Sequence record: PP359696.1
Length of the DNA: 64,000 nucleotides
Source of the DNA: Escherichia phage Ge15
Direction: 5' to 3' (one strand)
Part shown: positions 1 through 64,000 of the stretch, in pieces
Layout of the letters: each line of letters begins with the position of its first letter
Position numbering within the stretch: position 1 is the first letter of the stretch
Made by a program: the position numbers and the translations under genes
Notes under the pieces: generated by a model
Database searches by the model: none
What the model was told of the DNA's origin: nothing
Seen by the model: the letters and a program-made list of their open reading frames with translations, nothing else

Positions 1-81
1 GAACTGTCATCTTACCTTGTAGCACAGATTGATAATGATGTTGATGATAAAGTTATGATGAGTTTTAAAAAATATTTTTAA
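1..81 (+). CDS. nrdB: 3' end of upstream gene, partial; C-terminal tail resembles ribonucleotide reductase small subunit NrdB
   Basis: Open frame from window edge to TAA at 79-81 giving ...ELSSYLVAQIDNDVDDKVMMSFKKYF, similar to the acidic NrdB C-terminal tail; T4 synteny nrdB-denA. Confidence 0.5.
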   Translation, partial: ELSSYLVAQIDNDVDDKVMMSFKKYF

Positions 82-108
82 GGAGTGGGCCGCAAGGCCC
101 ATTTTATT

Positions 109-1696
<1,588 letters not shown>

Positions 1697-1699
1697 GCT

Positions 1700-1752
1700 G
1701 TTTACAAGTCCCTCGTGTTGTGTTACAGTAGTCTTACTGACATAACATGAGG
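1700..1752 (+). promoter_or_regulatory. Early-promoter-like GTTTAC element followed by a ~16-bp imperfect hairpin that sequesters the alc Shine-Dalgarno (GAGG)
   Basis: GTTTAC at 1700-1705; arms 1711-1728 and 1737-1752 pair with G-U wobbles; GAGG at 1749-1752 inside the 3' arm; near-identical copy at 20103-20155. Confidence 0.55.
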
Positions 1753-1760
1753 ACTTTATG

Positions 1761-2264
1761 ATGGATTTACAGCTTATTACTACTGAAATGGTCGTTGAAG
1801 CATACGGTGATACTACAGATGGGATTTCTGTATTTAAAGGAAATCGTCGAGTTGGATATATCACCGATCTTAAGAAAGATTTAGCTAAACAAGTCAAGCG
1901 GAAAACGACCATTAAAGAATATCGAAATCGTCGTCTTGAGCAAGCCCGTGATATGCTTCCTGATGCGGTTGAGGAGATGAAAGTCTTTTTAGAAAATCAG
2001 CTTGCGAAATATGATTGTGATGTGTTCATTAATCAGACTCAACCTAATGTTCATATCAATAACTGCAAATGCTATATCATCGTTAATCCTTTGACGGGAA
2101 AACACCGCCTTGGTATTAGTAATCCAAATCGTAGTGCATCGGATATGGCAGAAGATGTTGAGGCATGCTTTAAAATTTCTAAATCTCCAGCTGAACATCA
2201 TATTTTAATTAACGGTCTTTCTCAAGACGATATTATAGAGGTTATTAAAACTTTATGCAATTAA
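1761..2264 (+). CDS. alc: Alc, inhibitor of host transcription on cytosine-containing DNA
   Basis: 167 aa (MDLQLITTEMVVEAYG...); position after rnlA as in T4. Confidence 0.85.
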   Translation: MDLQLITTEMVVEAYGDTTDGISVFKGNRRVGYITDLKKDLAKQVKRKTTIKEYRNRRLEQARDMLPDAVEEMKVFLENQLAKYDCDVFINQTQPNVHINNCKCYIIVNPLTGKHRLGISNPNRSASDMAEDVEACFKISKSPAEHHILINGLSQDDIIEVIKTLCN

Positions 2265-2608
2265 GTAATACGACAGCAGGTTTGCTATTAATTGTAATTG
2301 CATTGGGCGGAACTTCTTTAATTTTAAAAAATAAAATTGAAAGATTAGAAACGTCTGTTGTAGAAATTACAAAAACGGCCAATGAAAACGCTTTAGCATT
2401 AAATAATTTGCGAATTCAGTATAATTATATTGATGCGATGAATAATAAAAATCGTGAGGCAATTGCTGCTATTGAGCGTGAAAATGAAAAACTGCGCAAA
2501 GACGCAAAGAAGGCGGATGTGGTGGCTCATAAGCCAGGATTGGTTGAAAAACAAATCAACAACTCCTTCAACAAGTTCGCAGAAGACATCCAGGACCTTT
2601 CTAAATGA
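2255..2608 (+). CDS. Hypothetical small membrane protein
   Basis: 117 aa; N-terminal hydrophobic segment LLLIVIALGGTSLIL; overlapping start/stop with neighbours (operon-like). Confidence 0.6.
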   Translation: MQLSNTTAGLLLIVIALGGTSLILKNKIERLETSVVEITKTANENALALNNLRIQYNYIDAMNNKNREAIAAIERENEKLRKDAKKADVVAHKPGLVEKQINNSFNKFAEDIQDLSK

Positions 2609-2904
2609 TTAAACTATCAGCAGTAATATTATCTATTGGTCTTCTAGTTGGTTGTTCGACAAAGCCTCTAGAAGTAAAGAAAGAAACAGTTCATCCTAAT
2701 TGGCCTGTACAAATAAAGTCATATGATGAAGCTAAACTATCTTGGCAAGTTAAAGTTATTGATGGTAAAGCTTGGGTCGGTATGCCATTTGAAGATTCCC
2801 AGGAATTTCGCATTTGGCTTAATGATGTAAAACGATATGTACATGATCAGAAAACTATGATATGTTATTATCGTCAAGAGTTAAAAGAGGATAAATGCAA
2901 ATGA
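2605..2904 (+). CDS. Hypothetical lipoprotein
   Basis: 99 aa; signal peptide with lipobox LLVGC|S (MIKLSAVILSIGLLVGCSTKP). Confidence 0.6.
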   Translation: MIKLSAVILSIGLLVGCSTKPLEVKKETVHPNWPVQIKSYDEAKLSWQVKVIDGKAWVGMPFEDSQEFRIWLNDVKRYVHDQKTMICYYRQELKEDKCK

Positions 2905-3125
2905 TTTCATGGCATCAATTTGAACATCTCAAAGGATTGATTTATGAATCCGAGATGGCTGCAATGATTTATGGACGCCAGATTCAACGGTTAGAATCTT
3001 TACCTCCAACTAATGATGTTTTATTAGCTCAATCTCGGGCTAATCTTAAAAATGAATACCAAAATAAGTGGGGTAAAGCATCTAAAGACCTGCATGATTA
3101 TATTCAATCATTGGTTGAGAAATAA
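2895..3125 (+). CDS. Hypothetical protein
   Basis: 76-aa ORF, translationally coupled to neighbours. Confidence 0.5.
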   Translation: MQMISWHQFEHLKGLIYESEMAAMIYGRQIQRLESLPPTNDVLLAQSRANLKNEYQNKWGKASKDLHDYIQSLVEK

Positions 3126-3128
3126 TAA

Positions 3129-4353
<1,225 letters not shown>

Positions 4354-4354
<1 letters not shown>

Positions 4355-4551
4355 TGGCGTGGCATCATGAAACTTGGTCTATTGTTATTGTAAATAGTGG
4401 TTTAGTTGGTACTAGTAATGGACAATTTTGTGTATTCACTAGTGAAATCAGAGCTTGGGAGGAATGCCTTAAATTAAGAGAAAAGAATCCTGATGTTGAA
4501 CTAACAGTAAAGAAAACTAAACTGCCTTTACCATGGAAAACTTATGAATAA
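4354..4551 (+). CDS. Hypothetical protein
   Basis: 65-aa ORF; ATGA overlap with pseT stop. Confidence 0.5.
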
Positions 4552-4744
4552 CATAGAAAAGATTTATCGACTTTGTGATAAAATTGAAAAAGAAAAGAAA
4601 TATCTATTTTGTTTATGGCCTATTGTTGATGGAAGAGTAGGCTTAGATGTTCTTGATTATGAAACAGAAGATAAAGTAGATGGTTCAACTTTTGATAATG
4701 CGTTGGATGTTATTGATTGGCTTGAAGAAAATTATGTGAGGTAA
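4544..4744 (+). CDS. Hypothetical protein
   Basis: 66-aa ORF in pseT-cd interval. Confidence 0.5.
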   Translation: MNNIEKIYRLCDKIEKEKKYLFCLWPIVDGRVGLDVLDYETEDKVDGSTFDNALDVIDWLEENYVR

Positions 4745-4746
4745 AT

Positions 4747-5022
4747 ATGTTTCCAACTTATTCTAAAATCGTAGAAGTAGTGTTTAGCCAAATTATTGCT
4801 AATAATATGTTTGAAAAGCTTGATAATGCAGCTGAGCTTCGAATTCATGCTCAAGTGACTCATGTATTGAATACTTTGCTTCCAGACCAGGTGGATTCTA
4901 TTGCAATTACTCTGTATCCAGGTTCTGCTCATATTATTGTCGTATTCGGTCTTGATGCTGAGCTAGTCATCAAAGGCGATATTCGCTTTGAATCACAGAC
5001 ATCAGAATTCAAAGCAATTTAA
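4747..5022 (+). CDS. Hypothetical protein
   Basis: 91-aa ORF in pseT-cd interval. Confidence 0.5.
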   Translation: MFPTYSKIVEVVFSQIIANNMFEKLDNAAELRIHAQVTHVLNTLLPDQVDSIAITLYPGSAHIIVVFGLDAELVIKGDIRFESQTSEFKAI

Positions 5023-5024
5023 TA

Positions 5025-5063
5025 GTTTACTTTACGGTAGAGTTGTGATATTATAGCTCTACC
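5025..5063 (+). promoter_or_regulatory. Putative early promoter (GTTTAC -35, TATTAT -10) with inverted repeat enclosing the -10
   Basis: GTTTAC 5025-5030; tattat 5049-5054; inverted repeat ggtagag 5036-5042 / ctctacc 5057-5063; followed by SD GAGGA and ATG 5085. Confidence 0.5.
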
Positions 5064-5084
5064 AAAACAAATGAGGAAATTGAA

Positions 5085-5612
5085 ATGAGCGAATGGTTTG
5101 AAGAAGATAAGGTTTATCGCTTTAAAGCTGGATATAAAGATATTTTTAATGAAACTTGTGGGGCTAATAAACGAATTGCTCAGTTTATTGGGGAAAATTC
5201 ATTTAAAGTAAAAATAGATCCTGCGAAAAATGTTATTAGCATTAAACGCGAAATTGACGATTGCTGGTATAAAGCTGTTGATGTAATGGGCGAATCTTAT
5301 AAAGAAAGCCCGCTATTTTCAATTACTTATATGTCAGAATATTATTTTTTCGAAGAAGTTCAAAAAGATGACTCTATCAGTAAATTTGAAATTAAAACTG
5401 ATAAAGAAATTAAGTGGAAAGTAGTAGGTATTACTGGTTGTATGTTTTATATCTATGCTCAAACTGATACGAAGGAAGAAGCTAAAAAGAAAGCTCTAGA
5501 ATATCTTGAAGAGTATGAAGAAGGCCCGGTAATGATTACCCAAGATGCCGAATTAGTTTCTGTCAAATTAGTTAAAAACGTTGAAAGTAAGGAGCTGGGA
5601 TCAACATGCTAA
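5085..5612 (+). CDS. Hypothetical protein
   Basis: 175-aa ORF with good SD (gagga) 8 nt upstream. Confidence 0.6.
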   Translation: MSEWFEEDKVYRFKAGYKDIFNETCGANKRIAQFIGENSFKVKIDPAKNVISIKREIDDCWYKAVDVMGESYKESPLFSITYMSEYYFFEEVQKDDSISKFEIKTDKEIKWKVVGITGCMFYIYAQTDTKEEAKKKALEYLEEYEEGPVMITQDAELVSVKLVKNVESKELGSTC

Positions 5613-5842
5613 GTGAAAAACCAATTACTACTAAAGAATTCCAAGAAAAAGTTAAACTATTTGCTCAGGAATTGGTAAATAAGGTTTCTGAACGATTTCC
5701 TGAAACATCGGTTCGTGTTATTACCGAAACTCCTCGTTCAGTATTAGTAATTGTGAATCCAGGTGATGGTGACCAAATAACACATCTTAAACTGGATTTT
5801 GATGGATTAGTTGAAGCACAAAGGGTGTATGGCGTACTATGA
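5606..5842 (+). CDS. Hypothetical protein
   Basis: 78-aa ORF, overlapping coupling. Confidence 0.5.
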   Translation: MLSEKPITTKEFQEKVKLFAQELVNKVSERFPETSVRVITETPRSVLVIVNPGDGDQITHLKLDFDGLVEAQRVYGVL

Positions 5843-6177
5843 TGAATTTAACTGATATAATTGATAATTGTCTTGAAAATGATACTGGCGATCATAGAGC
5901 GCTTGATTCTGAAACAGCACAGTTCATTAGAATAACTTTAATGAACGATACTCTGGTGAACAGTATTCATCCTTCTGTGTATGATGCTATTATTGTGACG
6001 AAGTATCCTGTTGAGCTTCACAAAAAGATGGCTGGTGCAATTTTTATTGATAAGAAAAACCGCTTTAAAGATGGGCAGAATATAATTAGTTCTGTTATTA
6101 AAAGTATAACTAAACTTCGTCACGAAATTTATCGTGTTGAAACTGCTAAATCTGCTTATCTGGTGATTATGAAATGA
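5839..6177 (+). CDS. Hypothetical protein
   Basis: 112-aa ORF immediately upstream of cd. Confidence 0.5.
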   Translation: MMNLTDIIDNCLENDTGDHRALDSETAQFIRITLMNDTLVNSIHPSVYDAIIVTKYPVELHKKMAGAIFIDKKNRFKDGQNIISSVIKSITKLRHEIYRVETAKSAYLVIMK

Positions 6178-6755
6178 AAGCGAGTACAGTACTTCAAATT
6201 GCATATTTAGTATCACAAGAATCAAAGTGTTGCTCCTGGAAGGTAGGAGCAGTAATTGAAAAGAATGGACGTATTATTTCTACCGGATATAATGGTTCAC
6301 CTGCCGGGGGTGTGAATTGCTGCGATTATGCTGCTGAGCAAGGTTGGTTGCTGAATAAGCCTAAACATACTATCATTCAAGGTCATAAGCCTGAATGTGT
6401 ATCATTTGGTTCAACTGATCGTTTTGTCTTGGCGAAAGAACATCGTAGTGCTCACTCTGAATGGTCGTCTAAAAATGAAATTCATGCTGAACTAAATGCG
6501 ATTTTGTTTGCTGCGAGAAATGGTTCTTCAATTGAAGGTGCTACTATGTATGTAACACTTTCTCCTTGCCCAGATTGTGCAAAAGCGATAGCTCAATCTG
6601 GTATTAAAAAGCTGGTTTATTGCGAAACATACGATAAGAATAAACCTGGCTGGGATGATATTCTGCGAAATGCGGGTATTGAAGTGTTTAATGTTCCTAA
6701 GAAAAACTTGAATAAGTTAAATTGGGAAAATATCAACGAATTCTGTGGTGAATAA
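6174..6755 (+). CDS. cd: dCMP deaminase
   Basis: 193 aa; zinc-binding deaminase motifs HAELNA and SPCPDCA; matches recalled T4 Cd. Confidence 0.93.
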   Translation: MKASTVLQIAYLVSQESKCCSWKVGAVIEKNGRIISTGYNGSPAGGVNCCDYAAEQGWLLNKPKHTIIQGHKPECVSFGSTDRFVLAKEHRSAHSEWSSKNEIHAELNAILFAARNGSSIEGATMYVTLSPCPDCAKAIAQSGIKKLVYCETYDKNKPGWDDILRNAGIEVFNVPKKNLNKLNWENINEFCGE

Positions 6756-6991
6756 TGAAATTTCGTTTGGTACAGCTCACAGCAATTAGTTCTTATTCTA
6801 ACGAGAACATTTCATTTGCTGTAGAGTATAAGAAGTATTTTTTCTCTAAATGGAAACAGTATTATAAGTCAGAATGGGTTTGTATTGATAGGCCGTATAG
6901 TTGGAAATCTGATTTAGAAAAATGCCAAAAGTTGCTTTCCACTCTTAAAGAACGTGGAACAACTCATATTAAAACTGTAATAGGTAAATAA
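6755..6991 (+). CDS. Hypothetical protein
   Basis: 78-aa ORF between cd and 31. Confidence 0.5.
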   Translation: MKFRLVQLTAISSYSNENISFAVEYKKYFFSKWKQYYKSEWVCIDRPYSWKSDLEKCQKLLSTLKERGTTHIKTVIGK

Positions 6992-7300
6992 ATGAAATTG
7001 ACGACTGAACAAAAAGTAGCAATTCGTGAAATTTTGAAAACTAAATTGTCCATGGGTATTTCAAACGTAGTTTTTGAAAAGTCTGATGGTACTATTCGTA
7101 CTATGAAAGGTACTCGTGATGCAGACTTTATGCCAACCATGCAAACCGGTAAATTGACTGAATCTGCTCGGAAAGAATCTACTGATATGATTCCAGTATT
7201 TGATGTTGAGCTTGGTGCATGGCGAGGTTTTTCTATTGACAAATTGATTTCCGTTAATGGTATGAAAGTTGAGCATTTGCTTCAATTTATTGGTAAATAA
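6992..7300 (+). CDS. Hypothetical protein
   Basis: 102-aa ORF between cd and 31. Confidence 0.55.
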   Translation: MKLTTEQKVAIREILKTKLSMGISNVVFEKSDGTIRTMKGTRDADFMPTMQTGKLTESARKESTDMIPVFDVELGAWRGFSIDKLISVNGMKVEHLLQFIGK

Positions 7301-7356
7301 ATGCTTTAAGAATTATTTGTTATTATTAATTCATCTGTTAACAAAAAGGAAAAACG

Positions 7357-7692
7357 ATGTCTGAAGTACAACAGCTACCAATTCGTGCTGTCGGTGAATA
7401 TGTTATTTTAGTTTCTGAACCTGCGCAAGCCGGTGATGAAGAAGTTACAGAATCAGGACTTATTATCGGTAAACGTGTCCAAGGTGAAGTTCCTGAACTG
7501 TGTGTAGTTCACTCTGTTGGTCCTGATGTTCCTGAAGGTTTCTGCGAAGTTGGTGATTTGACTTCTCTTCCAGTTGGTCAAATTCGAAACGTTCCGCATC
7601 CTTTTGTAGCTCTGGGTCTTAAGCAGCCAAAAGAAATTAAACAAAAATTCGTTACTTGTCACTATAAAGCTATTCCGTGTCTTTATAAGTGA
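7357..7692 (+). CDS. 31: Head assembly co-chaperonin (GroES analogue)
   Basis: 111 aa ([30 protein letters not shown]...); matches recalled T4 gp31. Confidence 0.93.
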
Positions 7693-7700
7693 TATAAATA
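7693..7700 (+). promoter_or_regulatory. Putative late promoter (TATAAATA)
   Basis: Exact TATAAATA directly after the gene 31 stop, about 120 nt upstream of rIII. Confidence 0.4.
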
Positions 7701-7818
7701 ATAATATGAATTGAGTTTCAATTCTATGTGGTAGTCTACAACTGAGAGATCTGTCGAAAGAAGATGAAATTCAGAAGAACGTGACTACCGAGTTTTAATC
7801 TCTAACGAGAATTTTTAA

Positions 7819-8067
7819 ATGATTAAACAATTACAACACGCTCTTGAACTGCAACGAAACGCATGGAATAATGGTCACGAAAACTATGGTGCATCTATTG
7901 ATGTTGAAGCCGAAGCTCTTGAAATCCTGAGTTATTTCAAACATCTGAATCCTGCTCAAACTGCATTAGCTGCTGAGCTTCAGGAAAAAGATGAACTTAA
8001 ATATGCTAAGCCACTGGCTTCTGCTGCACGAAAAGCAGTTCGTCACTTTGTGGTAACACTGAAGTAA
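7819..8067 (+). CDS. rIII: rIII lysis-inhibition accessory protein
   Basis: 82 aa (MIKQLQHALELQRNAWNNGHENYG...); position as in T4. Confidence 0.9.
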   Translation: MIKQLQHALELQRNAWNNGHENYGASIDVEAEALEILSYFKHLNPAQTALAAELQEKDELKYAKPLASAARKAVRHFVVTLK

Positions 8068-8465
8068 TTTATTGGAGAGTCACTGCCTTAGTGTGAAGTT
8101 AAAACGAGGAGCCGTCGAACTGTCTGATTAATGATTTGCGAATCATTATAGTTTTAAGACCCCGGCAGTTTTACGGTGTACCTCTTGAATGTTATTCTTA
8201 TAGCGGCAAGTGCATGCTACCCCGAGGTGATGGCCAATCGGGAGTACGCCTCAAGGCCTATATATCCATCAGTATATATCTTATCCTCGAGAAATCGAAC
8301 CCGGAACCTTTAAGCTAACGGTGTGCAACAGATAAGAGCTATAAGGTATGATGACGGGTTTATGGTTATCCTGGTCGTTAAATATTCAAAAACCTATGTT
8401 CCCCTTGAGGGCTTGCGCAGGCAATGCCAATAAGTCCTGCATTTTCATTTAAAAGAGAATTTATA

Positions 8466-8642
8466 ATGGCAAAACAAGCTAAAGCAAAGAAAGCAGTTGA
8501 AAAGAAAGTTGGTGATTCTAAACGCGCTGGCTACAAGCGTGGGTCGAACTCTCGTATCAATCAAACTGTTGAGAAGATCATGCGCCGAGCACGTGCGGTT
8601 CTTCGAGATGATGCTTCTCGTTTTGGTAAGCAGAAAGCATAA
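8466..8642 (+). CDS. Hypothetical small, highly basic protein (30.9 position)
   Basis: 58 aa from ATG 8466 (MAKQAKAKKAVEKKVGDSKRAGYKRG...); followed by a strong terminator. Confidence 0.6.
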   Translation: MAKQAKAKKAVEKKVGDSKRAGYKRGSNSRINQTVEKIMRRARAVLRDDASRFGKQKA

Positions 8643-8647
8643 GTTGA

Positions 8648-8671
8648 GGACTCCTTCGGGAGTCCTTTTTT
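8648..8671 (+). terminator. Rho-independent terminator
   Basis: ggactcc-ttcg-ggagtcc hairpin followed by TTTTTT. Confidence 0.8.
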
Positions 8672-8752
8672 ATTTTCCAAAGATTGCACAAAGTTGTTTA
8701 CAGTATAGTTCCTTTGTGATAGTATTATTTTACACAAACAAAGGAGAATAAA

Positions 8753-9121
8753 ATGAAAATCAATCTTAACTCATACATCAAAGGTAAAGATCACGACGGC
8801 TATAAAGCTATCGAAACTAAAGAACTTCAGTGGCATTTATATAAAGAACAATTTGAATTCGTAGGTTGCATGACTCCTGAAGGTCCTTCTGATGATTTCT
8901 CTTGGAAAATAATGTTAACTAACTTTTTTACTGGAGATACATACGAATTAAAAACTTTGATTCTTGGTAAAATTCGCTGTGAGACTTATGAAGATAAAGA
9001 AACTGGTTATTCTGAAGATGTTACATGGTATCAAAATGGTCGTATTACCGCTGATCTTTTGATTGAAAAAATGAAAGCCAAAGGTGAATTAAATTTAGAT
9101 AATTGGATTAAAGTTGCATAA
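8753..9121 (+). CDS. Hypothetical protein (30.8 position)
   Basis: 122-aa ORF with SD aaggag. Confidence 0.6.
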   Translation: MKINLNSYIKGKDHDGYKAIETKELQWHLYKEQFEFVGCMTPEGPSDDFSWKIMLTNFFTGDTYELKTLILGKIRCETYEDKETGYSEDVTWYQNGRITADLLIEKMKAKGELNLDNWIKVA

Positions 9122-9125
9122 AATA

Positions 9126-9165
9126 GTTTACTTTGGTACAGGATATGATATTATATACCTGTACC
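9126..9165 (+). promoter_or_regulatory. Putative early promoter (GTTTAC -35, TATTAT -10) with inverted repeat enclosing the -10
   Basis: GTTTAC 9126-9131; tattat 9149-9154; inverted repeat ggtacagg 9135-9142 / cctgtacc 9158-9165; same architecture as 5025-5063 with a different stem sequence. Confidence 0.5.
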
Positions 9166-9191
9166 GCAATTAAACATCTCGGAGAATAAAA

Positions 9192-9557
9192 ATGAACTAC
9201 ATCAACTTTGAACGTAAATATGTTTCTAACGGTATTGCAGGTTCTATTGATACTATCTGCCTTTGGAAACATCAAAATGGATCAGTATGCGAAATTGAAC
9301 AGTATATGACTCCTAACTACGTTTATATGCGATTTGAAAATGGCATCACGGTTTCAATCACGAAAGAAGGTTCTTCTTTTAAAATCGCTTTAGATGATGA
9401 TTTTCGTCAACGCGATTTAGGGACTCATCCTTGCTGGAATGGCGTCAATCGTAAGCTTCTGGTTAAAACTTGGATTCGTCATATTTTGAGTAACAGAGCT
9501 AAACCTGAGCATCTTGAAGCAATCTTTGATGTAGTTCTTAACGAATTTGATATTTAA
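9192..9557 (+). CDS. Hypothetical protein (30.7 position)
   Basis: 121-aa ORF with SD ggaga. Confidence 0.6.
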   Translation: MNYINFERKYVSNGIAGSIDTICLWKHQNGSVCEIEQYMTPNYVYMRFENGITVSITKEGSSFKIALDDDFRQRDLGTHPCWNGVNRKLLVKTWIRHILSNRAKPEHLEAIFDVVLNEFDI

Positions 9558-9598
9558 AATAAAATGAGGGGCTTCGGCCCCTTACTGAGGAAAATACT

Positions 9599-9886
9599 AT
9601 GTTTATGACTACTTATTTTGATACCCGTAAAAATTTCTGTGAAGTGGTTTTCTCAAAGGCGCCTAAAGACCTTCCTGCTCATTTGCAACCTACTAGTGAA
9701 TCGATTAAAAACTATGTTAATGTAGTCTGCCCTTTAGAGTTCCGTACAGTAAATGGGCGCGATACTTTAGCTATCACTAAACTTAATCGTGAAATTGACA
9801 TTGACCCTTCAATTGCGCGTGAAATTAACATTTCTGATATTGGCGGCGGTAATGTTAAATCGCATGGTTTTCAGATGAGGTTCTAA
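9599..9886 (+). CDS. Hypothetical protein (30.6 position)
   Basis: 95-aa ORF. Confidence 0.55.
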   Translation: MFMTTYFDTRKNFCEVVFSKAPKDLPAHLQPTSESIKNYVNVVCPLEFRTVNGRDTLAITKLNREIDIDPSIAREINISDIGGGNVKSHGFQMRF

Positions 9887-10083
9887 TGAAATTCTTTTTG
9901 GGTCAAACTGTTGAATTAAAGGGAGTTGGTATACCTGGATTAATTTCTAAGGTTCTACCTCCATTTAAATGGAGTGGTATTCAAATAAAAGAGGCTTATA
10001 TTGTTTCCTGGGTAGATGGAAATGAAGACCTTCGTATGGGTGATGAATTATCTCCTATCTATGGATTAAAGGAATTAATATGA
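9886..10083 (+). CDS. Hypothetical protein (30.5 position)
   Basis: 65-aa ORF, ATGA-type coupling. Confidence 0.5.
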   Translation: MKFFLGQTVELKGVGIPGLISKVLPPFKWSGIQIKEAYIVSWVDGNEDLRMGDELSPIYGLKELI

Positions 10084-10286
10084 ATATAATTAATAAGATT
10101 TTTGGAATTCAGTACATTAAGGTTACATATAAAGTAACGTATAAAGGTCCGTATACCGATGAACATGAAGAGCCACAAGTTCAGTCTATTATATTAGAAA
10201 AGGACCCTAACTGGCCAGTTGAATTTCGTCTTCCTTGCTATGGTCATTGGGCTGATGTTGAAATTATAAGTATTGAAAATGTCTGA
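10080..10286 (+). CDS. Hypothetical protein (30.4 position)
   Basis: 68-aa ORF. Confidence 0.5.
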   Translation: MNIINKIFGIQYIKVTYKVTYKGPYTDEHEEPQVQSIILEKDPNWPVEFRLPCYGHWADVEIISIENV

Positions 10287-10737
10287 GTTAGAGATAAGAA
10301 GCAATTTTAGATGGCCATCATGTGCATTAAGTAATTTCGCCCAATGGCCTTTTGTTATGGATGGTATCCAATTTGGAGGTCTCGAAGGATTCCTCCAAGG
10401 ATGCAAGGTGAAAAATGTTGAACAACAGCGTCGTATATTTGGGTTATCCGGGCTTGCCGCCCAACAAGCTGGAAGGTCTTATGCTAGAGCTCAGGACCGT
10501 GGGACCCTCTTCTGGCTTGGAGTTCCGTTTTCAAGATACTCCCCAGCGTGGAAAGAATTATACACAAATGCATATTTTGAAGCAGCGTTCCAAAACAAGG
10601 GCTTTCGCGATGCATTACAAGCCTCGAAAGGAAAAGTTTTGAAGCACAGCATGGCTAGTGGTCTAACAAAAGATGATACAATACTAACCGAAGCTGAATT
10701 TATTGATGTGTTAAACCTATTAAGAGACTCTCTATGA
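10273..10737 (+). CDS. Hypothetical protein (30.3 position)
   Basis: 154-aa ORF; locally GC-richer codon usage. Confidence 0.6.
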   Translation: MKMSELEIRSNFRWPSCALSNFAQWPFVMDGIQFGGLEGFLQGCKVKNVEQQRRIFGLSGLAAQQAGRSYARAQDRGTLFWLGVPFSRYSPAWKELYTNAYFEAAFQNKGFRDALQASKGKVLKHSMASGLTKDDTILTEAEFIDVLNLLRDSL

Positions 10738-11597
10738 AGCCTACTATTTTGACTGATATTGATGGAGTATGTTTAAGCTGGCAATCAGGCCTTCCTTATT
10801 TTGCTCAGAAATATAATCTTCCGTTAGAACATATTTTAAAAATGATCCAAGATGAGAAATTTATTTCTCCGGGTAAACTCTTTAATTGTGATGAAGAACT
10901 TGGTGTCAAGTTAATTGAAAAATATAATCGATCAGATTTTATTCGTTATTTGTCTCCATATAAAGATGCACTGTGTGTAATTAACAAATTAAAAGAAGAT
11001 TATAATTTTGTAGCTGTTACAGCATTGGGTGATTCTATTGACGCTCTGTTGAATCGTCAATTTAATTTGAATGCTCTTTTTCCTGGTGCCTTCTCAGAAG
11101 TAATGATGTGTGGTCATGATTCTTCAAAAGAAGAGTTATTCAAAAAGGCAAAAGAGAAATATAACGTAATTTGTTATATTGACGATCTCGCTCACCATTG
11201 CGATCATGCGAGTGAAATATTAAATGTTCCTGTTTATTGGATGGCGCGAGGAGAGCGTGACAATATTCCAAAAACCGCTCAGCGAGTTTATACATGGAAT
11301 GATGTAGAAAATAAGCTTTTTTCGCCGAAGGAAAATAAAGAAAGTTTTGATAATGAAAAAGCTATAAAAGATGTAATTGAGAAGATGGTTAAAAACGATT
11401 CTTTTCGTTGGAACACTACCTGGAGAACTCCTGGATTTAATCCGTATAATCCATATTATACACATCCATATAATCCATATTATACACACCCGTATCATAT
11501 GAATCCATTCCATACGTGGAGTTATACTAAGCCTGGTGATGCAGGGTATTTTAATAGATTTACTAGTGGTGATAATATTTTCCAAGGAGCATTCTAA
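10734..11597 (+). CDS. HAD-superfamily hydrolase-like protein with C-terminal Pro/Tyr-rich repeats (30.2 position)
   Basis: 287 aa; N-terminal HAD motif I ILTDIDGV; C-terminal NPYNPYYTHPYNPYYTHPY repeats; its last 366 bp lie inside the duplicated segment. Confidence 0.7.
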   Translation: MKPTILTDIDGVCLSWQSGLPYFAQKYNLPLEHILKMIQDEKFISPGKLFNCDEELGVKLIEKYNRSDFIRYLSPYKDALCVINKLKEDYNFVAVTALGDSIDALLNRQFNLNALFPGAFSEVMMCGHDSSKEELFKKAKEKYNVICYIDDLAHHCDHASEILNVPVYWMARGERDNIPKTAQRVYTWNDVENKLFSPKENKESFDNEKAIKDVIEKMVKNDSFRWNTTWRTPGFNPYNPYYTHPYNPYYTHPYHMNPFHTWSYTKPGDAGYFNRFTSGDNIFQGAF

Positions 11598-11644
11598 TGT
11601 TTGTCGTTCACACTATTTATGAAAATGAAGGTAATACTACACGT
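11232..11644. repeat. 413-bp direct repeat, copy 1 (3' part of 30.2 plus first 16 codons of 30.1)
   Basis: Identical by eye to 13617-14029; identity stops on both sides at sharp junctions. Confidence 0.9.
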
Positions 11645-11683
11645 CCGTATAATCCATATTATACACATCCATATAATCCATAA
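11597..11683 (+). pseudogene. Truncated 30.1 start fused to repeat-derived sequence
   Basis: MFVVHTIYENEGNTTR (identical to the start of ORF 13982) followed by PYNPYYTHPYNP and a stop; reading frame broken by the insertion junction at 11644/11645. Confidence 0.7.
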
Positions 11684-12108
11684 TTTAATCCGTATAATCC
11701 ATATTATACACATCCTATAAAAAATTAAAATTAACCACAATAAGCGAATTGATTAAAAATATTTATTGTTCATTATCCGTCAGTAATCATCCCGGGCAAA
11801 TGCCCGGGAATTATTCTAGGATTATTTTCTTTGTTAAAAAAGACAAACGGTATTAACTGATGTATTTACTATTTACCGCTCCCTGCAGGGGGGATTATCA
11901 GAATCCGCGGTTATTCATTATTTATATACATTCAATAAAAAAGTAACCTCATAAAAAATCCTGTACTCACAGGGTGATGCGGGATAACTGACGTAAGGAG
12001 TGCTGCAGGGATTTGATTAGACTGGCCCCCTGAATCTCCAGACAACCAATATCACTTAAATAAGTGATAGTCTTAATACTAGTTTTTAGACTAGTCATTG
12101 GAGAACAG

Positions 12109-12474
12109 ATGATTGATGTCTTAGGGCCGGAGAAACGCAGACGGCGTACCACACAGGAAAAGATCGCAATTGTTCAGCAGAGCTTTGAACCGGGGATGAC
12201 GGTCTCCCTCGTTGCCCGGCAACATGGTGTAGCAGCCAGCCAGTTATTTCTCTGGCGTAAGCAATACCAGGAAGGAAGTCTTACTGCTGTCGCCGCCGGA
12301 GAACAGGTTGTTCCTGCCTCTGAACTTGCTGCCGCCATGAAGCAGATTAAAGAACTCCAGCGCCTGCTCGGCAAGAAAACGATGGAAAATGAACTCCTCA
12401 AAGAAGCCGTTGAATATGGACGGGCAAAAAAGTGGATAGCGCACGCGCCCTTATTGCCCGGGGATGGGGAGTAA
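12109..12474 (+). CDS. insC: IS2 OrfA (InsC) transposase DNA-binding subunit
   Basis: 121 aa [56 protein letters not shown]...; A6G slippery motif near the 3' end. Confidence 0.9.
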
Positions 12475-12480
12475 GCTTAG

Positions 12481-13143
12481 TCAGCCGTTGTCTCCGGGTG
12501 TGCCAAACGTGTTTACCGGATCATGCGCCAGAATGCGCTGTTGCTTGAGCGAAAACCTGCTGTACCGCCATCGAAACGGGCACATACAGGCAGAGTGGCC
12601 GTGAAAGAAAGCAATCAGCGATGGTGCTCTGACGGGTTCGAGTTCTGCTGTGATAACGGAGAGAGACTGCGTGTCACGTTCGCGCTGGACTGCTGTGATC
12701 GTGAGGCACTGCACTGGGCGGTCACTACCGGCGGCTTCAACAGTGAAACAGTACAGGACGTCATGCTGGGAGCGGTGGAACGCCGCTTCGGCAACGATCT
12801 TCCGTCGTCTCCAGTGGAGTGGCTGACGGATAATGGTTCATGCTACCGGGCTAATGAAACACGCCAGTTCGCCCGGATGTTGGGACTTGAACCGAAGAAC
12901 ACGGCGGTGCGGAGTCCGGAGAGTAACGGAATAGCAGAGAGCTTCGTGAAAACGATAAAGCGTGACTACATCAGTATCATGCCCAAACCAGACGGGTTAA
13001 CGGCAGCAAAGAACCTTGCAGAGGCGTTCGAGCATTATAACGAATGGCATCCGCATAGTGCGCTGGGTTATCGCTCGCCACGGGAATATCTGCGGCAGCG
13101 GGCTTGTAATGGGTTAAGTGATAACAGATGTCTGGAAATATAG
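12481..13143 (+). pseudogene. insD: IS2 OrfB (InsD) catalytic region, N-terminally truncated and out of the frameshift frame
   Basis: Open frame contains ...[41 protein letters not shown]...[12 protein letters not shown]; opens only after a TAG at 12478-12480 and is in the same phase as orfA instead of -1. Confidence 0.8.
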
Positions 13144-13616
13144 GGGCAAATCCAATAAACAATTGGAATTTACTTCCATTGATCTGTTTACTCAGTGGTT
13201 GTCACTTTTATCGAGAAAGGTTTGCAGAACGCGGGTTTTTTTATAAGGTTCCTGATGTACTGAGGGATTATTTATCAGCTATACCGCTGGAAATAAATGA
13301 AAAGGCACGATACAAACCCGGCATCGCTAACTATCACAATATCATCACATGTGGTTTTTCAACGTTGTTACCCTATATAAGGCACGGCACCATGACAAAT
13401 ACGGGTATTCGCGCCGATAACAACTTCACCTGCAGTTTCATCAATAATTACCTGGTCTGCAATCTGAATATTTTTCTCTTTAACATTAAGCTTCAGATAG
13501 TTTTTCAGTTCCTGTGACAGAAGGTTGGGAATAAGCGGTTGACGCTTCCACCAGTGCGGAATAGCGGGTGGGTTTGTCGCGCTGAGGTTCGCGTCCAGTA
13601 AAAAAGGCAATAAGTC

Positions 13617-14029
13617 GTTTATTGGATGGCGCGAGGAGAGCGTGACAATATTCCAAAAACCGCTCAGCGAGTTTATACATGGAATGATGTAGAAAATAAG
13701 CTTTTTTCGCCGAAGGAAAATAAAGAAAGTTTTGATAATGAAAAAGCTATAAAAGATGTAATTGAGAAGATGGTTAAAAACGATTCTTTTCGTTGGAACA
13801 CTACCTGGAGAACTCCTGGATTTAATCCGTATAATCCATATTATACACATCCATATAATCCATATTATACACACCCGTATCATATGAATCCATTCCATAC
13901 GTGGAGTTATACTAAGCCTGGTGATGCAGGGTATTTTAATAGATTTACTAGTGGTGATAATATTTTCCAAGGAGCATTCTAATGTTTGTCGTTCACACTA
14001 TTTATGAAAATGAAGGTAATACTACACGT
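13617..14029. repeat. 413-bp direct repeat, copy 2
   Basis: Identical by eye to 11232-11644. Confidence 0.9.
13626..13982 (+). pseudogene. 5'-truncated duplicate of the 30.2 3' region
   Basis: Encodes the same 118 C-terminal residues as ORF 10734-11597 (MARGERDNIPKTAQRVYTW...); lacks the HAD N-terminal domain and its own expression signals. Confidence 0.75.
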
Positions 14030-14251
14030 GATTACGGTCACGTAAATCAATTTTTTAGATGCAATCCAGAATTCCGAGCTCAAAAAGACGAACGAATTTT
14101 TAAAAAATGTGTAGAGCAAGGTTTCATTTACGTCAAGCACTGGATGCAAGGAAATAAAGTTAGAACTACATATCATAAGTCTTTGCCTGAGCTTAATGAT
14201 GAATTGATTTATAATAGAGCTGTAAACCAAACTTTGAAGGATGAGCAATGA
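13982..14251 (+). CDS. Hypothetical protein (30.1 position)
   Basis: 89-aa ORF; start overlaps the stop of the upstream frame (TAATG). Confidence 0.6.
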   Translation: MFVVHTIYENEGNTTRDYGHVNQFFRCNPEFRAQKDERIFKKCVEQGFIYVKHWMQGNKVRTTYHKSLPELNDELIYNRAVNQTLKDEQ

Positions 14252-15711
14252 TTCTTAAAATTCTGAATGAAATAGCATCTATTGGATCAACTAAACAGAA
14301 GCAAGCAATTCTTGAAAAGAATAAAGATAATGAATTGCTTAAACGGGTATATCGTCTGACTTATTCTCGTGGGTTACAGTATTATATCAAGAAATGGCCT
14401 AAACCTGGTATTGCTACCCAGAGTTTTGGAATGCTGACTATTACCGATATGCTTGACTTCATTGAATTCACGTTAGCTACTCGGAAATTGACCGGAAATG
14501 CTGCAATTGAGGAATTGACTGGATATATCACCGATGGTAAAAAGGATGATGTTGAAGTTTTGCGTCGAGTGATGATGCGAGACCTTGAATGCGGTGCTTC
14601 AGTATCTATTGCAAACAAAGTTTGGCCAGGTTTAATTCCTGAACAACCTCAAATGCTGGCAAGTTCTTATGATGAAAAGGGCATTAGTAAGAATATCAAA
14701 TTTCCAGCCTTTGCACAGTTAAAAGCAGATGGAGCCCGGTGTTTTGCTGAAGTTAGAGGCGATGAATTAGATGATGTTCGTCTTTTATCACGAGCTGGTA
14801 ATGAATATCTAGGATTAGATCTTCTTAAGGAAGAATTAATCAAAATGACTGCTGAAGCCCGCCAGATTCATCCAGAAGGTGTGTTAATTGATGGCGAATT
14901 GGTATACCATGAGCAAGTTAAAAAGGAACCAGAAGGCCTAGATTTTCTTTTTGATGCTTATCCTGAAATTAGTAAAGCTAAAGAATTCGCCGAAGTAGCG
15001 GAATCTCGTACTGCTTCTAATGGAATCGCCAATAAATCCTTAAAAGGAACCATTTCCGAAAAAGAAGCCAAATGCATGAAGTTTCAGGTCTGGGATTATG
15101 TCCCGTTGGTAGAAATATACGGTCTTCCGGCGTTTCGTTTAAAATATGATGTACGTTTTTCTAAACTAGAACAAATGACATCAGGATATGATAAAGTAAT
15201 TTTAATTGAAAACCAGGTAGTAAATAACCTAGATGAAGCTAAGGTAATTTATAAAAAATATATTGACCAAGGTCTTGAAGGTATTATTCTCAAAAATACC
15301 GATGGATTGTGGGAAAATGCTCGTTCAAAAAATCTCTATAAATTTAAAGAAGTAATTGATGTTGATTTAAAAATTGTAGGAATTTATCCTCACCGTAAAG
15401 ACCCTACTAAAGCAGGTGGATTTATTCTTGAATCAGAGTGTGGAAAAATTAAAGTAAATGCTGGTTCAGGCTTAAAAGATAAAGCCGGTGTAAAATCACA
15501 TGAACTTGACCGTACTCGCATTATGGAAAACCAAAATTATTATATTGGAAAAATTCTAGAGTGCGAATGCAACGGTTGGCTAAAATCTGATGGCCGCACT
15601 GATTACGTAAAATTATTTCTTCCAATTGCGATTCGTTTACGTGAAGATAAAACTAAAGCTAATACATTCGAGGATGTATTTGGTGATTTTCATGAGGTAA
15701 CTGGTCTATGA
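14248..15711 (+). CDS. 30: ATP-dependent DNA ligase
   Basis: 487 aa; adenylation motif KADGAR (Lys159); near-identical to recalled T4 DNA ligase. Confidence 0.96.
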   Translation: MILKILNEIASIGSTKQKQAILEKNKDNELLKRVYRLTYSRGLQYYIKKWPKPGIATQSFGMLTITDMLDFIEFTLATRKLTGNAAIEELTGYITDGKKDDVEVLRRVMMRDLECGASVSIANKVWPGLIPEQPQMLASSYDEKGISKNIKFPAFAQLKADGARCFAEVRGDELDDVRLLSRAGNEYLGLDLLKEELIKMTAEARQIHPEGVLIDGELVYHEQVKKEPEGLDFLFDAYPEISKAKEFAEVAESRTASNGIANKSLKGTISEKEAKCMKFQVWDYVPLVEIYGLPAFRLKYDVRFSKLEQMTSGYDKVILIENQVVNNLDEAKVIYKKYIDQGLEGIILKNTDGLWENARSKNLYKFKEVIDVDLKIVGIYPHRKDPTKAGGFILESECGKIKVNAGSGLKDKAGVKSHELDRTRIMENQNYYIGKILECECNGWLKSDGRTDYVKLFLPIAIRLREDKTKANTFEDVFGDFHEVTGL

Positions 15712-15896
15712 AAGCTTACTTAGAAACAATTGTCGTTGCTCAAAAAGAAGGTGGAGATGTTTCTACTTCTGTATCACAAATTATGATTGAATTTATAGAT
15801 GCATATGCTTATAATAAATTCGCAGAAACATTTGATGCCTATGAAAAAGGTCCAAAGTTTGAAATATATCGTACTCTCTTACCAATAGATTATTAA
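15708..15896 (+). CDS. Hypothetical protein
   Basis: 62-aa ORF coupled to ligase stop; followed by hairpin. Confidence 0.5.
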   Translation: MKAYLETIVVAQKEGGDVSTSVSQIMIEFIDAYAYNKFAETFDAYEKGPKFEIYRTLLPIDY

Positions 15897-15917
15897 AGGC
15901 CTTCGGGCCTTTAATTT
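15897..15917 (+). terminator. Hairpin terminator
   Basis: aggcc-ttcg-ggcct followed by T-rich ttaatttt. Confidence 0.55.
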
Positions 15918-15925
15918 TATAAATA
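15918..15925 (+). promoter_or_regulatory. Late promoter TATAAATA upstream of alt
   Basis: Exact TATAAATA about 20 nt upstream of the alt ATG, then SD gagagg. Confidence 0.65.
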
Positions 15926-15945
15926 GAATAAACACTAGAGAGGAT

Positions 15946-18042
15946 ATGATGGAACTCATTACAGAATTATTTGACGAAGATACTACTCTTCCGATTACAA
16001 ACTTAAATCCAAAGAAGAAAATACCACAAATTTTTTCAGTTCATGTTGATGACGCAATTGAACAACCAGGCTTTCGTTTATGTACCTATACATCTGGAGG
16101 TGATACTAATCGCGATTTAAAGATGGGCGATAAAATGATGCATATTGTTCCTTTTACATTAACTGCTAAAGGTTCAATTGCTAAATTAAAAGGTCTCGGT
16201 CCAAGCCCAATTAATTACATCAATTCAGTTTTTACTGTTGCGATGCAGACGATGCGTCAGTATAAAATTGATGCCTGTATGCTTCGTATTCTTAAGTCTA
16301 AAACTGCTGGTCAAGCTCGTCAAATTCAACTTATTGCTGATAGACTTATCCGCAGTCGTTCAGGTGGCAGATACGTCCTTCTTAAGGAACTCTGGGATTA
16401 CGATAAAAAGTATGCATATATTCTTATACATCGCAAAAATGTATCACTAGAAGACATTCCAGGAGTTCCAGAAATTAGCACCGAGCTCTTTACTAAAGTT
16501 GAATCAAAGGTTGGTGATGTTTATATCAATAAAGATACTGGAGCTCAAGTAACTAAAAATGAGGCAATTGCTGCATCTATTGCGCAAGAAAACGATAAAC
16601 GTTCTGACCAAGCTGTAATCGTTAAAGTTAAAATTTCCCGTAGAGCAATTGCACAAAGTCAATCATTAGAATCTTCTAGATTTGAAAGTGAATTATTCCA
16701 AAAGTATGAATCTACCGCAGCTAATTTCAATAAACCTGCTACGGCTCCTTTAATTCCCGAAGCAGAAGAAATGAAGCTTGGAATTAATTCATTAGCTTCT
16801 AAAACTAAAGCAGCAAAAATTATTGCTGAAGGAACTGCAGATGAACTTCATTATGACTATAAATTCTTTTCAAAAAGTGAGGTTAATGAAGTTTCTGAAA
16901 AAATTAAAGATGTAATTCTTAATGCGATTAAAAATGAACCAACTACTTCAATAAAATGTTTAGAGAAATACGCAGCAGCTGTTAATCAATTATTTGAAGA
17001 ATATAAAGATAATTGGCTTGATAAACATAATAAAACCCGTAAAGGACAGCCAGATGAAGTCTGGGAAGAAATGACTAAAAATTCCTGGAACGCAGCAAAA
17101 ACTAAATTCCTCAAAAGAATGATTTACAGCTTTTCTGGAATTGGTGCAGGTCCAATGATTGATATTACTATTGCCCGTGATGGTTCTAAATATACTCCAT
17201 CACAAAAGCGTGGCATTAGAGAGTATTGCGGTTCAGGATATACTGACATCAATAATCTTCTTTTAGGACGCTACAATCCAGAACGATATGATGTAATGAG
17301 TGAAAAAGAAATTGAATCTGCTATAAATAACTTAGATTCAGCTTTTGAAAATGGTGACCGTATACCAGAAGGCATTACAGTTTATCGTGCTCAAAGCATG
17401 ACTGCTCCTATATACGAAGCACTAGTTAAAAATAAAGTGTTCTATTTCAGAAATTTTGTATCTACTTCTTTAACTCCTATCATTTTTGGACGTTTTGGAA
17501 TTACGCATACTGGTATTGGTCTTTTAGAACCAGAAGCTCGTAATGAATTGACAGTTGATAAAAATGAAGAAGGAATAACTATTAATCCAAGCGAAATAAG
17601 AGCGTATAAAGAAAATCCTGAATACGTTAAAGTTCAAATAGGATGGGCAATTGATGGAGCTCATAAAGTTAATGTTGTATATCCAGGAAGTCTCGGAATA
17701 GCAACAGAAGCTGAAGTTATTCTACCACGAGGATTGATGGTCAAAGTTAATAAAATAACTGATGCTTCTAATAATGACGGAACAACATCTAATAATACAA
17801 AACTCATTCAAGCTGAAGTTATGACTACGGAAGAACTCACCGAATCAGTCATTTATGACGGTGACCGTCTAATGGAAACTGGTGAAGTAGTTGCAATGAC
17901 AGGTGATATTGAAATAGAAGACAGAGTTGACTTTGCATCATTTGTTTCATCAAATGTTAAACAAAAAGTAGAATCATCTCTTGGAATTATTGCGTCTTGC
18001 ATAGATATTACAAACATGCCTTACAAGTTCGTTCAAGGATAA
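15946..18042 (+). CDS. alt: Alt-type mono-ADP-ribosyltransferase, packaged in the head (paralog 1)
   Basis: 698 aa; N-terminal MELITE|LF capsid-targeting/gp21-cleavage-type sequence; C-terminal R (VYRAQ), STS (FVSTSL) and ExE (EAEVILPRG) motifs. Confidence 0.85.
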   Translation: MMELITELFDEDTTLPITNLNPKKKIPQIFSVHVDDAIEQPGFRLCTYTSGGDTNRDLKMGDKMMHIVPFTLTAKGSIAKLKGLGPSPINYINSVFTVAMQTMRQYKIDACMLRILKSKTAGQARQIQLIADRLIRSRSGGRYVLLKELWDYDKKYAYILIHRKNVSLEDIPGVPEISTELFTKVESKVGDVYINKDTGAQVTKNEAIAASIAQENDKRSDQAVIVKVKISRRAIAQSQSLESSRFESELFQKYESTAANFNKPATAPLIPEAEEMKLGINSLASKTKAAKIIAEGTADELHYDYKFFSKSEVNEVSEKIKDVILNAIKNEPTTSIKCLEKYAAAVNQLFEEYKDNWLDKHNKTRKGQPDEVWEEMTKNSWNAAKTKFLKRMIYSFSGIGAGPMIDITIARDGSKYTPSQKRGIREYCGSGYTDINNLLLGRYNPERYDVMSEKEIESAINNLDSAFENGDRIPEGITVYRAQSMTAPIYEALVKNKVFYFRNFVSTSLTPIIFGRFGITHTGIGLLEPEARNELTVDKNEEGITINPSEIRAYKENPEYVKVQIGWAIDGAHKVNVVYPGSLGIATEAEVILPRGLMVKVNKITDASNNDGTTSNNTKLIQAEVMTTEELTESVIYDGDRLMETGEVVAMTGDIEIEDRVDFASFVSSNVKQKVESSLGIIASCIDITNMPYKFVQG

Positions 18043-18045
18043 ATC

Positions 18046-20103
18046 ATGGAACTTATTACAGAATTATTTGACGGCGCTTCGGCGCCGGTTGTTAACTTAA
18101 ATCCTAAGCATAAAATACCTCAAATTTTTGCTATTCAAACCGGTGAAGAAAGCGTGCTTCCTGGATTTAGATTTTGTACATACACCTCTGGCGGTGATAC
18201 AAATAAAAACGTTAAGCCAGGCGATAAAATGATGCATATCGTAATGATAGGTGTTAATGAGAAACTATCATTAGTTAAACTTAAAAACTTGGGTGGAAAT
18301 CCAATTGGTGTCATTAATGCGGTTTTTGATACTGCTCTTCAAACAATGAAACAGTATAAAATTGACGCATGCCTATTCCGCGTACTAAAAAGTAAAACAA
18401 ATGGTGCAGCTCGTCAAATGCAAGTTATTGCTGACCGTTTAGTACGTACTAAAGGAGCAGGTCGATATGTTCTTTTAAAGGAAATCTGGGATTACGATAA
18501 AAAGTATGCATATATTATGGTTTACCGTAAAAATGCCAATTTAGAAGACATTCCAGGTGTACCTCCTATTTCAACTGAGTTATTCACAAAAGTTGAATCA
18601 AAGGTTGGTGATGTTTATGTAGATGTTAAAACAGGTAATGCTGTTCCTAAAGCTGTTGCTGTTGCTGCTTCTATTGCTTTAGAAAATGATAAGCGCACGG
18701 ATCAAGCTGTTATTCAGAAAACTAAAATTAGTCGTCGATTGGCAGCACAAGCTCAATATTCTACTGTCGATGCTTCGCTTCAGGGTGATAGCTTCGCTGC
18801 CAAGAAATATCAAGAGTTTGAATCTAAAGTTCCGGTATATAAAGCAGAAGGACCAATGAACTCTGGTGTTATTCAGATTGGTTCAAACTTCAGCAAAGGA
18901 GCTATCGGTGGTATGAGAAGTGCTTCTCGTTTTAAATCTAACGATTATGAACTAGAAAGCTTCCGAAATCATATTGCATTGGCTCATGCACGTTTACGTG
19001 ATCCGTCTATCAGACTGCAGAGCGATATAACACATCAAGGTTCTCAAGAATATTTAAAGAATAAAGAATTTTTTGATTATAAAACCGATAAAATTTTGAG
19101 CGATCTCGCTGACATTAATATTTCTAATAGCTTTGATGTTATTAAGAAAATTATCAATGATTTAGTTAAAGGTTCTAAAGCCACGCCAGACGAAAAGGTA
19201 GCTATTATTCAATTTGTTATGAATGGCATTTATAAATTGATTAATGAATCTGCTGCTCAGGCATATGAATACGCAAGCACCGAAGTAACTCCAAAAGGAT
19301 TAACTCAGGCTGAGTCTGATGTAATAGAAGATTATTGTGCAGATTCATATGTTGAAATGAACTCGTTCCTCTTGGGTAAACCAGATTCTACCCGTGAAGA
19401 ATACATGGAACGAGCTATTAAACACATCGAGACAATGGATTCTGCATTCGCTAAAGGTTCAGTTCTTCCTCCAGGAACTACGCTTTATCGTGGACAAGAA
19501 GTTACTTTTAAAACTTTACGTCATAATATTGAAAATAAAATGTTCTATTTCAAGAACTTCGTATCCACATCGCTTAAACCAAATATCTTCGGTGAGCATG
19601 GTAAAAACTATATGGCTCTAGATGATTCCGGCGCAGTATTTTCTGGCGAAGGAGAAGGTTCAGTTGATGCTGAAGATTTAATGCATATGGGTAGTCACTC
19701 TGCTTATGCGAATGAAGACGCTGAAACTAGCGTAGGTATGGTAATTAAAGGGGCTGAGCGAATCAAAGTTATCGTTCCAGGTCATTTATCAGGATTTCCA
19801 TCAGAAGCTGAAGTTATTTTACCGCGTGGAATTTTGCTGAAGATTAATAAAGTGAGCACGTACATGATGAAAGAAACTGCTTATAATAAGTATCTAATCG
19901 AAGGCACAATCGTTCCTCCTTCTGAACAATTAGAAGAATCGGTATATGATGGCGATCATCTAATGGAAACTGGTGAAGTTCGTCCAATGGCTGGGTTTAA
20001 TCAATTCCTTGTAGAAGAATCAAAAGAAGAGGAAAACGAAGTTTCTCAAATCTTGGCTTCTTTGGTTAACATCAACGGAATGTCTAAAAAGTTCAAGATG
20101 TAG
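18046..20103 (+). CDS. Alt-like mono-ADP-ribosyltransferase (paralog 2)
   Basis: 685 aa; same N-terminal MELITELFD and conserved first ~230 aa; divergent middle; retains R (LYRGQ), STS, ExE (EAEVILPRG). Confidence 0.8.
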   Translation: MELITELFDGASAPVVNLNPKHKIPQIFAIQTGEESVLPGFRFCTYTSGGDTNKNVKPGDKMMHIVMIGVNEKLSLVKLKNLGGNPIGVINAVFDTALQTMKQYKIDACLFRVLKSKTNGAARQMQVIADRLVRTKGAGRYVLLKEIWDYDKKYAYIMVYRKNANLEDIPGVPPISTELFTKVESKVGDVYVDVKTGNAVPKAVAVAASIALENDKRTDQAVIQKTKISRRLAAQAQYSTVDASLQGDSFAAKKYQEFESKVPVYKAEGPMNSGVIQIGSNFSKGAIGGMRSASRFKSNDYELESFRNHIALAHARLRDPSIRLQSDITHQGSQEYLKNKEFFDYKTDKILSDLADINISNSFDVIKKIINDLVKGSKATPDEKVAIIQFVMNGIYKLINESAAQAYEYASTEVTPKGLTQAESDVIEDYCADSYVEMNSFLLGKPDSTREEYMERAIKHIETMDSAFAKGSVLPPGTTLYRGQEVTFKTLRHNIENKMFYFKNFVSTSLKPNIFGEHGKNYMALDDSGAVFSGEGEGSVDAEDLMHMGSHSAYANEDAETSVGMVIKGAERIKVIVPGHLSGFPSEAEVILPRGILLKINKVSTYMMKETAYNKYLIEGTIVPPSEQLEESVYDGDHLMETGEVRPMAGFNQFLVEESKEEENEVSQILASLVNINGMSKKFKM

Positions 20104-20155
20104 TTTACAAGTCCCTCGTGTTGTGTTACAATAGTTTTACTGACATAACATGAGG
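20103..20155 (+). promoter_or_regulatory. Second copy of the GTTTAC + SD-sequestering hairpin cassette
   Basis: Near-identical to 1700-1752 (GTTTACAAGTCCCTCGTGTTGTGTTACA...CTGACATAACATGAGG); precedes ORF 20164. Confidence 0.55.
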
Positions 20156-20163
20156 AACACAAA

Positions 20164-20454
20164 ATGAAATCTTCTTTACGCTTTTTAGGTCAAGAACTTG
20201 TAGTTGAAGGCGTTATTCCTGCTGATAACGCTTTTAATGAAGCAGTTTATGATGAATTTATCAAAATTTTTGGAACAGATAAAAAGTTCGGAATTTTTCC
20301 TTCTGAAAATTTTTTAAAGCCAGAACAGACTGAAAGCATTTTCCAGGGTGTAGTAACAGGTAAATTTGAGTCAGAAGCTCCGGTAAAAATTGAAGTTTAT
20401 ATTGAAGACAGTTTAGTTGCTTCAGTTGCTGCTTTTATTTCATTCCGTAAATAA
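20164..20454 (+). CDS. Hypothetical acidic protein
   Basis: 96-aa ORF between the alt paralog and gene 54. Confidence 0.55.
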   Translation: MKSSLRFLGQELVVEGVIPADNAFNEAVYDEFIKIFGTDKKFGIFPSENFLKPEQTESIFQGVVTGKFESEAPVKIEVYIEDSLVASVAAFISFRK

Positions 20455-20460
20455 AAATAT

Positions 20461-20478
20461 GGGGACCGTTCGGTCCCC
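20461..20478. terminator. Hairpin at convergent gene boundary (plus ORF 20164 / minus gene 54)
   Basis: ggggacc-gttc-ggtcccc perfect stem; no long U-tract. Confidence 0.5.
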
Positions 20479-20482
20479 ATTG

Positions 20483-21448
20483 TTATATTGCTCCTAATAT
20501 TTTACTTTGCGAGTTGACAATTCCCGTCATAGTATTAATGTTTGAAATGCTTCCAGCAGTTCCTCCTAATCTACTAAGTCGTGAAAGCGAATTAGATAAT
20601 CCAGTAACACCTCCACTATTTCCGAGAACGCTTTGAATGCCATTTATAGCAGCAGATTCAAGCCACTCAAGCGCAGCTTGTCTATCAACCGACCCAGCCT
20701 GCATGACTCTATACGCAAAAGTAACATCAAATGTAGTTATTTGGTTATCTCCATCATATGATAACTCAGGAGCGCTCACTGACACTGGAATGCATCCGGT
20801 GAACATCACTGCAGTATGAGGTAATCCATTACGAGCATGAAGATTAACCTGAATATCTGCCTCGACATCTTGTGGCAAAGCACGCAGTCCAGTTACTGGG
20901 TCTTGAACAGCGTTAACCCAGTCTTGCATTGCACGATAGTTACAAGCTTCTGAATCCATTCTAAATGAAATAACCAAAGGGTCTAATTCTCTCCCAGTTA
21001 TACGAATATTAGGAGAGTTATAGTTCCAGTCAGTTTCATAGGATAATCTATTCTCTGGCATTTTTACAGAATATATCATCAATCCAGATGAATTATACGC
21101 CATATTAAAGAAGTCAATTAAATATGTACCAACTGTAAATGAGCCCAATAAACTTTGAACTGTACGTTGACTCATGGCACCAATAAGATATTTACTAACC
21201 CCTGATTTTCTTATCAGTTTTTGTGTGCCAGCAGTAATTAGCGTGGTAATTCCCTGATTAATATCGCCTTGAGTCAATCCTAACCAGTCTGAATTTAGAC
21301 CCAAGTTATTATAAGAAAAGTTGCTAATTGAACTTATCAACGAAGAGCTTTTAGTTGATGGAGTTGTCGCAAAAACGCAGCTAAACATATTATTACGTTG
21401 AAAATCTGCGTTTATTGCTTGATTATTAAATTCCTCTAAAGAATACAT
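20483..21448 (-). CDS. 54: Baseplate tail-tube initiator
   Basis: 321 aa; T4 synteny 54-48-29; length as recalled for gp54. Confidence 0.88.
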   Translation of the reverse strand: MYSLEEFNNQAINADFQRNNMFSCVFATTPSTKSSSLISSISNFSYNNLGLNSDWLGLTQGDINQGITTLITAGTQKLIRKSGVSKYLIGAMSQRTVQSLLGSFTVGTYLIDFFNMAYNSSGLMIYSVKMPENRLSYETDWNYNSPNIRITGRELDPLVISFRMDSEACNYRAMQDWVNAVQDPVTGLRALPQDVEADIQVNLHARNGLPHTAVMFTGCIPVSVSAPELSYDGDNQITTFDVTFAYRVMQAGSVDRQAALEWLESAAINGIQSVLGNSGGVTGLSNSLSRLSRLGGTAGSISNINTMTGIVNSQSKILGAI

Positions 21449-22542
21449 TAAAAAGTCCCCGCATATAAAGAAGCACGGTTTAACGTGATAATTTCTCTCA
21501 TAGTAATCTCAAGAGTAAATGTACTAGGGAGGTTTGGAGCAATAGCTAATCCGTTAAAGTTACCATTAGGCGTTTTATCAAATCTGATGCTCTGTATTTG
21601 GCATGGGCCAAATATTTCCGTTTTTCCATCAAACTTAGATGTTGCACCAAAGTTTTTCACCATCCAAATTGTCGGGTTTGAAACTACTAGAACGTTAGTT
21701 AAGCTCGATGTCATTTTCTCAAATAGTGTTTTATTTTTAGCTGCGTCTTCCGGAGATAAAGGTTCAATTAACGTAGAACGATACCAATCATCCAAATACC
21801 CCTTTATTTCAGCAGCATATTGAGATTTGCCCGTTTCACCATAAGAAAAATAGTTAAAATATTGATAGATATTGATAATAGCCATCAAATCTTCTGTTGA
21901 ACGTGGAGTCAAATCCCATGTAAACACTTTAGTTCTATTCTCAGCACCACCATACATACTTCTGGCTGTCGTATAAATCTGTTCATTATTATCAGCCATT
22001 ATACCTTGTGTTATACTTTCCAGTGCCCCAAATACTGCAGTTGAAGCAATATTACTTAACACACCAGTAGCAGTACCTCCGCCTCTGCTGATAAGACTTT
22101 CTTGAACATCATTAAATCTATGTGATGATGTATCAACGTCAGATTTAGATCTCGGTAAAAGAATGTTTGCGACAGGAGCTTTACTTATTGTTCCTGAATT
22201 ATTGTTTGATATTAATCCATTTGATAGTTTTGATACTGTACTACTAATAGTGTTTCTAGCTGTACTTAAAATACTCGAAGATGAAGAAGAGTAGTTAGAT
22301 CTCATCGATCTAAGACTTCCAGAATCCCTAGATGACATATTGTATGCAGTAAATAATAATCCATTCTTATATAGATCTGTTACCTGGAAGTCCCCTGTAG
22401 TGTCATTACCACTAGCACGCCCAGTTGGAAACTGGGCAGTGTATGTTTTAGTTACTACTTCTGATTTAGTACTCTGTCCGGCTGAAATTTTCTCACCGGA
22501 CTTTTTAATTAAATCAGCAGTTATTTCTTTAACAATTGCCAT
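21448..22542 (-). CDS. 48: Baseplate tail-tube cap protein
   Basis: 364 aa; synteny; length matches recalled T4 gp48. Confidence 0.88.
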   Translation of the reverse strand: MAIVKEITADLIKKSGEKISAGQSTKSEVVTKTYTAQFPTGRASGNDTTGDFQVTDLYKNGLLFTAYNMSSRDSGSLRSMRSNYSSSSSSILSTARNTISSTVSKLSNGLISNNNSGTISKAPVANILLPRSKSDVDTSSHRFNDVQESLISRGGGTATGVLSNIASTAVFGALESITQGIMADNNEQIYTTARSMYGGAENRTKVFTWDLTPRSTEDLMAIINIYQYFNYFSYGETGKSQYAAEIKGYLDDWYRSTLIEPLSPEDAAKNKTLFEKMTSSLTNVLVVSNPTIWMVKNFGATSKFDGKTEIFGPCQIQSIRFDKTPNGNFNGLAIAPNLPSTFTLEITMREIITLNRASLYAGTF

Positions 22543-22550
22543 ATTATTCC

Positions 22551-24323
22551 TTAATTAACTCCAGTCGCATCAAATACACCAGGAGCAGTCGTGCTCGTTA
22601 CGGGTGTCATATTATGAACGACAGTATTTTTCTTAACAACATTATTAGTATTATTGATCGAAGGAGATGCTTGTTGAACAGGAGCTTGCTGTGCTTTGTT
22701 CTTTTCTATTACCTGGACTTGTTTTGCTTCTGGCGATTTAGCAGAAGTTTGAGGTTTGGCATTAGGCTGATTTTTCTTGAGCTCTTGATAAGTAGCATCA
22801 ATTTTAGAAAATCTAGCAGCAAGTTCTTTTTTAACTGCCGGTGAATTATTTAAATCCGGATCATCCATCCGTTTTTTAAGGTCTTCATAAGCAGCTTCAA
22901 CTGATTTAACCGTTGAGTCTTTACTCATATCAGCTGAATTAGCATATTCATCAAAACGATTCATAGCAGCGCGAGCTTCATTAGCTTTCATTAAAGCAAT
23001 TTTAGCTTCCTCCGGAGAAAGTTGCTTTAATTTTTCTTCTTCCTCTGCTCTCTCTTCATCAGTCGTTAGTGCTTCTTTATTATCAACACCACGAATCCAG
23101 TTAGATGCACGAGTTTTCCAGTTCGCAATTTTGTCTAGTCCTTTTGCTATTGGACCAAGATCGCCATTCATTCTTTTATATTGATAATTTGCAACTTTTT
23201 CTTGGTCTTCTTTGCTAAGAGAAGCATTTGTAGTGTTTTGGAAATTTTCTAGTGCTCTTCCTTCTACTTCGTCAGCAGTGTCTTTCATGCCAGGAATGAC
23301 TCGAAGAATTGCAGCAGATAATTTAGCCATTCCAAGTTGAATAAGCTCTCCTAAATTAAAAAGAACCTTTCCAAGCCCTTCTACAATAGCTGCTGTCAAT
23401 CCGCCCCAATCTCCAGCTTCCCACAGCTTCTTAATTTTATCAATAGAACTAAAGATGCTCTGTAATAAAGGGCCCCATGTTCCGGTTTCGCTAGAGAATT
23501 TAGTAAAGTCTGTACTAAACAAATCCCAAGCCTGTGAAAATTTATCTGACCAATATTTGAAATGAACCATCAGCAGGTCTATTCCGACAACAACAGCCAA
23601 TATCATTGCAGTCATTTTAGCAGCTTCAATAGCAGCACTGACTGTATACTTAAATAGCATGCTTGATATTTTATCAGTAATTGAAATAGATTTCTTAAAT
23701 CCGAAATCAACAGTCTTTGTTAATTTATCTAAAGCTTGAGATAATTTTAAGTTAAATGCATCTTTTTTCTGTTTTTCTTCTGGCGATTCTTGTTTAGGTT
23801 CAACTGGCTGAGGGGTAGGGAAAAAATCAGCATCAGGATCATTATTAACTGCTTCAGGAGCCGGTAATAAAGGACCAACAGATTCAGCTGTATCGTCCTC
23901 AACAACTTTAACAGGAATAGCGCTTTCAACCGTGGCTAAACTAGTTCCAGTCTGTTGAATTCCAGCTGTCTGGATTTTTTGCTCTAGTAAACTTGTTAAT
24001 TTATCTAATTTGCTCCCGAGTGATTCACCGATTTCTTTATTAATATTGTTGCCAATTTCAACAGTTTCAGCAATTAACTCAGAACCAGCAGTAGTATCAC
24101 TCACTGCGCTTTCTACATTGTCAATTGCTCCAATTATTTCATTCGATTTTTCTTCGACAGTTTGAGCAATTAATTCAGAAGCAGCTTGAGCATCATCCAA
24201 TTTCGTAGATATATCGTTAAGCCCAGATAAAGTGTTGGAAGCGGATTTAGCCGCTTCCTGTGTTGGTTTATTATCTGAAATAACTTTTCTACGCATCGTT
24301 TGCATTTCTTGTGGCTTTTTCAT
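22551..24323 (-). CDS. 29: Tail length tape-measure / baseplate hub protein
   Basis: 590 aa; coiled-coil-rich; length and position as T4 gp29. Confidence 0.88.
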   Translation of the reverse strand: MKKPQEMQTMRRKVISDNKPTQEAAKSASNTLSGLNDISTKLDDAQAASELIAQTVEEKSNEIIGAIDNVESAVSDTTAGSELIAETVEIGNNINKEIGESLGSKLDKLTSLLEQKIQTAGIQQTGTSLATVESAIPVKVVEDDTAESVGPLLPAPEAVNNDPDADFFPTPQPVEPKQESPEEKQKKDAFNLKLSQALDKLTKTVDFGFKKSISITDKISSMLFKYTVSAAIEAAKMTAMILAVVVGIDLLMVHFKYWSDKFSQAWDLFSTDFTKFSSETGTWGPLLQSIFSSIDKIKKLWEAGDWGGLTAAIVEGLGKVLFNLGELIQLGMAKLSAAILRVIPGMKDTADEVEGRALENFQNTTNASLSKEDQEKVANYQYKRMNGDLGPIAKGLDKIANWKTRASNWIRGVDNKEALTTDEERAEEEEKLKQLSPEEAKIALMKANEARAAMNRFDEYANSADMSKDSTVKSVEAAYEDLKKRMDDPDLNNSPAVKKELAARFSKIDATYQELKKNQPNAKPQTSAKSPEAKQVQVIEKNKAQQAPVQQASPSINNTNNVVKKNTVVHNMTPVTSTTAPGVFDATGVN

Positions 24324-24853
24324 TCAAATAATCCAATAATATTACCAATTCCAGTTATTGGACCATTAGGGCCAGGAATTGCTAAAGTTGTAAAAATATC
24401 ATTTGCCCATTTTAAAACAAATGCTGGCATCTCAAGAAAATTAATTTCTTTAACTTCATCATTGACCTTAAGCAAGCATTTGGATAACATATCGCTCACC
24501 GTTAAAAATTGTTCAAATTTTCCAGGCGGTCTAAAATAAAATGTATTTCCTTGGTATTGAAATTCTAATCTTTGGCATACATAAACATCATTAATGTCAT
24601 AAGTATAACGATCTATTTCTTTACGAGATTTAATCTTTCCATTAAATTCCAATAAATGAATGGAAACGAAATCAACTTCTGCCGGTGATAAATTCGGGCA
24701 AATAGAATCAATAAGAAGTTTTAAATTTTCATCAGGACCTTTAACATCTTTTAAAATGTTATAATGTTTAAGACCCATTTTAGGAATAGAAACTTCTTTA
24801 TTGCTTATTGGAAGAACTACTTTCTTCAGTGGTAGTATCAGATTTAAATTCAT
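24320..24853 (-). CDS. 28: Baseplate hub distal subunit
   Basis: 177 aa; synteny. Confidence 0.85.
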
Positions 24854-25973
24854 TTTTAACCTTAACTGGGTCTATTGTTTCCAGTTTCGTTGCATTAGTG
24901 AACATATATAGATGAGTTACTGAATTATTATTAGATAATTCGTGGATAACTTCATCAACGTAAAATTCTGTTTTAAATTGGTTTTTACTATCATTAAAAA
25001 TAATTTTAACGCCAGGAGTCAAGTTAAAATTACCGACAGTAGAACATTTAGCATAGCCATCGTATTGTGCCATAGTTTGAAGACGAATAGCTTCTTCATA
25101 TCCATTCCTATAAGTCATTTCAGAATAAGCACCTGACCTTGACACTACAATAGAGTTTTCTCCCTTTCCTGTAGTAATCATTGGCAATGAAGAATCTAAA
25201 AATGAATGCGCATAGATAGTAGCGTTTTTCATTGGGTCACGTTTGTGAGGATTTGATTTAGTCAACCAAACGAAATCATATGCTAATGGATATTTTAATT
25301 CTTGGATGAATTGACCTATTAAAGATGGCTCACCGACAATCATTGGATACGGTTCTTGATTTATCATCATATCATAGTCCATCATGTTAACTCCCATGAT
25401 GTCTTGCCACACAAATACAAATTTGTCACTTCCTACAGCTAGAGCAACTTCTCTAACATACGACAAATAGTTTTCAAATGTGCTAGTCCATGGAATATCA
25501 GGAACATAAGCATTTATAGCATTTATTGCTGGAGTTAATAACGTGCGATCCTGATAAATGACACCAAGCATTTCCTTTATAGATTCACCTGCATCAGAGA
25601 AAAACGGTCTGCCAAATTTAAGATTTTCTATAGAATGAATAGTTCCCAATTCAATAGCAATGATGTTATCACCCTTTGAATCTACTGACACTGAAAAATG
25701 CTTACATCCATAAATTCGTGTTTTAACATTATTAATATCATTTGCATTAGCTACAGAAATCTGAATTATTTCATTTCCATCCATTTTTGTATGGATATTT
25801 TTAGAATCATAAAACTGCAGCATTCCTTCATTTCGGCCATAAAGAGAATCCCGCATAGTTAATGTGGTAATAGTAGCAGCTAATTCAACAAATCTATTAT
25901 TACTCCAAGCGTCGTAGCTATCAAATAATTTAACGCTGAGATTTGGATATCCTGGGCGTTGCAACATACTCAT
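24798..25973 (-). CDS. 27: Baseplate hub subunit
   Basis: 391 aa; synteny and length as T4 gp27. Confidence 0.9.
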
Positions 25974-26722
25974 TATTGTTTATCCTTCTCAATCAGTTTT
26001 AATACGAATCCGCGCTCAGCAGGAATCATTTTCATTATTGAATTTAAGCTATAATTACTTTTTACGAGTGTGTGATTAATTTGATAAAAAGTAAATATTT
26101 CATCTGGGTTAACTAATAGCTTAAACACATCTACTATATCAGTGTATTTTTTTACATACTTATTACAACATGACATATGTAATGTTAAATTAATAGGATT
26201 CATTGCATCGAGAATTTTTTCTAATGTTTCTATCTCGATGGCATCAGCAAGTTCTATTTGACTTGATTCGCTAATTTCCTTCCAGTCATACCACATTTCA
26301 TCTACTTGAACGGAATGAATATTTTCAGTAATCATCTTTGCTTTATTTTCATAAAACTCAGAAGGAAACTTTAATTTAATTTTAACATTAGCTACATCAA
26401 AAACAGGTTCCTTTAATTCTTTTTGATATATTTCAAATGGAACTGTCTTTTCTTTTTTACATTTTGGACATACAAATGTGACCGGTACTTTAGTTTTACC
26501 TATTGACCCTACAAATACCTGCAAAAATATAAATGGTTGCCAAGTCTTCGGATAGTCTCCAAAATAATCGGCAATTAAATCAGCAATTATTTCTTTTTGT
26601 TCTTGTGGTGACCGATGTTCTATATCGTTTCGAACTAACAAAAAATCTCGATAATCTTCTACCGTAAATGGTTTAAAACGATGAACACCATCTGGTAATT
26701 TACAACGAATAATGTTTGCCAT
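25973..26722 (-). CDS. 51: Baseplate hub assembly catalyst
   Basis: 249 aa; synteny and length as T4 gp51. Confidence 0.85.
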
Positions 26723-26739
26723 AGATGCTCCTTTTATTC

Positions 26740-26751
26740 TATTTATAAATA
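26740..26751. promoter_or_regulatory. Overlapping divergent late promoters (TATTTATAAATA) for gene 51 (minus) and gene 26 (plus)
   Basis: Minus-strand TATAAATA at 26740-26747, plus-strand TATAAATA at 26744-26751; both about 18-22 nt from their start codons. Confidence 0.65.
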
Positions 26752-26772
26752 TGATAAATAAAGGAGCTAAAT

Positions 26773-27399
26773 ATGTATGAATACAAATTTGATGTGAGAG
26801 TTGGTTCTAAAATAATCAACTGTCGCGCATTTACTCTTAAAGAATATCTAGAACTTATTACTGCTAAAAAGAACGGTTCAGTAGAAGAGATCGTTAAAAA
26901 GCTAATTAAAGAATGCACAAATGCAAAAGATTTAAACCGCCAAGAATCAGAACTACTATTGATTCATTTATGGGCGCATTCTCTTGGAGAAGTTAATCAC
27001 GAAAACTCCTGGAAGTGCATCTGTGGAACTGAAATACCAACCCATATAAATCTATTACATACACAAATAGATGCACCAGAAGACCTCTGGTATACACTGG
27101 GTGACATTAAAATTAAGTTCCATTACCCTAAAATTTTTGATGATAAAAATATAGCCCACATGATAGTATCATGTATAGAAACGATTCATGCTAACGGTGA
27201 AAGCATTCCAGTTGAAGACTTAAATGAAAAAGAGTTGGAAGATTTATATTCTATCATCACAGAGTCAGATATTGTAGCTATAAAAGATATGCTTTTAAAG
27301 CCTACTGTTTATTTGGCTGTTCCAATTAAATGTCCAGAGTGTGGAAAATCTCACGCTCATGTAATAAGAGGACTCAAAGAATTCTTTGAGCTATTGTAA
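26773..27399 (+). CDS. 26: Baseplate hub subunit
   Basis: 208 aa; SD aaggag; synteny. Confidence 0.85.
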
Positions 27400-27797
27400 T
27401 GGCAAATATTAATAAGCTTTATTCTGACATTGACCCAGAAATGAAAATGGATTGGGACAAAGATGTTTCTAGATCCCTTGGATTAAGGTCAATTAAAAAT
27501 AGCCTTTTGGGAATTATTACAACCAGAAAAGGGTCGAGACCATTTGACCCGGAATTTGGATGTGATTTATCTGACCAGCTTTTTGAGAATATGACTCCTC
27601 TTACTGCTGATACTGTTGAGCGTAACATTGAAAGCGCAGTAAGAAACTACGAGCCGCGTATTGATAAATTAGCAGTTAATGTAATACCAGTTTATGATGA
27701 TTATACTCTGATAGTAGAAATACGCTTTTCGGTCATCGATAACCCTGATGATATTGAGCAGATAAAACTACAACTGGCTTCCAGTAACAGAGTATAA
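27399..27797 (+). CDS. 25: Baseplate wedge subunit (lysozyme-fold gp25)
   Basis: 132 aa [28 protein letters not shown]...; matches recalled T4 gp25. Confidence 0.92.
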   Translation: MANINKLYSDIDPEMKMDWDKDVSRSLGLRSIKNSLLGIITTRKGSRPFDPEFGCDLSDQLFENMTPLTADTVERNIESAVRNYEPRIDKLAVNVIPVYDDYTLIVEIRFSVIDNPDDIEQIKLQLASSNRV

Positions 27798-27823
27798 TGC
27801 TTCACGTATAAACGTGGTATAAT
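27798..27823 (+). promoter_or_regulatory. MotA-dependent middle promoter upstream of uvsY (the position of T4 origin oriF/ori(uvsY))
   Basis: MotA-box-like aTGCTTcA at 27798-27804 and TATAAT at 27818-27823 with about 13-bp spacing. Confidence 0.6.
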
Positions 27824-27863
27824 GAATCTAAGTCCATCCAATAACAATTGAATAGAGAACAAT

Positions 27864-28277
27864 ATGAAATTAGAAGATCTTCAAGAAGAATTGAAGAAAG
27901 ATGTGTTTATAGATTCGACTAAATTACAGTATGAAGCAGCTAATAATGTGATGTTATATAGTAAATGGCTCAATAAGCATTCAAGTATTAAAAAGGAAAT
28001 GCTTAGAATTGATGCACAGAAAAAAGTTGCTCTTAAAGCTAAATTAGACTACTACTCGGGACGAGGAGATGGTGATGAATTTAGTATGGATCGTTACGAG
28101 AAATCAGAAATGAAAACAGTTCTATCAGCTGATAAGGATGTTTTAAAAGTTGATACTTCATTGCAATATTGGGGAATTTTATTGGATTTCTGTAGCGGAG
28201 CTCTTGATGCTATTAAATCACGCGGATTTGCTATTAAGCATATTCAAGACATGCGAGCATTTGAGGCTGGAAAATAA
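27864..28277 (+). CDS. uvsY: Recombination mediator UvsY
   Basis: 137 aa MKLEDLQEELKKDVFIDSTKLQYEAANN...; matches recalled T4 UvsY. Confidence 0.95.
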   Translation: MKLEDLQEELKKDVFIDSTKLQYEAANNVMLYSKWLNKHSSIKKEMLRIDAQKKVALKAKLDYYSGRGDGDEFSMDRYEKSEMKTVLSADKDVLKVDTSLQYWGILLDFCSGALDAIKSRGFAIKHIQDMRAFEAGK

Positions 28278-28501
28278 TGAAATATAGCATTGATGATGCT
28301 TTTAATTATGAAGAAGAATTCGAAACGGAAATTCAATTCTTAATGAAAAAGTATAATCTCAAGCGTCAGGATATTCGTATCCTGGCCGACCACCCATGCG
28401 GTGAAGATGTACTTTATGTTAAAGGAAAATTTGCCGGATATCTTGATGAATATTTTTATTCTAAAGATATGGGCATTGATATGCATATGAGAGTTATATA
28501 A
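28277..28501 (+). CDS. Hypothetical protein uvsY.-1
   Basis: 74-aa ORF coupled to uvsY. Confidence 0.65.
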   Translation: MKYSIDDAFNYEEEFETEIQFLMKKYNLKRQDIRILADHPCGEDVLYVKGKFAGYLDEYFYSKDMGIDMHMRVI

Positions 28502-28531
28502 ATAGATATATATAATTTAGAGGAGACAATC

Positions 28532-28699
28532 ATGTCAGATAAGATTTGCGTTGTCTGTAAAACTCCAATCGATTCTGCATTGGTTGTTGAAACAGACAAA
28601 GGTCCTGTACATCCTGGGCCTTGTTATAATTACATTAAAGAACTACCAGTTTCAGAAAGTTCGGAAGAACAATTAAATGAAACACAACTTTTGCTATAG
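28532..28699 (+). CDS. Hypothetical small Cys-containing protein (uvsY.-2 position)
   Basis: 55 aa (MSDKICVVCKTPIDSALVVETDKGPVHPGPCYNY...), below the ORF-track size cutoff; strong SD aggaga 6 nt upstream; CxxC plus PGPC. Confidence 0.55.
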   Translation: MSDKICVVCKTPIDSALVVETDKGPVHPGPCYNYIKELPVSESSEEQLNETQLLL

Positions 28700-28722
28700 T
28701 GTGACCTTTAGTCTATAGTTTT

Positions 28723-28751
28723 GGCCCTTCCTTTTTGGTTGGGCCTTTTTT
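28723..28751 (+). terminator. Rho-independent terminator ending the uvsY operon
   Basis: ggccc...gggcc stem followed by TTTTTT. Confidence 0.65.
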
Positions 28752-28754
28752 AAT

Positions 28755-28997
28755 TTAAAAGCTTTCTTCTACTTCATCGTCTGAATCTTCTAATTCAGCT
28801 CTTTTTCCTGCCAAAGCATCTCTGACTGAGATGTCATCAGTATCTTTTAATTCAGTTTCTTTAACTCTTTTCTTGTAATAAGCTTCAAGTTCTTCTAGAC
28901 CTTCTAATGTTTGACAAGAGGCAATTTTACCCATAAATTCATCAATAGAAGCTTCATAAAGAAATTGTTTAAATTCTAGTAACATCTTTTTCTCCAA
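28755..28997 (-). CDS. uvsW.1: UvsW.1 small acidic protein
   Basis: 80-aa ORF directly downstream of uvsW as in T4. Confidence 0.7.
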   Translation of the reverse strand: MEKKMLLEFKQFLYEASIDEFMGKIASCQTLEGLEELEAYYKKRVKETELKDTDDISVRDALAGKRAELEDSDDEVEESF

Positions 28998-29010
28998 AGG
29001 GCCGAAGCCC

Positions 29011-30519
29011 TTATAAATTAACTGTTTTCATTACGTAATTAAATTTTTCATCTGCGTAGCGCTGAATACGATCAATGCCATGTTTTAAAAGATAGTTCAA
29101 ATGAACGTATTTCTTTTTCGTATTAGCAGATTTTGGTTTAACACCGCAATCATCGATGAGGTCCCAGACCGTTGCGATTGTTTTAGAACCATGCTTACGT
29201 AATACGCGACCTATTGTTTGCAATACAATAATTTTAGATTTAACACCGTGTGCTAAAACAACGTGATGCAGATTTTTAACTGAAATGCCAGTAGAAAATA
29301 CACCATAACTAGCTACTATAATTATTCCTTTACCGTTTTCAGCTAAGGTTTTCATTACGTTGCGTGTTTCGGTATCAACTTCCCCTGATACGTAATAAAC
29401 TTTATCGTATTCATTTTTAATTAAATCGAAAATAGCTTTACCGTGCGATACGTGTTTAAACATGACAAAAGCGTTTTCATCTTTTTGTGCAAGCTTAATA
29501 GCTAATTTAGCGATCCATTTATTTCTTTTACTGAGCCCAGTAATAATTTTTATTTCTTCTTGGTAAGTTTTTCCCTTTAATTTAGTAGTGAACTCATCGG
29601 GATAGCGAAGAAAAATACTATTAATTTTTAGCTCAGTTACTTGTCCATCTTCCATTAATTTAGAGGTCGTTACTGGCTTAAATATTTCACCAAACATTCC
29701 AACATACTGCATGATATTAGCTTTGCCATCACGTAATGAACCAGACAAACCAAATTTAAACATACAGTTATTTAAACCTGATATGATAGATGAAATACTT
29801 TTTCCTGTGGCAAGATGGCATTCATCATTCATCATCATTCCAAACTGTGAGAACCATTCTTTTGGCTGTTTTACTACAGTTTGCCATGTACCAACAACAA
29901 CTGGCGCATCATTTTTATATTTATCATCTTTTGATGCTCCACCGCCGATTTTCTTTATCATTGCATGACTGAATAAACGATAGTCAACAAAGTCATCAGC
30001 CATCTGAGTTGTTAAAGCAGTTGTTGGAACAATGATAAGAATTTTACCTTCATAATTTTCCAAATAATATCGAGCGAGCAAAGCTTGAATTAAAGATTTA
30101 CCTGCGGATGTTGGAAGATTAAGAATTCTACGACGATTAACTAATCCTTCGAACACTGCATCTTTTTGATACCAATGCGGTTCAATTCTTTTATTTCCTG
30201 AATAGATTTCTAATTTAGAAAGCCATTCATCAAAATCTTTTCTTGATAATTCTTCTTTTTCGTTAATCTGTGGGTCAATCCAGGCTTTATAGCCAAAGTT
30301 ATCGCAGAACTTTTTAATTTGCCCGACTAAGCCGAATGGAAGAAGACGATTATAATCTAAAAGACGGATTCGTCCATCCCAGTTGCCATATCTGAAGCGA
30401 GGGTTAAATCTATATCCATCGGCCTCAAACGAAAAGAAATCTCTTAATTCGTGGAACGTGCTCTCTTCACAATCGATGCGTACATGACTGAAGTCGTGAA
30501 AATGTACTTTAATATCCAT
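29011..30519 (-). CDS. uvsW: UvsW SF2 DNA helicase
   Basis: 502 aa; Walker A LPTSAGKS, DECH box (MMNDECHLA); matches recalled T4 UvsW. Confidence 0.95.
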   Translation of the reverse strand: MDIKVHFHDFSHVRIDCEESTFHELRDFFSFEADGYRFNPRFRYGNWDGRIRLLDYNRLLPFGLVGQIKKFCDNFGYKAWIDPQINEKEELSRKDFDEWLSKLEIYSGNKRIEPHWYQKDAVFEGLVNRRRILNLPTSAGKSLIQALLARYYLENYEGKILIIVPTTALTTQMADDFVDYRLFSHAMIKKIGGGASKDDKYKNDAPVVVGTWQTVVKQPKEWFSQFGMMMNDECHLATGKSISSIISGLNNCMFKFGLSGSLRDGKANIMQYVGMFGEIFKPVTTSKLMEDGQVTELKINSIFLRYPDEFTTKLKGKTYQEEIKIITGLSKRNKWIAKLAIKLAQKDENAFVMFKHVSHGKAIFDLIKNEYDKVYYVSGEVDTETRNVMKTLAENGKGIIIVASYGVFSTGISVKNLHHVVLAHGVKSKIIVLQTIGRVLRKHGSKTIATVWDLIDDCGVKPKSANTKKKYVHLNYLLKHGIDRIQRYADEKFNYVMKTVNL

Positions 30520-30521
30520 AA

Positions 30522-31139
30522 TTATGCCTTACTAAATTTGCCTTTAGAATCTCTTTTCATGAGACGACCTTTAATAAATCCGTCGGGAATAATACCGTCT
30601 GGTTGTATTAATTTATTTATTGCGCCATTATTGACCCAAAAAGTTCCTGTGGTAGTCGGTTTGACTTTACATCCTTTTCTGGACTTTCTATTAGGATGAA
30701 CCATCCCTTTTACAAATCCTTCTGGAACAAGTTCTCCAGGTTTAATAAAAATATTTTTAGTTCCATTAGTGTAGCAAGTTTTACCTAATACCGTGCCTGG
30801 TGAGTTTTCAAATCTTTTAGCGGAAGATTCTTTCATCTTTGCTATAACCTCTGTAGTCATAACAATTCCACCAATTCCACCAGGTTTCATATTATAATAA
30901 TTTTTGCTTTTTATTAGTTCAGGAGTTATAATTTCTTCTTCATACATGTACGCTTCTTCGGAAGTTTTAAACTCTTTTAATATTGTTCTAGAGAAATTGT
31001 TTTCACCATATTTCTTTATAGCCTGCTGAATTGCCTTACCGGAACCAAGGTAACCATCATTCAAGTCATCAGTAGAGTGTTTTCCTATATACTTTTTACC
31101 ATTTATTAGATTTGTTGTTTCATATACAAAGTGGTACAT
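30522..31139 (-). CDS. GIY-YIG homing endonuclease (Seg family; segD-like position)
   Basis: 205 aa; N-terminal GIY-YIG module YHFVYETTNLINGKKYIGKH; basic C-terminal region. Confidence 0.8.
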   Translation of the reverse strand: MYHFVYETTNLINGKKYIGKHSTDDLNDGYLGSGKAIQQAIKKYGENNFSRTILKEFKTSEEAYMYEEEIITPELIKSKNYYNMKPGGIGGIVMTTEVIAKMKESSAKRFENSPGTVLGKTCYTNGTKNIFIKPGELVPEGFVKGMVHPNRKSRKGCKVKPTTTGTFWVNNGAINKLIQPDGIIPDGFIKGRLMKRDSKGKFSKA

Positions 31140-31167
31140 ACTATTTTCCGAGTAATAAATATATCTA

Positions 31168-31175
31168 TATTTATA
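31168..31175 (-). promoter_or_regulatory. Late promoter (TATAAATA on minus strand) for the GIY-YIG gene
   Basis: Plus-strand TATTTATA about 29 nt upstream of the minus-strand start at 31139. Confidence 0.55.
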
Positions 31176-31188
31176 CTGAGGAAATATT

Positions 31189-31869
31189 ATGATAGATAAA
31201 GATTATATTGCAGAGCTGAAGGCTCTTGATGATAATAAAGAAGCTAAAGCTAAATTAGCTGAATATGCTGAACAGTTTGGTATAAAGGTCAAAAAGAATA
31301 AATCTTTTGATAATATCGTTAATGATATTGAAGAAGCCCTCCAGAAGCTCGCTAGTGAACCTATGCCAGAGACTGATGGGTTATCTATTAAAGACTTAAT
31401 TGATGCTGCTGATGCTGCAGACGGATTAAAATATGACGATGAAGAAGTCAATCCAGAAGCAGCACTTCTGATTGATTCTCCGGTTAAATCTGACATTAAA
31501 ATTGAAGTAGTAGAAACGGATAAAATTCCTGAAAATACCGATGTTTTGATTGAAGATACTCCTTTTGTTGAAGAAAAATTCGAGCAGGCTGTAGCTGAGA
31601 TTATTGAATCTGAAAAGCCGTCTGTATTTACTCTTCCGGAAAACTTTAGTCCGAATCTTCAGCTGATTGGAAAAAATCCAGGATTCTGCACTGTTCCTTG
31701 GTGGATTTACCAGTGGATTGCTGAAACTCCGGATTGGAAATCTCACCCAACTAGTTTTGAACACGCGTCGGCGCACCAAACTTTATTTAGCTTAATTTAC
31801 TACATTAATCGTGACGGATCAGTTCTAATTCGTGAAACACGTAATTCTTCTTTCGTAACATTAAAATAA
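31189..31869 (+). CDS. inh: Inhibitor of prohead protease
   Basis: 226 aa MIDKDYIAELKALDDNKEAKAKLAEYAEQFG...; position and length as T4 Inh. Confidence 0.88.
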   Translation: MIDKDYIAELKALDDNKEAKAKLAEYAEQFGIKVKKNKSFDNIVNDIEEALQKLASEPMPETDGLSIKDLIDAADAADGLKYDDEEVNPEAALLIDSPVKSDIKIEVVETDKIPENTDVLIEDTPFVEEKFEQAVAEIIESEKPSVFTLPENFSPNLQLIGKNPGFCTVPWWIYQWIAETPDWKSHPTSFEHASAHQTLFSLIYYINRDGSVLIRETRNSSFVTLK

Positions 31870-31878
31870 GGATAACTT

Positions 31879-33297
31879 ATGGCTTTTACAGTTGATATAA
31901 CTCCTAAAACACCGACAGGGGTTATTGATGAAACTAAGCAGTTTACTGCTACACCCAGTGGTGAAACTGGAGGCGGAACTATTACATATGCTTGGACTGT
32001 AGATAATGTTCCACAAGATGGAGCTGAAGCAACTTTTGATTATGTATTAAAAGGACCTGCTGGACAAAAGACTATTAAAGTAGTTGCAACAAATACACTT
32101 TCTGAAGGAGGCCCGGAAACGGCTGAAGCGACAACAACTATCACAGTTCAAAATAAGACACAAACGACTACCTTAGCTGTAACTCCTGCTAGTCCTGCGG
32201 CTGGAGTGATTGGAACAGCCGTTCAATTTACCGCTGCCTTAGATTCACAGCCGCCAGGTGCATCTGCTACGTATCAATGGCACGTTGACGGTTCTCCTGT
32301 AAGCGAAGCAACTGACGCTACATTCAATTACACTCCTGACACAAGCGGAGTTAAAACAATTAAGTGTGTAGCTCAAGTAACCGCGACAGATTATGATACA
32401 AAGGAAGTTACTTCCAATGAAGTGTCACTGACTGTTAATAAAAAGACGCAGACAACTACATTAGCCGTAACTCCTGATAGTCCTTCAGCTGGAGTAATTG
32501 GAACCCCAGTTCAATTTACTGCTGCCTTGGTTTCTCAACCTGTTGGAGCGTCTGCTACATATAAATGGTATGTAGATGATTCACAAGTTGGTGGAGAAAC
32601 TAACTCTACATTTAACTATACTCCAACTACAAGTGGAGTAAAAAGAATTAAATGCGTAGCGCAAGTAACGGCAGAAAATTACAATGAAAAGGAAGTTACT
32701 TCTAATGAAGTATCATTGACAGTTAATAAGAAGACAATGAATCCACAAGTTACATTGACTCCTCCTTCTATTAACGTTCAGCAAGATGCTTCGGCTACAT
32801 TTACGGCTAATGTCACTGATGCTCCAGAAGAAGCACAAATCGAATATTCATGGAAGAAAGATTCTTCTCCTGTAGAAGAATCAACTAATGTATACACCGT
32901 TGATACATCATCTATCGGAAGTCAAACTATTGAAGTTACTGCCACTGTTACTGTCACTGATTATGATAGCAAAACTATCACAGCAGAAGGTCAAGTTCAG
33001 GTAACTGATAAAGTTGCTCCAGAACCAGAAGGTGAATTGCCTTATGTTCATCCTCTTCCACATCGTACTTCAGCTTATATCTGGTGCGGTTGGTGGGTTA
33101 TGGATGAAATCCAAAAAATGACAGAAGAAGGTAAAGATTGGAAAACTGAAGATCCAGATAGTAAATACTACCTGCATCGTTACACCCTTCAGAAGATGAT
33201 GAAAGACTATCCAGAAGTTGATGTTCAAGAATCACGTAATGGATACATCATTCATAAAACTGCTTTAGAAACTGGTATCATCTATACCTATCCATAA
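31879..33297 (+). CDS. hoc: Hoc head outer capsid protein, 4 Ig-like domains + capsid-binding C-terminal domain
   Basis: 472 aa; tandem Ig-like repeats; C-terminal domain ...PYVHPLPHRTSAYIWCGWWVMDEIQKM...; about 96 aa longer than the ~376 aa I recall for T4 Hoc. Confidence 0.9.
   Translation: MAFTVDITPKTPTGVIDETKQFTATPSGETGGGTITYAWTVDNVPQDGAEATFDYVLKGPAGQKTIKVVATNTLSEGGPETAEATTTITVQNKTQTTTLAVTPASPAAGVIGTAVQFTAALDSQPPGASATYQWHVDGSPVSEATDATFNYTPDTSGVKTIKCVAQVTATDYDTKEVTSNEVSLTVNKKTQTTTLAVTPDSPSAGVIGTPVQFTAALVSQPVGASATYKWYVDDSQVGGETNSTFNYTPTTSGVKRIKCVAQVTAENYNEKEVTSNEVSLTVNKKTMNPQVTLTPPSINVQQDASATFTANVTDAPEEAQIEYSWKKDSSPVEESTNVYTVDTSSIGSQTIEVTATVTVTDYDSKTITAEGQVQVTDKVAPEPEGELPYVHPLPHRTSAYIWCGWWVMDEIQKMTEEGKDWKTEDPDSKYYLHRYTLQKMMKDYPEVDVQESRNGYIIHKTALETGIIYTYP
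32152..32724 (+). repeat. Tandem duplication of an Ig-like domain coding unit inside hoc (2 x ~285 bp)
   Basis: Units 32152-32436 and 32437-32724 are roughly 80 percent identical at protein level (NKTQTTTLAVTPASPAAGVIG... vs NKKTQTTTLAVTPDSPSAGVIG...). Confidence 0.85.
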
Positions 33298-33303
33298 TCA
33301 TAA

Positions 33304-33329
33304 GGGGCTTCGGCCCCTTTCTTCATTTT
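33304..33329 (+). terminator. Terminator after hoc
   Basis: ggggc-ttcg-gcccc hairpin followed by a T-rich tract. Confidence 0.65.
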
Positions 33330-33386
33330 GAAAGCACACAAAACACAATCAGAAAATGATGTATATAATGGCACCAACTCGATAAC

Positions 33387-33602
33387 ATGAGATTGATTAT
33401 GAGAACTGAGGTTGTGGTGTTTACTCTTCATGAGTCTGGAAAGTCATTCATTGAAATTGCTCGTGAATTAAACTTACAGGCGAAAGAAGTGGCTGTATTA
33501 TGGGCTCGAGCTATGACTGCTAAGAATAAATTTGAAACTCGAGAAAAAGTTGTCTATAGAAAAAGACATATCAATAAAAAGGTGAAAAATGGAACAGTAT
33601 GA
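33387..33602 (+). CDS. Hypothetical small basic protein
   Basis: 71-aa ORF; helix-turn-helix-like segment SFIEIARELNLQAKEV. Confidence 0.5.
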   Translation: MRLIMRTEVVVFTLHESGKSFIEIARELNLQAKEVAVLWARAMTAKNKFETREKVVYRKRHINKKVKNGTV

Positions 33603-33867
33603 TCTTTATGAAAATGAATCTTTTGCTAATCAATTACGTGAAAAAGCATTAAAAAGTAAACAGTTTAAGCTAGAGTGTTTTATTAAAGATTTTTCAGAAC
33701 TTGCTAATAAAGCAGCTGAACAAGGTAAAACATATTTTAGTTATTATTGCACTGCTCGCGATAAATTGATTACTGAAGAAATTGGTGATTGGCTGAGAAA
33801 AGAAGGATTCAGCTTTAAAGTCAATAGTGATCAGCGTGATGGTGATTGGTTAGAAATTACATTTTGA
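33589..33867 (+). CDS. Hypothetical protein
   Basis: 92-aa ORF upstream of rnlB. Confidence 0.55.
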   Translation: MEQYDLYENESFANQLREKALKSKQFKLECFIKDFSELANKAAEQGKTYFSYYCTARDKLITEEIGDWLRKEGFSFKVNSDQRDGDWLEITF

Positions 33868-33876
33868 GGATTAATT

Positions 33877-34881
33877 ATGTTTAAAAAGTATAGCAGTCTT
33901 GAAAATCATTACAACTCTAAATTTATTGAAAAACTTTATAGCTTAGGATTGACTGGCGGCGAATGGGTAGCTCGTGAAAAGATTCACGGCACAAACTTTT
34001 CTTTGATTATTGAGCGTGATAAAGTAACTTGCGCTAAACGTACTGGACCGATTCTTCCTGCTGAAGATTTCTTTGGGTATGAAATTATTCTAAAGAATTA
34101 CGCTGATTCCATTAAAGCAGTACAAGATATTATGGAAACTTCAGCTGTTGTGACTTATCAAGTTTTTGGCGAATTCGCTGGACCTGGCATTCAGAAGAAT
34201 GTTGATTATGGTGATAAAGATTTTTATGTATTTGACATTATTGTCACTACAGAAAGTGGCGATGTAACTTATGTTGATGATTACATGATGGAATCGTTTT
34301 GTAATTCATTTGGGTTTAAAATCGCTCCACTTTTGGGTCGTGGTAAATTTGAAGAACTTATTAAATTGCCAAATGATTTGGATTCTGTTGTTCCGTCTTA
34401 TAATTTTACCGTAGATAATGCAGGTTTAATTGACGCTAACAAATGTGTTTGGAAAGCTGAAGCCAAAGGCGAAGTATTTACCGCTGAAGGATATGTATTG
34501 AAACCTTGTTATCCTTCTTGGCTGCCTAATCGCAATCGTGTAGCCATCAAATGCAAGAATTCTAAATTTAGTGAAAAGAAAAAGTCTGATAAGCCTATTA
34601 AAGCTAAAGTTGAACTGTCAGAAGCTGATAACAAATTGGTGGGGATTTTAGCTTGTTACGTTACACTAAACCGAGTAAATAACGTTATTTCTAAAATTGG
34701 CGAAATTGGTCCAAAAGATTTTGGAAAGGTGATGGGACTAACTGTTCAAGATATTTTGGAAGAAACTTCTCGTGAAGGTATTACTCTAACTCAAGCGGAT
34801 AATCCTTCTTTGATTAAAAAGGAATTAGTTAAAATGGTACAAGATGTACTTCGTCCGGCTTGGATTGAATTGGTAAGTTAA
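33877..34881 (+). CDS. rnlB: RNA ligase 2
   Basis: 334 aa; nucleotidyltransferase motif I KIHGTN (Lys35); matches recalled T4 Rnl2. Confidence 0.93.
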
Positions 34882-34887
34882 ATAAAA

Positions 34888-34912
34888 AGGGACCGAAAGG
34901 TCCCTTTGTTTT
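34888..34912. terminator. Bidirectional rho-independent terminator between rnlB (+) and gene 24 (-)
   Basis: gggacc-gaaa-ggtccc flanked by A-run upstream and T-run downstream. Confidence 0.75.
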
Positions 34913-36194
34913 ATTCATCAATGATAATTTTTGGTAGCTTAACACCTAATAAAACAGACAAATCTGAACGACCCGCCATTTTATCCATGTCTCCACCGTC
35001 AATTACTCTTGCTTCTTTTTCATCTTTTGCTACAGTGTAAGGATTTGCAGATAAAGCATATCTAACTAATAAACCGATAGATGGCTGCAAACTTTCTGGA
35101 TCAACTACAACTTTAAATGCACCTACATGTTCAGGGTCATCTAAGTCAAGACCTTCTGTATACGGAGCATAGAAAATTGACCCAACAATTTCTTTTTCAC
35201 CAATATTTTCTACTACGCCAACGATTACATAATCTAATGGGCTGTTGGTATCGCAATAAAGCGGTAAACCATTAGCTAAGAACCCATAGGCATTTTGTGA
35301 AAGATATTTGTCATCTTCTGGTTTATGTTTTAACCAACCTGATGCAGCAAGAATCGCAGCAGCACGAGCTGAAGCAACACAGAACGTTGCTGTATAAGTT
35401 GATTCTTTCTGGATATGTGAAACCATTTCACACACCATTCGGTATAATGAACGACCGGCTTCAGGTGCAGATGCATAACTCAAATCAATGAATCCAGTAT
35501 CAGTAATTCCTGTAACTTTATAGCGTTTTGACACTGTAATCAAAGACTGCAGAATATCTTTATTGATTTCATCTGCCATTTCGGTTGCAAGCAAATCTTC
35601 CAAGAAATTAGGAGCATCGAATCCATTTGCTTCTAAATCTTGTGCTAATTCAACTGTAATGCCAGTTTTAAGTTTACGAGATTTAACTGCGGTTTGCCAT
35701 TTATTAATCTGGAATCTAGCATCCGCAATTTCACTATCAGAGCTTTCAAATTTGCTTGTTACTGCAGCATCAGAAAATAGACGAACCTTTAAAAGAACAA
35801 TTGCAATCTGAAGAGCTAATTCTAAATCACTTTCTTCAATATCAGCAAATGGTGTATTTTCTAATACTTTATAAACGATATTATTATATTTGAATAAATC
35901 ACCTTTATTGAGAGTTAATTTAGACTCTTCTGTTAATTCTGTGATTTGTTCTCGGTCTACATACCCAGCTTCGCCAGCGTAAGTAGCACCAGTTTTAAAT
36001 GTAAATTCATTGTCTGGGTTAAGGTATTTGATACCATAAAAAGCAGCAACAGGTTGATTAGTTCTTTGCGTTGCTACAATGTCAGAATATATTAATTTAG
36101 TGGTAGCGCGAGTCAAAGCAACGAGATTTGGGCGACCGATTGAGTTGCTATTCGTTGTGGTTGATTCGCGCAGAAGTTCGTTGATTTTAGCCAT
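34911..36194 (-). CDS. 24: Capsid vertex protein
   Basis: 427 aa; paralog of the major capsid protein; synteny. Confidence 0.92.
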   Translation of the reverse strand: MAKINELLRESTTTNSNSIGRPNLVALTRATTKLIYSDIVATQRTNQPVAAFYGIKYLNPDNEFTFKTGATYAGEAGYVDREQITELTEESKLTLNKGDLFKYNNIVYKVLENTPFADIEESDLELALQIAIVLLKVRLFSDAAVTSKFESSDSEIADARFQINKWQTAVKSRKLKTGITVELAQDLEANGFDAPNFLEDLLATEMADEINKDILQSLITVSKRYKVTGITDTGFIDLSYASAPEAGRSLYRMVCEMVSHIQKESTYTATFCVASARAAAILAASGWLKHKPEDDKYLSQNAYGFLANGLPLYCDTNSPLDYVIVGVVENIGEKEIVGSIFYAPYTEGLDLDDPEHVGAFKVVVDPESLQPSIGLLVRYALSANPYTVAKDEKEARVIDGGDMDKMAGRSDLSVLLGVKLPKIIIDE

Positions 36195-36221
36195 TGCGCT
36201 TTCCTTTTGGTTTATATGATT

Positions 36222-36229
36222 TATTTATA
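36222..36229 (-). promoter_or_regulatory. Late promoter (TATAAATA) for gene 24
   Basis: Plus-strand TATTTATA 28 nt upstream of the minus-strand start at 36194. Confidence 0.65.
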
Positions 36230-36244
36230 CCATAAAAACAACTA

Positions 36245-36262
36245 AAGGGACCCGAAGGTCCC
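36245..36262 (-). terminator. Hairpin downstream of gene 23
   Basis: agggacc-cgaa-ggtccct stem between gene 23 stop and gene 24 promoter. Confidence 0.55.
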
Positions 36263-36277
36263 TTAAATCGTCAAAGA

Positions 36278-37843
36278 TTAGATACCTTTAACATATACAC
36301 GGCGGAAGTAAGCGTTTTTACCAAGGCTATTCAGAATAGAAGGCATACCGCTCTGGATGCGAGAAGCCGGAGCCTGAGCAGCGGATTCTGCAAATGGGTT
36401 GATACCGATACCGTAACGAGTTTTGAATCCCATTACTGGTTGGAAGTTCTTCGGATCGGAACCACGCAGCGGAGTCAGAGCTACATATGGAGCGTAGTAA
36501 ATACCAGCATCCATTTCGTTCGGACCTTTATAACCTACAGTGAAATAATCCTGTTTAGCATACTGGTCGATATATACACGGTATTTACCACCCAGAACAC
36601 CAGCAAATACTGACTTGGTAGTATCAGTGTTAAAGCCGGTAGCCAGACCCTGTGCAGCATAAGAAATGCCAGTATCAACTGAAGCCAGAACGTTAACTAC
36701 GTTACGGGAAGCGATAATGAAGTTACCTTCACCGCGACCGGTCTGACGAGCAATTTCAACTGCTTCTTTGTCAATCTGGAACAACAGAGCTTTAAAGGAT
36801 TCACCCGCCCAGCGAGCACCACGAATATCAATCGGATCCTGGAAGTCAAATACGCCAGCTTTAGAACCCGGAGTCAGGGTCATACCAGATTTACCAACCT
36901 GAGCTGAGTAATTAATCCAATCAACAACTTCGCGGTTGATTTCCAGCATGATTTCGGTAGCCAGAATACCAGACAGTTCAGCATCAGCATCCATACCGTG
37001 AACAGCGCGGAGGTCTTGTGCTAATTCGATAGAGTAAGCAGCTTTCAGCTGACGAGATTTAGCTTCGATAACTTGTTTATCGATACGGAAGCCCATTTCA
37101 TTCCATGGGTTATCGGTAGAACCGTTGAAACCTTCCTGAAGTTCAGCGATAGAAGTAGCCATACCTTCAGCGATTTCTACCAGTACACCAGCTTCCATTT
37201 GTTTCTTAACTTCGGCATCTAATTTAGTTGCATCAGTCGCGCCAGAATCAAGTGTTACGATAGCAGAAGCTTGCAGATATACAGTACCAGTTTCCTGGAA
37301 GAAGTGAGAATAGATGTCACCTACAACTGTAGTAGTATTAGCAGCCAAAGCTGGGAATTTCTTAGCAGCACCCTGACCAGAGAACATTGCATCTGGACCA
37401 TACATTGGGTGGAATGCTTCTTTAGCACCGGAAGCGATTGGGTCTTTACCATATACTGCGCGCAGTGCGAATACCTGACCAGTCGGGCTGTTCATCGGCT
37501 GAACACCGCAAATACCGAAAGCAATCAGGTTAGGAATAGCACGACGTACCATACCCATAACAGCTGGGCCAATCTGAGTTACTGCGCCAGAAGTCTGACC
37601 AGCAGCGATGTTAGTAGCGTTGTAACCGTGGTCACCACCGATTTCAGCTTCTGTTAAGAAAGAACCGAACGCCTGAGCGATTTTTTCGTCTTTGTACTCT
37701 GGAGCTGTCTGGAAATCTTTTTCCTGGTTTTCAAAGATTTTAGCGATAATCGCTTGTTTGCTATTAGCAATTTCCGGTAAACCTTCACCTTCCAGTAATG
37801 GTTTCCATTTGTTCAAAAGTTCAGCTTTAGTTTTGATAGTCAT
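36278..37843 (-). CDS. 23: Major capsid protein
   Basis: 521 aa MTIKTKAELLNKWKPLLEGEGLPEIANSKQAII...; matches recalled T4 gp23 precursor. Confidence 0.97.
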   Translation of the reverse strand: MTIKTKAELLNKWKPLLEGEGLPEIANSKQAIIAKIFENQEKDFQTAPEYKDEKIAQAFGSFLTEAEIGGDHGYNATNIAAGQTSGAVTQIGPAVMGMVRRAIPNLIAFGICGVQPMNSPTGQVFALRAVYGKDPIASGAKEAFHPMYGPDAMFSGQGAAKKFPALAANTTTVVGDIYSHFFQETGTVYLQASAIVTLDSGATDATKLDAEVKKQMEAGVLVEIAEGMATSIAELQEGFNGSTDNPWNEMGFRIDKQVIEAKSRQLKAAYSIELAQDLRAVHGMDADAELSGILATEIMLEINREVVDWINYSAQVGKSGMTLTPGSKAGVFDFQDPIDIRGARWAGESFKALLFQIDKEAVEIARQTGRGEGNFIIASRNVVNVLASVDTGISYAAQGLATGFNTDTTKSVFAGVLGGKYRVYIDQYAKQDYFTVGYKGPNEMDAGIYYAPYVALTPLRGSDPKNFQPVMGFKTRYGIGINPFAESAAQAPASRIQSGMPSILNSLGKNAYFRRVYVKGI

Positions 37844-37861
37844 TTGTGTTAACCTTTAAAA

Positions 37862-38671
37862 TTAGAAACGAGATGCGACTTTCGCATATACACTTACAAT
37901 ATCTTCTGCACCAGGTGCAGCTTTATCTTCTACAGCTTCAGTGACGAAATTCAGTCCGGCTGCTTCAGTATCAGGAGTATTTATACCCTCAGTAATAGTG
38001 CTTTCATCTTTATTAGACTTCTTCACCATTTCTACGATGGCACTCAATTTACTTGAGAATTCATCTGAATAATCCATACCTTCGACCAGAGCAGAGACTT
38101 TTTCTTTTTGAGACTCAGTCAGATCTTTAGTACTTTCGCTCAATGCCACTTCACGCTGCACATAATTGATATATGCGTCACGCTTATTGAGTTCTTCGAA
38201 CAGACGAGCTGATTCTTCTTTATGTTCTTGCAGCTCTTCTTCCATTTCAGCTACAACATCAACTGATTCTTCTGGAACAACAACGTTGTGTTCAACAAAG
38301 AGCTCTTTTAATCCACCAAGCATGGATTCAAACAGTTCGGCTTTGATGCCTTTATCAACTGCTAATTTATTTTCAGCGAGCCATTCTTTCGCAAGATGGT
38401 CGATGAATTTAGAAGCTTGCTCAGCGATTTTCTTCTCAGCTTTTTCTTCGGCTTCTTCTTTATTTTTTTCTACTTCTTCTTCTGCTTTTTCAGCAATTTT
38501 AGCGATATGAGATTCAGCTAATTTAACGGCGTGCTGCTTGACGGTAGCTTCGAATACAGTGCCGAAAGTTTCTTTTGCTTCCGGAGAAATATTAACTGAT
38601 TCGAAAATACTATCAAGAGCAACGGAAGCATCAATTTTCTGCGCTTCGGCAATCAGTTGTTCTTTAAGCAT
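37862..38671 (-). CDS. 22: Prohead core scaffolding protein
   Basis: 269 aa; acidic coiled-coil protein; synteny. Confidence 0.9.
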   Translation of the reverse strand: MLKEQLIAEAQKIDASVALDSIFESVNISPEAKETFGTVFEATVKQHAVKLAESHIAKIAEKAEEEVEKNKEEAEEKAEKKIAEQASKFIDHLAKEWLAENKLAVDKGIKAELFESMLGGLKELFVEHNVVVPEESVDVVAEMEEELQEHKEESARLFEELNKRDAYINYVQREVALSESTKDLTESQKEKVSALVEGMDYSDEFSSKLSAIVEMVKKSNKDESTITEGINTPDTEAAGLNFVTEAVEDKAAPGAEDIVSVYAKVASRF

Positions 38672-38701
38672 TTTGTAGTCCTGTTGTTTAGATAATAATA
38701 T

Positions 38702-39340
38702 TTATAACGCTTTTTTCATGGCCTCTGCGAGAGCCATATAGGCGTCATCGGCACTTGTATCGGCTTCCGCCGTCTGTGATTCGGTAATTTCCTTAGGAGT
38801 TACCCATGCATCTGGAGCACTTGGACCCCATACTGCATCAACACCTACAGTTAATTTGAATCCTTCGTTTACGATACGATAACCTTTATTTGTGTCAGTC
38901 AATGAACCTAATCCACGAGAAGAAACTCCTGGAATCCATCCGGCACGAATATTAGCTGCTAATTTATCTCCAGGACCATGGTCACCTTCAATAACACGAG
39001 CTCGTCCGTATACGTCATTTCCTTTCCACCACATATCTTCTATAATGATAGCGGCTTGCATCGGGTCAACATTAGCGCGTGGAGGATGATTTAATTCTCC
39101 GAGAGCTTGTTTAGTTAAAACTTGCTCATTAATATAGTCTTTTACCGCTTTTTCTAATATACGTTTTGGATAAAGACGTTTATTTCTATTGACGACTTCT
39201 GCTTGCATGAATATTCCTTCGATGTATAAACCAGGTTTTAAACCTAAGTCTTTCCCATCATGGGATTCAAGCATTGGCACACCATCAATAATTTCGCCAG
39301 GTTGACCCCAAGTTTCAATTAGCAATTGGGGTTCATTCAT
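38702..39340 (-). CDS. 21: Prohead core protease
   Basis: 212 aa; synteny and length as T4 gp21. Confidence 0.9.
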   Translation of the reverse strand: MNEPQLLIETWGQPGEIIDGVPMLESHDGKDLGLKPGLYIEGIFMQAEVVNRNKRLYPKRILEKAVKDYINEQVLTKQALGELNHPPRANVDPMQAAIIIEDMWWKGNDVYGRARVIEGDHGPGDKLAANIRAGWIPGVSSRGLGSLTDTNKGYRIVNEGFKLTVGVDAVWGPSAPDAWVTPKEITESQTAEADTSADDAYMALAEAMKKAL

Positions 39341-39765
39341 TAGCTTAATCCTAATGCTTTACGGCGTTTAAGAGCTTTTTTACGCTTACGCTGAGCACGA
39401 GATTGACCTGCTGGATTGGCAATCTTCGTTTTGGTAGCTTTACGAGCAATTTGTCTACGTTTTGCTTTAGACAACCCGGTAGTTTGAAATGCATTACGTT
39501 CGCGGGTTTTGCGATCTTTAGTGCGAGTAATTTCACCACGGGCAGAAACATGTTTAACGATAAATTCATTTAACGGCATATTTTCATTAATAGAAGCTAA
39601 TGCAACCGCTAAATCAGTTTCATCATCAAGCATATTCTCGATAATTTTATTTATATCGTCTTTATTTAAAGCAGAAGACAACTCGTCAAAGCGACCCTGT
39701 GCTTCAGGAATAAGTGCTTCGACATTCTCGAGAACTAATTCATGAGTTTCAGGGATTAGAATCAT
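39340..39765 (-). CDS. 68: Prohead core protein
   Basis: 141 aa; synteny. Confidence 0.8.
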
Positions 39766-40003
39766 TATTCATCATCCTCGTCTTCGTCAGAGTCTTTGTC
39801 TTTTTTGTCGTCTTTATCATCACTATCTTCATCCTCGTCTTCATCCTCGTCTTCAGGTTCTTCACCCTCGATTAAGAAATTACGAGCGATAGTGATTTTT
39901 TCTTCTTTGATTAAATCAGTCGTTCTTGCAGCCATGGCTTCAGCAAATAATTTACGAGCGGCTACGAGGTCGTTTGATTTAATAGCTTCAATTAAACCTT
40001 CCA

Positions 40004-40004
<1 letters not shown>
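39765..40004 (-). CDS. 67: Prohead core protein
   Basis: 79 aa; poly-acidic C-terminus ([13 protein letters not shown]...); synteny. Confidence 0.8.
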
Positions 40005-41629
<1,625 letters not shown>

Positions 41630-41661
41630 TTAAGCAGGATGGGGATTTCTCCCCATTCATT

Positions 41662-42153
41662 TTATTCCCAATAATCGAGAGCAAGAGTTACTTCAAAGGT
41701 TTGGATTTCATTGTTTGAATCCCAATCTAATTGAAGTTCACCCACGTTAGTAGGCCACAGGCCTTTAATTTCGACTTCTTTTGTTACAGTTTTAGCATCA
41801 CGAGCATATTGGCGAACAACAGCGCTCTTTTTATATTCTGCTGGTTTTCCACCAGTAATTTCGTTCCCTTGCCCAGCAGCAATGCTTTGCCAATCAACAA
41901 ACTTCTGGCGAGCATCATGTGCCTCATCGTTCATTACTGTAACAGTCCAGTCATCGAATGTACGATCGCCTGCTACGTTAATTTTACGGTTCATGAATCC
42001 GACTGGAATTTTTTCTACAATACCAGCTGGTAAAGCAGTGGCTTTACATTGAAACGTAAAATTTTGTCCAAGATAAGAAATTTCTACTTGGAATAAGTTA
42101 GGTCGAGCAAAATCACCAGATTCAAACGCTCGTGTTACATCATCTACAAACAT
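41662..42153 (-). CDS. 19: Tail tube protein
   Basis: 163 aa; synteny and length as T4 gp19. Confidence 0.92.
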   Translation of the reverse strand: MFVDDVTRAFESGDFARPNLFQVEISYLGQNFTFQCKATALPAGIVEKIPVGFMNRKINVAGDRTFDDWTVTVMNDEAHDARQKFVDWQSIAAGQGNEITGGKPAEYKKSAVVRQYARDAKTVTKEVEIKGLWPTNVGELQLDWDSNNEIQTFEVTLALDYWE

Positions 42154-42167
42154 ATTAGCCTCTGTAG

Positions 42168-42175
42168 TATTTATA
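42168..42175 (-). promoter_or_regulatory. Late promoter (TATAAATA) for gene 19, proximal
   Basis: Plus-strand TATTTATA 14 nt upstream of the start; SD gagg in between. Confidence 0.55.
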
Positions 42176-42226
42176 TCCCTATGTTTAACCTAGGGCATAT
42201 AGAATTAAAGAATTAAGGATATAGTG

Positions 42227-42234
42227 TATTTATA
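42227..42234 (-). promoter_or_regulatory. Late promoter (TATAAATA), distal, upstream of gene 19
   Basis: Plus-strand TATTTATA adjacent to hairpin ggcctg...caggcc at 42236-42253. Confidence 0.5.
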
Positions 42235-42269
42235 TGGCCTGCCGAAACAGGCCTTTAGAATGCACCGTA

Positions 42270-44249
42270 TTAACCTGCAAGACCAGTTAACTCATCGAAA
42301 TCTGCACCAGTAGCAGTTGCTACGAAGTTTAAGGTAATGTAGTTAATGCTTCTAGCCGGTTGGATGTAGAATGTTGCAACAAACTCATTTCTATCAATTA
42401 CTGACGGAGTGTTATTTGTTGTATCGCAAACTACACGATATTCATAAATTCCACCGAGAGCTTTAATTCCCTGTAAGTACTGGGCAGTTTCTGTGCGGAA
42501 TGATGAACGAGTAAACGCGTTGTTTAATTCGAACAAACGATATTTTGAACTACGTCCGATATTCGTTTTCAACATATTAAACAGACGACGAACGTTAATA
42601 CGATCAAATGGAGAAGGAACAGAAGTAGCTGTTTTATCACCATACAATACGTAACCATCACCACCTGTACCAGTTACCGGGTTGATAGCTTCTTGGTATA
42701 AACGGTCGCGCTGAGCCTGGCGAGTTTCAATAGCAAGTTTAATAACGTTAAGAATCTGGCCACGATTATAACCAGCTGGAGACATCCAAGTCTGAGATAC
42801 GTTATCAGTTCTTGCGCATAAACCAGCAATATCAGCTGCTAATGGAACCCAACGATTCACATCATTATATTTGTCATACTGATATTTGTAGTTGCCGTCA
42901 ATTGCTGCATAGGTTGAACTGATATTAAAGTTATTATCAGTGTATGAACCTGCTGCAGTTCTCCAGTTAACTAAATTATCTACTGCACGAGTTACAGGAA
43001 TTCCAACTACAGTTTCACGTGGTGGTGAGCACAATACTAAGCAATCTTGACGAGCATCACCAATTGAAACAACATGTTTTTGGACAGTAGATGCTGTTTC
43101 AAGAGATTCACCGGCACAAGAACCCGCAATAAACAGTTGAACGTCAACAGATTCGCGGTCAGCAAAGAAGTCCCAAGCTTCCATCAAATCTCCTGCTGTT
43201 ACTTCAGCATTTGATGATAATCCACCAGACAGAGTTAAAATTCCAGAGAAGCCTTCTGGCCAGTTTTGTGCAGTTGCAAAAATATATTCTGAACCACCTT
43301 TTGCGAAAAAGTCATCGATATAGATGTTACTATCGTAAATATCTTTTTCACCACGCTTAGTTGAAAGAACAACGCTTTGAACAATAGCATCATTACGACG
43401 AACTATAATAGCGTACTGTGAATCAGTTTGTGGTCCATATCCAAACACTGCTTTAGCAGTAGATGCACGAGTACCACCACCTGGATAAATTGGGAGTAAT
43501 GCAGAAGCTCCTTTTGCATAGTCAGCTTTAGATACGATTTCAATTTCAATTTTATCGCCTAATTCGCCTGGATAAAGAGCTACTACTCCTGGAATTCCGT
43601 ATTTTTCGAGATTTGCTTGAAAGTCAACCGCTGTCATAGCAGCTTCAGCATTTTCAATTTCAGCTAATAAAATACCAGAATCAGTAATAATTTTTCCGAG
43701 AGTTATTACTGCAGCTAAACCAGAGGAAGATGAAGAAATTTCCGCAGTCCAGTTAGAACCTAGTGTTGGATATTCACCGACTTCTTTCGCTTTAGCGATA
43801 ATTTTTGCAGTAGGAATATTAATTTTCTTGATTTTTCCATCTGCGTCTACTTCAGTAATTTTACCTTCAGTTTCAATATCATCTGAAACATATTTGACCG
43901 TGATTTTATCTCCAACTGCATAGTTACTACCTGGGGTAGAAATTGTGTATTCAATATTACCAGCAATCGGAGATGAGTTTTTAGCGGTATCTCTATCAAC
44001 AGCACGAACTACTCGTAAGTCATTTCCGTACTGCAAGAAATTCATCGCAGACATAAAATAGTCAGCAGTTTCAGCTGTTGGTTGACCAAAAGTATTAACT
44101 AAATCTACTTCATTTGTAACCTGTTTAATCTGAAAAGCAGGACCCCACTGGAATTTACCGGCCAAAGCTGCTGTACCAGTAGAGTTATTAACCACGGTGC
44201 TTTGAACCGTAGTTTCTTTGAGCTCAATGCCCGGAGATAATAAAGTCAT
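42270..44249 (-). CDS. 18: Tail sheath protein
   Basis: 659 aa; synteny and length as T4 gp18. Confidence 0.95.
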   Translation of the reverse strand: MTLLSPGIELKETTVQSTVVNNSTGTAALAGKFQWGPAFQIKQVTNEVDLVNTFGQPTAETADYFMSAMNFLQYGNDLRVVRAVDRDTAKNSSPIAGNIEYTISTPGSNYAVGDKITVKYVSDDIETEGKITEVDADGKIKKINIPTAKIIAKAKEVGEYPTLGSNWTAEISSSSSGLAAVITLGKIITDSGILLAEIENAEAAMTAVDFQANLEKYGIPGVVALYPGELGDKIEIEIVSKADYAKGASALLPIYPGGGTRASTAKAVFGYGPQTDSQYAIIVRRNDAIVQSVVLSTKRGEKDIYDSNIYIDDFFAKGGSEYIFATAQNWPEGFSGILTLSGGLSSNAEVTAGDLMEAWDFFADRESVDVQLFIAGSCAGESLETASTVQKHVVSIGDARQDCLVLCSPPRETVVGIPVTRAVDNLVNWRTAAGSYTDNNFNISSTYAAIDGNYKYQYDKYNDVNRWVPLAADIAGLCARTDNVSQTWMSPAGYNRGQILNVIKLAIETRQAQRDRLYQEAINPVTGTGGDGYVLYGDKTATSVPSPFDRINVRRLFNMLKTNIGRSSKYRLFELNNAFTRSSFRTETAQYLQGIKALGGIYEYRVVCDTTNNTPSVIDRNEFVATFYIQPARSINYITLNFVATATGADFDELTGLAG

Positions 44250-44277
44250 TTTTAATCCTCTTTAATATGCTTTAATA

Positions 44278-47418
<3,141 letters not shown>

Positions 47419-47459
47419 GATTTCTCCTAATCTGGGCTTTAATTAGTTTATAATATTTA

Positions 47460-49161
<1,702 letters not shown>

Positions 49162-49192
49162 TTAAAATCCTTTGGGGCCTTGCGGCCCCATG

Positions 49193-50656
49193 TTATGCTG
49201 GTGATAAAAAGGTAGAAAGTAATACCCATTTGCCGTCTTTACGAACGTAAGCTTGGCCATCTTTTGGAGCTTCAGGAATATAACCGGCTTCTTGGAGAGC
49301 TTGAACATCGTCTTGTAAAGAAGATATATTGCCTTTAGCTGTATTCACTTCTTGTGTAACTGATGCAATGTTAGTTTCGTTAGCTTTTATTGAATTGGTT
49401 AATCCGCGTTCTTCAACAGTTGAACCGTTTGGATTAGTTCCATTTACTAAAGTATTTAACGCTACAACTTGTCCTTTAATTCCTGTGCTGTTATTACCAA
49501 TCTCTACTTGTAGGTTTTGAACATCGTTATTCAAGCCTGAAACAGAAGTTTCAATTGTAGAAACTCGGTTTAAAAGAGACCCAGGAGGAGAAGGTTGTCC
49601 ACCGCTAGAATCAGTTCCAACAATTTGGTTTAACCACGAAACATTCGCTCTTAAACCAGATGAAGTGTTTTCACCGACGATTCCATTTAAAGATTCGATT
49701 GAAGTTGTATTATCTTTGATTTGGCCTTTAATACTCGAAGGAATATCATCTGAACCAATAGAAGTTTCAATAACGGTTAAACGCTGTTTAATACCTCCAC
49801 TTTGATTTAGCTCTAAATTAATAGATGCAATATTATCAGTGTTTGTATTAACACTCGTAATAATCGAATTATTTCCTGGATATCCTATTGAGGTCTTAAT
49901 AGCACTAATGTCAGACTCAACTGTTGTCTGTTTAGTGTCAATTTCATTTAAGCGGCTGTAAATGTTTTGTGAAAAAGACGGTGGTTTCGGTCCAAGCTCT
50001 TCGCGAAGATTACCAACTTCAATGGTCAAAGAACCTACATCAGATTCAATAAATTTTGTTTCTAATTCACTTAAACGTATTCCCTGTGAAGTAATGACAT
50101 CAGTATTATTAATAATGCGATGCTTCATTCCACTACTAGGATTTCCTACAACAGGAAGACCATTAATATCTTGACCGGTGTATTGTCCAAGTTCACGCTT
50201 TATCCACAGTAAATCATTTCTGATCGTTCTGTATACAGAGTTGGCCTCGGAGTTAAATGGACCAATATCAGCAAGAATGCTGTCAACCGTACTATTAGTT
50301 CCATTTAATATTTCTGTATGTTCACTGGTTAGCGTTTTAAGGTCAGAAATATCCTTTTTATTGATACTTATTTGTGCTAAAGCTTCTATATCACCAGATA
50401 CATCTAAGATGCCCTGGATGGTTTTAATATCACTATTTGCGGTTTCTAAAGATGTTTTAAGTATTCCAATGTTTTTATCAAGAACTTCAACATTTCTTAG
50501 TACAGAAACTGTAGGTCTATTCATTGAACCTTCACTTCCATACTGTGTATCAGCTCCTAAAATTTCTTCGCCGTTTTTAATCCAGGAAATGCGGCTCTGG
50601 CCCTCTGCAGGAGGGCCGTCAACGAATGGTAAGTCATTCAGTACAATATCTGTCAT
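49193..50656 (-). CDS. wac: Fibritin (whiskers/collar)
   Basis: 487 aa; long coiled-coil segment; C-terminal foldon-like [27 protein letters not shown]. Confidence 0.95.
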
Positions 50657-52236
50657 TCTTTTACCTTAATTATGTAGTTTAAAGAAATGTTCCATGGACG
50701 TGTTTCATTTCCAATTAATTCAGGACGATTTAATGTATATTTGGAATTTCGTTGTGATGCCGGGTCAATTTCATATCCATCATTGGTGAAGTATGAACGG
50801 TTATCCCAGTCAAGTCCTTTACGTGTACCAACAAAATTTGATCTACGGGTATTACCGAATGCCCCAGAATCATCATGCTCACCAAATCCACCAGCATGTT
50901 TATGATAAGACATCTGTTGTTTCTGTACTTCACCAACATATCCACCAGTACAACCTACACCTAATCTAGGTTTACCAAATTGGTCATTACCATTAACATT
51001 TGGATTTGTTAAGTGAGAGCCACGACCAGAGCCACGAACAAAAAGACCACGCATGTCAGGCAATCCAGGATTTGATGAGCTTCCGCCATATCTTGTTCCA
51101 ATTCTAGAAGCATATAATGGGCAATCTGACGCTGAAACAGTTCCACCGTGGCAAAAACGCCAAGCATCACTAGGAAGACTATCAGCGGCCCACATCATAA
51201 TAGCTCCGACAGGAATAGTTCTATCAATTTCATTTTGTGTTACGACACGCTTACCTTGAATATAACCACCGGTCATGTTAACTGTTCCGGTAATATTTGC
51301 TCCACCTGAAGCTATCGTGAGCGTATTATTAATGCGAAGTGTTCCATTAATAGTTTGACCACCTCTTTGGTGGATAACATCAGCATTCCAAGCTAGTGCT
51401 GATGAAGCATCACCTCCACTCTGTGAGCCGGCGGTTGTAGTTAATTTAACTACGCCTCTCATTGACGTTGTAGAACCACGACCATTAAGAGTTGCACCAG
51501 TAACAGCAACAGAAGCATTATTCGAGTTAACTTCTGACTGTGTTCCTAATTTAATTACGCCTTTATATTCTTCAGTAGCAGATGAATTCATAAACGTATA
51601 AGGAGAAATTGCATAGCCTTCTCTTAAAGTTCCCTGGCGAACCTGCGCTACTGTTGCTAATTGAACAACACCTTGGTCCGATTCGGTAGCTGTGGTTTCA
51701 GAAGGAGCAATTTGCGCAATTAGTTTAATAGCTAACTGTTGAGTTTTTAACGGAGTCATTGCAGTAGTATCATCTGCACCAGCTAATGCTTGCGGTAGAG
51801 ATGAAATTTTAATAACACCATTCGAGGATTCAGTTGAAACACGAGTTTCAAACGCATTATTAAGAGCAACAGTAAATTTAGCTGGAGTTATAGAAGATTC
51901 ATTATTAACTCCGGCAATGGCTTCATCATTGGTTGAATATCTTGTTAATCCATAAACAGTTTCAGTTGCGTTTGGATAAGATAATCTTGTTGCCAGCGTT
52001 GCTGGTGTAACTGCTTTGGTATTATTAGTTCCATCTATAACTTCCTGTTCAGTGGCAAGAAATAAAATTCCCTTTGTTGTTGACGATGCATCAGGAACTC
52101 CATTTACGCCAGCAGGAGAAATGGCTGCTATAGCAGCCTGAACATCAGTAATCTCTGCCGGAAAATTTGTACCAGTTGGATCAAATTTTACATAACGAGA
52201 TTCATTAGAAACGTGTTGATATGTATTATTACTCAT
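50653..52236 (-). CDS. 12: Short tail fibre protein
   Basis: 527 aa; synteny and length as T4 gp12. Confidence 0.92.
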
Positions 52237-52892
52237 GCTGTTCTCTCAAAATGATAAAATACTGTAGGAGTCTGCTGATTATCTAAAGTTACAGTTTGTG
52301 CGCCTAATAAATTCCATGTACCGTAGCCAGGTTTAGACTCAGAAATAATTTCCTGCGAAATAGTTATTCCATATGTAGAATATGTGCTTAATACATGTTT
52401 TTGATTATCTAAATAAGTAACTTCTAATTTACTACCATCTGTTGGATGGTCTTTATATGAGTTGATAGCAGTAAATGACGCAATAGCTTCTTGTAGCGCA
52501 ACGCGAACTTTTGCAACAAACTCGATAGCTGTCATTCCGGTTGTTGCTGAAACTGGAAGACCAAATACTAATACAGTAACAGGAGAACCAGGAGGAAGCG
52601 AATCATCTGTCACAGTTCCTGAAAATGCCCAATAATCAGTTTGAGAAACACCCTCAGGAGAAACACCAGTTTTATTAGTAATAATTGTACCAACGTCTTT
52701 TATAGAAAAATTATGAACATCATTAATAGCTGATTCTACGTTTGGTTCATAAAATCCTTTCGCTAATTGAGAAATTGTCACTGACCCAACCGATTGACGA
52801 TTCATTACATCGATGTCGCCAGTTTTAGGTCTAAAACCAAGAAAATCGGCTAAGCGGGAAATAACTCCCGCTTTATTATTAAGTAAACTCAT
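52233..52892 (-). CDS. 11: Baseplate wedge / short tail fibre attachment protein
   Basis: 219 aa from ATG at 52892 ([20 protein letters not shown]...); ORF-track start at 52910 is 6 codons upstream. Confidence 0.88.
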
Positions 52893-54700
52893 TATGCAAT
52901 CCTTATCCAACGATAAACTGTAATATATGGTTGAATGTTAGTTATTGATGTTGGCGGAGTGTGAGTAGAGTTAGTAGATGCTTTAGCTTCACGGTATTTC
53001 GTGTAAACTGGACCAGATTCATCTGGATCGTATTGACATCCACCAACAATGACTGATCCATTTTCATCAACTATTAGAACTTCTTCATCTGTTTCAGTTG
53101 CAGGAAGATTAGCATTTTCCAATGTAACAGAAGTAGAACCACCTGTTCCACCTGCAGTATGCGAAGGATTTCCGCCAGAATCTAAATCGTTGTTATTTAG
53201 AGCAAAATTCGGATCCGAAATATCTTCATTCCATCCAACTAAAACTTTTCCTTGCCCAAATAATTTCCATGAGCCGAATCCCATATATGTAACAGGGTTG
53301 TTTGGATTAACAGCGTTTTCATATATAGTTCCAATAGGATAAATCGTATCGAAAATATTTGAAACAGCATTAAATTCGCGTTGATAAGATTGAACTGCTT
53401 CTACATTTGGCCAACCAATTTTATCGAAGTCTGTTAAATTTACATCACCAGAAATATCTACTCCCGGTCCTTGCGATACATAGAGATTATCAGTTTCATC
53501 AATAATCTCATCTTTTGTTAATAATGTACCCAAATCATTATTAAACCAGGTGATATTGATAATGTCACCATGCTCAAATACTCTATCAAAATGTAAAATT
53601 TCCGGTATGCCGTTTTCATCAGTTTCAACTGAATAGTCGGTATGAGACTGTTCCCAAGTTCCACCTAAAACAGAGCATTCTACTTCATCGTCTGAATCGG
53701 CACCAACACAATGAAATAATGGCATTCCAACTGTTCCAGCCAATTCTTGTAAAATTCCATTAAAACGGACCTCGAGAGAATTAGGATTAATAGGTTCACC
53801 TGGAATTAATCCAAAAGCTGAAAACGGAATTGATTTCATTGTTGATAAATCAGTAACGTAAATGCTTCCTTCTAAAGAAGTCTTTGACGTTAATTTTGAA
53901 TCTAACACTCTAATTTGACGTCTTGTATATGAACTTCTCCACTGTGATACGCCATCCATAAATGTTTCAATTTGAACAGTATCACCAATATTACAAGGCT
54001 GTCTTAATCGAATATTAAATCCATCAAGAGGAACTAGTTCTCCTTCATTTTCGCCCGGAGAGCCAAAATCACTGTTTTCGCTAAATACATCGCCATAATA
54101 TAATTCGTTACCACGATGTTTTACTCTGATGTTATTTACATTATAACTGGTTCCACGGAAAACATCTAAAAAGTCTGTTTGTCCTTGAACTTCGACTAAA
54201 AATTCTTTACGAGCTACATTACTAATGTCTGAACTGGTAATTTTGTCAATTTGTTTATTTTTGACATATTCCCAACGTCCTGGGGCACAATACACTAGTT
54301 CTAAATCGCTGAATTGAACATTAATTTCAACTGGTACTGCAGACCCTTTAATCGTATCACCGGAAGCAGCTACCAGTGTAACTGGATTAACGTTCCATGT
54401 AGCAAATACGTCTCTGGCTCTAATTACCTTGTTGTAATCATTAACTGTACCCTTTGGAAGATTTATAGTCACTCTTCCAGAAGATGTATTAATAGCGTAT
54501 GATTTTCCCCATTCAGCTTTTAATGTTTGTCCTGATGAAGCATTATAAGTTTTCCAGGCACCGGCTGAATATGGAACATCACCATCACCGAGTTCATAAT
54601 AAAGCTCATCAAAGTTTTCATTTATTTTTATACCACCTTTACGCAGGTAGTCACCGGTACCATCATCTACAACATTACCGATATTAATATTTTGTTTCAT
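52892..54700 (-). CDS. 10: Baseplate wedge subunit and tail pin
   Basis: 602 aa; synteny. Confidence 0.9.
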
Positions 54701-55566
54701 TATTGAGCCACCCCGATTTTCTGCGTAGCGATAACTTTAACTGCTGCTCTCATACCGACAGTTGAAGAACTTATAGTCGCCGTTACATAATTTTCTTTAA
54801 TACTAAATGCAATATTAGCGATTTCGTCTTCTTCGGTTTCATTCCCAACTCGCATGACAGCATATTCAGAAGAAATGACCTCTGAATTAACAGTATCCAC
54901 AAGAATATTTATTTCTGCTGTTTTAATTTTTCTTCCATCTATCGATTGGCATGTAACTAGTAATTTAGCCATATTGTATTCAGTGCGATGAAATAATGGA
55001 ATGTCAACTGATCCAGATGTAGAAATATTCCATGTACCTTCAGCTGGTGATTCCTTTTGTCCAAACATACTTTCAATAGAATAATTCCAAACCGATGTAG
55101 AATTATCAGATGAAATACAGCGTAAAGTTACTTTACTATATGGACTAGTTACTACTAAATTACCTGAAACACCTTTAATTGAATCAATAGCTTGAATTGT
55201 CAAAGGATTAGTAACTGATATTGATCCATTAGAGTTAATGAATTCAACACAATCGCCGAGTTCGCCTCTTTCAATGATAACTTTAACACCTACAGTAGAG
55301 GTATCAATATCATGCCTAGTGCCAACTTTTACTGGAGTTGCATACTCTGCAATAGAGTGTTTTTGATAATATCCAGTAGCATGGATAATTTGACCATCAG
55401 CTCCGGTGCCATTTGCTACTGCCATTTTACGTTGATCGCCAAACGCATTATAAATTGCGTTAAAATCACTATTAATTTTATTACCACCGTCGAATAAGAT
55501 ATCACCAGTAGAAGCGTTACCAATTTCGCCGGTATCAATCAATTTCTTTGGTTCTTGAATGAACAT
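54700..55566 (-). CDS. 9: Baseplate wedge protein, long tail fibre socket
   Basis: 288 aa; synteny. Confidence 0.9.
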   Translation of the reverse strand: MFIQEPKKLIDTGEIGNASTGDILFDGGNKINSDFNAIYNAFGDQRKMAVANGTGADGQIIHATGYYQKHSIAEYATPVKVGTRHDIDTSTVGVKVIIERGELGDCVEFINSNGSISVTNPLTIQAIDSIKGVSGNLVVTSPYSKVTLRCISSDNSTSVWNYSIESMFGQKESPAEGTWNISTSGSVDIPLFHRTEYNMAKLLVTCQSIDGRKIKTAEINILVDTVNSEVISSEYAVMRVGNETEEDEIANIAFSIKENYVTATISSSTVGMRAAVKVIATQKIGVAQ

Positions 55567-55590
55567 AGCGGTTTCCTTATGAGTTTATAG

Positions 55591-55598
55591 TATTTATA
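55591..55598 (-). promoter_or_regulatory. Late promoter (TATAAATA) for gene 9
   Basis: Plus-strand TATTTATA 25 nt upstream of the gene 9 start. Confidence 0.6.
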
Positions 55599-55606
55599 AA
55601 GAAAAA

Positions 55607-55624
55607 GGGAGCCCATGGGCTCCC
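55607..55624 (-). terminator. Hairpin between genes 8 and 9
   Basis: gggagccc-at-gggctccc perfect palindrome, A/T-rich flanks. Confidence 0.5.
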
Positions 55625-55629
55625 TTAAG

Positions 55630-56634
55630 TTAAAATGTAAACAGAATATTGATTTCTTCTGTTTGATCCATTGCCATGATAATAGGTGGCCTATTTTCCA
55701 TATAAATCATTTCGCCCGAATGCCTCATTAAATCTTCCGGATCATAATAATCCTTTTCAGCTTTAACGTTTGGGTCATTTGGATGAGCTTTAGCTTCAAG
55801 AGGATTCGTGATTATTGATATTTGTCTAAATCCTTTATTTCCTGGCAATGCAGCTTCAGGAAAATAAACTGAATCTAAATATGCTTTAAAACGGATAGTA
55901 TTTGCCTTAACACGGTAAATTAATCCAAAATCATCTTGTTGCCAAGTGAGATTATCTTCATATCCCCATCTAGTCGGGTCTTCTTTTAATTCCTCAGGCC
56001 AAGGAACCACGATGTATTCATTCGTACATCTATTTATAGATACATCAGGCGGAATCTCAAATAGATATTCCCAAACATATCCGTCCCCAGGTTCAATTGT
56101 TCCTTCAGCATCTCCTCGGCCTTCAGGCGGAGTCATTGACCTAGCAGAAGGAGTCCATTTTCCACCTAACTTAAGGCATTCATCCTTATCAGTTAAAGAT
56201 GCGATTGAACACATTCCGGTATCAGGAACATCTAAACAACGATATACTAACCAGCCTGCGCCAGATTCAGTAGCATTGTAAGGAGCTGAGTTACACACTA
56301 CAATATCGTTAATTCTAAATGTATATGGATCCGGATATCTAGTATCTCCCCAATCTCGACGAGGAATAACTGCATCAAGCATAGATGGAAGAACCTTCAC
56401 GGTTCCCATCATATGAGTCCACATGTCAGTTACACCTAATACGGAATCGGTAGGATAAGGTGGAGCAAAGCCCACCTCATTTTCATTTGATGACCACGGT
56501 TCTGATCTTCCAAATGTGATAAAGATAGTGTTTTTATCCGGACCACTTCCAATTGAATTATAAAAATTCAACATTTTTTCTGTTCTAAATTTTGAAGTAA
56601 CTATCGCACGATAGATAACACTTGAATCATTCAT
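55630..56634 (-). CDS. 8: Baseplate wedge subunit
   Basis: 334 aa; synteny. Confidence 0.9.
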   Translation of the reverse strand: MNDSSVIYRAIVTSKFRTEKMLNFYNSIGSGPDKNTIFITFGRSEPWSSNENEVGFAPPYPTDSVLGVTDMWTHMMGTVKVLPSMLDAVIPRRDWGDTRYPDPYTFRINDIVVCNSAPYNATESGAGWLVYRCLDVPDTGMCSIASLTDKDECLKLGGKWTPSARSMTPPEGRGDAEGTIEPGDGYVWEYLFEIPPDVSINRCTNEYIVVPWPEELKEDPTRWGYEDNLTWQQDDFGLIYRVKANTIRFKAYLDSVYFPEAALPGNKGFRQISIITNPLEAKAHPNDPNVKAEKDYYDPEDLMRHSGEMIYMENRPPIIMAMDQTEEINILFTF

Positions 56635-59600
56635 CTATTTTAACCTGTGTTGGATTTTCAGGGTCTCTTGGATTTCCTATATTATCTTTTAGACGTTTAT
56701 TAACTAAATCCCTAAATTGTGCAAATGTTGTTCCAGATGCATCGAATAAAGGACTCATTAATTTACGTCGTTCAGACGGCAATTGACCTTGAAATATTGA
56801 ATTGTTATTTTCAGCATTATAGTCATCAGGAAGAGGATATTCTACGCCAGCCATTGGGCCAGGCTCATAAATTGCTTCGCCTGTTACCGAATCATGCTCA
56901 ATTTCACCGGTTGGAGTTAATTTAGCTACTCTATCAGCATATTCAGTAGGCAATCCAGAATCCCATTTGTAGTTTTTGTATTTATTAATTATAGTCTCTG
57001 TATGTTTAAGAGTTAAACCAACATTAATAAACATTGTTAAAAGGGTAATTGCTATAAATCCAAATCCTACTGGATGAACAAAACGAATAACGTCAGATTT
57101 CCAGCGGGAAGAAGGTAAATTGGATTTAATTTTCATTACATAATATGATCGACTTCTATTAATATAGTCTATATTATTTTGAAGCAAATCCTTTCCTTTA
57201 ACCCCACGAATAATTTCGCCTTCAAAACTAGGAAGTCTTTCTGCTTTAACTTCTTGACCGGCAATCAATCTTCCCAAAAGATTATGAATAGTTACGGTCC
57301 ATTGCAATTTACCATTAGAATAGCTTCTTTCTATATAAGTAACATTACATCTTCCTGTAGCTGTATAAATCGTTTGTCCTACTAAGTCTTCAGTCAAAGA
57401 ATCAGATTGAACGATTATATCATATTCAGTACCAGCCCCAGATTCAATTTCAATTTCAACTTCTTCATTATAAAGAACTTTAAAAAGAAATTTGTATGAT
57501 GCTTCAATTCCTTTAGTAGAATAAAAATCATAGCTACGTGATTCGAAAAATCTTGTAACAGCATCACGTTTGTCAGCATTTAAATAAATGTTTCTTTTAT
57601 ATATCTCTGACCACAAATATTCCCATGCATGCTCTTCTCGTGGATATTTGTTACGAATTAAATTTCGTAAATTGTTATACTGAGTTCCATATCCATCAGA
57701 AAGATACTGAATATATGCTTCGCAAAATGCCTCAAAATTCGAATCCTGCAACAAATAAGAATCAGGCATCATTGTGCCAATCAATGGTCTTAAATCAGGG
57801 TCAGCTAATCCACGCTCTTCTTCGGGCGACCAAGGAGTTTCATGCTCTTGGTTTTGTAAAAATGCTTTTAAAAATACTTCAGTTGGCTTCCAAATAATTT
57901 CGACAGTGTCTCTAACACGATAGTTAAAATCATAGTAAGAAATTATTTCACCAGAGGCTTTATAGAAAAGCATCCCAGATGCATATTTTTTAAATCCAGT
58001 GAATTTAACATTTGGCATTACTATAGTACAATCGCCATCATCCCAGTATTCATGAACTAATCTATCTGGTGATGTTTCCGGAATATTTTCTATAACTTTA
58101 GTGTATTTTAAATCAGCATAAACTACTACAACCCTATCGGAGTTGTTTATCCAACAACGTGTGTTAGATTTTTTAGACCAGTTAAAGAACGGTTCTGCGT
58201 AGTATTTCATCGGCTGAGGCGTAAAAGTTTCCCAATCAGACTTTTCATCTGCTATAAATGCCATCATATGATAATGCTTATCAGCTAACCATTCACGAGG
58301 AAATTCATATTTAACAGCACCGATTAACTGATATTTTGCTGCAGTTTCAGGGTCATTAACAACATTATCACTTAAAAATTTAAAATTACTCGATGATAGA
58401 GAAACTAATTTACCATCAGTTGACATATTCGCATACCCCGGTTGAATACGTCTTCTTTCTTCTTCAGTGTTGCCAAAAACTCTTTTCCACGTTTTTGTGT
58501 CGTGATTTAAAACATATATTCCTTTATCAGCAGAATCAATTATTTTTGATGTTCTAGGATTAGCATTTAATGTTTCAACTTCACCGATAATAAGAGCAAA
58601 AACTTTATCACCAATAGAATCCATTTTATAGCATACTGCTTTAGGATTTCCGGTTATAGTCATTGTATCAGGTTCAAAAAGCCTTTCCGAATATGTTGGA
58701 GATAATGGATCAGAATCTATAGGTGCATTACTCGTTTTTATGTATCTAACTTTGTCTCTGGCAACAACGTAAATGTAATCATCGGTGCAAGTAATAGCTT
58801 CTGCAATGCGATATACATTCGCTGGTAAAGTCGCGTAAGTGGCAAAAATTTCTACATCAAATCCTAAATGTAATTGGTCGCCAAGTTTAGCGAATGTTAT
58901 ATCCTGAGAACTAAATCTGACATCGTCAGCTGACCATCTAACATCAGTCGATTTGCGGCCATAGAAAATCTTGTCGTATCCTAGAACGTATGTTGTGTTC
59001 GCAGATTGGTAATATACTGTCTTAGATAAAGGATATCCTACGCGGTCATTGAAGAGCTTTACAGCTTTCCAAGTTTGTCCTTTATCATTGGATACTTTAA
59101 CTACAGGTTGATAACGCTCAAAAAGGTATAAAATCCCTTCTGATTCCATCAAATAAACTCGGTTAATATCCTTACATACTTGCTGAATAGAACCTTGTAT
59201 TTCATGATATTCATTTTCACCAATAATAAAATTACTTATTGATGAAACGTCAACATATGATGGGCTGAATTGAAATGATTCATTCATCAATGCAGCCATT
59301 ATAGTGTCATTATTAAAATTAACATAATCAGAATTATTAAGAGTAAATTTTTCCTGAATGAATTTATTAGCTAATTGCATTTCAATCATGTTTTGAAATG
59401 TATAAGCATTTGTAGCAAAAGTTTCAAACTCTTCGGTATAAATCCAATCAGACTGCTCAAAATCTTGTGCAGCTGTAGCTACTCTGATAATGTATGATGT
59501 CAATGGGTCAGCATCATCAAAAAAGAAGCTGTTATTTGCAGTATATCCTAAGTTAATCCATCTGTATTGATTACTCGGGAGATTTTCCCCCGAGTTTGTT

Positions 59601-59725
59601 TTTGTCTCAGCGATTTCTACAAAATAGTAGAAATTAGCACCAACGTCATCCCAGCGTACTTGCACCTGATTTGCGGATAACTTGGAAATTCTGAGACTAG
59701 TGACTGAAGGTGCTTTTACTGTCAT
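56627..59725 (-). CDS. 7: Baseplate wedge initiator
   Basis: 1032 aa; synteny and length as T4 gp7. Confidence 0.92.
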   Translation of the reverse strand: MTVKAPSVTSLRISKLSANQVQVRWDDVGANFYYFVEIAETKTNSGENLPSNQYRWINLGYTANNSFFFDDADPLTSYIIRVATAAQDFEQSDWIYTEEFETFATNAYTFQNMIEMQLANKFIQEKFTLNNSDYVNFNNDTIMAALMNESFQFSPSYVDVSSISNFIIGENEYHEIQGSIQQVCKDINRVYLMESEGILYLFERYQPVVKVSNDKGQTWKAVKLFNDRVGYPLSKTVYYQSANTTYVLGYDKIFYGRKSTDVRWSADDVRFSSQDITFAKLGDQLHLGFDVEIFATYATLPANVYRIAEAITCTDDYIYVVARDKVRYIKTSNAPIDSDPLSPTYSERLFEPDTMTITGNPKAVCYKMDSIGDKVFALIIGEVETLNANPRTSKIIDSADKGIYVLNHDTKTWKRVFGNTEEERRRIQPGYANMSTDGKLVSLSSSNFKFLSDNVVNDPETAAKYQLIGAVKYEFPREWLADKHYHMMAFIADEKSDWETFTPQPMKYYAEPFFNWSKKSNTRCWINNSDRVVVVYADLKYTKVIENIPETSPDRLVHEYWDDGDCTIVMPNVKFTGFKKYASGMLFYKASGEIISYYDFNYRVRDTVEIIWKPTEVFLKAFLQNQEHETPWSPEEERGLADPDLRPLIGTMMPDSYLLQDSNFEAFCEAYIQYLSDGYGTQYNNLRNLIRNKYPREEHAWEYLWSEIYKRNIYLNADKRDAVTRFFESRSYDFYSTKGIEASYKFLFKVLYNEEVEIEIESGAGTEYDIIVQSDSLTEDLVGQTIYTATGRCNVTYIERSYSNGKLQWTVTIHNLLGRLIAGQEVKAERLPSFEGEIIRGVKGKDLLQNNIDYINRSRSYYVMKIKSNLPSSRWKSDVIRFVHPVGFGFIAITLLTMFINVGLTLKHTETIINKYKNYKWDSGLPTEYADRVAKLTPTGEIEHDSVTGEAIYEPGPMAGVEYPLPDDYNAENNNSIFQGQLPSERRKLMSPLFDASGTTFAQFRDLVNKRLKDNIGNPRDPENPTQVKIDE

Positions 59726-61704
59726 TGTGATATAGGCTCCAAATCGATAGTTAAGTATTGTGGACGTAAGTCATTTTCAAATACAATCAGTGAACCGTCG
59801 CGAGTAAAAATAACATCATCGGTTGGGTCAGAATATAATTCGATGGTCTGAACTTCAAATTTTTCAGATGTTAAATTAATTTTAGCGATATTCCAATAAA
59901 TCACATCAGCTGGATAATTTATTTCACCGATAACATAGTATTTGTCGCGTCCATCAGAATTTGCTAATTTGTTAAAATCGTTGCCTGTATACGGCTGAAT
60001 GTTTTCATTTTCTGTAACATCGCCAGAAGCAAATGGACCAATAATAACTTTACCAATTCCTTTAGAATCTCGGTCTGTTGATACTATACGAACGTCATAT
60101 AATACATCTTCTTCTAAACCAGTATCAGGATTTACAACCTTTCGTCCAGAATTAAATGAAAACGTATTAGATTCCATAGAACGATCTTTTATTTGATTAT
60201 TGTATTTAATACCTGCTTCAGGCGTTTTATAGAAGTTTTGTACTTCACGAACAATTTGAATTGTCGCTGATGAGCCAATGATAGAGTGATCTGCATCATC
60301 TACATATGTCAACATCTTAGATTTAGCGAAAGATGAGTTAAAAATTTCTACGTCTTCGGTATAATAACGATCAATTTTATCAATTATTTGACCTTCGAGC
60401 CACTGTTCGGATTCTTGTAGCTTATTTAAAGCATATGTGACTTTTAAATTAGTCTTAATAAAAAGATAATTAGGAGAAATAATTGATGGCGTAATAGGAG
60501 CTAAATTATAGTCTTTGAGATAATTTTTAATATCTTCGCGCTGTACAGTAGTTAAATATAGCCCTGATTTAGGTTTAGCAGCAATAAATGCATAACCAGG
60601 TTTAGTAGAATCAGTGAACGTCTGAACTGCTTGAATAATAGAACCAAATCTCTCTGAAACGAATGTATCATAGTCAGTCGCAGTTACGCAGCGTTGCTGG
60701 GTTTCGCGTTTAATAGTACCCAATTCGCGAATACGTTCAATATCTTCTGGATCGCCGCCGCCATCTGCCCCAACAAAATCTGGGTCATCGTTTGGATTTT
60801 CATTAATGTTGATGACAGTTATATTTGTCAATGTATCTGCATATGAAAATCCGACTGCGCCATTCGCATCTGCGCCGTTAGTACTGATGTACTCAATAAC
60901 AATCGTAGAGTTCTGGGTAGGTTTAAGACCCCCAATATAATTAGCAGTCAATGCTCCTTCTGCCGCATTAACAGAAATCTCACCTTCACCAAAATAAAAC
61001 TCAGTATTTCCATCAATAGTTTCACGCATGTAGTAAATTGTTGATGTAGAACCAGCATGAACCATTGACTTTCTTGTCCAGTTAATCCATTCTGCTCCAT
61101 CAACGTACAGTTTAACTTGGTTTCTATCTATATTTTTGTCATAAATGATAATAGGTGTTAATTTATCATAAATGATTTCAGTTCTTACTATACGCCCCTG
61201 GGCTAATTTTAAACGCGGAAAATATTGGTTATTTTTATCGCGAATAGCAATAACATCTTCGGTAGATACAAAGTTATAAGGATTAACGGAAGTATCTTTT
61301 GCATATGCTAAAAAGCGAGTACCACGAGGAATAGTAATGTAATTTCTATTCAATGCATCTGTACAAGTTAGCATAATTTCAGTTTGAGCAGCTGATTTTG
61401 AAGTAGGTAAATATCCATTATCTTGTGCAGCTTGAACTACTGAACTACGCAAATTAGCAGTACGCATAAAGCTTTCATACAAGGCAGCATTACCAAACTG
61501 CTGAATGTACAATGTATTATAAGCCAAAAGGTCGCACAGAACGTTTAATCTTGAGCCTTCAAAATCATAATCCAAAAATTCATTTTGGCCATTAAGCCAT
61601 TCAATGAGGTTTTGTTTTATTTCAGCAAATGTACCCCCGACGAATATCTCGGGAATAGCATTTGCTGTTCTTGTTAATTGATAATTTACAGGGGTATTTG
61701 CCAT
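59722..61704 (-). CDS. 6: Baseplate wedge subunit
   Basis: 660 aa; synteny and length as T4 gp6. Confidence 0.92.
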   Translation of the reverse strand: MANTPVNYQLTRTANAIPEIFVGGTFAEIKQNLIEWLNGQNEFLDYDFEGSRLNVLCDLLAYNTLYIQQFGNAALYESFMRTANLRSSVVQAAQDNGYLPTSKSAAQTEIMLTCTDALNRNYITIPRGTRFLAYAKDTSVNPYNFVSTEDVIAIRDKNNQYFPRLKLAQGRIVRTEIIYDKLTPIIIYDKNIDRNQVKLYVDGAEWINWTRKSMVHAGSTSTIYYMRETIDGNTEFYFGEGEISVNAAEGALTANYIGGLKPTQNSTIVIEYISTNGADANGAVGFSYADTLTNITVININENPNDDPDFVGADGGGDPEDIERIRELGTIKRETQQRCVTATDYDTFVSERFGSIIQAVQTFTDSTKPGYAFIAAKPKSGLYLTTVQREDIKNYLKDYNLAPITPSIISPNYLFIKTNLKVTYALNKLQESEQWLEGQIIDKIDRYYTEDVEIFNSSFAKSKMLTYVDDADHSIIGSSATIQIVREVQNFYKTPEAGIKYNNQIKDRSMESNTFSFNSGRKVVNPDTGLEEDVLYDVRIVSTDRDSKGIGKVIIGPFASGDVTENENIQPYTGNDFNKLANSDGRDKYYVIGEINYPADVIYWNIAKINLTSEKFEVQTIELYSDPTDDVIFTRDGSLIVFENDLRPQYLTIDLEPISQ

Positions 61705-61712
61705 TTTAAATC

Positions 61713-62006
61713 CTATTTAATGAATACTTTAGATGATGCCTGAGCCACAGTATCACCGCATGATATTGGATCAGCCATTTGAACAGCTTTCTTTCCAGTG
61801 ACATATACCTTAGAAGTTCTAGGTTGTGTCACTCCGCCATGTGTTTCATATGGCTTTTTAATTTCTGTATGTTCTGTAATTGGATCACCTGCTACGAGAA
61901 CAGCAATTCCTCCAGTGAATACTTTACTTTGTGTAGCATTCACAACTGTTGGAGGCCATGCTTCATGGCCGGCAGTAACACACTTATCATAACTTAATCC
62001 TGACAT
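61713..62006 (-). CDS. 5.4: PAAR-repeat spike-tip protein
   Basis: 97 aa; small Gly/Val-rich beta protein between genes 6 and 5. Confidence 0.8.
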
Positions 62007-62564
62007 TTATGGCCTCTCATACACATAGCTTCTCAATTTATTAGCCCAACGACTCCAATTTCCAACTATAGTTTTTGTGTAATTTTTAACAAGAGTTTTT
62101 CTTATTGGAGCTGGAGGATTCGTTGGTTCAGTAGTATCAGAAGATGACCTAGAATTACTGCCAGAACCTCCAGATTCACTTTGTTCTTGGTAGTCATATA
62201 TTAATGTTACTTCGTAAGTGAATGTCTTCTGGAGGTTTTGAGGAGCTTTCCATAAATATAACTGAGTATTAGAATCAGTTGGAAGGTCTTCCCATGAAGC
62301 AGCAGTTTTAAATTCATCGCCTAAACGATATTTCAACGCATCATTTCCAAATCCAAATACAGATTCATACGTTCCATATAAACGATTTTCTTCTACTAAA
62401 ACCCCAGGAGTTTCTTCGTAACTAGTTATATTTATAGATACTAACGTTTCACCTGTTTCTAATTGAGCAGTAAAGGTGACGTCGATAGAAGAACCTTCCA
62501 TGGATTCTCCTAAATCAGCGCTCATTGGAAGTATATTAGCCAATGTCAATCCTCGATCCATCAA
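62007..62564 (-). CDS. Hypothetical protein (5.1-like position)
   Basis: 185-aa ORF overlapping the 3' end of gene 5 by 29 nt. Confidence 0.6.
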
Positions 62565-64000
62565 TTGTGTATTGACCAGATGAAATAGAACTCATAGATG
62601 CCATTTTTTCTGTCCAATCACCACCAACGTCCCAATCAACTGTCCCAGCAACTTTCCAAGAAAGATTTCCATTTACTGTATTAGTCTGATTTCCTTCAAC
62701 TAAAGTGGTAGCATCTCCTTTAACTGTAATGTCAGCATTACCTTCAACTACAATAGTAACATTACCTTTGACTAGGAGAGTTCCATTACCTTCAACCGTC
62801 TTAGTTTCATCGCCACGCACAAATATCGTATTGCTTCCATCTATTTGGTGAAGACGATTATCCATGTTGTAATAAATTTCTGATCCACCGACGTTAGTCT
62901 TTTTATCACCGGCTACCAAAAAATTACCATCAGCGTTGGTTATATCATACAAATTATCAACAGTTTTTCTTGTTCTTCTCCCTGACGGTGATACTTCTTC
63001 ATAAGTTCCAGTTGGATGAACTAATCTATATCGTTCTTGCCCAGGGGTATCATCAAATTCCTGAATATGTCCACTTTCAGTTTCCATTGTATGCACATAA
63101 GGATATTCGCCTTTATATGAAGAAACTGGTTCTTTGAATAAAATTCTCGAGTCATTTGGAATAGGAGGGTCAGCAGGGTCAGAAGATTTAGTTACAGTCG
63201 CAGCCATTGCCGATAAAGACCTAGCCGGAGTTTTCACTTCAACACCATATGATTCCAAATTCCCCGTAAGAATAATCATGGTAACACGGGATGCACGGCC
63301 TTTTGTTTGTTGATACCACAATGAATCACGACCGGCTTTATATGCTTTTTCCCAATCTCCTGCTAACATAGCAGTTAACATTGTGTTAAATTTAGCTACA
63401 CCGCCAACACCCATCTGAAATGCCATATTTTCTAATGCCATTTGGCGAGAACGGTTGACAGCTTGCCAGACTGGTCCTACTTTAGAATGTGATTTAATAT
63501 CACGTTGCATATCAGCCAAATCACGCTCAAATAAAGTCGTCGCTTCTTCCATTGTAATAGAACCTGGATTTCCTGTAATTTCACGACCAACTTGTTTTGA
63601 TAAAACTTTATTAATTTGAGCCATATCACGAACTGGCTGCTTCATGATAAGATGACCAATTCCAATTGTCGGATATCCTTCGGTATCCCAATAAACTTTT
63701 AGTCTTAATCCTTCATCACGGCGAAGCATTTCAGCCATTGACATATTTGGATTATCATCAGTTGGAATCTCTGATAGTGGTCTATCATCAGGATTTATTG
63801 CAGTGTCTAAGTTACTATCTTGGATAACGTTAGAAGACGAATCATATCCTACTTCTCCGCCTTGGTTTAGTACGTTAGTATCATTTCCTAGACGTCTAGG
63901 ATACTGTCCAGTTGGGTCAGAAAATCCTTCAAGTCTATTAGGTTTTTCGCGAACTATTCCGCCATATGTACCAAGGACAATTCCGTTAGTTTTCCATTTG
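62536..64000 (-). CDS. 5: Baseplate hub subunit and tail lysozyme (central spike), 5'-partial in window
   Basis: Lysozyme domain MAEMLRRDEGLRLKVYWDTEGYPTIGIGHL; frame stays open with gp5-like sequence (…VLGTYGGIVREKPNRLEGFSDPTG…) from 63745 to the window edge, so the ORF-track Met at 63744 is internal. Confidence 0.93.
   Translation of the reverse strand, partial: KWKTNGIVLGTYGGIVREKPNRLEGFSDPTGQYPRRLGNDTNVLNQGGEVGYDSSSNVIQDSNLDTAINPDDRPLSEIPTDDNPNMSMAEMLRRDEGLRLKVYWDTEGYPTIGIGHLIMKQPVRDMAQINKVLSKQVGREITGNPGSITMEEATTLFERDLADMQRDIKSHSKVGPVWQAVNRSRQMALENMAFQMGVGGVAKFNTMLTAMLAGDWEKAYKAGRDSLWYQQTKGRASRVTMIILTGNLESYGVEVKTPARSLSAMAATVTKSSDPADPPIPNDSRILFKEPVSSYKGEYPYVHTMETESGHIQEFDDTPGQERYRLVHPTGTYEEVSPSGRRTRKTVDNLYDITNADGNFLVAGDKKTNVGGSEIYYNMDNRLHQIDGSNTIFVRGDETKTVEGNGTLLVKGNVTIVVEGNADITVKGDATTLVEGNQTNTVNGNLSWKVAGTVDWDVGGDWTEKMASMSSISSGQYTIDGSRIDIG

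Follow-up and report, generated by a model that had tools for sequence, protein, structure and literature searches.

A Tequatrovirus locus with two full-length Alt-family genes, the second of which is mostly deleted in laboratory T4

Each head of bacteriophage T4 contains about 40 copies of the Alt protein, which is ejected and modifies the alpha subunit of RNA polymerase by ADP-ribosylation (PMC9026906, PMC9503650). Propeptides are removed by the gp21 protease (PMC5694885, PMC9026906), and cleavage of T4 Alt at ITE-6 has been established by mass spectrometry, with LTE-619 as the C-terminal site (PMC5694885). The mass computed here for T4 Alt trimmed at both sites reproduces the published value of 68.2 kDa. 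The E577A mutant of T4 Alt is inactive (PMC11404850). A full-length alt duplication was reported in 2006 in the T4-related phage 44RR by Nolan et al. (PMC1524935); this phage belongs to a different genus, and according to its published description ORF187c is a second full-length alt paralogue adjoining alt. Outside phages, the toxins VIP2, C3, iota Ia, CDTa and Vis (PF03496) share the catalytic fold and the R, STS and ExE motifs with Alt proteins at 16-20% identity. In contrast to the clostridial and Bacillus toxins, the Alt proteins have a phage-specific N-terminal domain of 238 residues, a helical region of about 180 residues, an insertion of 45-60 residues after STS and cleavable termini.

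The closest described systems are the loci of phages T2 (AP018813, EcT2_00209/00208) and T6 (MH550421, AXN58233/AXN58232). The window analysed here, a stretch of 64,000 nt of Escherichia phage Ge15 DNA, has the same gene order (30, alt.1, alt, alt.-2, alt.-3 and the convergent gene 54) and the same gene lengths (2094 and 2058 nt). The pair of 697 and 685 aa is found in T2, T6 and ime09, with only 9-16 amino-acid-changing differences per gene and no difference of substance, and the best match across the locus is PinkRuby (98.7%). A tblastn search with the second protein revealed exactly two copies in the whole window, the genes at 15949-18042 (copy 1) and 18046-20103 (copy 2). The stretch that is unique to copy 2 occurs in 401 phage records, most of them annotated twice as 'Alt-like RNA polymerase ADP-ribosyltransferase'. 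The protein cluster of copy 2 at 90% identity has 772 members, and 1,201 phage records contain the Alt N-terminal domain. The two-alt locus is the standard Tequatrovirus arrangement, already known and annotated, and the window is another member. Therefore, the novelty implied by the initial annotation was not sustained, since T2, T6 and about 400 records have the same pair, mostly annotated. Its comparison with T4 was correct in that T4 lacks two full-length genes, yet T2 and T6 have both. Being in GenBank hundreds of times, T2 and T6 included, the gene pair carries little weight as a discovery.

Coordinates of the features are collected in Table 1. Both genes are located between gene 30/alt.1 and alt.-3/54 and have a late promoter upstream, which is the Alt-type position. 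The open reading frame list gives two full-length Alt-family frames on the + strand, 3 nt apart, at 15946-18042 (698 aa, MMELITELFD) and 18046-20103 (685 aa, MELITELFD). The two adjacent genes and the 685 aa of the second stand as initially annotated, but the start of the first had been placed one ATG too early. The second ATG (15949) follows the GAGG of the ribosome-binding site at a distance of 5 nt, as against 2 nt for the first (15946), and the ATGATG start also occurs in T4, T2, T6 and ime09, all annotated from the second ATG; for these two reasons copy 1 is best taken as 15949-18042, with 697 aa.

The hairpin upstream of alt directly follows the alt.1 stop codon and is identical in T4, T2, T6 and ime09; it was absent from the output of a terminator consensus scan of the window, and a predicted terminator upstream of alt has been described as conserved (PMC1524935). 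Late boxes of the TATAAATA type number 19 in the window, versus 8.4 expected. A late promoter had been initially assigned to the first gene only. That box is indeed found at 15918-15925, but a second exact TATAAATA at 17322-17329 had been missed. This internal box, which is conserved in T2, T6 and ime09 and lies within conserved coding sequence (codons A-I-N-N), is a possible late promoter for copy 2. The co-transcription of copy 2 that had been proposed agrees with the 3-nt gap and with the absence of any terminator-like site on the + strand between the two genes, whose junction is identical in T4, T2, T6 and ime09. A single late transcription unit would start at the 15918 promoter, take in both alt copies and alt.-3, and end with the hairpin at 20459.

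Table 1. Position of the features of the two-alt locus and of the prohead protease gene in the window.
Feature	Position	Strand	Remarks
DNA ligase gene 30	14248-15711		3' end overlapped by start of alt.1 homologue
alt.1 homologue, 62 aa	15708..15896	+	phrog_1976, 118 bits; position as alt.1 of T4, T6, ime09
Hairpin AAAGGCC-TTCG-GGCCTTT, then AATTTT	15895..15912	+	Probable terminator upstream of alt; read from sequence
T4-type late promoter box TATAAATA	15918..15925	+	23 nt upstream of copy 1; conserved in T4, T2, T6, ime09
Copy 1 ribosome-binding site GAGAGGA	15938-15944		698 aa if translated from the other ATG (15946)
alt copy 1, 697 aa	15949..18042	+	T2/T6-type allele of Alt; PF03496 129 bits; phrog_802 906 bits
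Copy 1 N-terminal propeptide MELITE	15949..15966	+	gp21 motif ITE-6, putative capsid-targeting end; same six residues as T4 Alt
Copy 1 central helical and catalytic cassette, ~1 kb	16688..17712	+	Unlike T4 alt; 37-51% aa identity
Second exact TATAAATA	17322..17329	+	Candidate internal late promoter for copy 2; inside copy 1, ~720 nt upstream of copy 2
Copy 1 catalytic Arg480 (VYRAQ)	17386..17388	+	Aligned to TVYR of CDTa
Copy 1 S505-T-S507 (FVSTSL)	17461..17469	+	
Copy 1 E587-A-E589	17707..17715	+	Aligned to GYAGEYEVLL of CDTa
Copy 1 LTE-632	17836..17844	+	Equivalent of T4 Alt LTE-619; 65-aa C-terminal propeptide follows
Copy 2 Shine-Dalgarno AAGGA	18035..18039	+	Overlaps the 3'-terminal codons of copy 1
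alt copy 2, 685 aa	18046..20103	+	Full-length form of T4 alt.-1/alt.-2; PF03496 72.8 bits; phrog_802 851 bits
Copy 2 N-terminal MELITE	18046..18063	+	ITE-6 motif; identical to copy 1 and T4
Segment between two 9-bp CTAAAAAGT repeats	18385..20092	+	Repeats at 18385-18393 and 20084-20092; 1,699 bp missing in T4
Copy 2 catalytic Arg482 (LYRGQ)	19489..19491	+	
Copy 2 S507-T-S509	19564..19572	+	
Copy 2 E587-A-E589	19804..19812	+	
Copy 2 LEE-631	19930..19938	+	Aligned with T4 LTE-619, fits L-x-E; following 54 residues predicted disordered
alt.-3 homologue, 96 aa	20164..20454	+	Last gene of unit; phrog_1739, 150 bits
9-bp G+C-rich hairpin	20459..20480	.	Bidirectional terminator-like site between alt.-3 and convergent gene 54
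gp21 prohead protease, 212 aa	38702..39340	-	Assigned by length and position beside genes 22-23-24, without search

The two proteins share 41% identity overall (BLASTP, E = 2e-156), unevenly distributed along the copy 2 numbering: 100% in residues 1-9, 67% in 1-238, 15% in 239-415, 35% in 416-625 and 42% in 626-685. The insertion between STS and ExE is unalignable between the paralogues, and the YDGDHLMETGE block is kept in copy 2. At the DNA level, 26 of the first 27 nt of copy 2 are identical to copy 1, versus 68% across the whole N-terminal domain. The pairwise alignment bears out the initial annotation as to the common MELITELFD start, the conserved first ~230 residues and the substantially different centre, and the R, S-T-S and E-x-E motifs that it had reported in both copies were all located, with none lost in either. 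Both genes are under strong purifying selection, with dN/dS values of 0.015-0.05 among the window, ime09, T2 and T6, and no frameshift occurs in copy 2 of these four. A pseudogene status of copy 2 was ruled out, the gene being intact and constrained.

Both proteins match PF03496 (R-S-E clade) with scores above its cut-off of 23.4 bits, and the full-length 'Alt-like' profile phrog_802 from end to end (Table 1). Relatives in the protein cluster of copy 2 carry PF26846 together with PF03496. In HMMER alignments the R and ExE motifs of the Alt proteins fall opposite those of VIP2 and CDTa, and in a 24-sequence family alignment R482, S507, S509, E587 and E589 are invariant. An AlphaFold model of copy 2 (pLDDT 75) matches Vis, C3 (C3bot), VIP2, CDTa and iota Ia with a Foldseek probability of 1.0 and E values of 1e-7 to 1e-5. 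A search of NCBIfam gave no match for either protein, a Pfam search left the N-terminal domain unmatched and yielded nothing but noise below threshold in both central regions, and full-length copy 2 had no match when searched against PDB sequences. The E-x-E motif is the arginine-specific signature in the C3/VIP2 clade. From these sequence features, both proteins look like active ADP-ribosyltransferases.

T4 Alt (NP_049811, 682 aa) occupies the position of copy 1, with which it shares the propeptide motifs, the late promoter and the upstream hairpin. Residues 1-244 are 99% identical to copy 1 and the last ~110 about 88%. The difference resides in the cassette at 16688-17712, which spans the helical centre and almost all of the catalytic domain and is flanked by DNA 96% and 92% identical to T4. 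The copy 1-type cassette is found in 335 records and the T4-type in 175, the T4 allele being in the minority. Judged by its sequence, copy 1 represents the alt allele of T2 and T6.

Laboratory T4 is the exception to the two-gene arrangement, most of the second copy having been deleted. The T4 genes alt.-1 and alt.-2 (61 and 67 aa) are fragments, near-exact matches to copy 2 residues 1-54 and 62-116, and their DNA is ~92% identical to copy 2. Against the profiles phrog_23015 and phrog_15247, copy 2 scores 135 and 131 bits and copy 1 78 and 70; on this comparison copy 2 is the orthologue of alt.-1/alt.-2, closer than copy 1. T4 DNA is 92.4% identical to the window across the end of copy 1 and the start of copy 2, and 95.9% beyond the deletion. 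T4 also lacks one A of a run near 18205-18209 (a 1-nt frameshift), and 91 records span the deletion junction. Copy 2 was lost in T4 through this frameshift and a 1.7-kb deletion between the 9-bp repeats, leaving alt.-1 and alt.-2. The T4 record describes alt.-1/alt.-2 as an old duplication of the first part of alt, which is ruled out by the evident deletion junction, and the T6 record describes its full gene as an 'apparent insertion in alt.-2', which is ruled out by the alignment, indicating deletion in T4 of a full-length gene. The alignment thus corrects two database notes: alt.-1/alt.-2 of T4 are a deletion remnant, and the T6 gene did not arise by insertion into alt.-2. The deletion in the T4 lineage also explains why copy 2 escaped study in the work on T4.

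In the AlphaFold model, residues 629-685 of copy 2 have a pLDDT of about 33 and are predicted to be disordered. From their terminal motifs, both genes look like they encode head-targeted Alt enzymes, the targets of which could be different. For copy 2, we infer packaging and targets by analogy. No data on copy 2 in virions, or on its cleavage, activity or distinct targets, were found in the searchable literature.

The locus probably encodes two head-packaged, gp21-processed and injected arginine mono-ADP-ribosyltransferases, expressed from one late unit and with partly different substrates. By analogy with T4 Alt, both proteins would enter the prohead core, gp21 would cut MELITE off after Glu-6 in each and would trim off the C-terminal propeptide (about 54-65 residues) that follows LTE-632 in copy 1 and LEE-631 in copy 2, yielding mature enzymes of ~70 and ~69 kDa, respectively. 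These would be injected with the DNA and, as T4 Alt does, may modify proteins of the host at the expense of NAD+, for instance the alpha subunit of RNA polymerase. Packaging and ejection would depend on the two termini and on the conserved N-terminal domain (~238 residues), and the diverged central helical region and the STS-ExE insertion may confer distinct substrate ranges on copy 1, copy 2 and the T4 allele of copy 1. Two observations count against this reading: copy 2 has LEE and not LTE as its C-terminal motif, and the T4-lineage phages (91 records) do without copy 2, which makes it dispensable at least on some hosts. That copy 2 ('Alt2') is a second injected ADP-ribosyltransferase with host targets unlike those of Alt, for example a component of defence, toxin-antitoxin or translation systems, is about as probable as its opposite. 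In that case, with the two copy 1 alleles counted in, three or more interchangeable cassettes for substrate specificity would be in circulation among Tequatroviruses, all of them on the same constant scaffold for packaging.

Copy 2 might instead be a redundant duplicate that acts on the targets of copy 1 and raises the dose of injected enzyme, as the catalytic motifs, termini and operon common to both copies and the survival of T4-lineage phages without it would allow. However, the paralogues share no more than 15% of their residues in the central region and 35% across the catalytic domain, with an unalignable STS-to-ExE insertion, and each orthologue group is tightly conserved (dN/dS 0.03-0.05). 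Two maintained, distinct functions fit this combination better than dosage, and redundancy is considered unlikely.

T4 Alt has been described as a component of the prohead core as well as an enzyme (PMC11404850), and T4 shows that copy 2 can be lost, so that copy 2 could be conceived as a mainly structural, internal head protein with an enzymatic activity no longer relevant, or as a decaying gene as in T4. This is barely plausible when the catalytic residues are all invariant across the family, PF03496 is matched well over threshold and the gene is frameshift-free and under strong purifying selection in the window, ime09, T2 and T6. It is also very unlikely that copy 2 is made late, left unpackaged and acts in the infected cell, or that it modifies something other than protein arginine (RNA attachment, nucleic acid). 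ModB of T4, likewise an R-S-E ADP-ribosyltransferase, is reported to attach NAD-capped RNA to proteins, but copy 2 has in its first nine residues exactly the end by which Alt is targeted and cleaved, shares 67% of its N-terminal domain with copy 1 and keeps both the position of C-terminal cleavage and the YDGDHLMETGE block, and E-x-E is the arginine-specific signature.

The comparison is a reminder that T4 does not typify its group: two different Alt enzymes are probably injected by most T-even phages, and T4 itself carries the rarer alt allele. What has been concluded about host takeover from alt mutants of T4 may therefore not hold for related phages.

Elsewhere in the window, a GC-rich stretch at 36-38 kb is simply the major capsid gene 23.

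The stretch analyzed is a genome segment of a T4-like phage (Tequatrovirus), and two adjacent genes of the alt family, copy 1 and copy 2, are confirmed at positions 15946-20103. In T4, the alt product is an ADP-ribosyltransferase that is packaged in the head and injected. Pairwise alignment of the encoded proteins (41% identity overall, E = 2e-156) agrees with the initial annotation in the common MELITELFD start, the conserved N-terminus and the diverged centre, identity being very uneven along the length. A tblastn search of the window with the copy 2 protein gave only two matches, the two copies themselves. The ATGATG at the alt start is common to T4 and its relatives T2, T6 and ime09, all of them annotated from the second ATG, and the GAGG of the copy 1 ribosome-binding site lies 5 nt upstream of the second ATG (15949); the start of copy 1 has therefore been moved from 15946 to 15949, giving a protein of 697 aa.

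Features of the alt locus, protein segments and other elements in the window
Feature	Position	Details
DNA ligase gene 30	14248-15711	ORF listing
alt.1 homologue	15708-15896	62 aa; ORF listing
Copy 1, long ORF	15946/15949-18042	ORF listing
Copy 2, long ORF	18046-20103	ORF listing
alt.-3 homologue	20164-20454	96 aa; ORF listing
Tail genes 54, 48, 29	beyond alt.-3	convergent; ORF listing
T4 alt.-1/alt.-2 region	NC_000866 9066-9451	lacks 1,699 bp within window 18385-20092
Copy 1/copy 2 (ORF2 numbering)	residues 1-9 (MELITELFD)	100% aa identity, 26/27 nt
Copy 1/copy 2 (ORF2 numbering)	residues 1-238	67% aa identity
Copy 1/copy 2 (ORF2 numbering)	residues 239-415	15% aa identity
Copy 1/copy 2 (ORF2 numbering)	residues 416-625	35% aa identity
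Copy 1/copy 2 (ORF2 numbering)	residues 626-685	42% aa identity
Copy 1 catalytic residues	R480, S505-T-S507, E587-A-E589	
Copy 2 catalytic residues	R482, S507-T-S509, E587-A-E589	
gp21-like protease gene	38702-39340	beside genes 22, 23, 24; assigned by position and length only
Insert piece	11781-12017	100% identical to K-12, next to integrase gene
Insert piece	12018-13156	IS2 with 193-bp internal gap, 100% K-12
Insert piece	13157-13383	99.6% identical to type III secretion OrgA/MxiK gene of many E. coli strains
Insert piece	13384-13616	100% K-12 yaiP/yaiX

The evidence indicates that both encoded enzymes are intact. Pfam PF03496 was matched by copy 1 with 129 bits and by copy 2 with 72.8 bits (threshold 23.4 bits), and the PHROG profile 'Alt-like RNA polymerase ADP-ribosyltransferase' was matched end to end by both. 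The R / S-T-S / E-x-E motifs were found in the two proteins, as had been proposed, with none lost in either, and these residues are unchanged throughout a 24-sequence family alignment. HMMER alignment with solved toxins placed the Alt-family arginine on the catalytic arginine of VIP2/CDTa and EAEVIL on GFASEKEILL/GYAGEYEVLL. The AlphaFold model of copy 2 (pLDDT 75) consists of an alpha/beta N-terminal domain, a long helical region, the ADP-ribosyltransferase core and a disordered tail, and a Foldseek search with the core retrieved Vis, C3, VIP2, CDTa and iota Ia at probability 1.0. A decaying duplicate is ruled out for copy 2 by the low dN/dS (0.015-0.05 for both genes when the window, ime09, T2 and T6 were compared), which marks it as a maintained gene. 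The functional reading of the pair, as two injected ADP-ribosyltransferases that may have different host targets, appears reasonable; no study on the function of the second enzyme was found in the literature searched.

T4 does not carry two full-length genes; downstream of its alt (682 aa) lie alt.-1 (61 aa) and alt.-2 (67 aa), which match copy 2 (135 and 131 bits) better than copy 1 (78 and 70 bits) and constitute the remnant of a deleted second gene. According to the T4 record they stem from an old duplication of the initial part of alt, and in the T6 record the full-length gene appears as an 'apparent insertion in alt.-2', but the DNA alignment shows the opposite direction, a loss in T4. 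The T4 sequence is collinear with the window to 18393 and resumes at 20084; it lacks one A of an A-run at about codon 54 of copy 2 and 1,699 bp between the 9-bp repeats CTAAAAAGT at 18385-18393 and 20084-20092; T4 has therefore deleted a full-length gene. The deletion junction was found in 91 records, including the natural isolates RB55, RB59 and HY03, and is therefore a lineage marker and not a laboratory artefact.

The novelty initially attributed to the two full-length genes does not hold, since the pair is present in T2, T6, ime09 and hundreds of records, and it is already known at the annotation level. T6 (MH550421), T2 (AP018813) and ime09 have exactly the same 2094-nt and 2058-nt genes. 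A megablast search with the locus matched 540 phage records (350 covering at least 80% of it), most of them annotated with two Alt-like ADP-ribosyltransferases, and the copy 2 segment missing from T4 was found in 401 records. The copy 2 protein cluster (90% identity) has 772 members, and the Alt N-terminal domain occurs at 1,816 places in 1,201 phage records, so a second copy is common in Tequatrovirus. Some other genera also have one (phage dhabil, Aeromonas phage AS4), and many genera lack it. A 2006 paper (PMC1524935) had already described a full-length alt duplication in phage 44RR, together with how T4 alt.-1/alt.-2 relate to alt.

Sequence comparison shows that copy 1 and T4 alt are different alleles, two deeply diverged forms of the gene in Tequatrovirus. 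Residues 1-244 are 99% identical to T4 Alt and the last ~110 about 88%, whereas the stretch between these conserved ends is only 37-51% identical. At the DNA level this corresponds to a cassette of ~1 kb (16688-17712), with flanks 96% and 92% identical to T4. Its edges are sharp, the right-hand edge falling at the ExE motif, and they suggest recombinational module exchange. Records with the T2/T6/window type number 335, against 175 with the T4 type. Counting the two copy 1 alleles and copy 2, one conserved N-/C-terminal scaffold carries three deeply diverged catalytic/central modules, with tight conservation inside each type, a pattern suggestive of different substrate ranges swapped by recombination. 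Variation is greatest in the helical region 239-415 and in an insertion of 45-60 residues that separates STS from ExE; in C3-like enzymes the site of this insertion is near the NAD/substrate cleft.

Mass spectrometry of T4 Alt has established that the prohead protease gp21 cuts off six residues at ITE-6 (PMC5694885; see also PMC9026906) and removes 63 residues at LTE-619, leaving a 68.2 kDa product (PMC5694885). The mass computed for T4 Alt cut at both sites, 68,245 Da, agrees with this value and confirms the site mapping. Both window proteins begin with MELITE. Copy 1 has LTE at residue 632, in the position of LTE-619, and copy 2 has LEE (residue 631) aligned to that position; the following YDGD(H/R)LMETGE block is conserved in all three proteins. 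Predicted mature masses are 70.1 kDa for copy 1 and 69.1 kDa for copy 2. The copy 2 model is disordered from residue 629 on (pLDDT about 33), as would be expected for a propeptide. We infer that copy 2 is packaged into the head and cleaved by gp21.

A hairpin (15895-15912) directly after the alt.1 stop is followed by the T4-type late promoter box TATAAATA at 15918-15925, both identical in T4, T2, T6 and ime09. Co-transcription of the two genes, as initially suggested, is well supported by sequence features: the copy 1 stop and the copy 2 start are 3 nt apart, AAGGA lies within the copy 1 end, no terminator-like site was found on the + strand between them, and a strong bidirectional hairpin lies after alt.-3 (20459-20480). 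A second exact box inside copy 1 (17322-17329), ~720 nt upstream of copy 2, had been overlooked in the initial claim that only copy 1 has an obvious late promoter. This candidate promoter is kept in T2, T6 and ime09, whereas the T4 allele lacks it; as it lies within conserved coding sequence, it may or may not be functional.

Just upstream of the ligase gene, gene 30.2 contains a 1,972-bp insert (11645-13616) that none of the 627 matching phage records has; on its two sides, 413 bp of gene 30.2 are directly duplicated (11232-11644 and 13617-14029). The larger part of the insert (11781-13616) consists of unlinked E. coli chromosome pieces joined together, with a GC-rich IS2 core (0.53-0.58 over about 12100-13100). 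The insert could be a chimera created in assembly through IS2 repeats, or host DNA that a T-even phage has genuinely captured. A second GC-rich stretch (0.44-0.50) at 36278-37843 is the major capsid gene 23, and is ordinary.

Follow-up and report, generated by a model that had tools for sequence, protein, structure and literature searches.

A duplicated early-promoter cassette lies upstream of alc and alt.-3

We analysed a window of 64,000 nucleotides from Escherichia phage Ge15 (PP359696.1), a Tequatrovirus (T4-like phage). Two genes in this window, alc and alt.-3, are each preceded by a copy of the same 54-nt cassette, referred to here as copy A and copy B, respectively (Table 1). Alc carries out host transcription shut-off, and Alt.-3 is a small protein whose mutants escape the CmdTAC defence. 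The alc start codon is the ATG at 1758 or 1761, the latter being the start annotated in T4. Copy B adjoins the full-length alt paralog alt.-2; in T4, this paralog is reduced to alt.-1/alt.-2 fragments, with its last ~25 nt and the cassette retained.

Table 1 Features of the two cassettes and their surroundings in the Ge15 window
Feature	Position	Strand	Remarks
Copy A	1700–1753	+	Between rnlA (gene 63) and alc
Copy A promoter	−35, 1701–1706; −10 TACAGT, 1724–1729	+	Sigma-70 scan
Copy A hairpin arms	1711–1725, 1738–1752	+	Shine–Dalgarno at 1749–1752
Late-promoter box, T4 type, TATAAATA	15918–15925	+	21 nt before alt ATG
alt.-2	18046–20103	+	Full-length alt paralog, 685 aa; adjoins copy B upstream
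Copy B, 54-nt cassette	20103–20156	+	Between stop of alt.-2 and alt.-3
Copy B −35, TTTACA	20104–20109	+	Sigma-70 scan; T4 early form GTTTAC at 20103–20108
Copy B 5′ arm, CCUCGUGUUGUGUUA	20114–20128	+	Spacer and first two −10 bases; upstream of predicted +1
Copy B extended −10, TGt + TACAAT	20124–20132	+	−10 hexamer at 20127–20132
Copy B 3′ arm, UGACAUAACAUGAGG	20141–20155	+	Holds Shine–Dalgarno GAGG, 20152–20155
alt.-3	20164–20454	+	96 aa; gene served by copy B; ORF list; annotated alt.-3 in ime09 and T4
Bidirectional terminator-like hairpin	20459–20480	.	Between convergent alt.-3 and 54

The copies are identical at 52 of 54 bases, with mismatches only at element positions 29 and 34. Identity begins exactly at the G of GTTTAC and stops at GAGGA, and the flanks are unrelated. 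Alc and Alt.-3 likewise yielded no BLASTP alignment at E ≤ 100, supporting the proposal of an initial annotation that the downstream genes are unrelated and that conservation lies in the regulatory element itself. The same annotation had placed the copies about 18 kb apart in direct orientation; both are on the + strand and the measured spacing is 18,403 nt. A search of the window allowing up to three mismatches returned these two copies only, in agreement with a repeat search, and 100 dinucleotide-preserving shuffles searched for the cassette gave 0 matches. Other early promoters in the window are just 56–70% alike, leaving copies A and B as the sole near-identical pair.

The core proposal of the initial annotation, that copy B is the second copy of a promoter–hairpin cassette, was borne out by this identity, by the promoter motifs and by the predicted fold. 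Some details required amendment. The element is where it had been placed and extends one base further, to 54 nt; it does follow the stop of the alt paralog directly, in the sense that its first G is also the last base of the TAG stop codon (20101–20103). The ATG at 20164, said to lie 9 nt downstream, is 8 nt after position 20155 and 7 nt after position 20156.

Each copy comprises a T4-type early promoter, with a GTTTAC −35, a 17-nt spacer, a TGn motif and a −10. A sigma-70 scan read copy B as TTTACA-17-TACAAT (10/12 matches, TG ahead of the −10) and copy A as TTTACA-17-TACAGT (9/12 matches, with TGn). Applying the usual 7-nt distance after the −10, copy B transcription would start near A20139. 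T4 early promoters have been described as UP/−35/TGn/−10 (Hinton 2010, PMC2988021), and the cassettes resemble them in having the −35, 17-nt spacer, TGn and −10 all present and in preceding genes that are early in T4. The promoter also fits the PST/T4 PeSL consensus TTTACW-N17-TAYWAT, as given in PMC4122927. However, the T4 early-promoter consensus cannot explain identity that continues ~17 nt beyond +1 to the Shine–Dalgarno sequence (SD), and it also leaves unexplained the complementarity between spacer and SD. Our literature search retrieved no T4 transcription start site map, and the annotation of T4 records has no promoter feature at either cassette site. One related record carries a computational 'promoter' feature at the copy B position.

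A predicted hairpin joins the promoter spacer to the ribosome-binding site

The copy B hairpin consists of 15 bp closing a 12-nt loop, with concordant minimum free energy (MFE) and centroid structures. Its predicted energy is −20.8 to −23.8 kcal/mol (about −26 to −29 kcal/mol for copy A), with a z score of about −4, and none of 200 shuffles folded equally well. Owing to three G.U pairs in the copy B stem, the sense strand gives the more stable fold (−20.8 vs −17.4 for the antisense strand). In the predicted fold of a long transcript, the GAGG of copy B is paired within the 15-bp stem; RNA from 20136 onward is essentially unstructured (−4.5 kcal/mol, z +0.6). Because the predicted +1 falls in the loop, only read-through RNA could form the hairpin: by position, a transcript from the cassette's own promoter would lack the 5′ arm, which ends at 20128, with the −10 ending at 20132. 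In our model the hairpin is integral to the promoter rather than an appendage, and the coincidence of the 5′ arm with the promoter spacer and of the 3′ arm with the ribosome-binding site points to translational gating of read-through RNA. Rfam covariance models searched against both copies gave 0 matches at E ≤ 1.

An intrinsic terminator was considered and rejected at both copies. The tails that follow the stems (AACACAAAAUG in copy B and CUUUAUGAUG in copy A) contain no T run or U tract, the terminator scan was silent at both, and the true terminator is the hairpin at 20459–20480. From its sequence, this downstream hairpin appears to end the alt.-3 transcription unit, and related records have terminators annotated at the equivalent place. 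Scanning the alt.-2/alt.-3 junction (19800–20458) also revealed no terminator-like site.

These observations bear on an unlikely, though by no means negligible, alternative: that the cassettes are PeSLs in the sense of Arbiol and Comeau, acting mainly as terminators or attenuators or as 3′-end stabilisers and providing homology patches for modular shuffling, with SD burial incidental. PeSLs combine an early promoter with a stem-loop in the gap from a stop codon to the SD that follows it, the published stems lie within the spacer or overlap the −10, and an RB49 stem-loop reduced lacZ expression like a strong terminator (PMC2839356). PeSLs have been reported for the PST/T4 pair (PMC4122927). Moreover, the first 20 kb of the window contains five strong + strand early promoters, all of which embed a hairpin with its 5′ arm in the spacer, and the hairpins of two of them (5025 and 9126) stop short of the SD. 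Against this alternative, neither stem is followed by a T/U run or called as a terminator, the stem is AU/GU-rich, and a proper terminator lies 300 nt downstream, after alt.-3.

Both copies are retained across Tequatrovirus

A 71-nt query around copy B gave 997 matches distributed over 499 phage records, nearly all of which had two. The records matched include T4 (AF158101), and the two sites are the same, upstream of alc and upstream of alt.-3. An exact-pattern scan of IMG/VR found only 7 loci. Neither of the observations that had been named as counting against the element, low identity or absence from relatives, was made, given 52/54 identity and matches in 499 records. Within Tequatrovirus, most of the variation falls in the loop, and pairing survives each of the five stem substitutions observed: C-G to U.G (twice), U.G to U-A, and G.U to A-U, the last at position 16 and against two backgrounds.

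The initial annotation had also suggested that recombination between the copies might yield deletion variants. We found no sign of these, as essentially all 499 records retain both copies. Such deletions would be expected to be lethal, since the intervening 18.4 kb includes gene 30 (DNA ligase) and gene 31, both known from T4 genetics to be essential. The absence of any indel or deletion variant tied to the A/B pair in these records also argues against the PeSL alternative.

It is highly improbable, in our estimation, that the pair is a neutral relic of one duplication or conversion of a promoter, with a hairpin that has no selected role. The T4 early-promoter consensus is long and some similarity is expected, as among the other early promoters of the window (56–70%). 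However, identity of 96–100% has been maintained at both sites across ~499 genomes, Tequatrovirus variation falls mostly in the loop with stem changes that preserve pairing, and the hairpin has z scores of about −4 to −6 and shows compensatory changes across genera at alc.

The alc hairpin persists through sequence turnover in other genera

We compared 27 unique alc-upstream cassettes from T4-like genera, representing 11 lineages. In 22 of the 27, the 5′ arm directly follows the −35, the 3′ arm ends in the SD and the SD is paired. At least eight T4-like lineages share this spacer-to-SD hairpin despite differing sequences, and show compensatory changes. Stem pairs include CCAUUU/AAAUGG vs CCGUUU/AAACGG and CUCAU/AUGAG vs CUCAG/CUGAG, and the anti-SD covaries with the SD (CUCC with GGAG vs CCUC with GAGG). 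Per-sequence folds were used instead of RNAalifold because MAFFT alignment misplaced the alc 3′ arms between genera. At spacer offsets 8–24, we counted 1–4 canonical pair types per column, with more than one at 15 of 17 offsets; these counts were taken from MFE folds of the individual sequences, positioned relative to the −35, and carry a bias toward pairing. The alc cassettes had z scores of −3.6 to −6.8, and the SD was paired in just 37% of spacer-shuffled controls. Counted per lineage, SD pairing occurred in 8/11 vs about 0.4 expected, an enrichment that is only marginal.

The spacer-to-SD hairpin is absent in three of the 11 alc lineages, so SD burial is not universal: these are Mosigvirus, L047/L056, whose stem stops immediately 5′ of the SD, and a Gaprivervirus-like form, in which the 5′ arm follows the −10. 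Strand specificity is not general, since in cassettes from beyond Tequatrovirus the two strands fold about equally well. In six other genera, the alt.-3 cassette has no SD hairpin; instead, a small hairpin of another kind is contained in the spacer. As judged from predicted folds and sequence comparison, the alc-site hairpin appears to be under selection. A pure terminator does not predict that the alc 3′ arm should track the SD through sequence turnover, with a covarying anti-SD, a further point against the PeSL alternative.

Action at the DNA level, with the inverted repeat over the −10/+1 region serving as an operator for a phage or host protein, or as a cruciform that modulates or switches off the early promoter, and shared through co-regulation, seems to us quite improbable. 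In its favour, the repeat and the core promoter elements overlap, how early promoters are shut off is described as "not completely understood" (PMC3014915), and outside Tequatrovirus folding of the antisense strand equals that of the sense strand. By contrast, the three conserved G.U pairs of Tequatrovirus would be mismatches in a cruciform (A.C on the other strand), and the 12-nt loop and imperfect arms are unfavourable for cruciform extrusion. The arm sequences are also wholly different between genera while pairing is preserved, which argues for a structure rather than a sequence-specific protein site.

Exchange between the alc and alt.-3 cassettes

In three genomes and one IMG/VR contig, copy A is a 100% match to copy B, and identity in the others compared is 91–98%. 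In T2, both copies carry the same private loop change. In a Dhakavirus-like contig (2706795356), the alc cassette and the alt.-3 cassette match without a difference along 31+ nt of their 3′ halves, which sister genomes do not show; we read this pattern from the sequence as an independent half-cassette exchange between alc and alt.-3. Such cassette exchange also speaks for the PeSL alternative.

Given that the alc hairpin is widespread and that the alt.-3 site of other genera bears a different hairpin, we infer that copy B is an alc-type cassette installed by gene conversion. The spacer–SD hairpin would then be ancestral at alc and would have been imposed on alt.-3 in the Tequatrovirus lineage. 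The Tequatrovirus cassette is 63–80% similar to outgroup alc and alt.-3 cassettes, equally to both, and so the direction of conversion is suggested by architecture alone. Alternatively, one old event followed by purifying selection could account for A/B identity, without ongoing conversion.

A proposed translational gate

We propose that copy B is an early promoter inside an RNA hairpin that gates translation by promoter of origin, and that the near-identity of A and B arose through gene conversion; we place somewhat better than even confidence in this reading. Host RNA polymerase at the copy B promoter would start in the loop, near 20139. The resulting transcript would contain only the 3′ arm, leaving GAGG free, and alt.-3 would be translated immediately after infection. 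RNA reading through alt and alt.-2, some of it late and started at the TATAAATA box at 15918, would contain both arms; it would fold into the 15-bp helix, burying the SD and leaving alt.-3 untranslated. Copy A would impose the same gate for alc on rnlA read-through RNA. The likely function would be to limit Alt.-3 translation to RNA made at the gene's own early promoter, keeping late alt read-through silent. On the + strand, the closest late boxes to copy B lie within alt (17322) and before it (15918). At the sequence level, the late box before alt, the terminator-free alt.-2/alt.-3 junction and a cassette unlike a terminator are consistent with read-through RNA reaching such a gate. Experimental timing in T4 (PMC9697503 supplement) puts Alt.-3 and Alc in the early class as both RNA and protein; the RNA of alt.-1/-2 is classed as middle, and Alt protein as late.

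The proposed gate has precedents. In T4, the genes e, soc, 49 and I-TevI each have their translation initiation region sequestered by a hairpin with a promoter within it (PMC3014915). As in those genes, a helix in the long transcript covers the SD/AUG region, and an internal promoter yields translatable RNA without the 5′ arm. The timing would be inverted, however: e, soc, 49 and I-TevI combine a late internal promoter with silencing of early or middle RNA, whereas alc and alt.-3 combine an early one with the proposed silencing of rnlA or alt read-through, late RNA included. Because its internal promoter is early and not late (TATAAATA), the cassette represents a variant of this class.

Arbiol et al. 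2010 (PMC2839356) and Comeau et al. 2014 (PMC4122927) describe the PeSL cassettes of T4-like phages, and copy B fits their layout (stop at 20101–20103, promoter and hairpin at 20103–20156, ATG at 20164). Shared features are a strong sigma-70-type early promoter and stem-loop between a stop codon and the next SD/start, repetition in the genome, a stem in the spacer or over the −10, G-T pairs and an implied part in exchange between loci. Copy B differs from PeSLs in that its stem is AU/GU-rich, without a G-run/C-run motif or U tail, and spans the whole −10 and +1 region, with the SD as its 3′ arm. In addition, the 18 kb enclosed by copies A and B contains no ORFan but genes that are for the most part conserved and in part essential, and the signature is that of a converted cassette, without insertion or deletion of the intervening DNA. 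Early-promoter/stem-loop elements are also known at T-even internal-protein loci (Repoila et al. 1994, as cited in PMC2839356). As described there, these resemble the Ge15 cassettes in their T4-type early promoters, weaker AT-rich stem-loops and proposed role in shuffling; they lie at other loci, and the likeness is one of description. The kind of cassette is already known, and the novelty lies in one locus having apparently copied it from the other.

Beyond Ge15, we suggest tentatively, with slightly less than even confidence, that some early promoters of the Tevenvirinae carry an anti-SD in their spacer, forming a portable gate that was repeatedly copied between alc and alt.-3 by gene conversion in different genera. 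Copying of cassettes between loci 13–18 kb apart supports the idea of mobile PeSLs, with a module exchanged rather than a gene. For engineering of alt.-3 (CmdTAC escape) or alc, it matters that the 54 nt upstream are duplicated and can recombine.

Even in the model phage T4, control of the many small early genes has been described mostly at the level of transcription. If the proposed gate is true, a gene can be translated only from its own early-promoter RNA, the mirror image of the T4 lysozyme late switch, and translatability would be set by promoter of origin for early genes too, not just for late ones. Such a gate offers a simple reason why Alt.-3 and Alc are early and Alt, from the gene just upstream, is late: RNA structure alone would confine Alc and Alt.-3 to a short immediate-early pulse.

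A near-identical promoter-hairpin cassette precedes alc and alt.-3

The cassette between alt.-2 and alt.-3 (copy B) is identical at 52 of 54 bases to its counterpart in front of alc (copy A), and no equivalent match arose in shuffled sequence. Identity begins at the G of GTTTAC, which in copy B is the final base of the alt.-2 stop codon, and stops at GAGGA; the sequences on either side are unrelated. As the other early-type promoters of the window show 56-70% identity among themselves and with either copy over the same 54 nt, the 96% identity of A and B is an outlier. The window contains two copies only, and protein comparison detected no relationship between Alc and Alt.-3, bearing out the initial annotation of copy B as a second occurrence of one regulatory element upstream of unrelated genes. 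Both sites are also occupied in related genomes: a 71-nt query around copy B matched 997 places in 499 phage records, two per record in nearly all, including T4 (AF158101, 123,031-123,101, between alt.-2 and alt.-3). The copy B feature is real, strongly conserved and was interpreted correctly, with one suggestion unsupported: deletion variants generated by recombination between the copies were not seen among the 499 records. Established T4 genetics shows genes 30 and 31, which such a deletion would take out, to be essential.

The window shares 99.7% identity with Escherichia phage PinkRuby and 98-99% with many other Tequatrovirus (T4-like) phages. T4 early transcription follows the + strand, on which the order is rnlA, alc, pseT.3 to pseT, cd, 31, rIII, 30.x genes, 30, alt.1, alt, alt.-2 and alt.-3, then convergent 54 and 48. 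The full-length alt paralogue alt.-2 (685 aa, ~72% DNA identity to alt) is also found in T2 and most relatives; T4 has only alt.-1 and alt.-2 fragments (1152-1537 of its locus), its deletion having left the gene's final ~25 nt intact along with the cassette. Recent interest in Alt.-3 stems from C-terminal extensions that enable T4 to escape CmdTAC defence (PMC11618068). A repeat search of the window also returned a perfect direct repeat in the rIII/30.x region, which looks like a recent segmental duplication, and a tandem duplication that probably reflects repeated domains inside one gene. Just 5' of the early promoter at 8696, Rfam gave a below-threshold match to the Rhizobiales sRNA Atu_C8, which is probably due to chance.

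Features of the Ge15 window
Feature	Position	Strand	Details
rnlA	536-1696	+	
Copy A	1700-1753	+	
alt	15946-18042	+	
alt.-2	18046-20103	+	
Copy B	20103-20156	+	
Copy B -35	20104-20109	+	TTTACA; promoter scan
Copy B hairpin	20114-20128 with 20141-20155	+	5' arm with 3' arm; predicted RNA fold
Copy B -10	20127-20132	+	TACAAT preceded by TGt; 17-nt spacer from -35
Copy B Shine-Dalgarno (SD)	20152-20155	+	GAGG; in 3' arm, 8 nt 5' of ATG
alt.-3	20164-20454	+	
Bidirectional terminator	20459-20480		After alt.-3; terminator scan
Late-promoter box	15918-15925	+	TATAAATA; 21 nt 5' of alt ATG
Early promoter (GTTTAC, TGn, -10) + hairpin	5025-5087	+	-16.3 kcal/mol, z -4.2
Early promoter (GTTTAC, TGn, -10) + hairpin	8696-8755	+	-12.1 kcal/mol, z -2.7
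Early promoter (GTTTAC, TGn, -10) + hairpin	9126-9196	+	-19.4 kcal/mol, z -4.8
300-nt direct repeat	11232-11531, 13617-13916		Spacing 2385 nt
Motif carried by 300-nt repeat	11441-11732, 13826-13893		TCCGTATAATCCATATTATACACA; ~24 nt, 7 copies
Tandem 288-nt duplication	32143-32430, 32431-32718		76% identity
Atu_C8 match	8598-8681	+	31.4 bits (gathering score 50), E 0.008

The hairpin is predicted to gate translation

The copy B promoter, which scores 10/12 with its extended -10, has the T4 early-promoter form (PMC2988021) and matches TTTACW-N17-TAYWAT, given in PMC4122927 as the consensus of promoter-early stem-loops (PeSLs) of the PST/T4 pair. Its predicted stem comprises 15 bp, 3 of them G.U (-20.8 to -23.8 kcal/mol, z about -4); shuffled sequences never folded as well. 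Transcription usually starts ~7 nt downstream of the -10, a distance that would place the start point near A20139, in the 12-nt loop, so that the transcript would lack the 5' arm; RNA from 20136 on is predicted to be unstructured (-4.5 kcal/mol, z +0.6). The same arrangement recurs in copy A, before alc. The copy B stem lacks a T tail and was not flagged by the terminator scan, so an intrinsic terminator reading was rejected.

This layout matches that of T4 e, soc, 49 and I-TevI, in which a helix covers the ribosome-binding site in long transcripts and a promoter inside the helix yields a shorter, translatable RNA (PMC3014915); there the inner promoter is late, whereas that of the cassette is early. 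Late-promoter boxes number 19 in the window, against ~8 expected by chance, and the one before alt agrees with Alt being made late and packaged into the head. Given this box, and with no terminator-like site found between alt.-2 and alt.-3 in the terminator scan of 19800-20458, late alt RNA should read into alt.-3 with the SD buried. We infer a translational block of alt.-3 on such read-through RNA. The expression classes published for T4 (PMC9697503 supplements) agree with this: both RNA and protein are early for Alt.-3 and Alc, Alt is late as protein, the RNA of alt.-1/-2 belongs to the middle class, and rnlA is early as RNA and late as protein.

Pairing is conserved at alc across genera

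Spacer-SD pairing occurs at alc in most lineages through quite different sequences (5' arm/3' arm: Dhakavirus, UCUCCUCAU/AUGAGGAGA; locus L043, CUCAG/CUGAG; Karamvirus, UCUCCAUUUGGUUGUGU/ACACUAACCAAAUGGAGA; loci L034 and L058, CCGUUU/AAACGG; Jiaodavirus, AUCCUCAUCAG/CUGAUGAGGAU; Kagamiyamavirus, AUCCUCAUUUUGUUG/CAACAAAAUGAGGAU). With positions numbered from the -35, offsets 8-24 remain paired, most showing more than one canonical pair type (maximum four). Covariation links the anti-SD to the form of the SD (CUCC with GGAG, CCUC with GAGG). At least 3 of 4 SD bases are spacer-paired in 22 of the 27 unique alc cassettes, compared with 37% in spacer-shuffled controls. The exceptions are three: Mosigvirus has a small spacer hairpin, the stem of L047/L056 stops just short of the SD, and a Gaprivervirus-like form carries two stems, a GGGG..CCCC one around the -35 and another that covers the SD. 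The spacer-SD hairpin at alc is old and under selection. Upstream of alc in L038, L039 and L057, whose contigs also hold SP18-like alt.-3 loci, GGGG-TGTACAA-GCCCC surrounds the -35, forming the G-run/C-run stem that RB49-type PeSLs typically have, and GGUUCCAUCA/UGAUGAGGACC forms a second stem over the SD.

The alt.-3 cassette was probably replaced by conversion

The order alt, ~60 nt, alt.-3 and convergent 54 is kept in Gaprivervirus, Mosigvirus, Marfavirus, Kanagawavirus, Gelderlandvirus and Karamvirus. All six genera have a GTTTACA promoter and (C)ATGAGGA ribosome-binding site at alt.-3, and none has a long SD hairpin there (0/6); most cassettes instead contain a 4-6-bp hairpin within the spacer (GCAC..GTGC, ACACA..TGTGT, CCACA..TGTGG, CATCC..GGATG). 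This small covarying hairpin lies upstream of alt.-3 in other genera (L017-L022, about 845-900; L059-L076, about 1140-1200), with the same type upstream of Mosigvirus alc (L023 and L048); its loop holds GGA, as in CCACAAGGAUGUGG and ACACAUGGAUGUGU, and its 3' arm overlaps the TGn element. Speculatively, this hairpin is similar to the CsrA SELEX site, ACARGGAUGU; a second site might be the GGA of the SD.

At alt.-3, the spacer-SD hairpin is found in Tequatrovirus only. The simplest reading is that an alc-type cassette replaced that of alt.-3 by gene conversion in the Tequatrovirus ancestor, which would have used short homologies common to all these promoters. Because the Tequatrovirus cassette is equally close in sequence to both outgroup types, it is architecture alone from which we infer the direction, alc to alt.-3. 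Such exchange is not unique to Tequatrovirus. An independent event is seen in the Dhakavirus-like IMG/VR contig 2706795356 (L049 versus L061): its alc and alt.-3 cassettes match perfectly over 31+ nt of their 3' halves (ACCTTACACAAACATGAGGAGAACATTATGAA), sister genomes differ in those halves and the alc hairpin is still kept.

Among twelve fetched genomes or contigs, A equals B over all 54 nt in G9062, ECO4, PYps32T and one IMG/VR contig; one base separates the copies in T4, and two to five bases separate them in the window phage, Sf21 and T2. Variation falls mostly in the loop and weak -10 positions (27, 29, 32-34), and all five stem substitutions observed in Tequatrovirus cassettes preserve pairing (C-G to U.G, seen twice; G.U to A-U, seen in two backgrounds at position 16; U.G to U-A). 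The private loop change G32A common to both T2 copies and C27 common to both window copies hint that conversion may be continuing.

Relationship to known elements

Each of the five strong early promoters on the + strand in the first 20 kb (1700, 5025, 8696, 9126 and 20103) embeds a hairpin, the 5' arm lying within the -35/-10 spacer at 5025, 8696 and 9126; at 8696 the spacer UUCCUUUG also pairs with the SD CAAAGGAG. Embedding a hairpin in the promoter thus appears to be general in this region rather than peculiar to A and B. PeSL cassettes of T4-like phages are described by Arbiol et al. 2010 (PMC2839356) and Comeau et al. 2014 (PMC4122927) with stems within the spacer or over the -10, read as terminators or attenuators and proposed to mediate modular shuffling. 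The cassette fits this class in structure but departs from it by lacking a terminator tail and by its conserved tie to the SD, and its signature is its own conversion rather than gain or loss of DNA between copies. The cassette varies on kinds already known; modestly new are the early-promoter form of an SD-sequestering switch, its covariation at alc across genera and its copying to alt.-3.

What the first reader, a model, noticed from the sequence alone, without database searches (positions are those of the whole stretch)
30522..31175. Free-standing GIY-YIG homing endonuclease gene between uvsW and inh with its own late promoter
The 205-aa ORF has a clear N-terminal GIY-YIG module and a basic C-terminal DNA-binding-like region, and sits alone on the minus strand between conserved genes, typical of Seg-type homing endonucleases. 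A TATAAATA late promoter lies 29 nt upstream. Such genes are mobile and vary between T-even strains, marking this as a likely site of marker exclusion or gene conversion in mixed infections.
Basis: partly seen in the sequence, partly recalled or inferred. Interest (0 to 1): 0.4.

Follow-up and report, generated by a model that had tools for sequence, protein, structure and literature searches.

The report
Known T4 homing endonuclease gene segE
This ORF is the well-studied phage T4 homing endonuclease gene segE, one amino acid different from T4's copy, in its usual place between inh and uvsW, so the finding is correct but ordinary.

Summary
The 205-aa ORF at 30522..31139 (-) is real. It is segE: 99.0% nucleotide identity and 204/205 residues identical to T4 SegE, with the same neighbours (inh | segE | uvsW). 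SegE is a GIY-YIG homing endonuclease already shown by experiment to cut the 5' end of uvsW in segE-less relatives such as RB30, and to copy itself into them in mixed infections.

Two details need correcting.
- The gene is not alone on its strand. uvsW follows 2 nt after its stop codon on the same strand.
- The TATAAATA 28 nt upstream is not a promoter that segE brought with it. The same element sits the same distance upstream of uvsW in every empty site examined, so segE inserted behind the existing uvsW late promoter.

The first ~140 nt of uvsW differ by 19-27%, mostly silently, between carriers and non-carriers. Elsewhere in the flanks the difference is mostly 1-5%. This fits the published target site and self-immunity.

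Novelty: already known. Interest: low.

The parts
30522..31139 (-). segE coding sequence (205 aa plus stop codon)
   Evidence: ORF listed. It is 99.0% identical in DNA to T4 segE (AF158101.6 112057..112674) and 99.7% to RB3 and AR1. 204/205 residues match T4 SegE; the difference is E97 here against D97 in T4. PHROG 314 'homing endonuclease', E 1.3e-43.
30864..31139 (-). GIY-YIG catalytic domain (about residues 1-92)
30525..30863 (-). Basic C-terminal half (residues 93-205), presumed DNA-binding region: a linker helix followed by two ~26-aa beta-hairpin repeats (30702..30779 and 30564..30641)
   Evidence: pI 10.2, 22 K+R against 8 D+E; the two repeats share 10/26 residues. The model gives helix 96-112 and hairpins at 121-132 and 167-178. 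The second repeat (W168, G172, P185, G191, R192) is conserved across the family. No Pfam match. The DNA-binding role is inferred, not tested.
31168..31175 (-). T4-type late promoter motif TATAAATA; the resident uvsW late promoter, now driving segE first
   Evidence: Exact match. Identical in 8 occupied and 7 empty Tequatrovirus sites. Also present 30 nt upstream of uvsW in the empty Mosigvirus AV109 site and 29-31 nt upstream of SegE orthologs in LF82-41, L017 and L019. Annotated 'predicted late promoter' in phage fPS-2. Kreuzer & Brister 2010 (PMC3016281) state that UvsW is expressed from a late promoter. No transcript mapping was done here.
31140..31167 (-). segE 5' untranslated region and translation initiation region (GGA, 7 nt before the ATG)
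   Evidence: Sequence. The first 15 nt after the TATAAATA (TAGATATATTTATTAC, which includes the motif's last A) are shared with empty sites. The last ~13 nt differ: TCGGAAAATAGT here against ATGGTATTTAGAC in empty sites.
30380..30519 (-). First ~140 nt of uvsW: the segE-linked, mostly silently diverged allele of the SegE target region (self-immunity block)
   Evidence: Divergence between carriers and non-carriers is 19-27% in uvsW nt 0-150, against mostly 1-5% in the rest of the flanks. 19 of the 26 fixed differences lie at nt 5..98. 35/150 nt differ, and 21 of 26 differing codons are synonymous. The published target is uvsW / the hoc.1-uvsW region.
29011..30519 (-). uvsW helicase gene, co-oriented, starting 2 nt after the segE stop; a possible Shine-Dalgarno sequence (AAGG, 30527..30530) lies inside the last segE codons
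   Evidence: ORF and Pfam UvsW_N, ResIII and Helicase_C hits. Junction sequence AGTAAGGCATAATTATGG. No terminator-like site lies between the two genes.
30614..30621 (-). AATAAATA inside segE, 94 nt upstream of the uvsW ATG: candidate embedded late promoter for uvsW
   Evidence: One-mismatch match. At the same position, 95 nt upstream of uvsW, the 54% ortholog L019 has an exact TATAAATA and L017 has AATAAATA. LF82-41 has an exact TATAAATA 62 nt upstream. Edgell et al. 2010 say promoters for the downstream gene are embedded within segE. The evidence is confounded, because the bases also encode the conserved I-N-K of the repeat motif. Unverified.
31189..31869 (+). inh (prohead protease inhibitor), the divergently transcribed left neighbour
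   Evidence: ORF. Aligns with genes annotated inh in T4, RB3 and others.

Best explanation
This is segE, the free-standing GIY-YIG homing endonuclease gene of T4-type phages, in a Tequatrovirus genome.

Shown here:
- It is orthologous to T4 segE and has the same neighbours.
- It has a GIY-YIG fold.
- It is present in some close relatives and absent from others, and the empty sites are precise.
- The late promoter is shared with empty sites.
- A block of mostly silent divergence at the start of uvsW is linked to carrying the gene.

Taken from the literature on T4 SegE:
[quoted passage not shown] This copies segE and nearby markers into the recipient at close to 100% efficiency.

Inferred:
- The ORF inserted exactly between the 5' leader of uvsW and the uvsW start codon.
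- It is therefore transcribed late from the pre-existing uvsW late promoter, as the first cistron of a segE-uvsW-uvsW.1 message.
- uvsW is translated using a ribosome-binding site inside the last segE codons, possibly helped by a promoter-like element inside segE.
- The carrier's own uvsW escapes efficient cutting because its first ~100-140 nt carry about 25% mostly synonymous changes.
- The basic C-terminal half, with its two hairpin repeats, binds the target, and the N-terminal domain cuts nearby.
For: - Identity: 99.0% DNA identity to T4 segE and 204/205 residues. T4 annotation gives the order inh | segE | uvsW.
- Conserved residues: Y6, Y17, G19, N83 and E67.
- Distribution: 162 records carry the gene out of about 500 with at least 90% identical flanks. 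The others match in two pieces spanning 1052-1055 bp instead of 1671.
- Empty sites: all keep the TATAAATA and the proximal leader directly upstream of uvsW.
- Divergence: 19-27% between groups, confined to uvsW nt 0-150; between-group equals within-group divergence elsewhere. 21 of 26 differing codons are synonymous.
- Recombinant: the empty-site phage BCH953P4 switches to the carrier-type sequence after about nt 78 of uvsW.
- Same site in other lineages: orthologs at 49%, 64% and 54% identity occupy the same inh|uvsW junction. In Mosigvirus the carrier and the empty allele of uvsW differ only in about nt 20-80.
- Literature.
Against: - Nothing was tested biochemically for this particular copy. 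It differs from T4 SegE at residue 97 (E for D, in the linker).
- The canonical GIY-YIG Arg (I-TevI R27) falls in a 9-residue segment that the SegE family lacks, according to both HMMER and hhalign. The active-site make-up is therefore not fully canonical.
[quoted passage not shown] The primary paper (Kadyrov 1997) could not be read.
- Late transcription from the TATAAATA, and co-transcription with uvsW, are inferred from sequence only.
Confidence: 0.95

Rival explanations
1. The TATAAATA is part of the mobile segE cassette: the endonuclease brought its own late promoter when it inserted.
For: The motif lies 28 nt upstream of the segE ATG. Edgell et al. 2010 list segE among endonucleases transcribed from a promoter in the upstream non-coding region.
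Against: The identical TATAAATA and the following 15 nt are present 29-30 nt upstream of uvsW in all 7 empty Tequatrovirus sites and in the empty Mosigvirus AV109 site. The difference in length between occupied and empty sites (616 bp) is accounted for by the 618-bp ORF plus a 2-nt spacer, less 4 nt, so no promoter is included. UvsW is independently known to be a late-promoter gene.
Confidence: 0.05
2. The gene is a decaying or inactive remnant of a homing endonuclease, the late stage of the invasion-decay cycle, and no longer promotes homing.
For: The Arg equivalent to I-TevI R27 cannot be aligned. PF01541 scores just below its cut-off. Carriers are almost identical to one another, so there is little information on selection.
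Against: The ORF is full-length in all 166 matching records. It differs by one conservative residue from T4 SegE, which is reported active in vitro and in crosses. Lack of the Arg is shared by all 40 diverse family members, while other residues (D28, Y30, G32-S33-G34, K43) are invariant, which indicates purifying selection.
Confidence: 0.03
3. SegE has been partly domesticated. Besides homing, it is kept because uvsW expression now depends on signals inside it (ribosome-binding site, internal promoter), or because it regulates the shared late promoter as I-TevI represses its own.
For: The uvsW Shine-Dalgarno-like AAGG lies in the last segE codons. A promoter-like element is conserved about 95 nt upstream of uvsW inside SegE orthologs, and is an exact TATAAATA in L019 and LF82-41. 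Edgell et al. argue that embedded promoters favour retention of the endonuclease.
Against: About two thirds of close relatives do without segE, so no host function is required. The internal motif coincides with conserved I-N-K codons. No similarity between the promoter region and the target region was noticed, but this was not tested formally.
Confidence: 0.15

Closest known systems
Bacteriophage T4 SegE (AAD42658.1; Kadyrov et al. 1994, 1997)
   Same: 204/205 residues, the same length, the same inh|segE|uvsW position and orientation, and the same upstream TATAAATA and leader.
   Different: One conservative substitution (E97 here, D97 in T4) and 6 nucleotide differences. The surrounding genome is a different Tequatrovirus, about 97% identical to IsaacDaniel and Kha5h over 24 kb, with a longer Hoc (472 aa) and no segD.
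I-TevI catalytic domain (PDB 1LN0, 1MK0), the archetypal GIY-YIG homing endonuclease
   Different: I-TevI is encoded in an intron; SegE is free-standing. The SegE family lacks the 9-residue stretch of helix alpha-1 that carries I-TevI R27. The C-terminal region shows no Pfam match, and the model shows two beta-hairpin repeats there.
Other T4 free-standing Seg endonucleases (SegA, B, C, F, G)
   Same: They are intergenic GIY-YIG genes that cut a neighbouring gene in relatives lacking them, and they cause localized marker exclusion with co-conversion of flanks.
   Different: They have different insertion sites and targets. Edgell et al. treat segC, segF and segG as promoter-less cassettes, whereas segE sits directly behind a late promoter.
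SegE-like endonucleases at the same junction in other Tevenvirinae (Mosigvirus LF82-41, 243 aa; P0004, 209 aa; P0008, 212 aa)
   Same: They occupy the same inh|uvsW insertion point behind the same late promoter and have the same domain order.
   Different: They are 49-64% identical. LF82-41 has an extra ~40-residue insert after the linker region.

Membership tests
T4 SegE ortholog group | Near-identical sequence to T4 SegE | tested here: met
   99.0% DNA identity and 204/205 residues.
T4 SegE ortholog group | Located between inh (hoc.1) and uvsW, co-oriented with uvsW | tested here: met
   Window ORFs compared with the T4 annotation and the table in Edgell et al. 2010.
T4 SegE ortholog group | Site-specific cleavage at the 5' end of uvsW in segE-less phages | not testable with these tools
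   Known only from the literature. Indirect support comes from the silent-divergence block in uvsW nt 5-98.
GIY-YIG nuclease superfamily | GIY and YIG motifs with conserved Tyr, Tyr and Gly | tested here: met
   F4-V5-Y6 and Y17-I18-G19. Y6, Y17 and G19 are invariant in 40 homologs and align with I-TevI Y6, Y17 and G19.
GIY-YIG nuclease superfamily | Conserved Arg on helix alpha-1 (I-TevI R27) | tested here: not met
   HMMER and hhalign both place I-TevI residues ~20-28 (SAKDFEKRW), or 23-31 (DFEKRWKRH) in hhalign, in an insertion with no SegE column. The model has a loop at residues 24-34 in place of a helix. This holds for the whole family. Another invariant residue such as K43, or near-invariant H21, could be a substitute, but this is unknown.
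GIY-YIG nuclease superfamily | Metal-binding Glu (I-TevI E75) and structural Asn (N90) | tested here: met
   N83 is invariant and aligns with N90. E67 is at least 90% conserved and lies within one position of E75 in the HMMER alignment.
GIY-YIG nuclease superfamily | Three-stranded sheet flanked by helices (GIY-YIG fold) | tested here: met
Free-standing homing endonuclease gene | Not inside an intron or intein; a separate ORF between genes | tested here: met
   Intergenic ORF with its own start and stop codons.
Free-standing homing endonuclease gene | Sporadic presence among close relatives, with precise empty sites | tested here: met
   162 carriers among about 500 close records. All 7 empty junctions are identical. 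Flanks beyond 150 nt show the same divergence between and within groups.
Free-standing homing endonuclease gene | Biased inheritance with co-conversion in mixed infection | not testable with these tools
   Reported for T4 x RB30. The recombinant empty allele in BCH953P4 shows exchange within the block.
T4 late promoter | TATAAATA placed to give a start a few nt downstream; gp55/gp33-dependent late transcription | tested here: inconclusive
   The motif is exact and conserved. No transcript data are available here. The literature states that UvsW is expressed from a late promoter.

The most novel reading that the evidence does not exclude
The SegE family, several hundred to more than a thousand sequences in public data, is a GIY-YIG lineage that cuts DNA without the helix alpha-1 arginine regarded as a hallmark of the superfamily. 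Its active site would be rebuilt around a conserved D28-x-Y30-x-G32-S33-G34 loop and K43. It would read DNA through a previously undescribed two-copy beta-hairpin repeat rather than the known NUMOD, helix-turn-helix or zinc-finger modules.
Probability: 0.3. Interest if true: 0.3.

Novelty: already known. Interest (0 to 1): 0.1.

Why it matters
The gene and its behaviour have been textbook material for T4 since the 1990s, so finding it in another T4-like genome adds little.

The comparisons made here give a tidy worked example of three points:
- A free-standing homing endonuclease slots in behind a resident promoter.
- Its target gene carries a short, mostly silent immunity block that is linked to the endonuclease.
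- One junction (inh|uvsW) has hosted diverged members of the same endonuclease lineage across several phage genera.

For annotation, the locus marks a boundary where markers are expected to be unequally inherited in mixed infections.

Tried and rejected
- Single-sequence search of SegE against PDB sequences gave no meaningful hit; the best was a tail tube protein at E 0.008, judged spurious. A 40-sequence profile was needed to reach I-TevI.
- Pfam on the C-terminal 110 residues at E up to 10 returned nothing. NCBIfam gave only a sub-threshold group I intron endonuclease hit, 35 bits against a cut-off of 56.
- The primary SegE paper (Kadyrov 1997) and the T4 genome review (Miller 2003) are not held in the library. 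The exact cut position and the mapped promoters therefore could not be checked.
- A profile search of all window ORFs of at least 70 aa for further SegE-family genes found only segE itself.
- The sigma-70 and terminator scan found no convincing sigma-70-type promoter and no terminator between segE and uvsW.
- A MotA-type middle promoter inside segE was considered by eye and dropped, because the candidate bases differ between T4 and the window at synonymous sites.
- 'Alone on the minus strand' and 'own promoter' were both rejected on the evidence given above.

Full report
**Observation.** The window has a 205-aa ATG-initiated ORF at 30522..31139 on the minus strand. An exact TATAAATA lies at 31168..31175 on the same strand, with 28 nt between it and the start codon. 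The motif is enriched in the window, 19 copies against 8.4 +/- 2.7 in shuffles. The ORF is flanked by UvsW (29011..30519, minus; Pfam UvsW_N 148 bits) and by the divergently oriented 226-aa inh gene (31189..31869, plus). Further out lie uvsW.1, hoc and rnlB. One descriptor in the finding is wrong. The ORF is not alone on its strand, because uvsW starts 2 nt after its stop codon on the same strand.

**Identity.** The ORF is segE.
- It matches 166 phage records over its full length. It is 99.7% identical to RB3 and AR1 and 99.0% to T4 segE (AF158101.6 112057..112674), and many of the matches are annotated 'segE homing endonuclease'.
- The protein differs from T4 SegE at one position, E97 against D97.
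- T4's annotation shows the same order: inh, segE, uvsW.
- A 24-kb stretch around the gene is about 97% identical to several Tequatrovirus genomes, with none identical. The window therefore comes from another member of that genus.

**Protein.**
- Pfam gives SegE_GIY-YIG (36.5 bits, above cut-off) and GIY-YIG (21.5 bits, just below). PHROGs gives a homing endonuclease family at E 1.3e-43.
- A database search found 1418 relatives. In an alignment of 40 diverse ones, Y6 (GIY), Y17 and G19 (YIG), N83, and D28, Y30, G32, S33, G34, K43, G45, G87, G88 are invariant. E67 is at least 90% conserved.
- A profile of that alignment finds the I-TevI catalytic domain as the top solved structure (E 0.02-0.03). 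It aligns Y6, Y17, G19 and N83 with I-TevI Y6, Y17, G19 and N90, and places E67 within one position of E75.
- One canonical feature is missing. The stretch of I-TevI helix alpha-1 that carries R27 is an insertion relative to the SegE family in both HMMER and hhalign alignments. The model shows a loop at residues 24-34 instead of that helix. This is true of the whole family, and T4 SegE is reported active, so I treat it as a family peculiarity and not as evidence of inactivity.
- The C-terminal half is basic (pI 10.2) and has no Pfam match. It is modelled as a helix followed by two beta-hairpin repeats, residues 121-146 and 167-192, which share 10/26 residues. The second repeat is conserved across the family.

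**What is already known.**
- Edgell et al. 2010 (PMC2988022) list segE as a free-standing, active GIY-YIG endonuclease inserted between inh and uvsW, with uvsW as its target.
- Brok-Volchanskaya et al. 2008 (PMC2330249) summarize Kadyrov et al. 1997. SegE cuts in the hoc.1-uvsW region of RB30 and RB52, which lack segE. In T4 x RB30 mixed infections segE is inherited with almost 100% efficiency. This depends on an intact segE and on homology, and flanking sequences are co-converted.
- From my own memory of the 1997 abstract, the site is at the 5' end of uvsW, and T4 DNA is cut less efficiently. I could not read that paper.

**Presence and absence.** A 1671-bp query spanning inh-segE-uvsW matched about 500 records at 90% identity or more. 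Of these, 162 cover the whole query. The remainder match in two pieces spanning 1052-1055 bp, which is the query minus about 616 bp. I aligned 8 occupied sites (window, T4, fPS-2, IsaacDaniel, RB3, T6, SHFML-26, PYPS2T) with 7 empty sites (T2, NR1, BCH953P4, Sf21, TadeuszReichstein, e11/2, JY01). All empty sites share one junction.

**The promoter.** Every empty site keeps the identical ...CAGTATAAATATAGATATATTTATTAC... sequence, and there the uvsW start codon follows 29-30 nt after the TATAAATA. The same holds in a different genus. The empty Mosigvirus AV109 has TATAAATA 30 nt upstream of uvsW, while its relative LF82-41 has it 29 nt upstream of a SegE-like gene. UvsW is known to be made from a late promoter (PMC3016281).

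So segE did not bring this promoter. It inserted between the resident uvsW late promoter and leader and the uvsW start codon, and its ATG now sits where the uvsW ATG sits in empty sites. No terminator-like site separates segE from uvsW. An AAGG 7 nt before the uvsW ATG lies within the last segE codons. This suggests a segE-uvsW late message.

Edgell et al. also say promoters for the downstream gene are embedded in segE. The best candidate is AATAAATA at 30614..30621, 94 nt before uvsW. Its counterpart is an exact TATAAATA in a 54% ortholog. However, it overlaps conserved I-N-K codons, so it remains unproven.

**The target side.** Divergence between carriers and non-carriers is 19-27% in the first 150 nt of uvsW. 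It is mostly 1-5% everywhere else in the compared flanks, where it equals within-group divergence. It rises again only near the 3' end of uvsW, where an extra insertion in T6 and PYPS2T disturbs the alignment. Nineteen of the 26 fixed differences fall at uvsW nt 5-98, and the inh side has none beyond the junction itself. Thirty-five of 150 nt differ, and 21 of 26 differing codons are synonymous.

One empty-site phage, BCH953P4, is a recombinant. It carries the empty-type sequence up to about nt 78 and the carrier-type sequence after that. In Mosigvirus the carrier and empty uvsW alleles differ only in about nt 20-80. The two empty alleles share GATTTTAGTCACGTG where both carrier alleles are changed, which makes that stretch a candidate core of the recognition site; this is inference. 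The pattern is what a homing endonuclease that cuts the 5' end of uvsW, together with a linked resistant allele, would produce.

**Wider distribution.** Orthologs at 64% and 54% identity sit at the same inh|uvsW junction in more distant T4-like contigs, and a 49% ortholog in Mosigvirus does too.

**Verdict.** The finding is correct in substance and corresponds to a gene characterized nearly thirty years ago. The two corrections are that it is co-oriented and contiguous with uvsW, and that its late promoter is the captured uvsW promoter. The only mildly unusual points are the missing R27 equivalent and the unannotated repeat in the C-terminal half. Novelty: already known. Interest: low.

Noticed in passing
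window 36195..36277 (between gene 24, 34911..36194 -, and gene 23, 36278..37843 -): Only 83 nt separate genes 23 and 24. This phage therefore lacks segD, which T4 carries at that position according to the table in Edgell et al. 2010. This is a second site in the window where a homing endonuclease gene is present in some relatives and absent here.
   Followed up: partly
L014 (T6) 4625..5317 and L016 (PYPS2T) 4677..5369; window equivalent 28997..29011: T6 and Yersinia phage PYPS2T carry an extra 230-aa ORF, annotated as a homing endonuclease in PYPS2T, between uvsW and uvsW.1. The window has no such insert.
   Followed up: no
L017 3633..6359 and L018 1246..3972: In the contigs that carry the 64% SegE ortholog, uvsW is also interrupted by an intein (Hint and Intein_splicing Pfam hits on the split products). 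uvsW therefore hosts several kinds of selfish element in different lineages.
   Followed up: no
window 31879..33297 (+): Hoc is 472 aa here against 376 aa in T4, apparently with an extra Ig/PKD-like repeat. The same long form is seen in IsaacDaniel and JY01 (1419-bp genes), and a similar 1425-bp gene in Sf21.
   Followed up: no
window 31154..31161 (+): AATAAATA lies 27 nt upstream of the inh ATG, back to back with the minus-strand TATAAATA within the 49-nt divergent intergenic region. It is probably the inh late promoter mentioned by Edgell et al.
   Followed up: partly
window 30564..30641 and 30702..30779 (-), SegE residues 167-192 and 121-146: Two ~26-aa repeats (consensus roughly W/Y-x-x-N-G-x-x-N-x-x-I-x6-P-x-G-F/W-x-K-G) are modelled as beta-hairpins. 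They have no Pfam family. The number of copies varies among homologs in the alignment.
   Followed up: partly
L008 (Tequatrovirus BCH953P4) uvsW nt ~78: This empty-site phage has a uvsW 5' end that is a mosaic: empty-type up to about nt 78 and carrier-type afterwards. It marks a natural recombination breakpoint inside the segE-linked block.
   Followed up: partly

Follow-up and report, generated by a model that had tools for sequence, protein, structure and literature searches.

Is the long hoc gene of Escherichia phage Ge15 a recent novelty of this phage, or an established form of the gene? The question arises from a 64,000-nt stretch of its genome record, PP359696.1 (the window), in which hoc encodes a protein longer than T4 Hoc and contains two adjacent, similar Ig-like units. 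The analysis described below led us, with high confidence, to regard the gene as the ordinary long allele of the RB30 type, a common and already annotated 472-aa form with four Ig-like domains, in which the central units are old paralogues and copy number has most likely varied by recombination.

Identification of hoc and its genomic context

The gene product was searched against the PDB using phmmer, and T4 Hoc (5vf3_Z) was the top match among solved structures, with E = 2.7e-230. An identical protein, named Hoc, is already deposited in NCBI for Escherichia phage Ge15 (WZE64528.1). The order of this T-even late-gene block in the window, segE-inh-hoc-24.2-rnlB, is T4-like (T4 annotation: segE-inh-hoc-24.3-24.2-rnlB), placing hoc in its conserved T-even position between inh (hoc.1) and 24.3/24.2/rnlB. 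Across 24 kb around hoc, the sequence is ~97% identical to many Tequatrovirus genomes, and inh is 94–99% identical in nucleotide sequence to its counterparts in T4 and FL12. The features of the locus are collected in Table 1.

The hoc ATG lies 9 nt past the inh stop codon, with an AAGGA ribosome-binding site 8 nt upstream of the ATG, and inh and hoc are probably co-transcribed. No plus-strand late-promoter motif TATAAATA was found directly upstream of either gene, and promoter-like matches in the scan showed no excess, with 7 seen versus 8.8 expected from shuffled sequence. A terminator-like hairpin follows hoc, and phages G2540-3 and G8 have a terminator annotated at the corresponding position. 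The ORF list contained no antisense ORF of at least 80 aa inside hoc.

Table 1 Features of the hoc locus, in window coordinates.
Feature	Coordinates	Strand	Basis and remarks
segE	30522-31139	minus	ORF list
inh (hoc.1), prohead-protease inhibitor gene	31189..31869	+	ORF list; directly upstream of hoc
hoc, highly immunogenic outer capsid protein	31879..33297	+	ORF list; 472 aa plus stop; 4-Ig RB30-type allele
Ig-like domain 1 (D1; aa 1-88, repeat phase)	31879..32142	+	AlphaFold all-beta, pLDDT 80-93; identity 35-39% with the repeat units and 96% (nt) with T4
Repeat unit 1, A-type Ig unit (aa 89-184)	32143..32430	+	Repeat finders; pLDDT 90-95
Repeat unit 2, B-type Ig unit (aa 185-280)	32431..32718	+	Repeat finders; pLDDT 88-96
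D3 of T4 numbering, fourth Ig domain here (aa 281-376)	32719..33006	+	Pfam I-set and Ig_3 at aa 289-373; beta sandwich, pLDDT 88-93; identity 40-44% with the units
C-terminal capsid-binding domain (aa 377-472)	33007..33294	+	Near-identical to T4 Hoc residues 281-376 (phmmer)
Intrinsic-terminator-like GC-rich hairpin AAGGGGCTTCGGCCCCTT, then T-rich tail	33302..33319	+	Pattern scan; 5 nt past the hoc stop
24.2	33589-33867		ORF list
rnlB	33877-34881		ORF list

Tandem repeat and domain architecture of the 472-aa Hoc

Analysis of the gene using Tandem Repeats Finder revealed a single array at 32143-32736 (period 288, 2.1 copies, 77% matches, score 708), and an ungapped repeat finder returned two abutting, in-frame 288-nt copies with 76% identity, listed as units 1 and 2 in Table 1. 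The units are identical at 219 of 288 nucleotides and 74 of 96 amino acids (76% for DNA, 77% for protein), and a global alignment of their protein sequences likewise gave 77%, with z = 32, well beyond chance. In global alignments within the Hoc protein, either unit was far more distant from D1 and from D3 (identities in Table 1), while D1 and D3 were 29% identical to each other.

The structure of Hoc was modelled with AlphaFold2 from an input alignment of 48 Hoc sequences. Four consecutive all-beta sandwich domains were obtained over aa 1-376, with pLDDT of about 80-96, and a Foldseek search of the model against the PDB gave four-Ig fragments of Sidekick-2, Dscam1 and ICAM-5 as the best matches. 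Pfam matches were to PKD and Ig_2 on both units, with PKD, Ig_2, BiPBP_C and I-set matches across the units and D3. For the C-terminal domain, confidence in the model was low (pLDDT 31-65) and this part of it was left unused; the assignment of the domain is therefore based on near-identity to the solved T4 Hoc. The domain is also conserved, with dN of 0-0.013 against ten orthologues. The protein thus combines a C-terminal region homologous to the capsid-binding domain with a linear N-terminal array of Ig-like domains resembling PKD or I-set, as in the T4 Hoc family, and has the length of 472 aa and the two 288-nt in-frame units between D1 and D3, A followed by B, that characterize the RB30-type allele.

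Much of the sequence-only reading of this locus is borne out by these results. Its assignment of the gene to hoc agrees with the T4 Hoc match and the gene order, and the fourth Ig-like domain that it counted is recovered in the structure prediction. The interval in which it placed the duplication, 32152-32724 (aa 92-282), covers the 288-nt repeat and is in phase with the structural domains. It was right that the two units are closer to each other than to the first or last Ig-like domain (77% versus 35-44%) and that they are adjacent and similar; the identity of roughly 80% that it gave was slightly high.

Comparison with Hoc of T4 and other phages

T4 Hoc (NP_049793; PDB 5vf3, 8t1x and others) has 376 aa, encoded by a hoc gene of 1131 nt (NC_000866), and consists of three Ig-like domains and the capsid-binding domain. 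The phmmer alignment of the two proteins falls into two pieces, T4 residues 1-134 pairing with residues 1-134 of the query and T4 residues 105-376 with residues 201-472. The length difference is therefore exactly one 96-aa unit, confirming an earlier estimate of the excess over T4 made from the sequence. The two phages share the gene and its locus, including segE upstream of hoc; nucleotide identity is 95% in the C-terminal domain, nearly as high as in D1, and the capsid-binding protein domains are near-identical. T4 differs in having one central unit in place of two, and in D3, which is only 83% identical in nucleotide sequence.

The closest named counterparts are RB30 (AY101183, AAM52483.1) and RB27 (KM607000), in which Hoc likewise has 472 aa and the repeat has the same position, period (288 nt, in frame) and unit junction, SL|TVNKKTQTTT. 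Over the whole gene they are 93.2-93.4% identical in nucleotide sequence to the window hoc (RB30, 93.2% over the full length), and the RB30 and window proteins share one 90% cluster. The differences from RB30 are allelic only, unit 1 being 89% and unit 2 92% identical at the nucleotide level. The window has segE upstream, which RB30 is not known to carry.

A still longer form, a 568-aa Hoc with five Ig-like domains, is found in Escherichia phages UGKSEcP1, YUEEL01, slur03, ESh36 and others. It shares D1, D3, the C-terminal domain, the unit period and the junctions with the window protein, and its first unit is A-type, 88-89% identical in nucleotide sequence to window unit 1. It differs in having three central units, an A unit followed by a B-like and a C-like unit. 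The Hoc-like protein of Serratia phage Muldoon (10 Ig domains), PNJ-9 Hoc, which is without domain 3, and RB49 Hoc (PDB 3SHS) have the conserved capsid-binding domain and a linear Ig-like string of variable number in common with the window protein (PMC10385173, PMC11853027). These proteins are far more distant in sequence, whereas the variation described here is a copy-number polymorphism of one unit among close Tequatrovirus genomes.

Prevalence and prior annotation of the four-Ig form

To place the window allele among known hoc genes, the gene was compared by megablast with 50,697 phage records, and 680 records were matched. The best 40 of these 680 were all full-length matches of ~1419 nt with 92.8-96.6% identity, and included RB27, RB30, PST, SHFML-11 and PhiZZ30; single-piece 1419-nt matches to RB30, RB27, PST and others were 92.8-93.4% identical. 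Forms were counted from the footprints of the matches in the individual records; a BLAST count at ≥80% coverage merges the two pieces of a three-Ig gene and so does not separate the forms. When 60 rows were sampled at even intervals from the ranked list of 680 records, 18 had the 1419-nt single-piece footprint, and the 1131-nt form was seen in T4, RB5, RB51, JS09 and others. With the 576-nt repeat as the query, which matched 598 records, at least two contiguous units were present in 24 of 60 rows, ~19-20 of them being four-Ig forms. From these two evenly spaced 60-row samples, which yield estimates of prevalence and not full counts, the 1419-nt form is present in about 30-33% of the roughly 600-680 matching phage genomes. 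The 1704-nt form, encoding 568 aa and five Ig-like domains, was found in ~23 records.

The same length classes were seen at the protein level. The 90% cluster of the window protein has 167 members, and all 15 members listed have 472 aa; among the best 120 clusters at 90%, 77 have 376 aa, 29 have 472 aa and 9 have 567-570 aa. By number of central units, T2, T4, T6 and RB51 have one, this phage, RB27, RB30, PST, AR1, wV7, PP01 and HP3 have two, and UGKSEcP1, YUEEL01 and slur03 have three. The two-unit gene is carried by ~200 genomes, of phages of Escherichia, Shigella, Yersinia, Salmonella, Serratia and Hafnia.

The repeat had also been annotated before. In the RB30 hoc record (AY101183), five regions are annotated together with a repeat_region, whose note reads 'intragenic repeat led to appearance of additional immunoglobulin-like domain'. 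Our literature searches found no paper describing the RB30 repeat, and none treating the central-unit polymorphism systematically, within a scope that excluded much of the older phage literature.

The rarity that the sequence-only reading had implied for the longer Hoc is contradicted by these counts: it had itself allowed that a four-Ig length common among T-even Hoc proteins would make the case ordinary, and the 472-aa form occurs in all seven of the other two-unit phages named above and in ~200 others. In the comparison with T-even and RB-series Hoc that it proposed, T2, T4 and T6 have a single unit, and RB27 and RB30 have the same 472 aa. The four-Ig Hoc is a common, previously annotated allele and therefore says nothing new about this phage.

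Age and lineages of the repeat units

The divergence of the units was estimated by the Nei-Gojobori method, and gave pS of 0.58, dS of about 1.1, dN of 0.14 and dN/dS of about 0.12 for unit 1 against unit 2; 43 of the 69 differences over the 288 positions fall at third codon positions. The corresponding estimates for the two units are nearly unchanged in RB30, RB27 and FL12, and dS is 0.70-0.71 in HP3 and G2540-3. By comparison, dS between the window hoc and ten orthologues is 0.05-0.42 for D1, 0.16-0.57 for D3 and 0.07-0.27 for the C-terminal domain.

Units in the same position were found to be orthologous across alleles. In a matrix of 21 units, window unit 1 is 85-100% identical in nucleotide sequence to the first units of RB30, FL12, HP3, G2540-3, UGKSEcP1 and YUEEL01, versus 74-81% to all other units. 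At the protein level, in 30 two-unit alleles, first units have an identity of 0.88 to other first units and of 0.77 to second units. The identity between the two units of one protein ranges from 0.54 to 0.83 in these 30 alleles, with a mean of 0.76, so that the value of 0.77 for the window protein is typical. Because of the contrast in dS and this positional orthology, we place the split between the A (first) and B (second) lineages before the diversification of the sampled hoc alleles. A third lineage, C, comprises the third unit of the five-Ig alleles and the second unit of HP3.

To judge from their synonymous divergence, the central domains are old paralogues that had diverged to near-saturation at synonymous sites long before the sampled T-even hoc alleles separated. 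The dN/dS ratio indicates purifying selection on both units, which argues that both are used. The copies are thus not near-identical at synonymous sites, and the form is not confined to close relatives, as would be expected of a recent event. The proposal of an extra Ig-like domain acquired by recent tandem duplication accordingly survives in part: the extra domain and the tandem, paralogous units are present, and the word 'recent' has to be dropped, given a dS of about 1.1 between units versus 0.05-0.57 between orthologues.

Probable recombination among the units

The single central unit of the three-Ig alleles is closer in nucleotide sequence to window unit 2 than to unit 1 (88% versus 81% for T4, 93% versus 75% for RB51 and 85% versus 79% for KMB38). 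Unit 1 therefore represents the lineage that is mostly missing relative to T4, and on these identities window unit 2 is the closest counterpart of the domain 2 core of T4 and RB51.

Several of the single units are mosaic. Compared with RB30 units 1 and 2, the T4 unit is A at nt 1-66 (all 11 informative sites), B at 75-231 and mostly A at 240-286, and the mosaic was supported by a max-chi-square permutation test (p = 0.0002). The KMB38 unit begins as A and becomes B at nt 150|155 (p < 0.0002), and the RB51 unit is almost purely B, being B after the first few sites. Painting was extended to 13 single-unit alleles, using 29 sites at which no base is common to the A and B panels; one was pure A (teqdroes), two were nearly pure B (RB51, AV120), and several were differing mosaics. 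Painting of 78 single-unit protein clusters gave 23 clusters with later-to-first and 16 with first-to-later switches, with all segment combinations represented and no directional bias. Mosaicism is also visible within the window gene itself, where a 400-nt tract (32158-32557) matches FL12 at every position and the sequence on either side, like the rest of the gene, is 90-95% identical. All domain boundaries carry a short homology, ACnGTTnAnAAnAAGAC, encoding TV-x-NK-T.

Since the single-unit alleles are A-type, B-type or A/B mosaics, we infer recombination as the mechanism of copy-number change. Most likely, unequal crossing-over and gene conversion, with the 288-nt units as the homologous sequences, would alter both copy number and composition, and the recombining partners could be units within one genome or units of co-infecting phages. 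One in-register crossover from 5' A to 3' B was considered as the sole mechanism. It fits RB51, AV120 and KMB38, which are only part of the set, and this single-crossover deletion model was rejected, as T4, G8, JS09, slur07, ELT1 and IME537 need extra switches and the painting is without directional bias.

Origin of the tandem pair

Had domain 2 been duplicated in tandem recently, and only in the lineage of this phage, the outcome would be an unusual longer Hoc with two adjacent, in-frame units that have the same length (288 nt) and resemble each other much more than they resemble D1 or D3, and the textbook reference, T4, indeed has one unit only. Such a duplication is nonetheless highly improbable in view of copies that differ at 24% of nucleotides with dS of about 1.1, of a two-unit gene with position-specific unit types in ~200 genomes from six host genera, and of the earlier annotation of the repeat in the RB30 record. 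Assembly errors are typical of tandem repeats, and a repeat expanded by the assembler, or arising from sequencing, would be a more trivial origin. A single copy cannot have been doubled by an assembler, however, because 69 of 288 positions differ; with the reading frame intact and the same structure recovered in many separate sequencing efforts, among them the RB30 gene record from the Sanger era, we consider an artefact to be practically out of the question.

A different history for the A-B tandem is out-of-register recombination between co-infecting phages carrying diverged single-unit alleles, one of type A and one of type B, in which case the units may have diverged before the arrangement formed, and recombination would have spread it afterwards. 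Alleles with one unit include teqdroes, whose core is pure A, as well as RB51 and AV120, whose cores are nearly pure B; the homology at the domain boundaries could support the crossover, hoc is visibly mosaic, as in the tract shared with FL12, and T4 recombination rates are high at high multiplicity of infection (PMC9271167). The pure A and pure B single units can equally be explained, however, as deletion products with crossovers near the unit end, and the first and second unit positions are kept across four-Ig and five-Ig alleles whose D1 and D3 differ with dS of 0.3-0.6, so that the A-B arrangement is in any case not young. We regard this history as somewhat unlikely. Whether the pair arose by in-place duplication followed by divergence and repeated loss, or by the joining of diverged alleles, it is old and widespread under both.

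Returning to the central units as old paralogues of variable copy number, the data are consistent with a broader picture of hoc as a cassette gene, to which we give an even chance of being correct. Two to three old unit lineages (A, B and C) would occur one to three times in tandem, always in the same order, with copy number and composition reshuffled between co-infecting phages by unequal crossing-over and gene conversion; the three-Ig Hoc of T4 would then be an A-B-A recombinant derivative and not the ancestral form, and fibre length and ligand valency would be rapidly adjustable. This systematic picture of A/B/C unit cassettes, with T4 domain 2 as a mosaic, is the only aspect of the locus that we consider mildly new.

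Functional implications of an additional central unit

In T4, 155 Hoc molecules are present per capsid, and the protein is dispensable for growth (PMC10385173, PMC9958956). The C-terminal domain binds the centre of the gp23 hexamer, one molecule at each, and the Ig-like domains form a fibre of ~180 Å; among Hoc homologues, 1 to 10 Ig-like domains are strung on the conserved capsid-binding domain (PMC10385173). Capsid attachment of the 472-aa Hoc would be expected to be unchanged. The Ig domains have been implicated in adherence to mucus and bacterial surfaces (PMC9958956, PMC9271167), and it is plausible that a longer Hoc fibre would alter display or adherence, as the sequence-only reading suggested. 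For work that uses T4 Hoc as a display scaffold or examines mucus adherence, it is relevant that the T4 protein represents just one length class out of at least three (376, 472 and 568 aa) that circulate in its near relatives.

A motif reported to bind MUC2 is also present in the duplicated unit. The reported site in PNJ-9 Hoc is NEVSLT (N180-T185), with which domain 2 ends (PMC11853027). NEVSLT is present twice in the window Hoc, at residues 180-185 and 276-281, in each case at the end of a unit. Relative to the T4 form, the long allele could plausibly extend the fibre by about one Ig domain and supply a second NEVSLT copy as a putative MUC2 site.

Signs of sequence exchange within hoc

The central units of hoc are 288-nt in-frame tandem repeats, each encoding an Ig-like domain, and the gene was compared with those of related phages. 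Over a 400-nt tract at window 32158-32557, which takes in the greater part of unit 1 and the first part of unit 2, hoc matches phage FL12 at 100% identity, and the parts of hoc flanking this tract are 90–95% identical. Such a pattern is the signature of a recent recombination exchange inside hoc. The single central unit of T4 hoc (gene nt 265-552) was compared with RB30, whose 472-aa Hoc carries two units. Unit nt 1-72 of T4 are identical to RB30 unit 1 (72/72), while nt 73-216 match RB30 unit 2 at 135 of 144 positions. Set against both RB30 units, Ig domain 2 of T4 is a mosaic of the form A-B-A, where A and B denote the first- and second-unit lineages.

A longer Hoc is also present in Tequatrovirus: UGKSEcP1, YUEEL01 and slur03, together with some 20 further phage records, have a 568-aa protein of five Ig-like domains. 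Its three central units are arranged in the order A, B-like and C-like, C being a third lineage of units. A more divergent 567-aa form (Hoc protein entry P0088, 24 members) is 53% identical and has different middle units.

segE upstream of inh-hoc

A GIY-YIG homing endonuclease gene and a T4 late-promoter motif are located near inh, the gene directly upstream of hoc.

Features upstream of inh-hoc in the window
Feature	Position	Strand	Remark
segE, GIY-YIG homing endonuclease gene, 205 aa	30522-31139	-	upstream of inh-hoc
T4 late-promoter motif TATAAATA	31168-31175	-	29 nt upstream of segE start

The segE region is 99–100% identical to that of T4 at the nucleotide level (204/205 aa for the protein), in contrast to only ~89% for hoc. 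FL12, the phage with the hoc closest to that of the window, lacks segE. The T4-type segE beside this non-T4 hoc allele looks recently acquired or homed.

Frameshifted hoc and database records

In the records of T2 (PV648364.1), T6 (MH550421.1) and IME537 (NC_054921.1), hoc is frameshifted and its CDS is annotated as split or missing. The site common to all three is a short A-run in the central unit (unit nt ~205-220), whose intact form in F1 and G8 is GTTAAAAAAATT. The run is A8 in IME537 and A6 in T2, which has further frameshifts besides; T6 carries one extra base. These frameshifts could mark a slippage hotspot inactivating a dispensable gene, or could be homopolymer sequencing errors in the records. 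Both window units are intact, with A4 and A5 runs.

Two of the database records matched by window 22000-46000 and by hoc seem to carry a wrong label. They are "Staphylococcus phage SAJK-IND" (MG010123.1, 32 kb), a 97% match to 24 kb of the T4-like window, and "Escherichia phage HP3" (KY608967.1, UNVERIFIED), which is filed under Rosemountvirus although Tequatrovirus-like in its hoc region.
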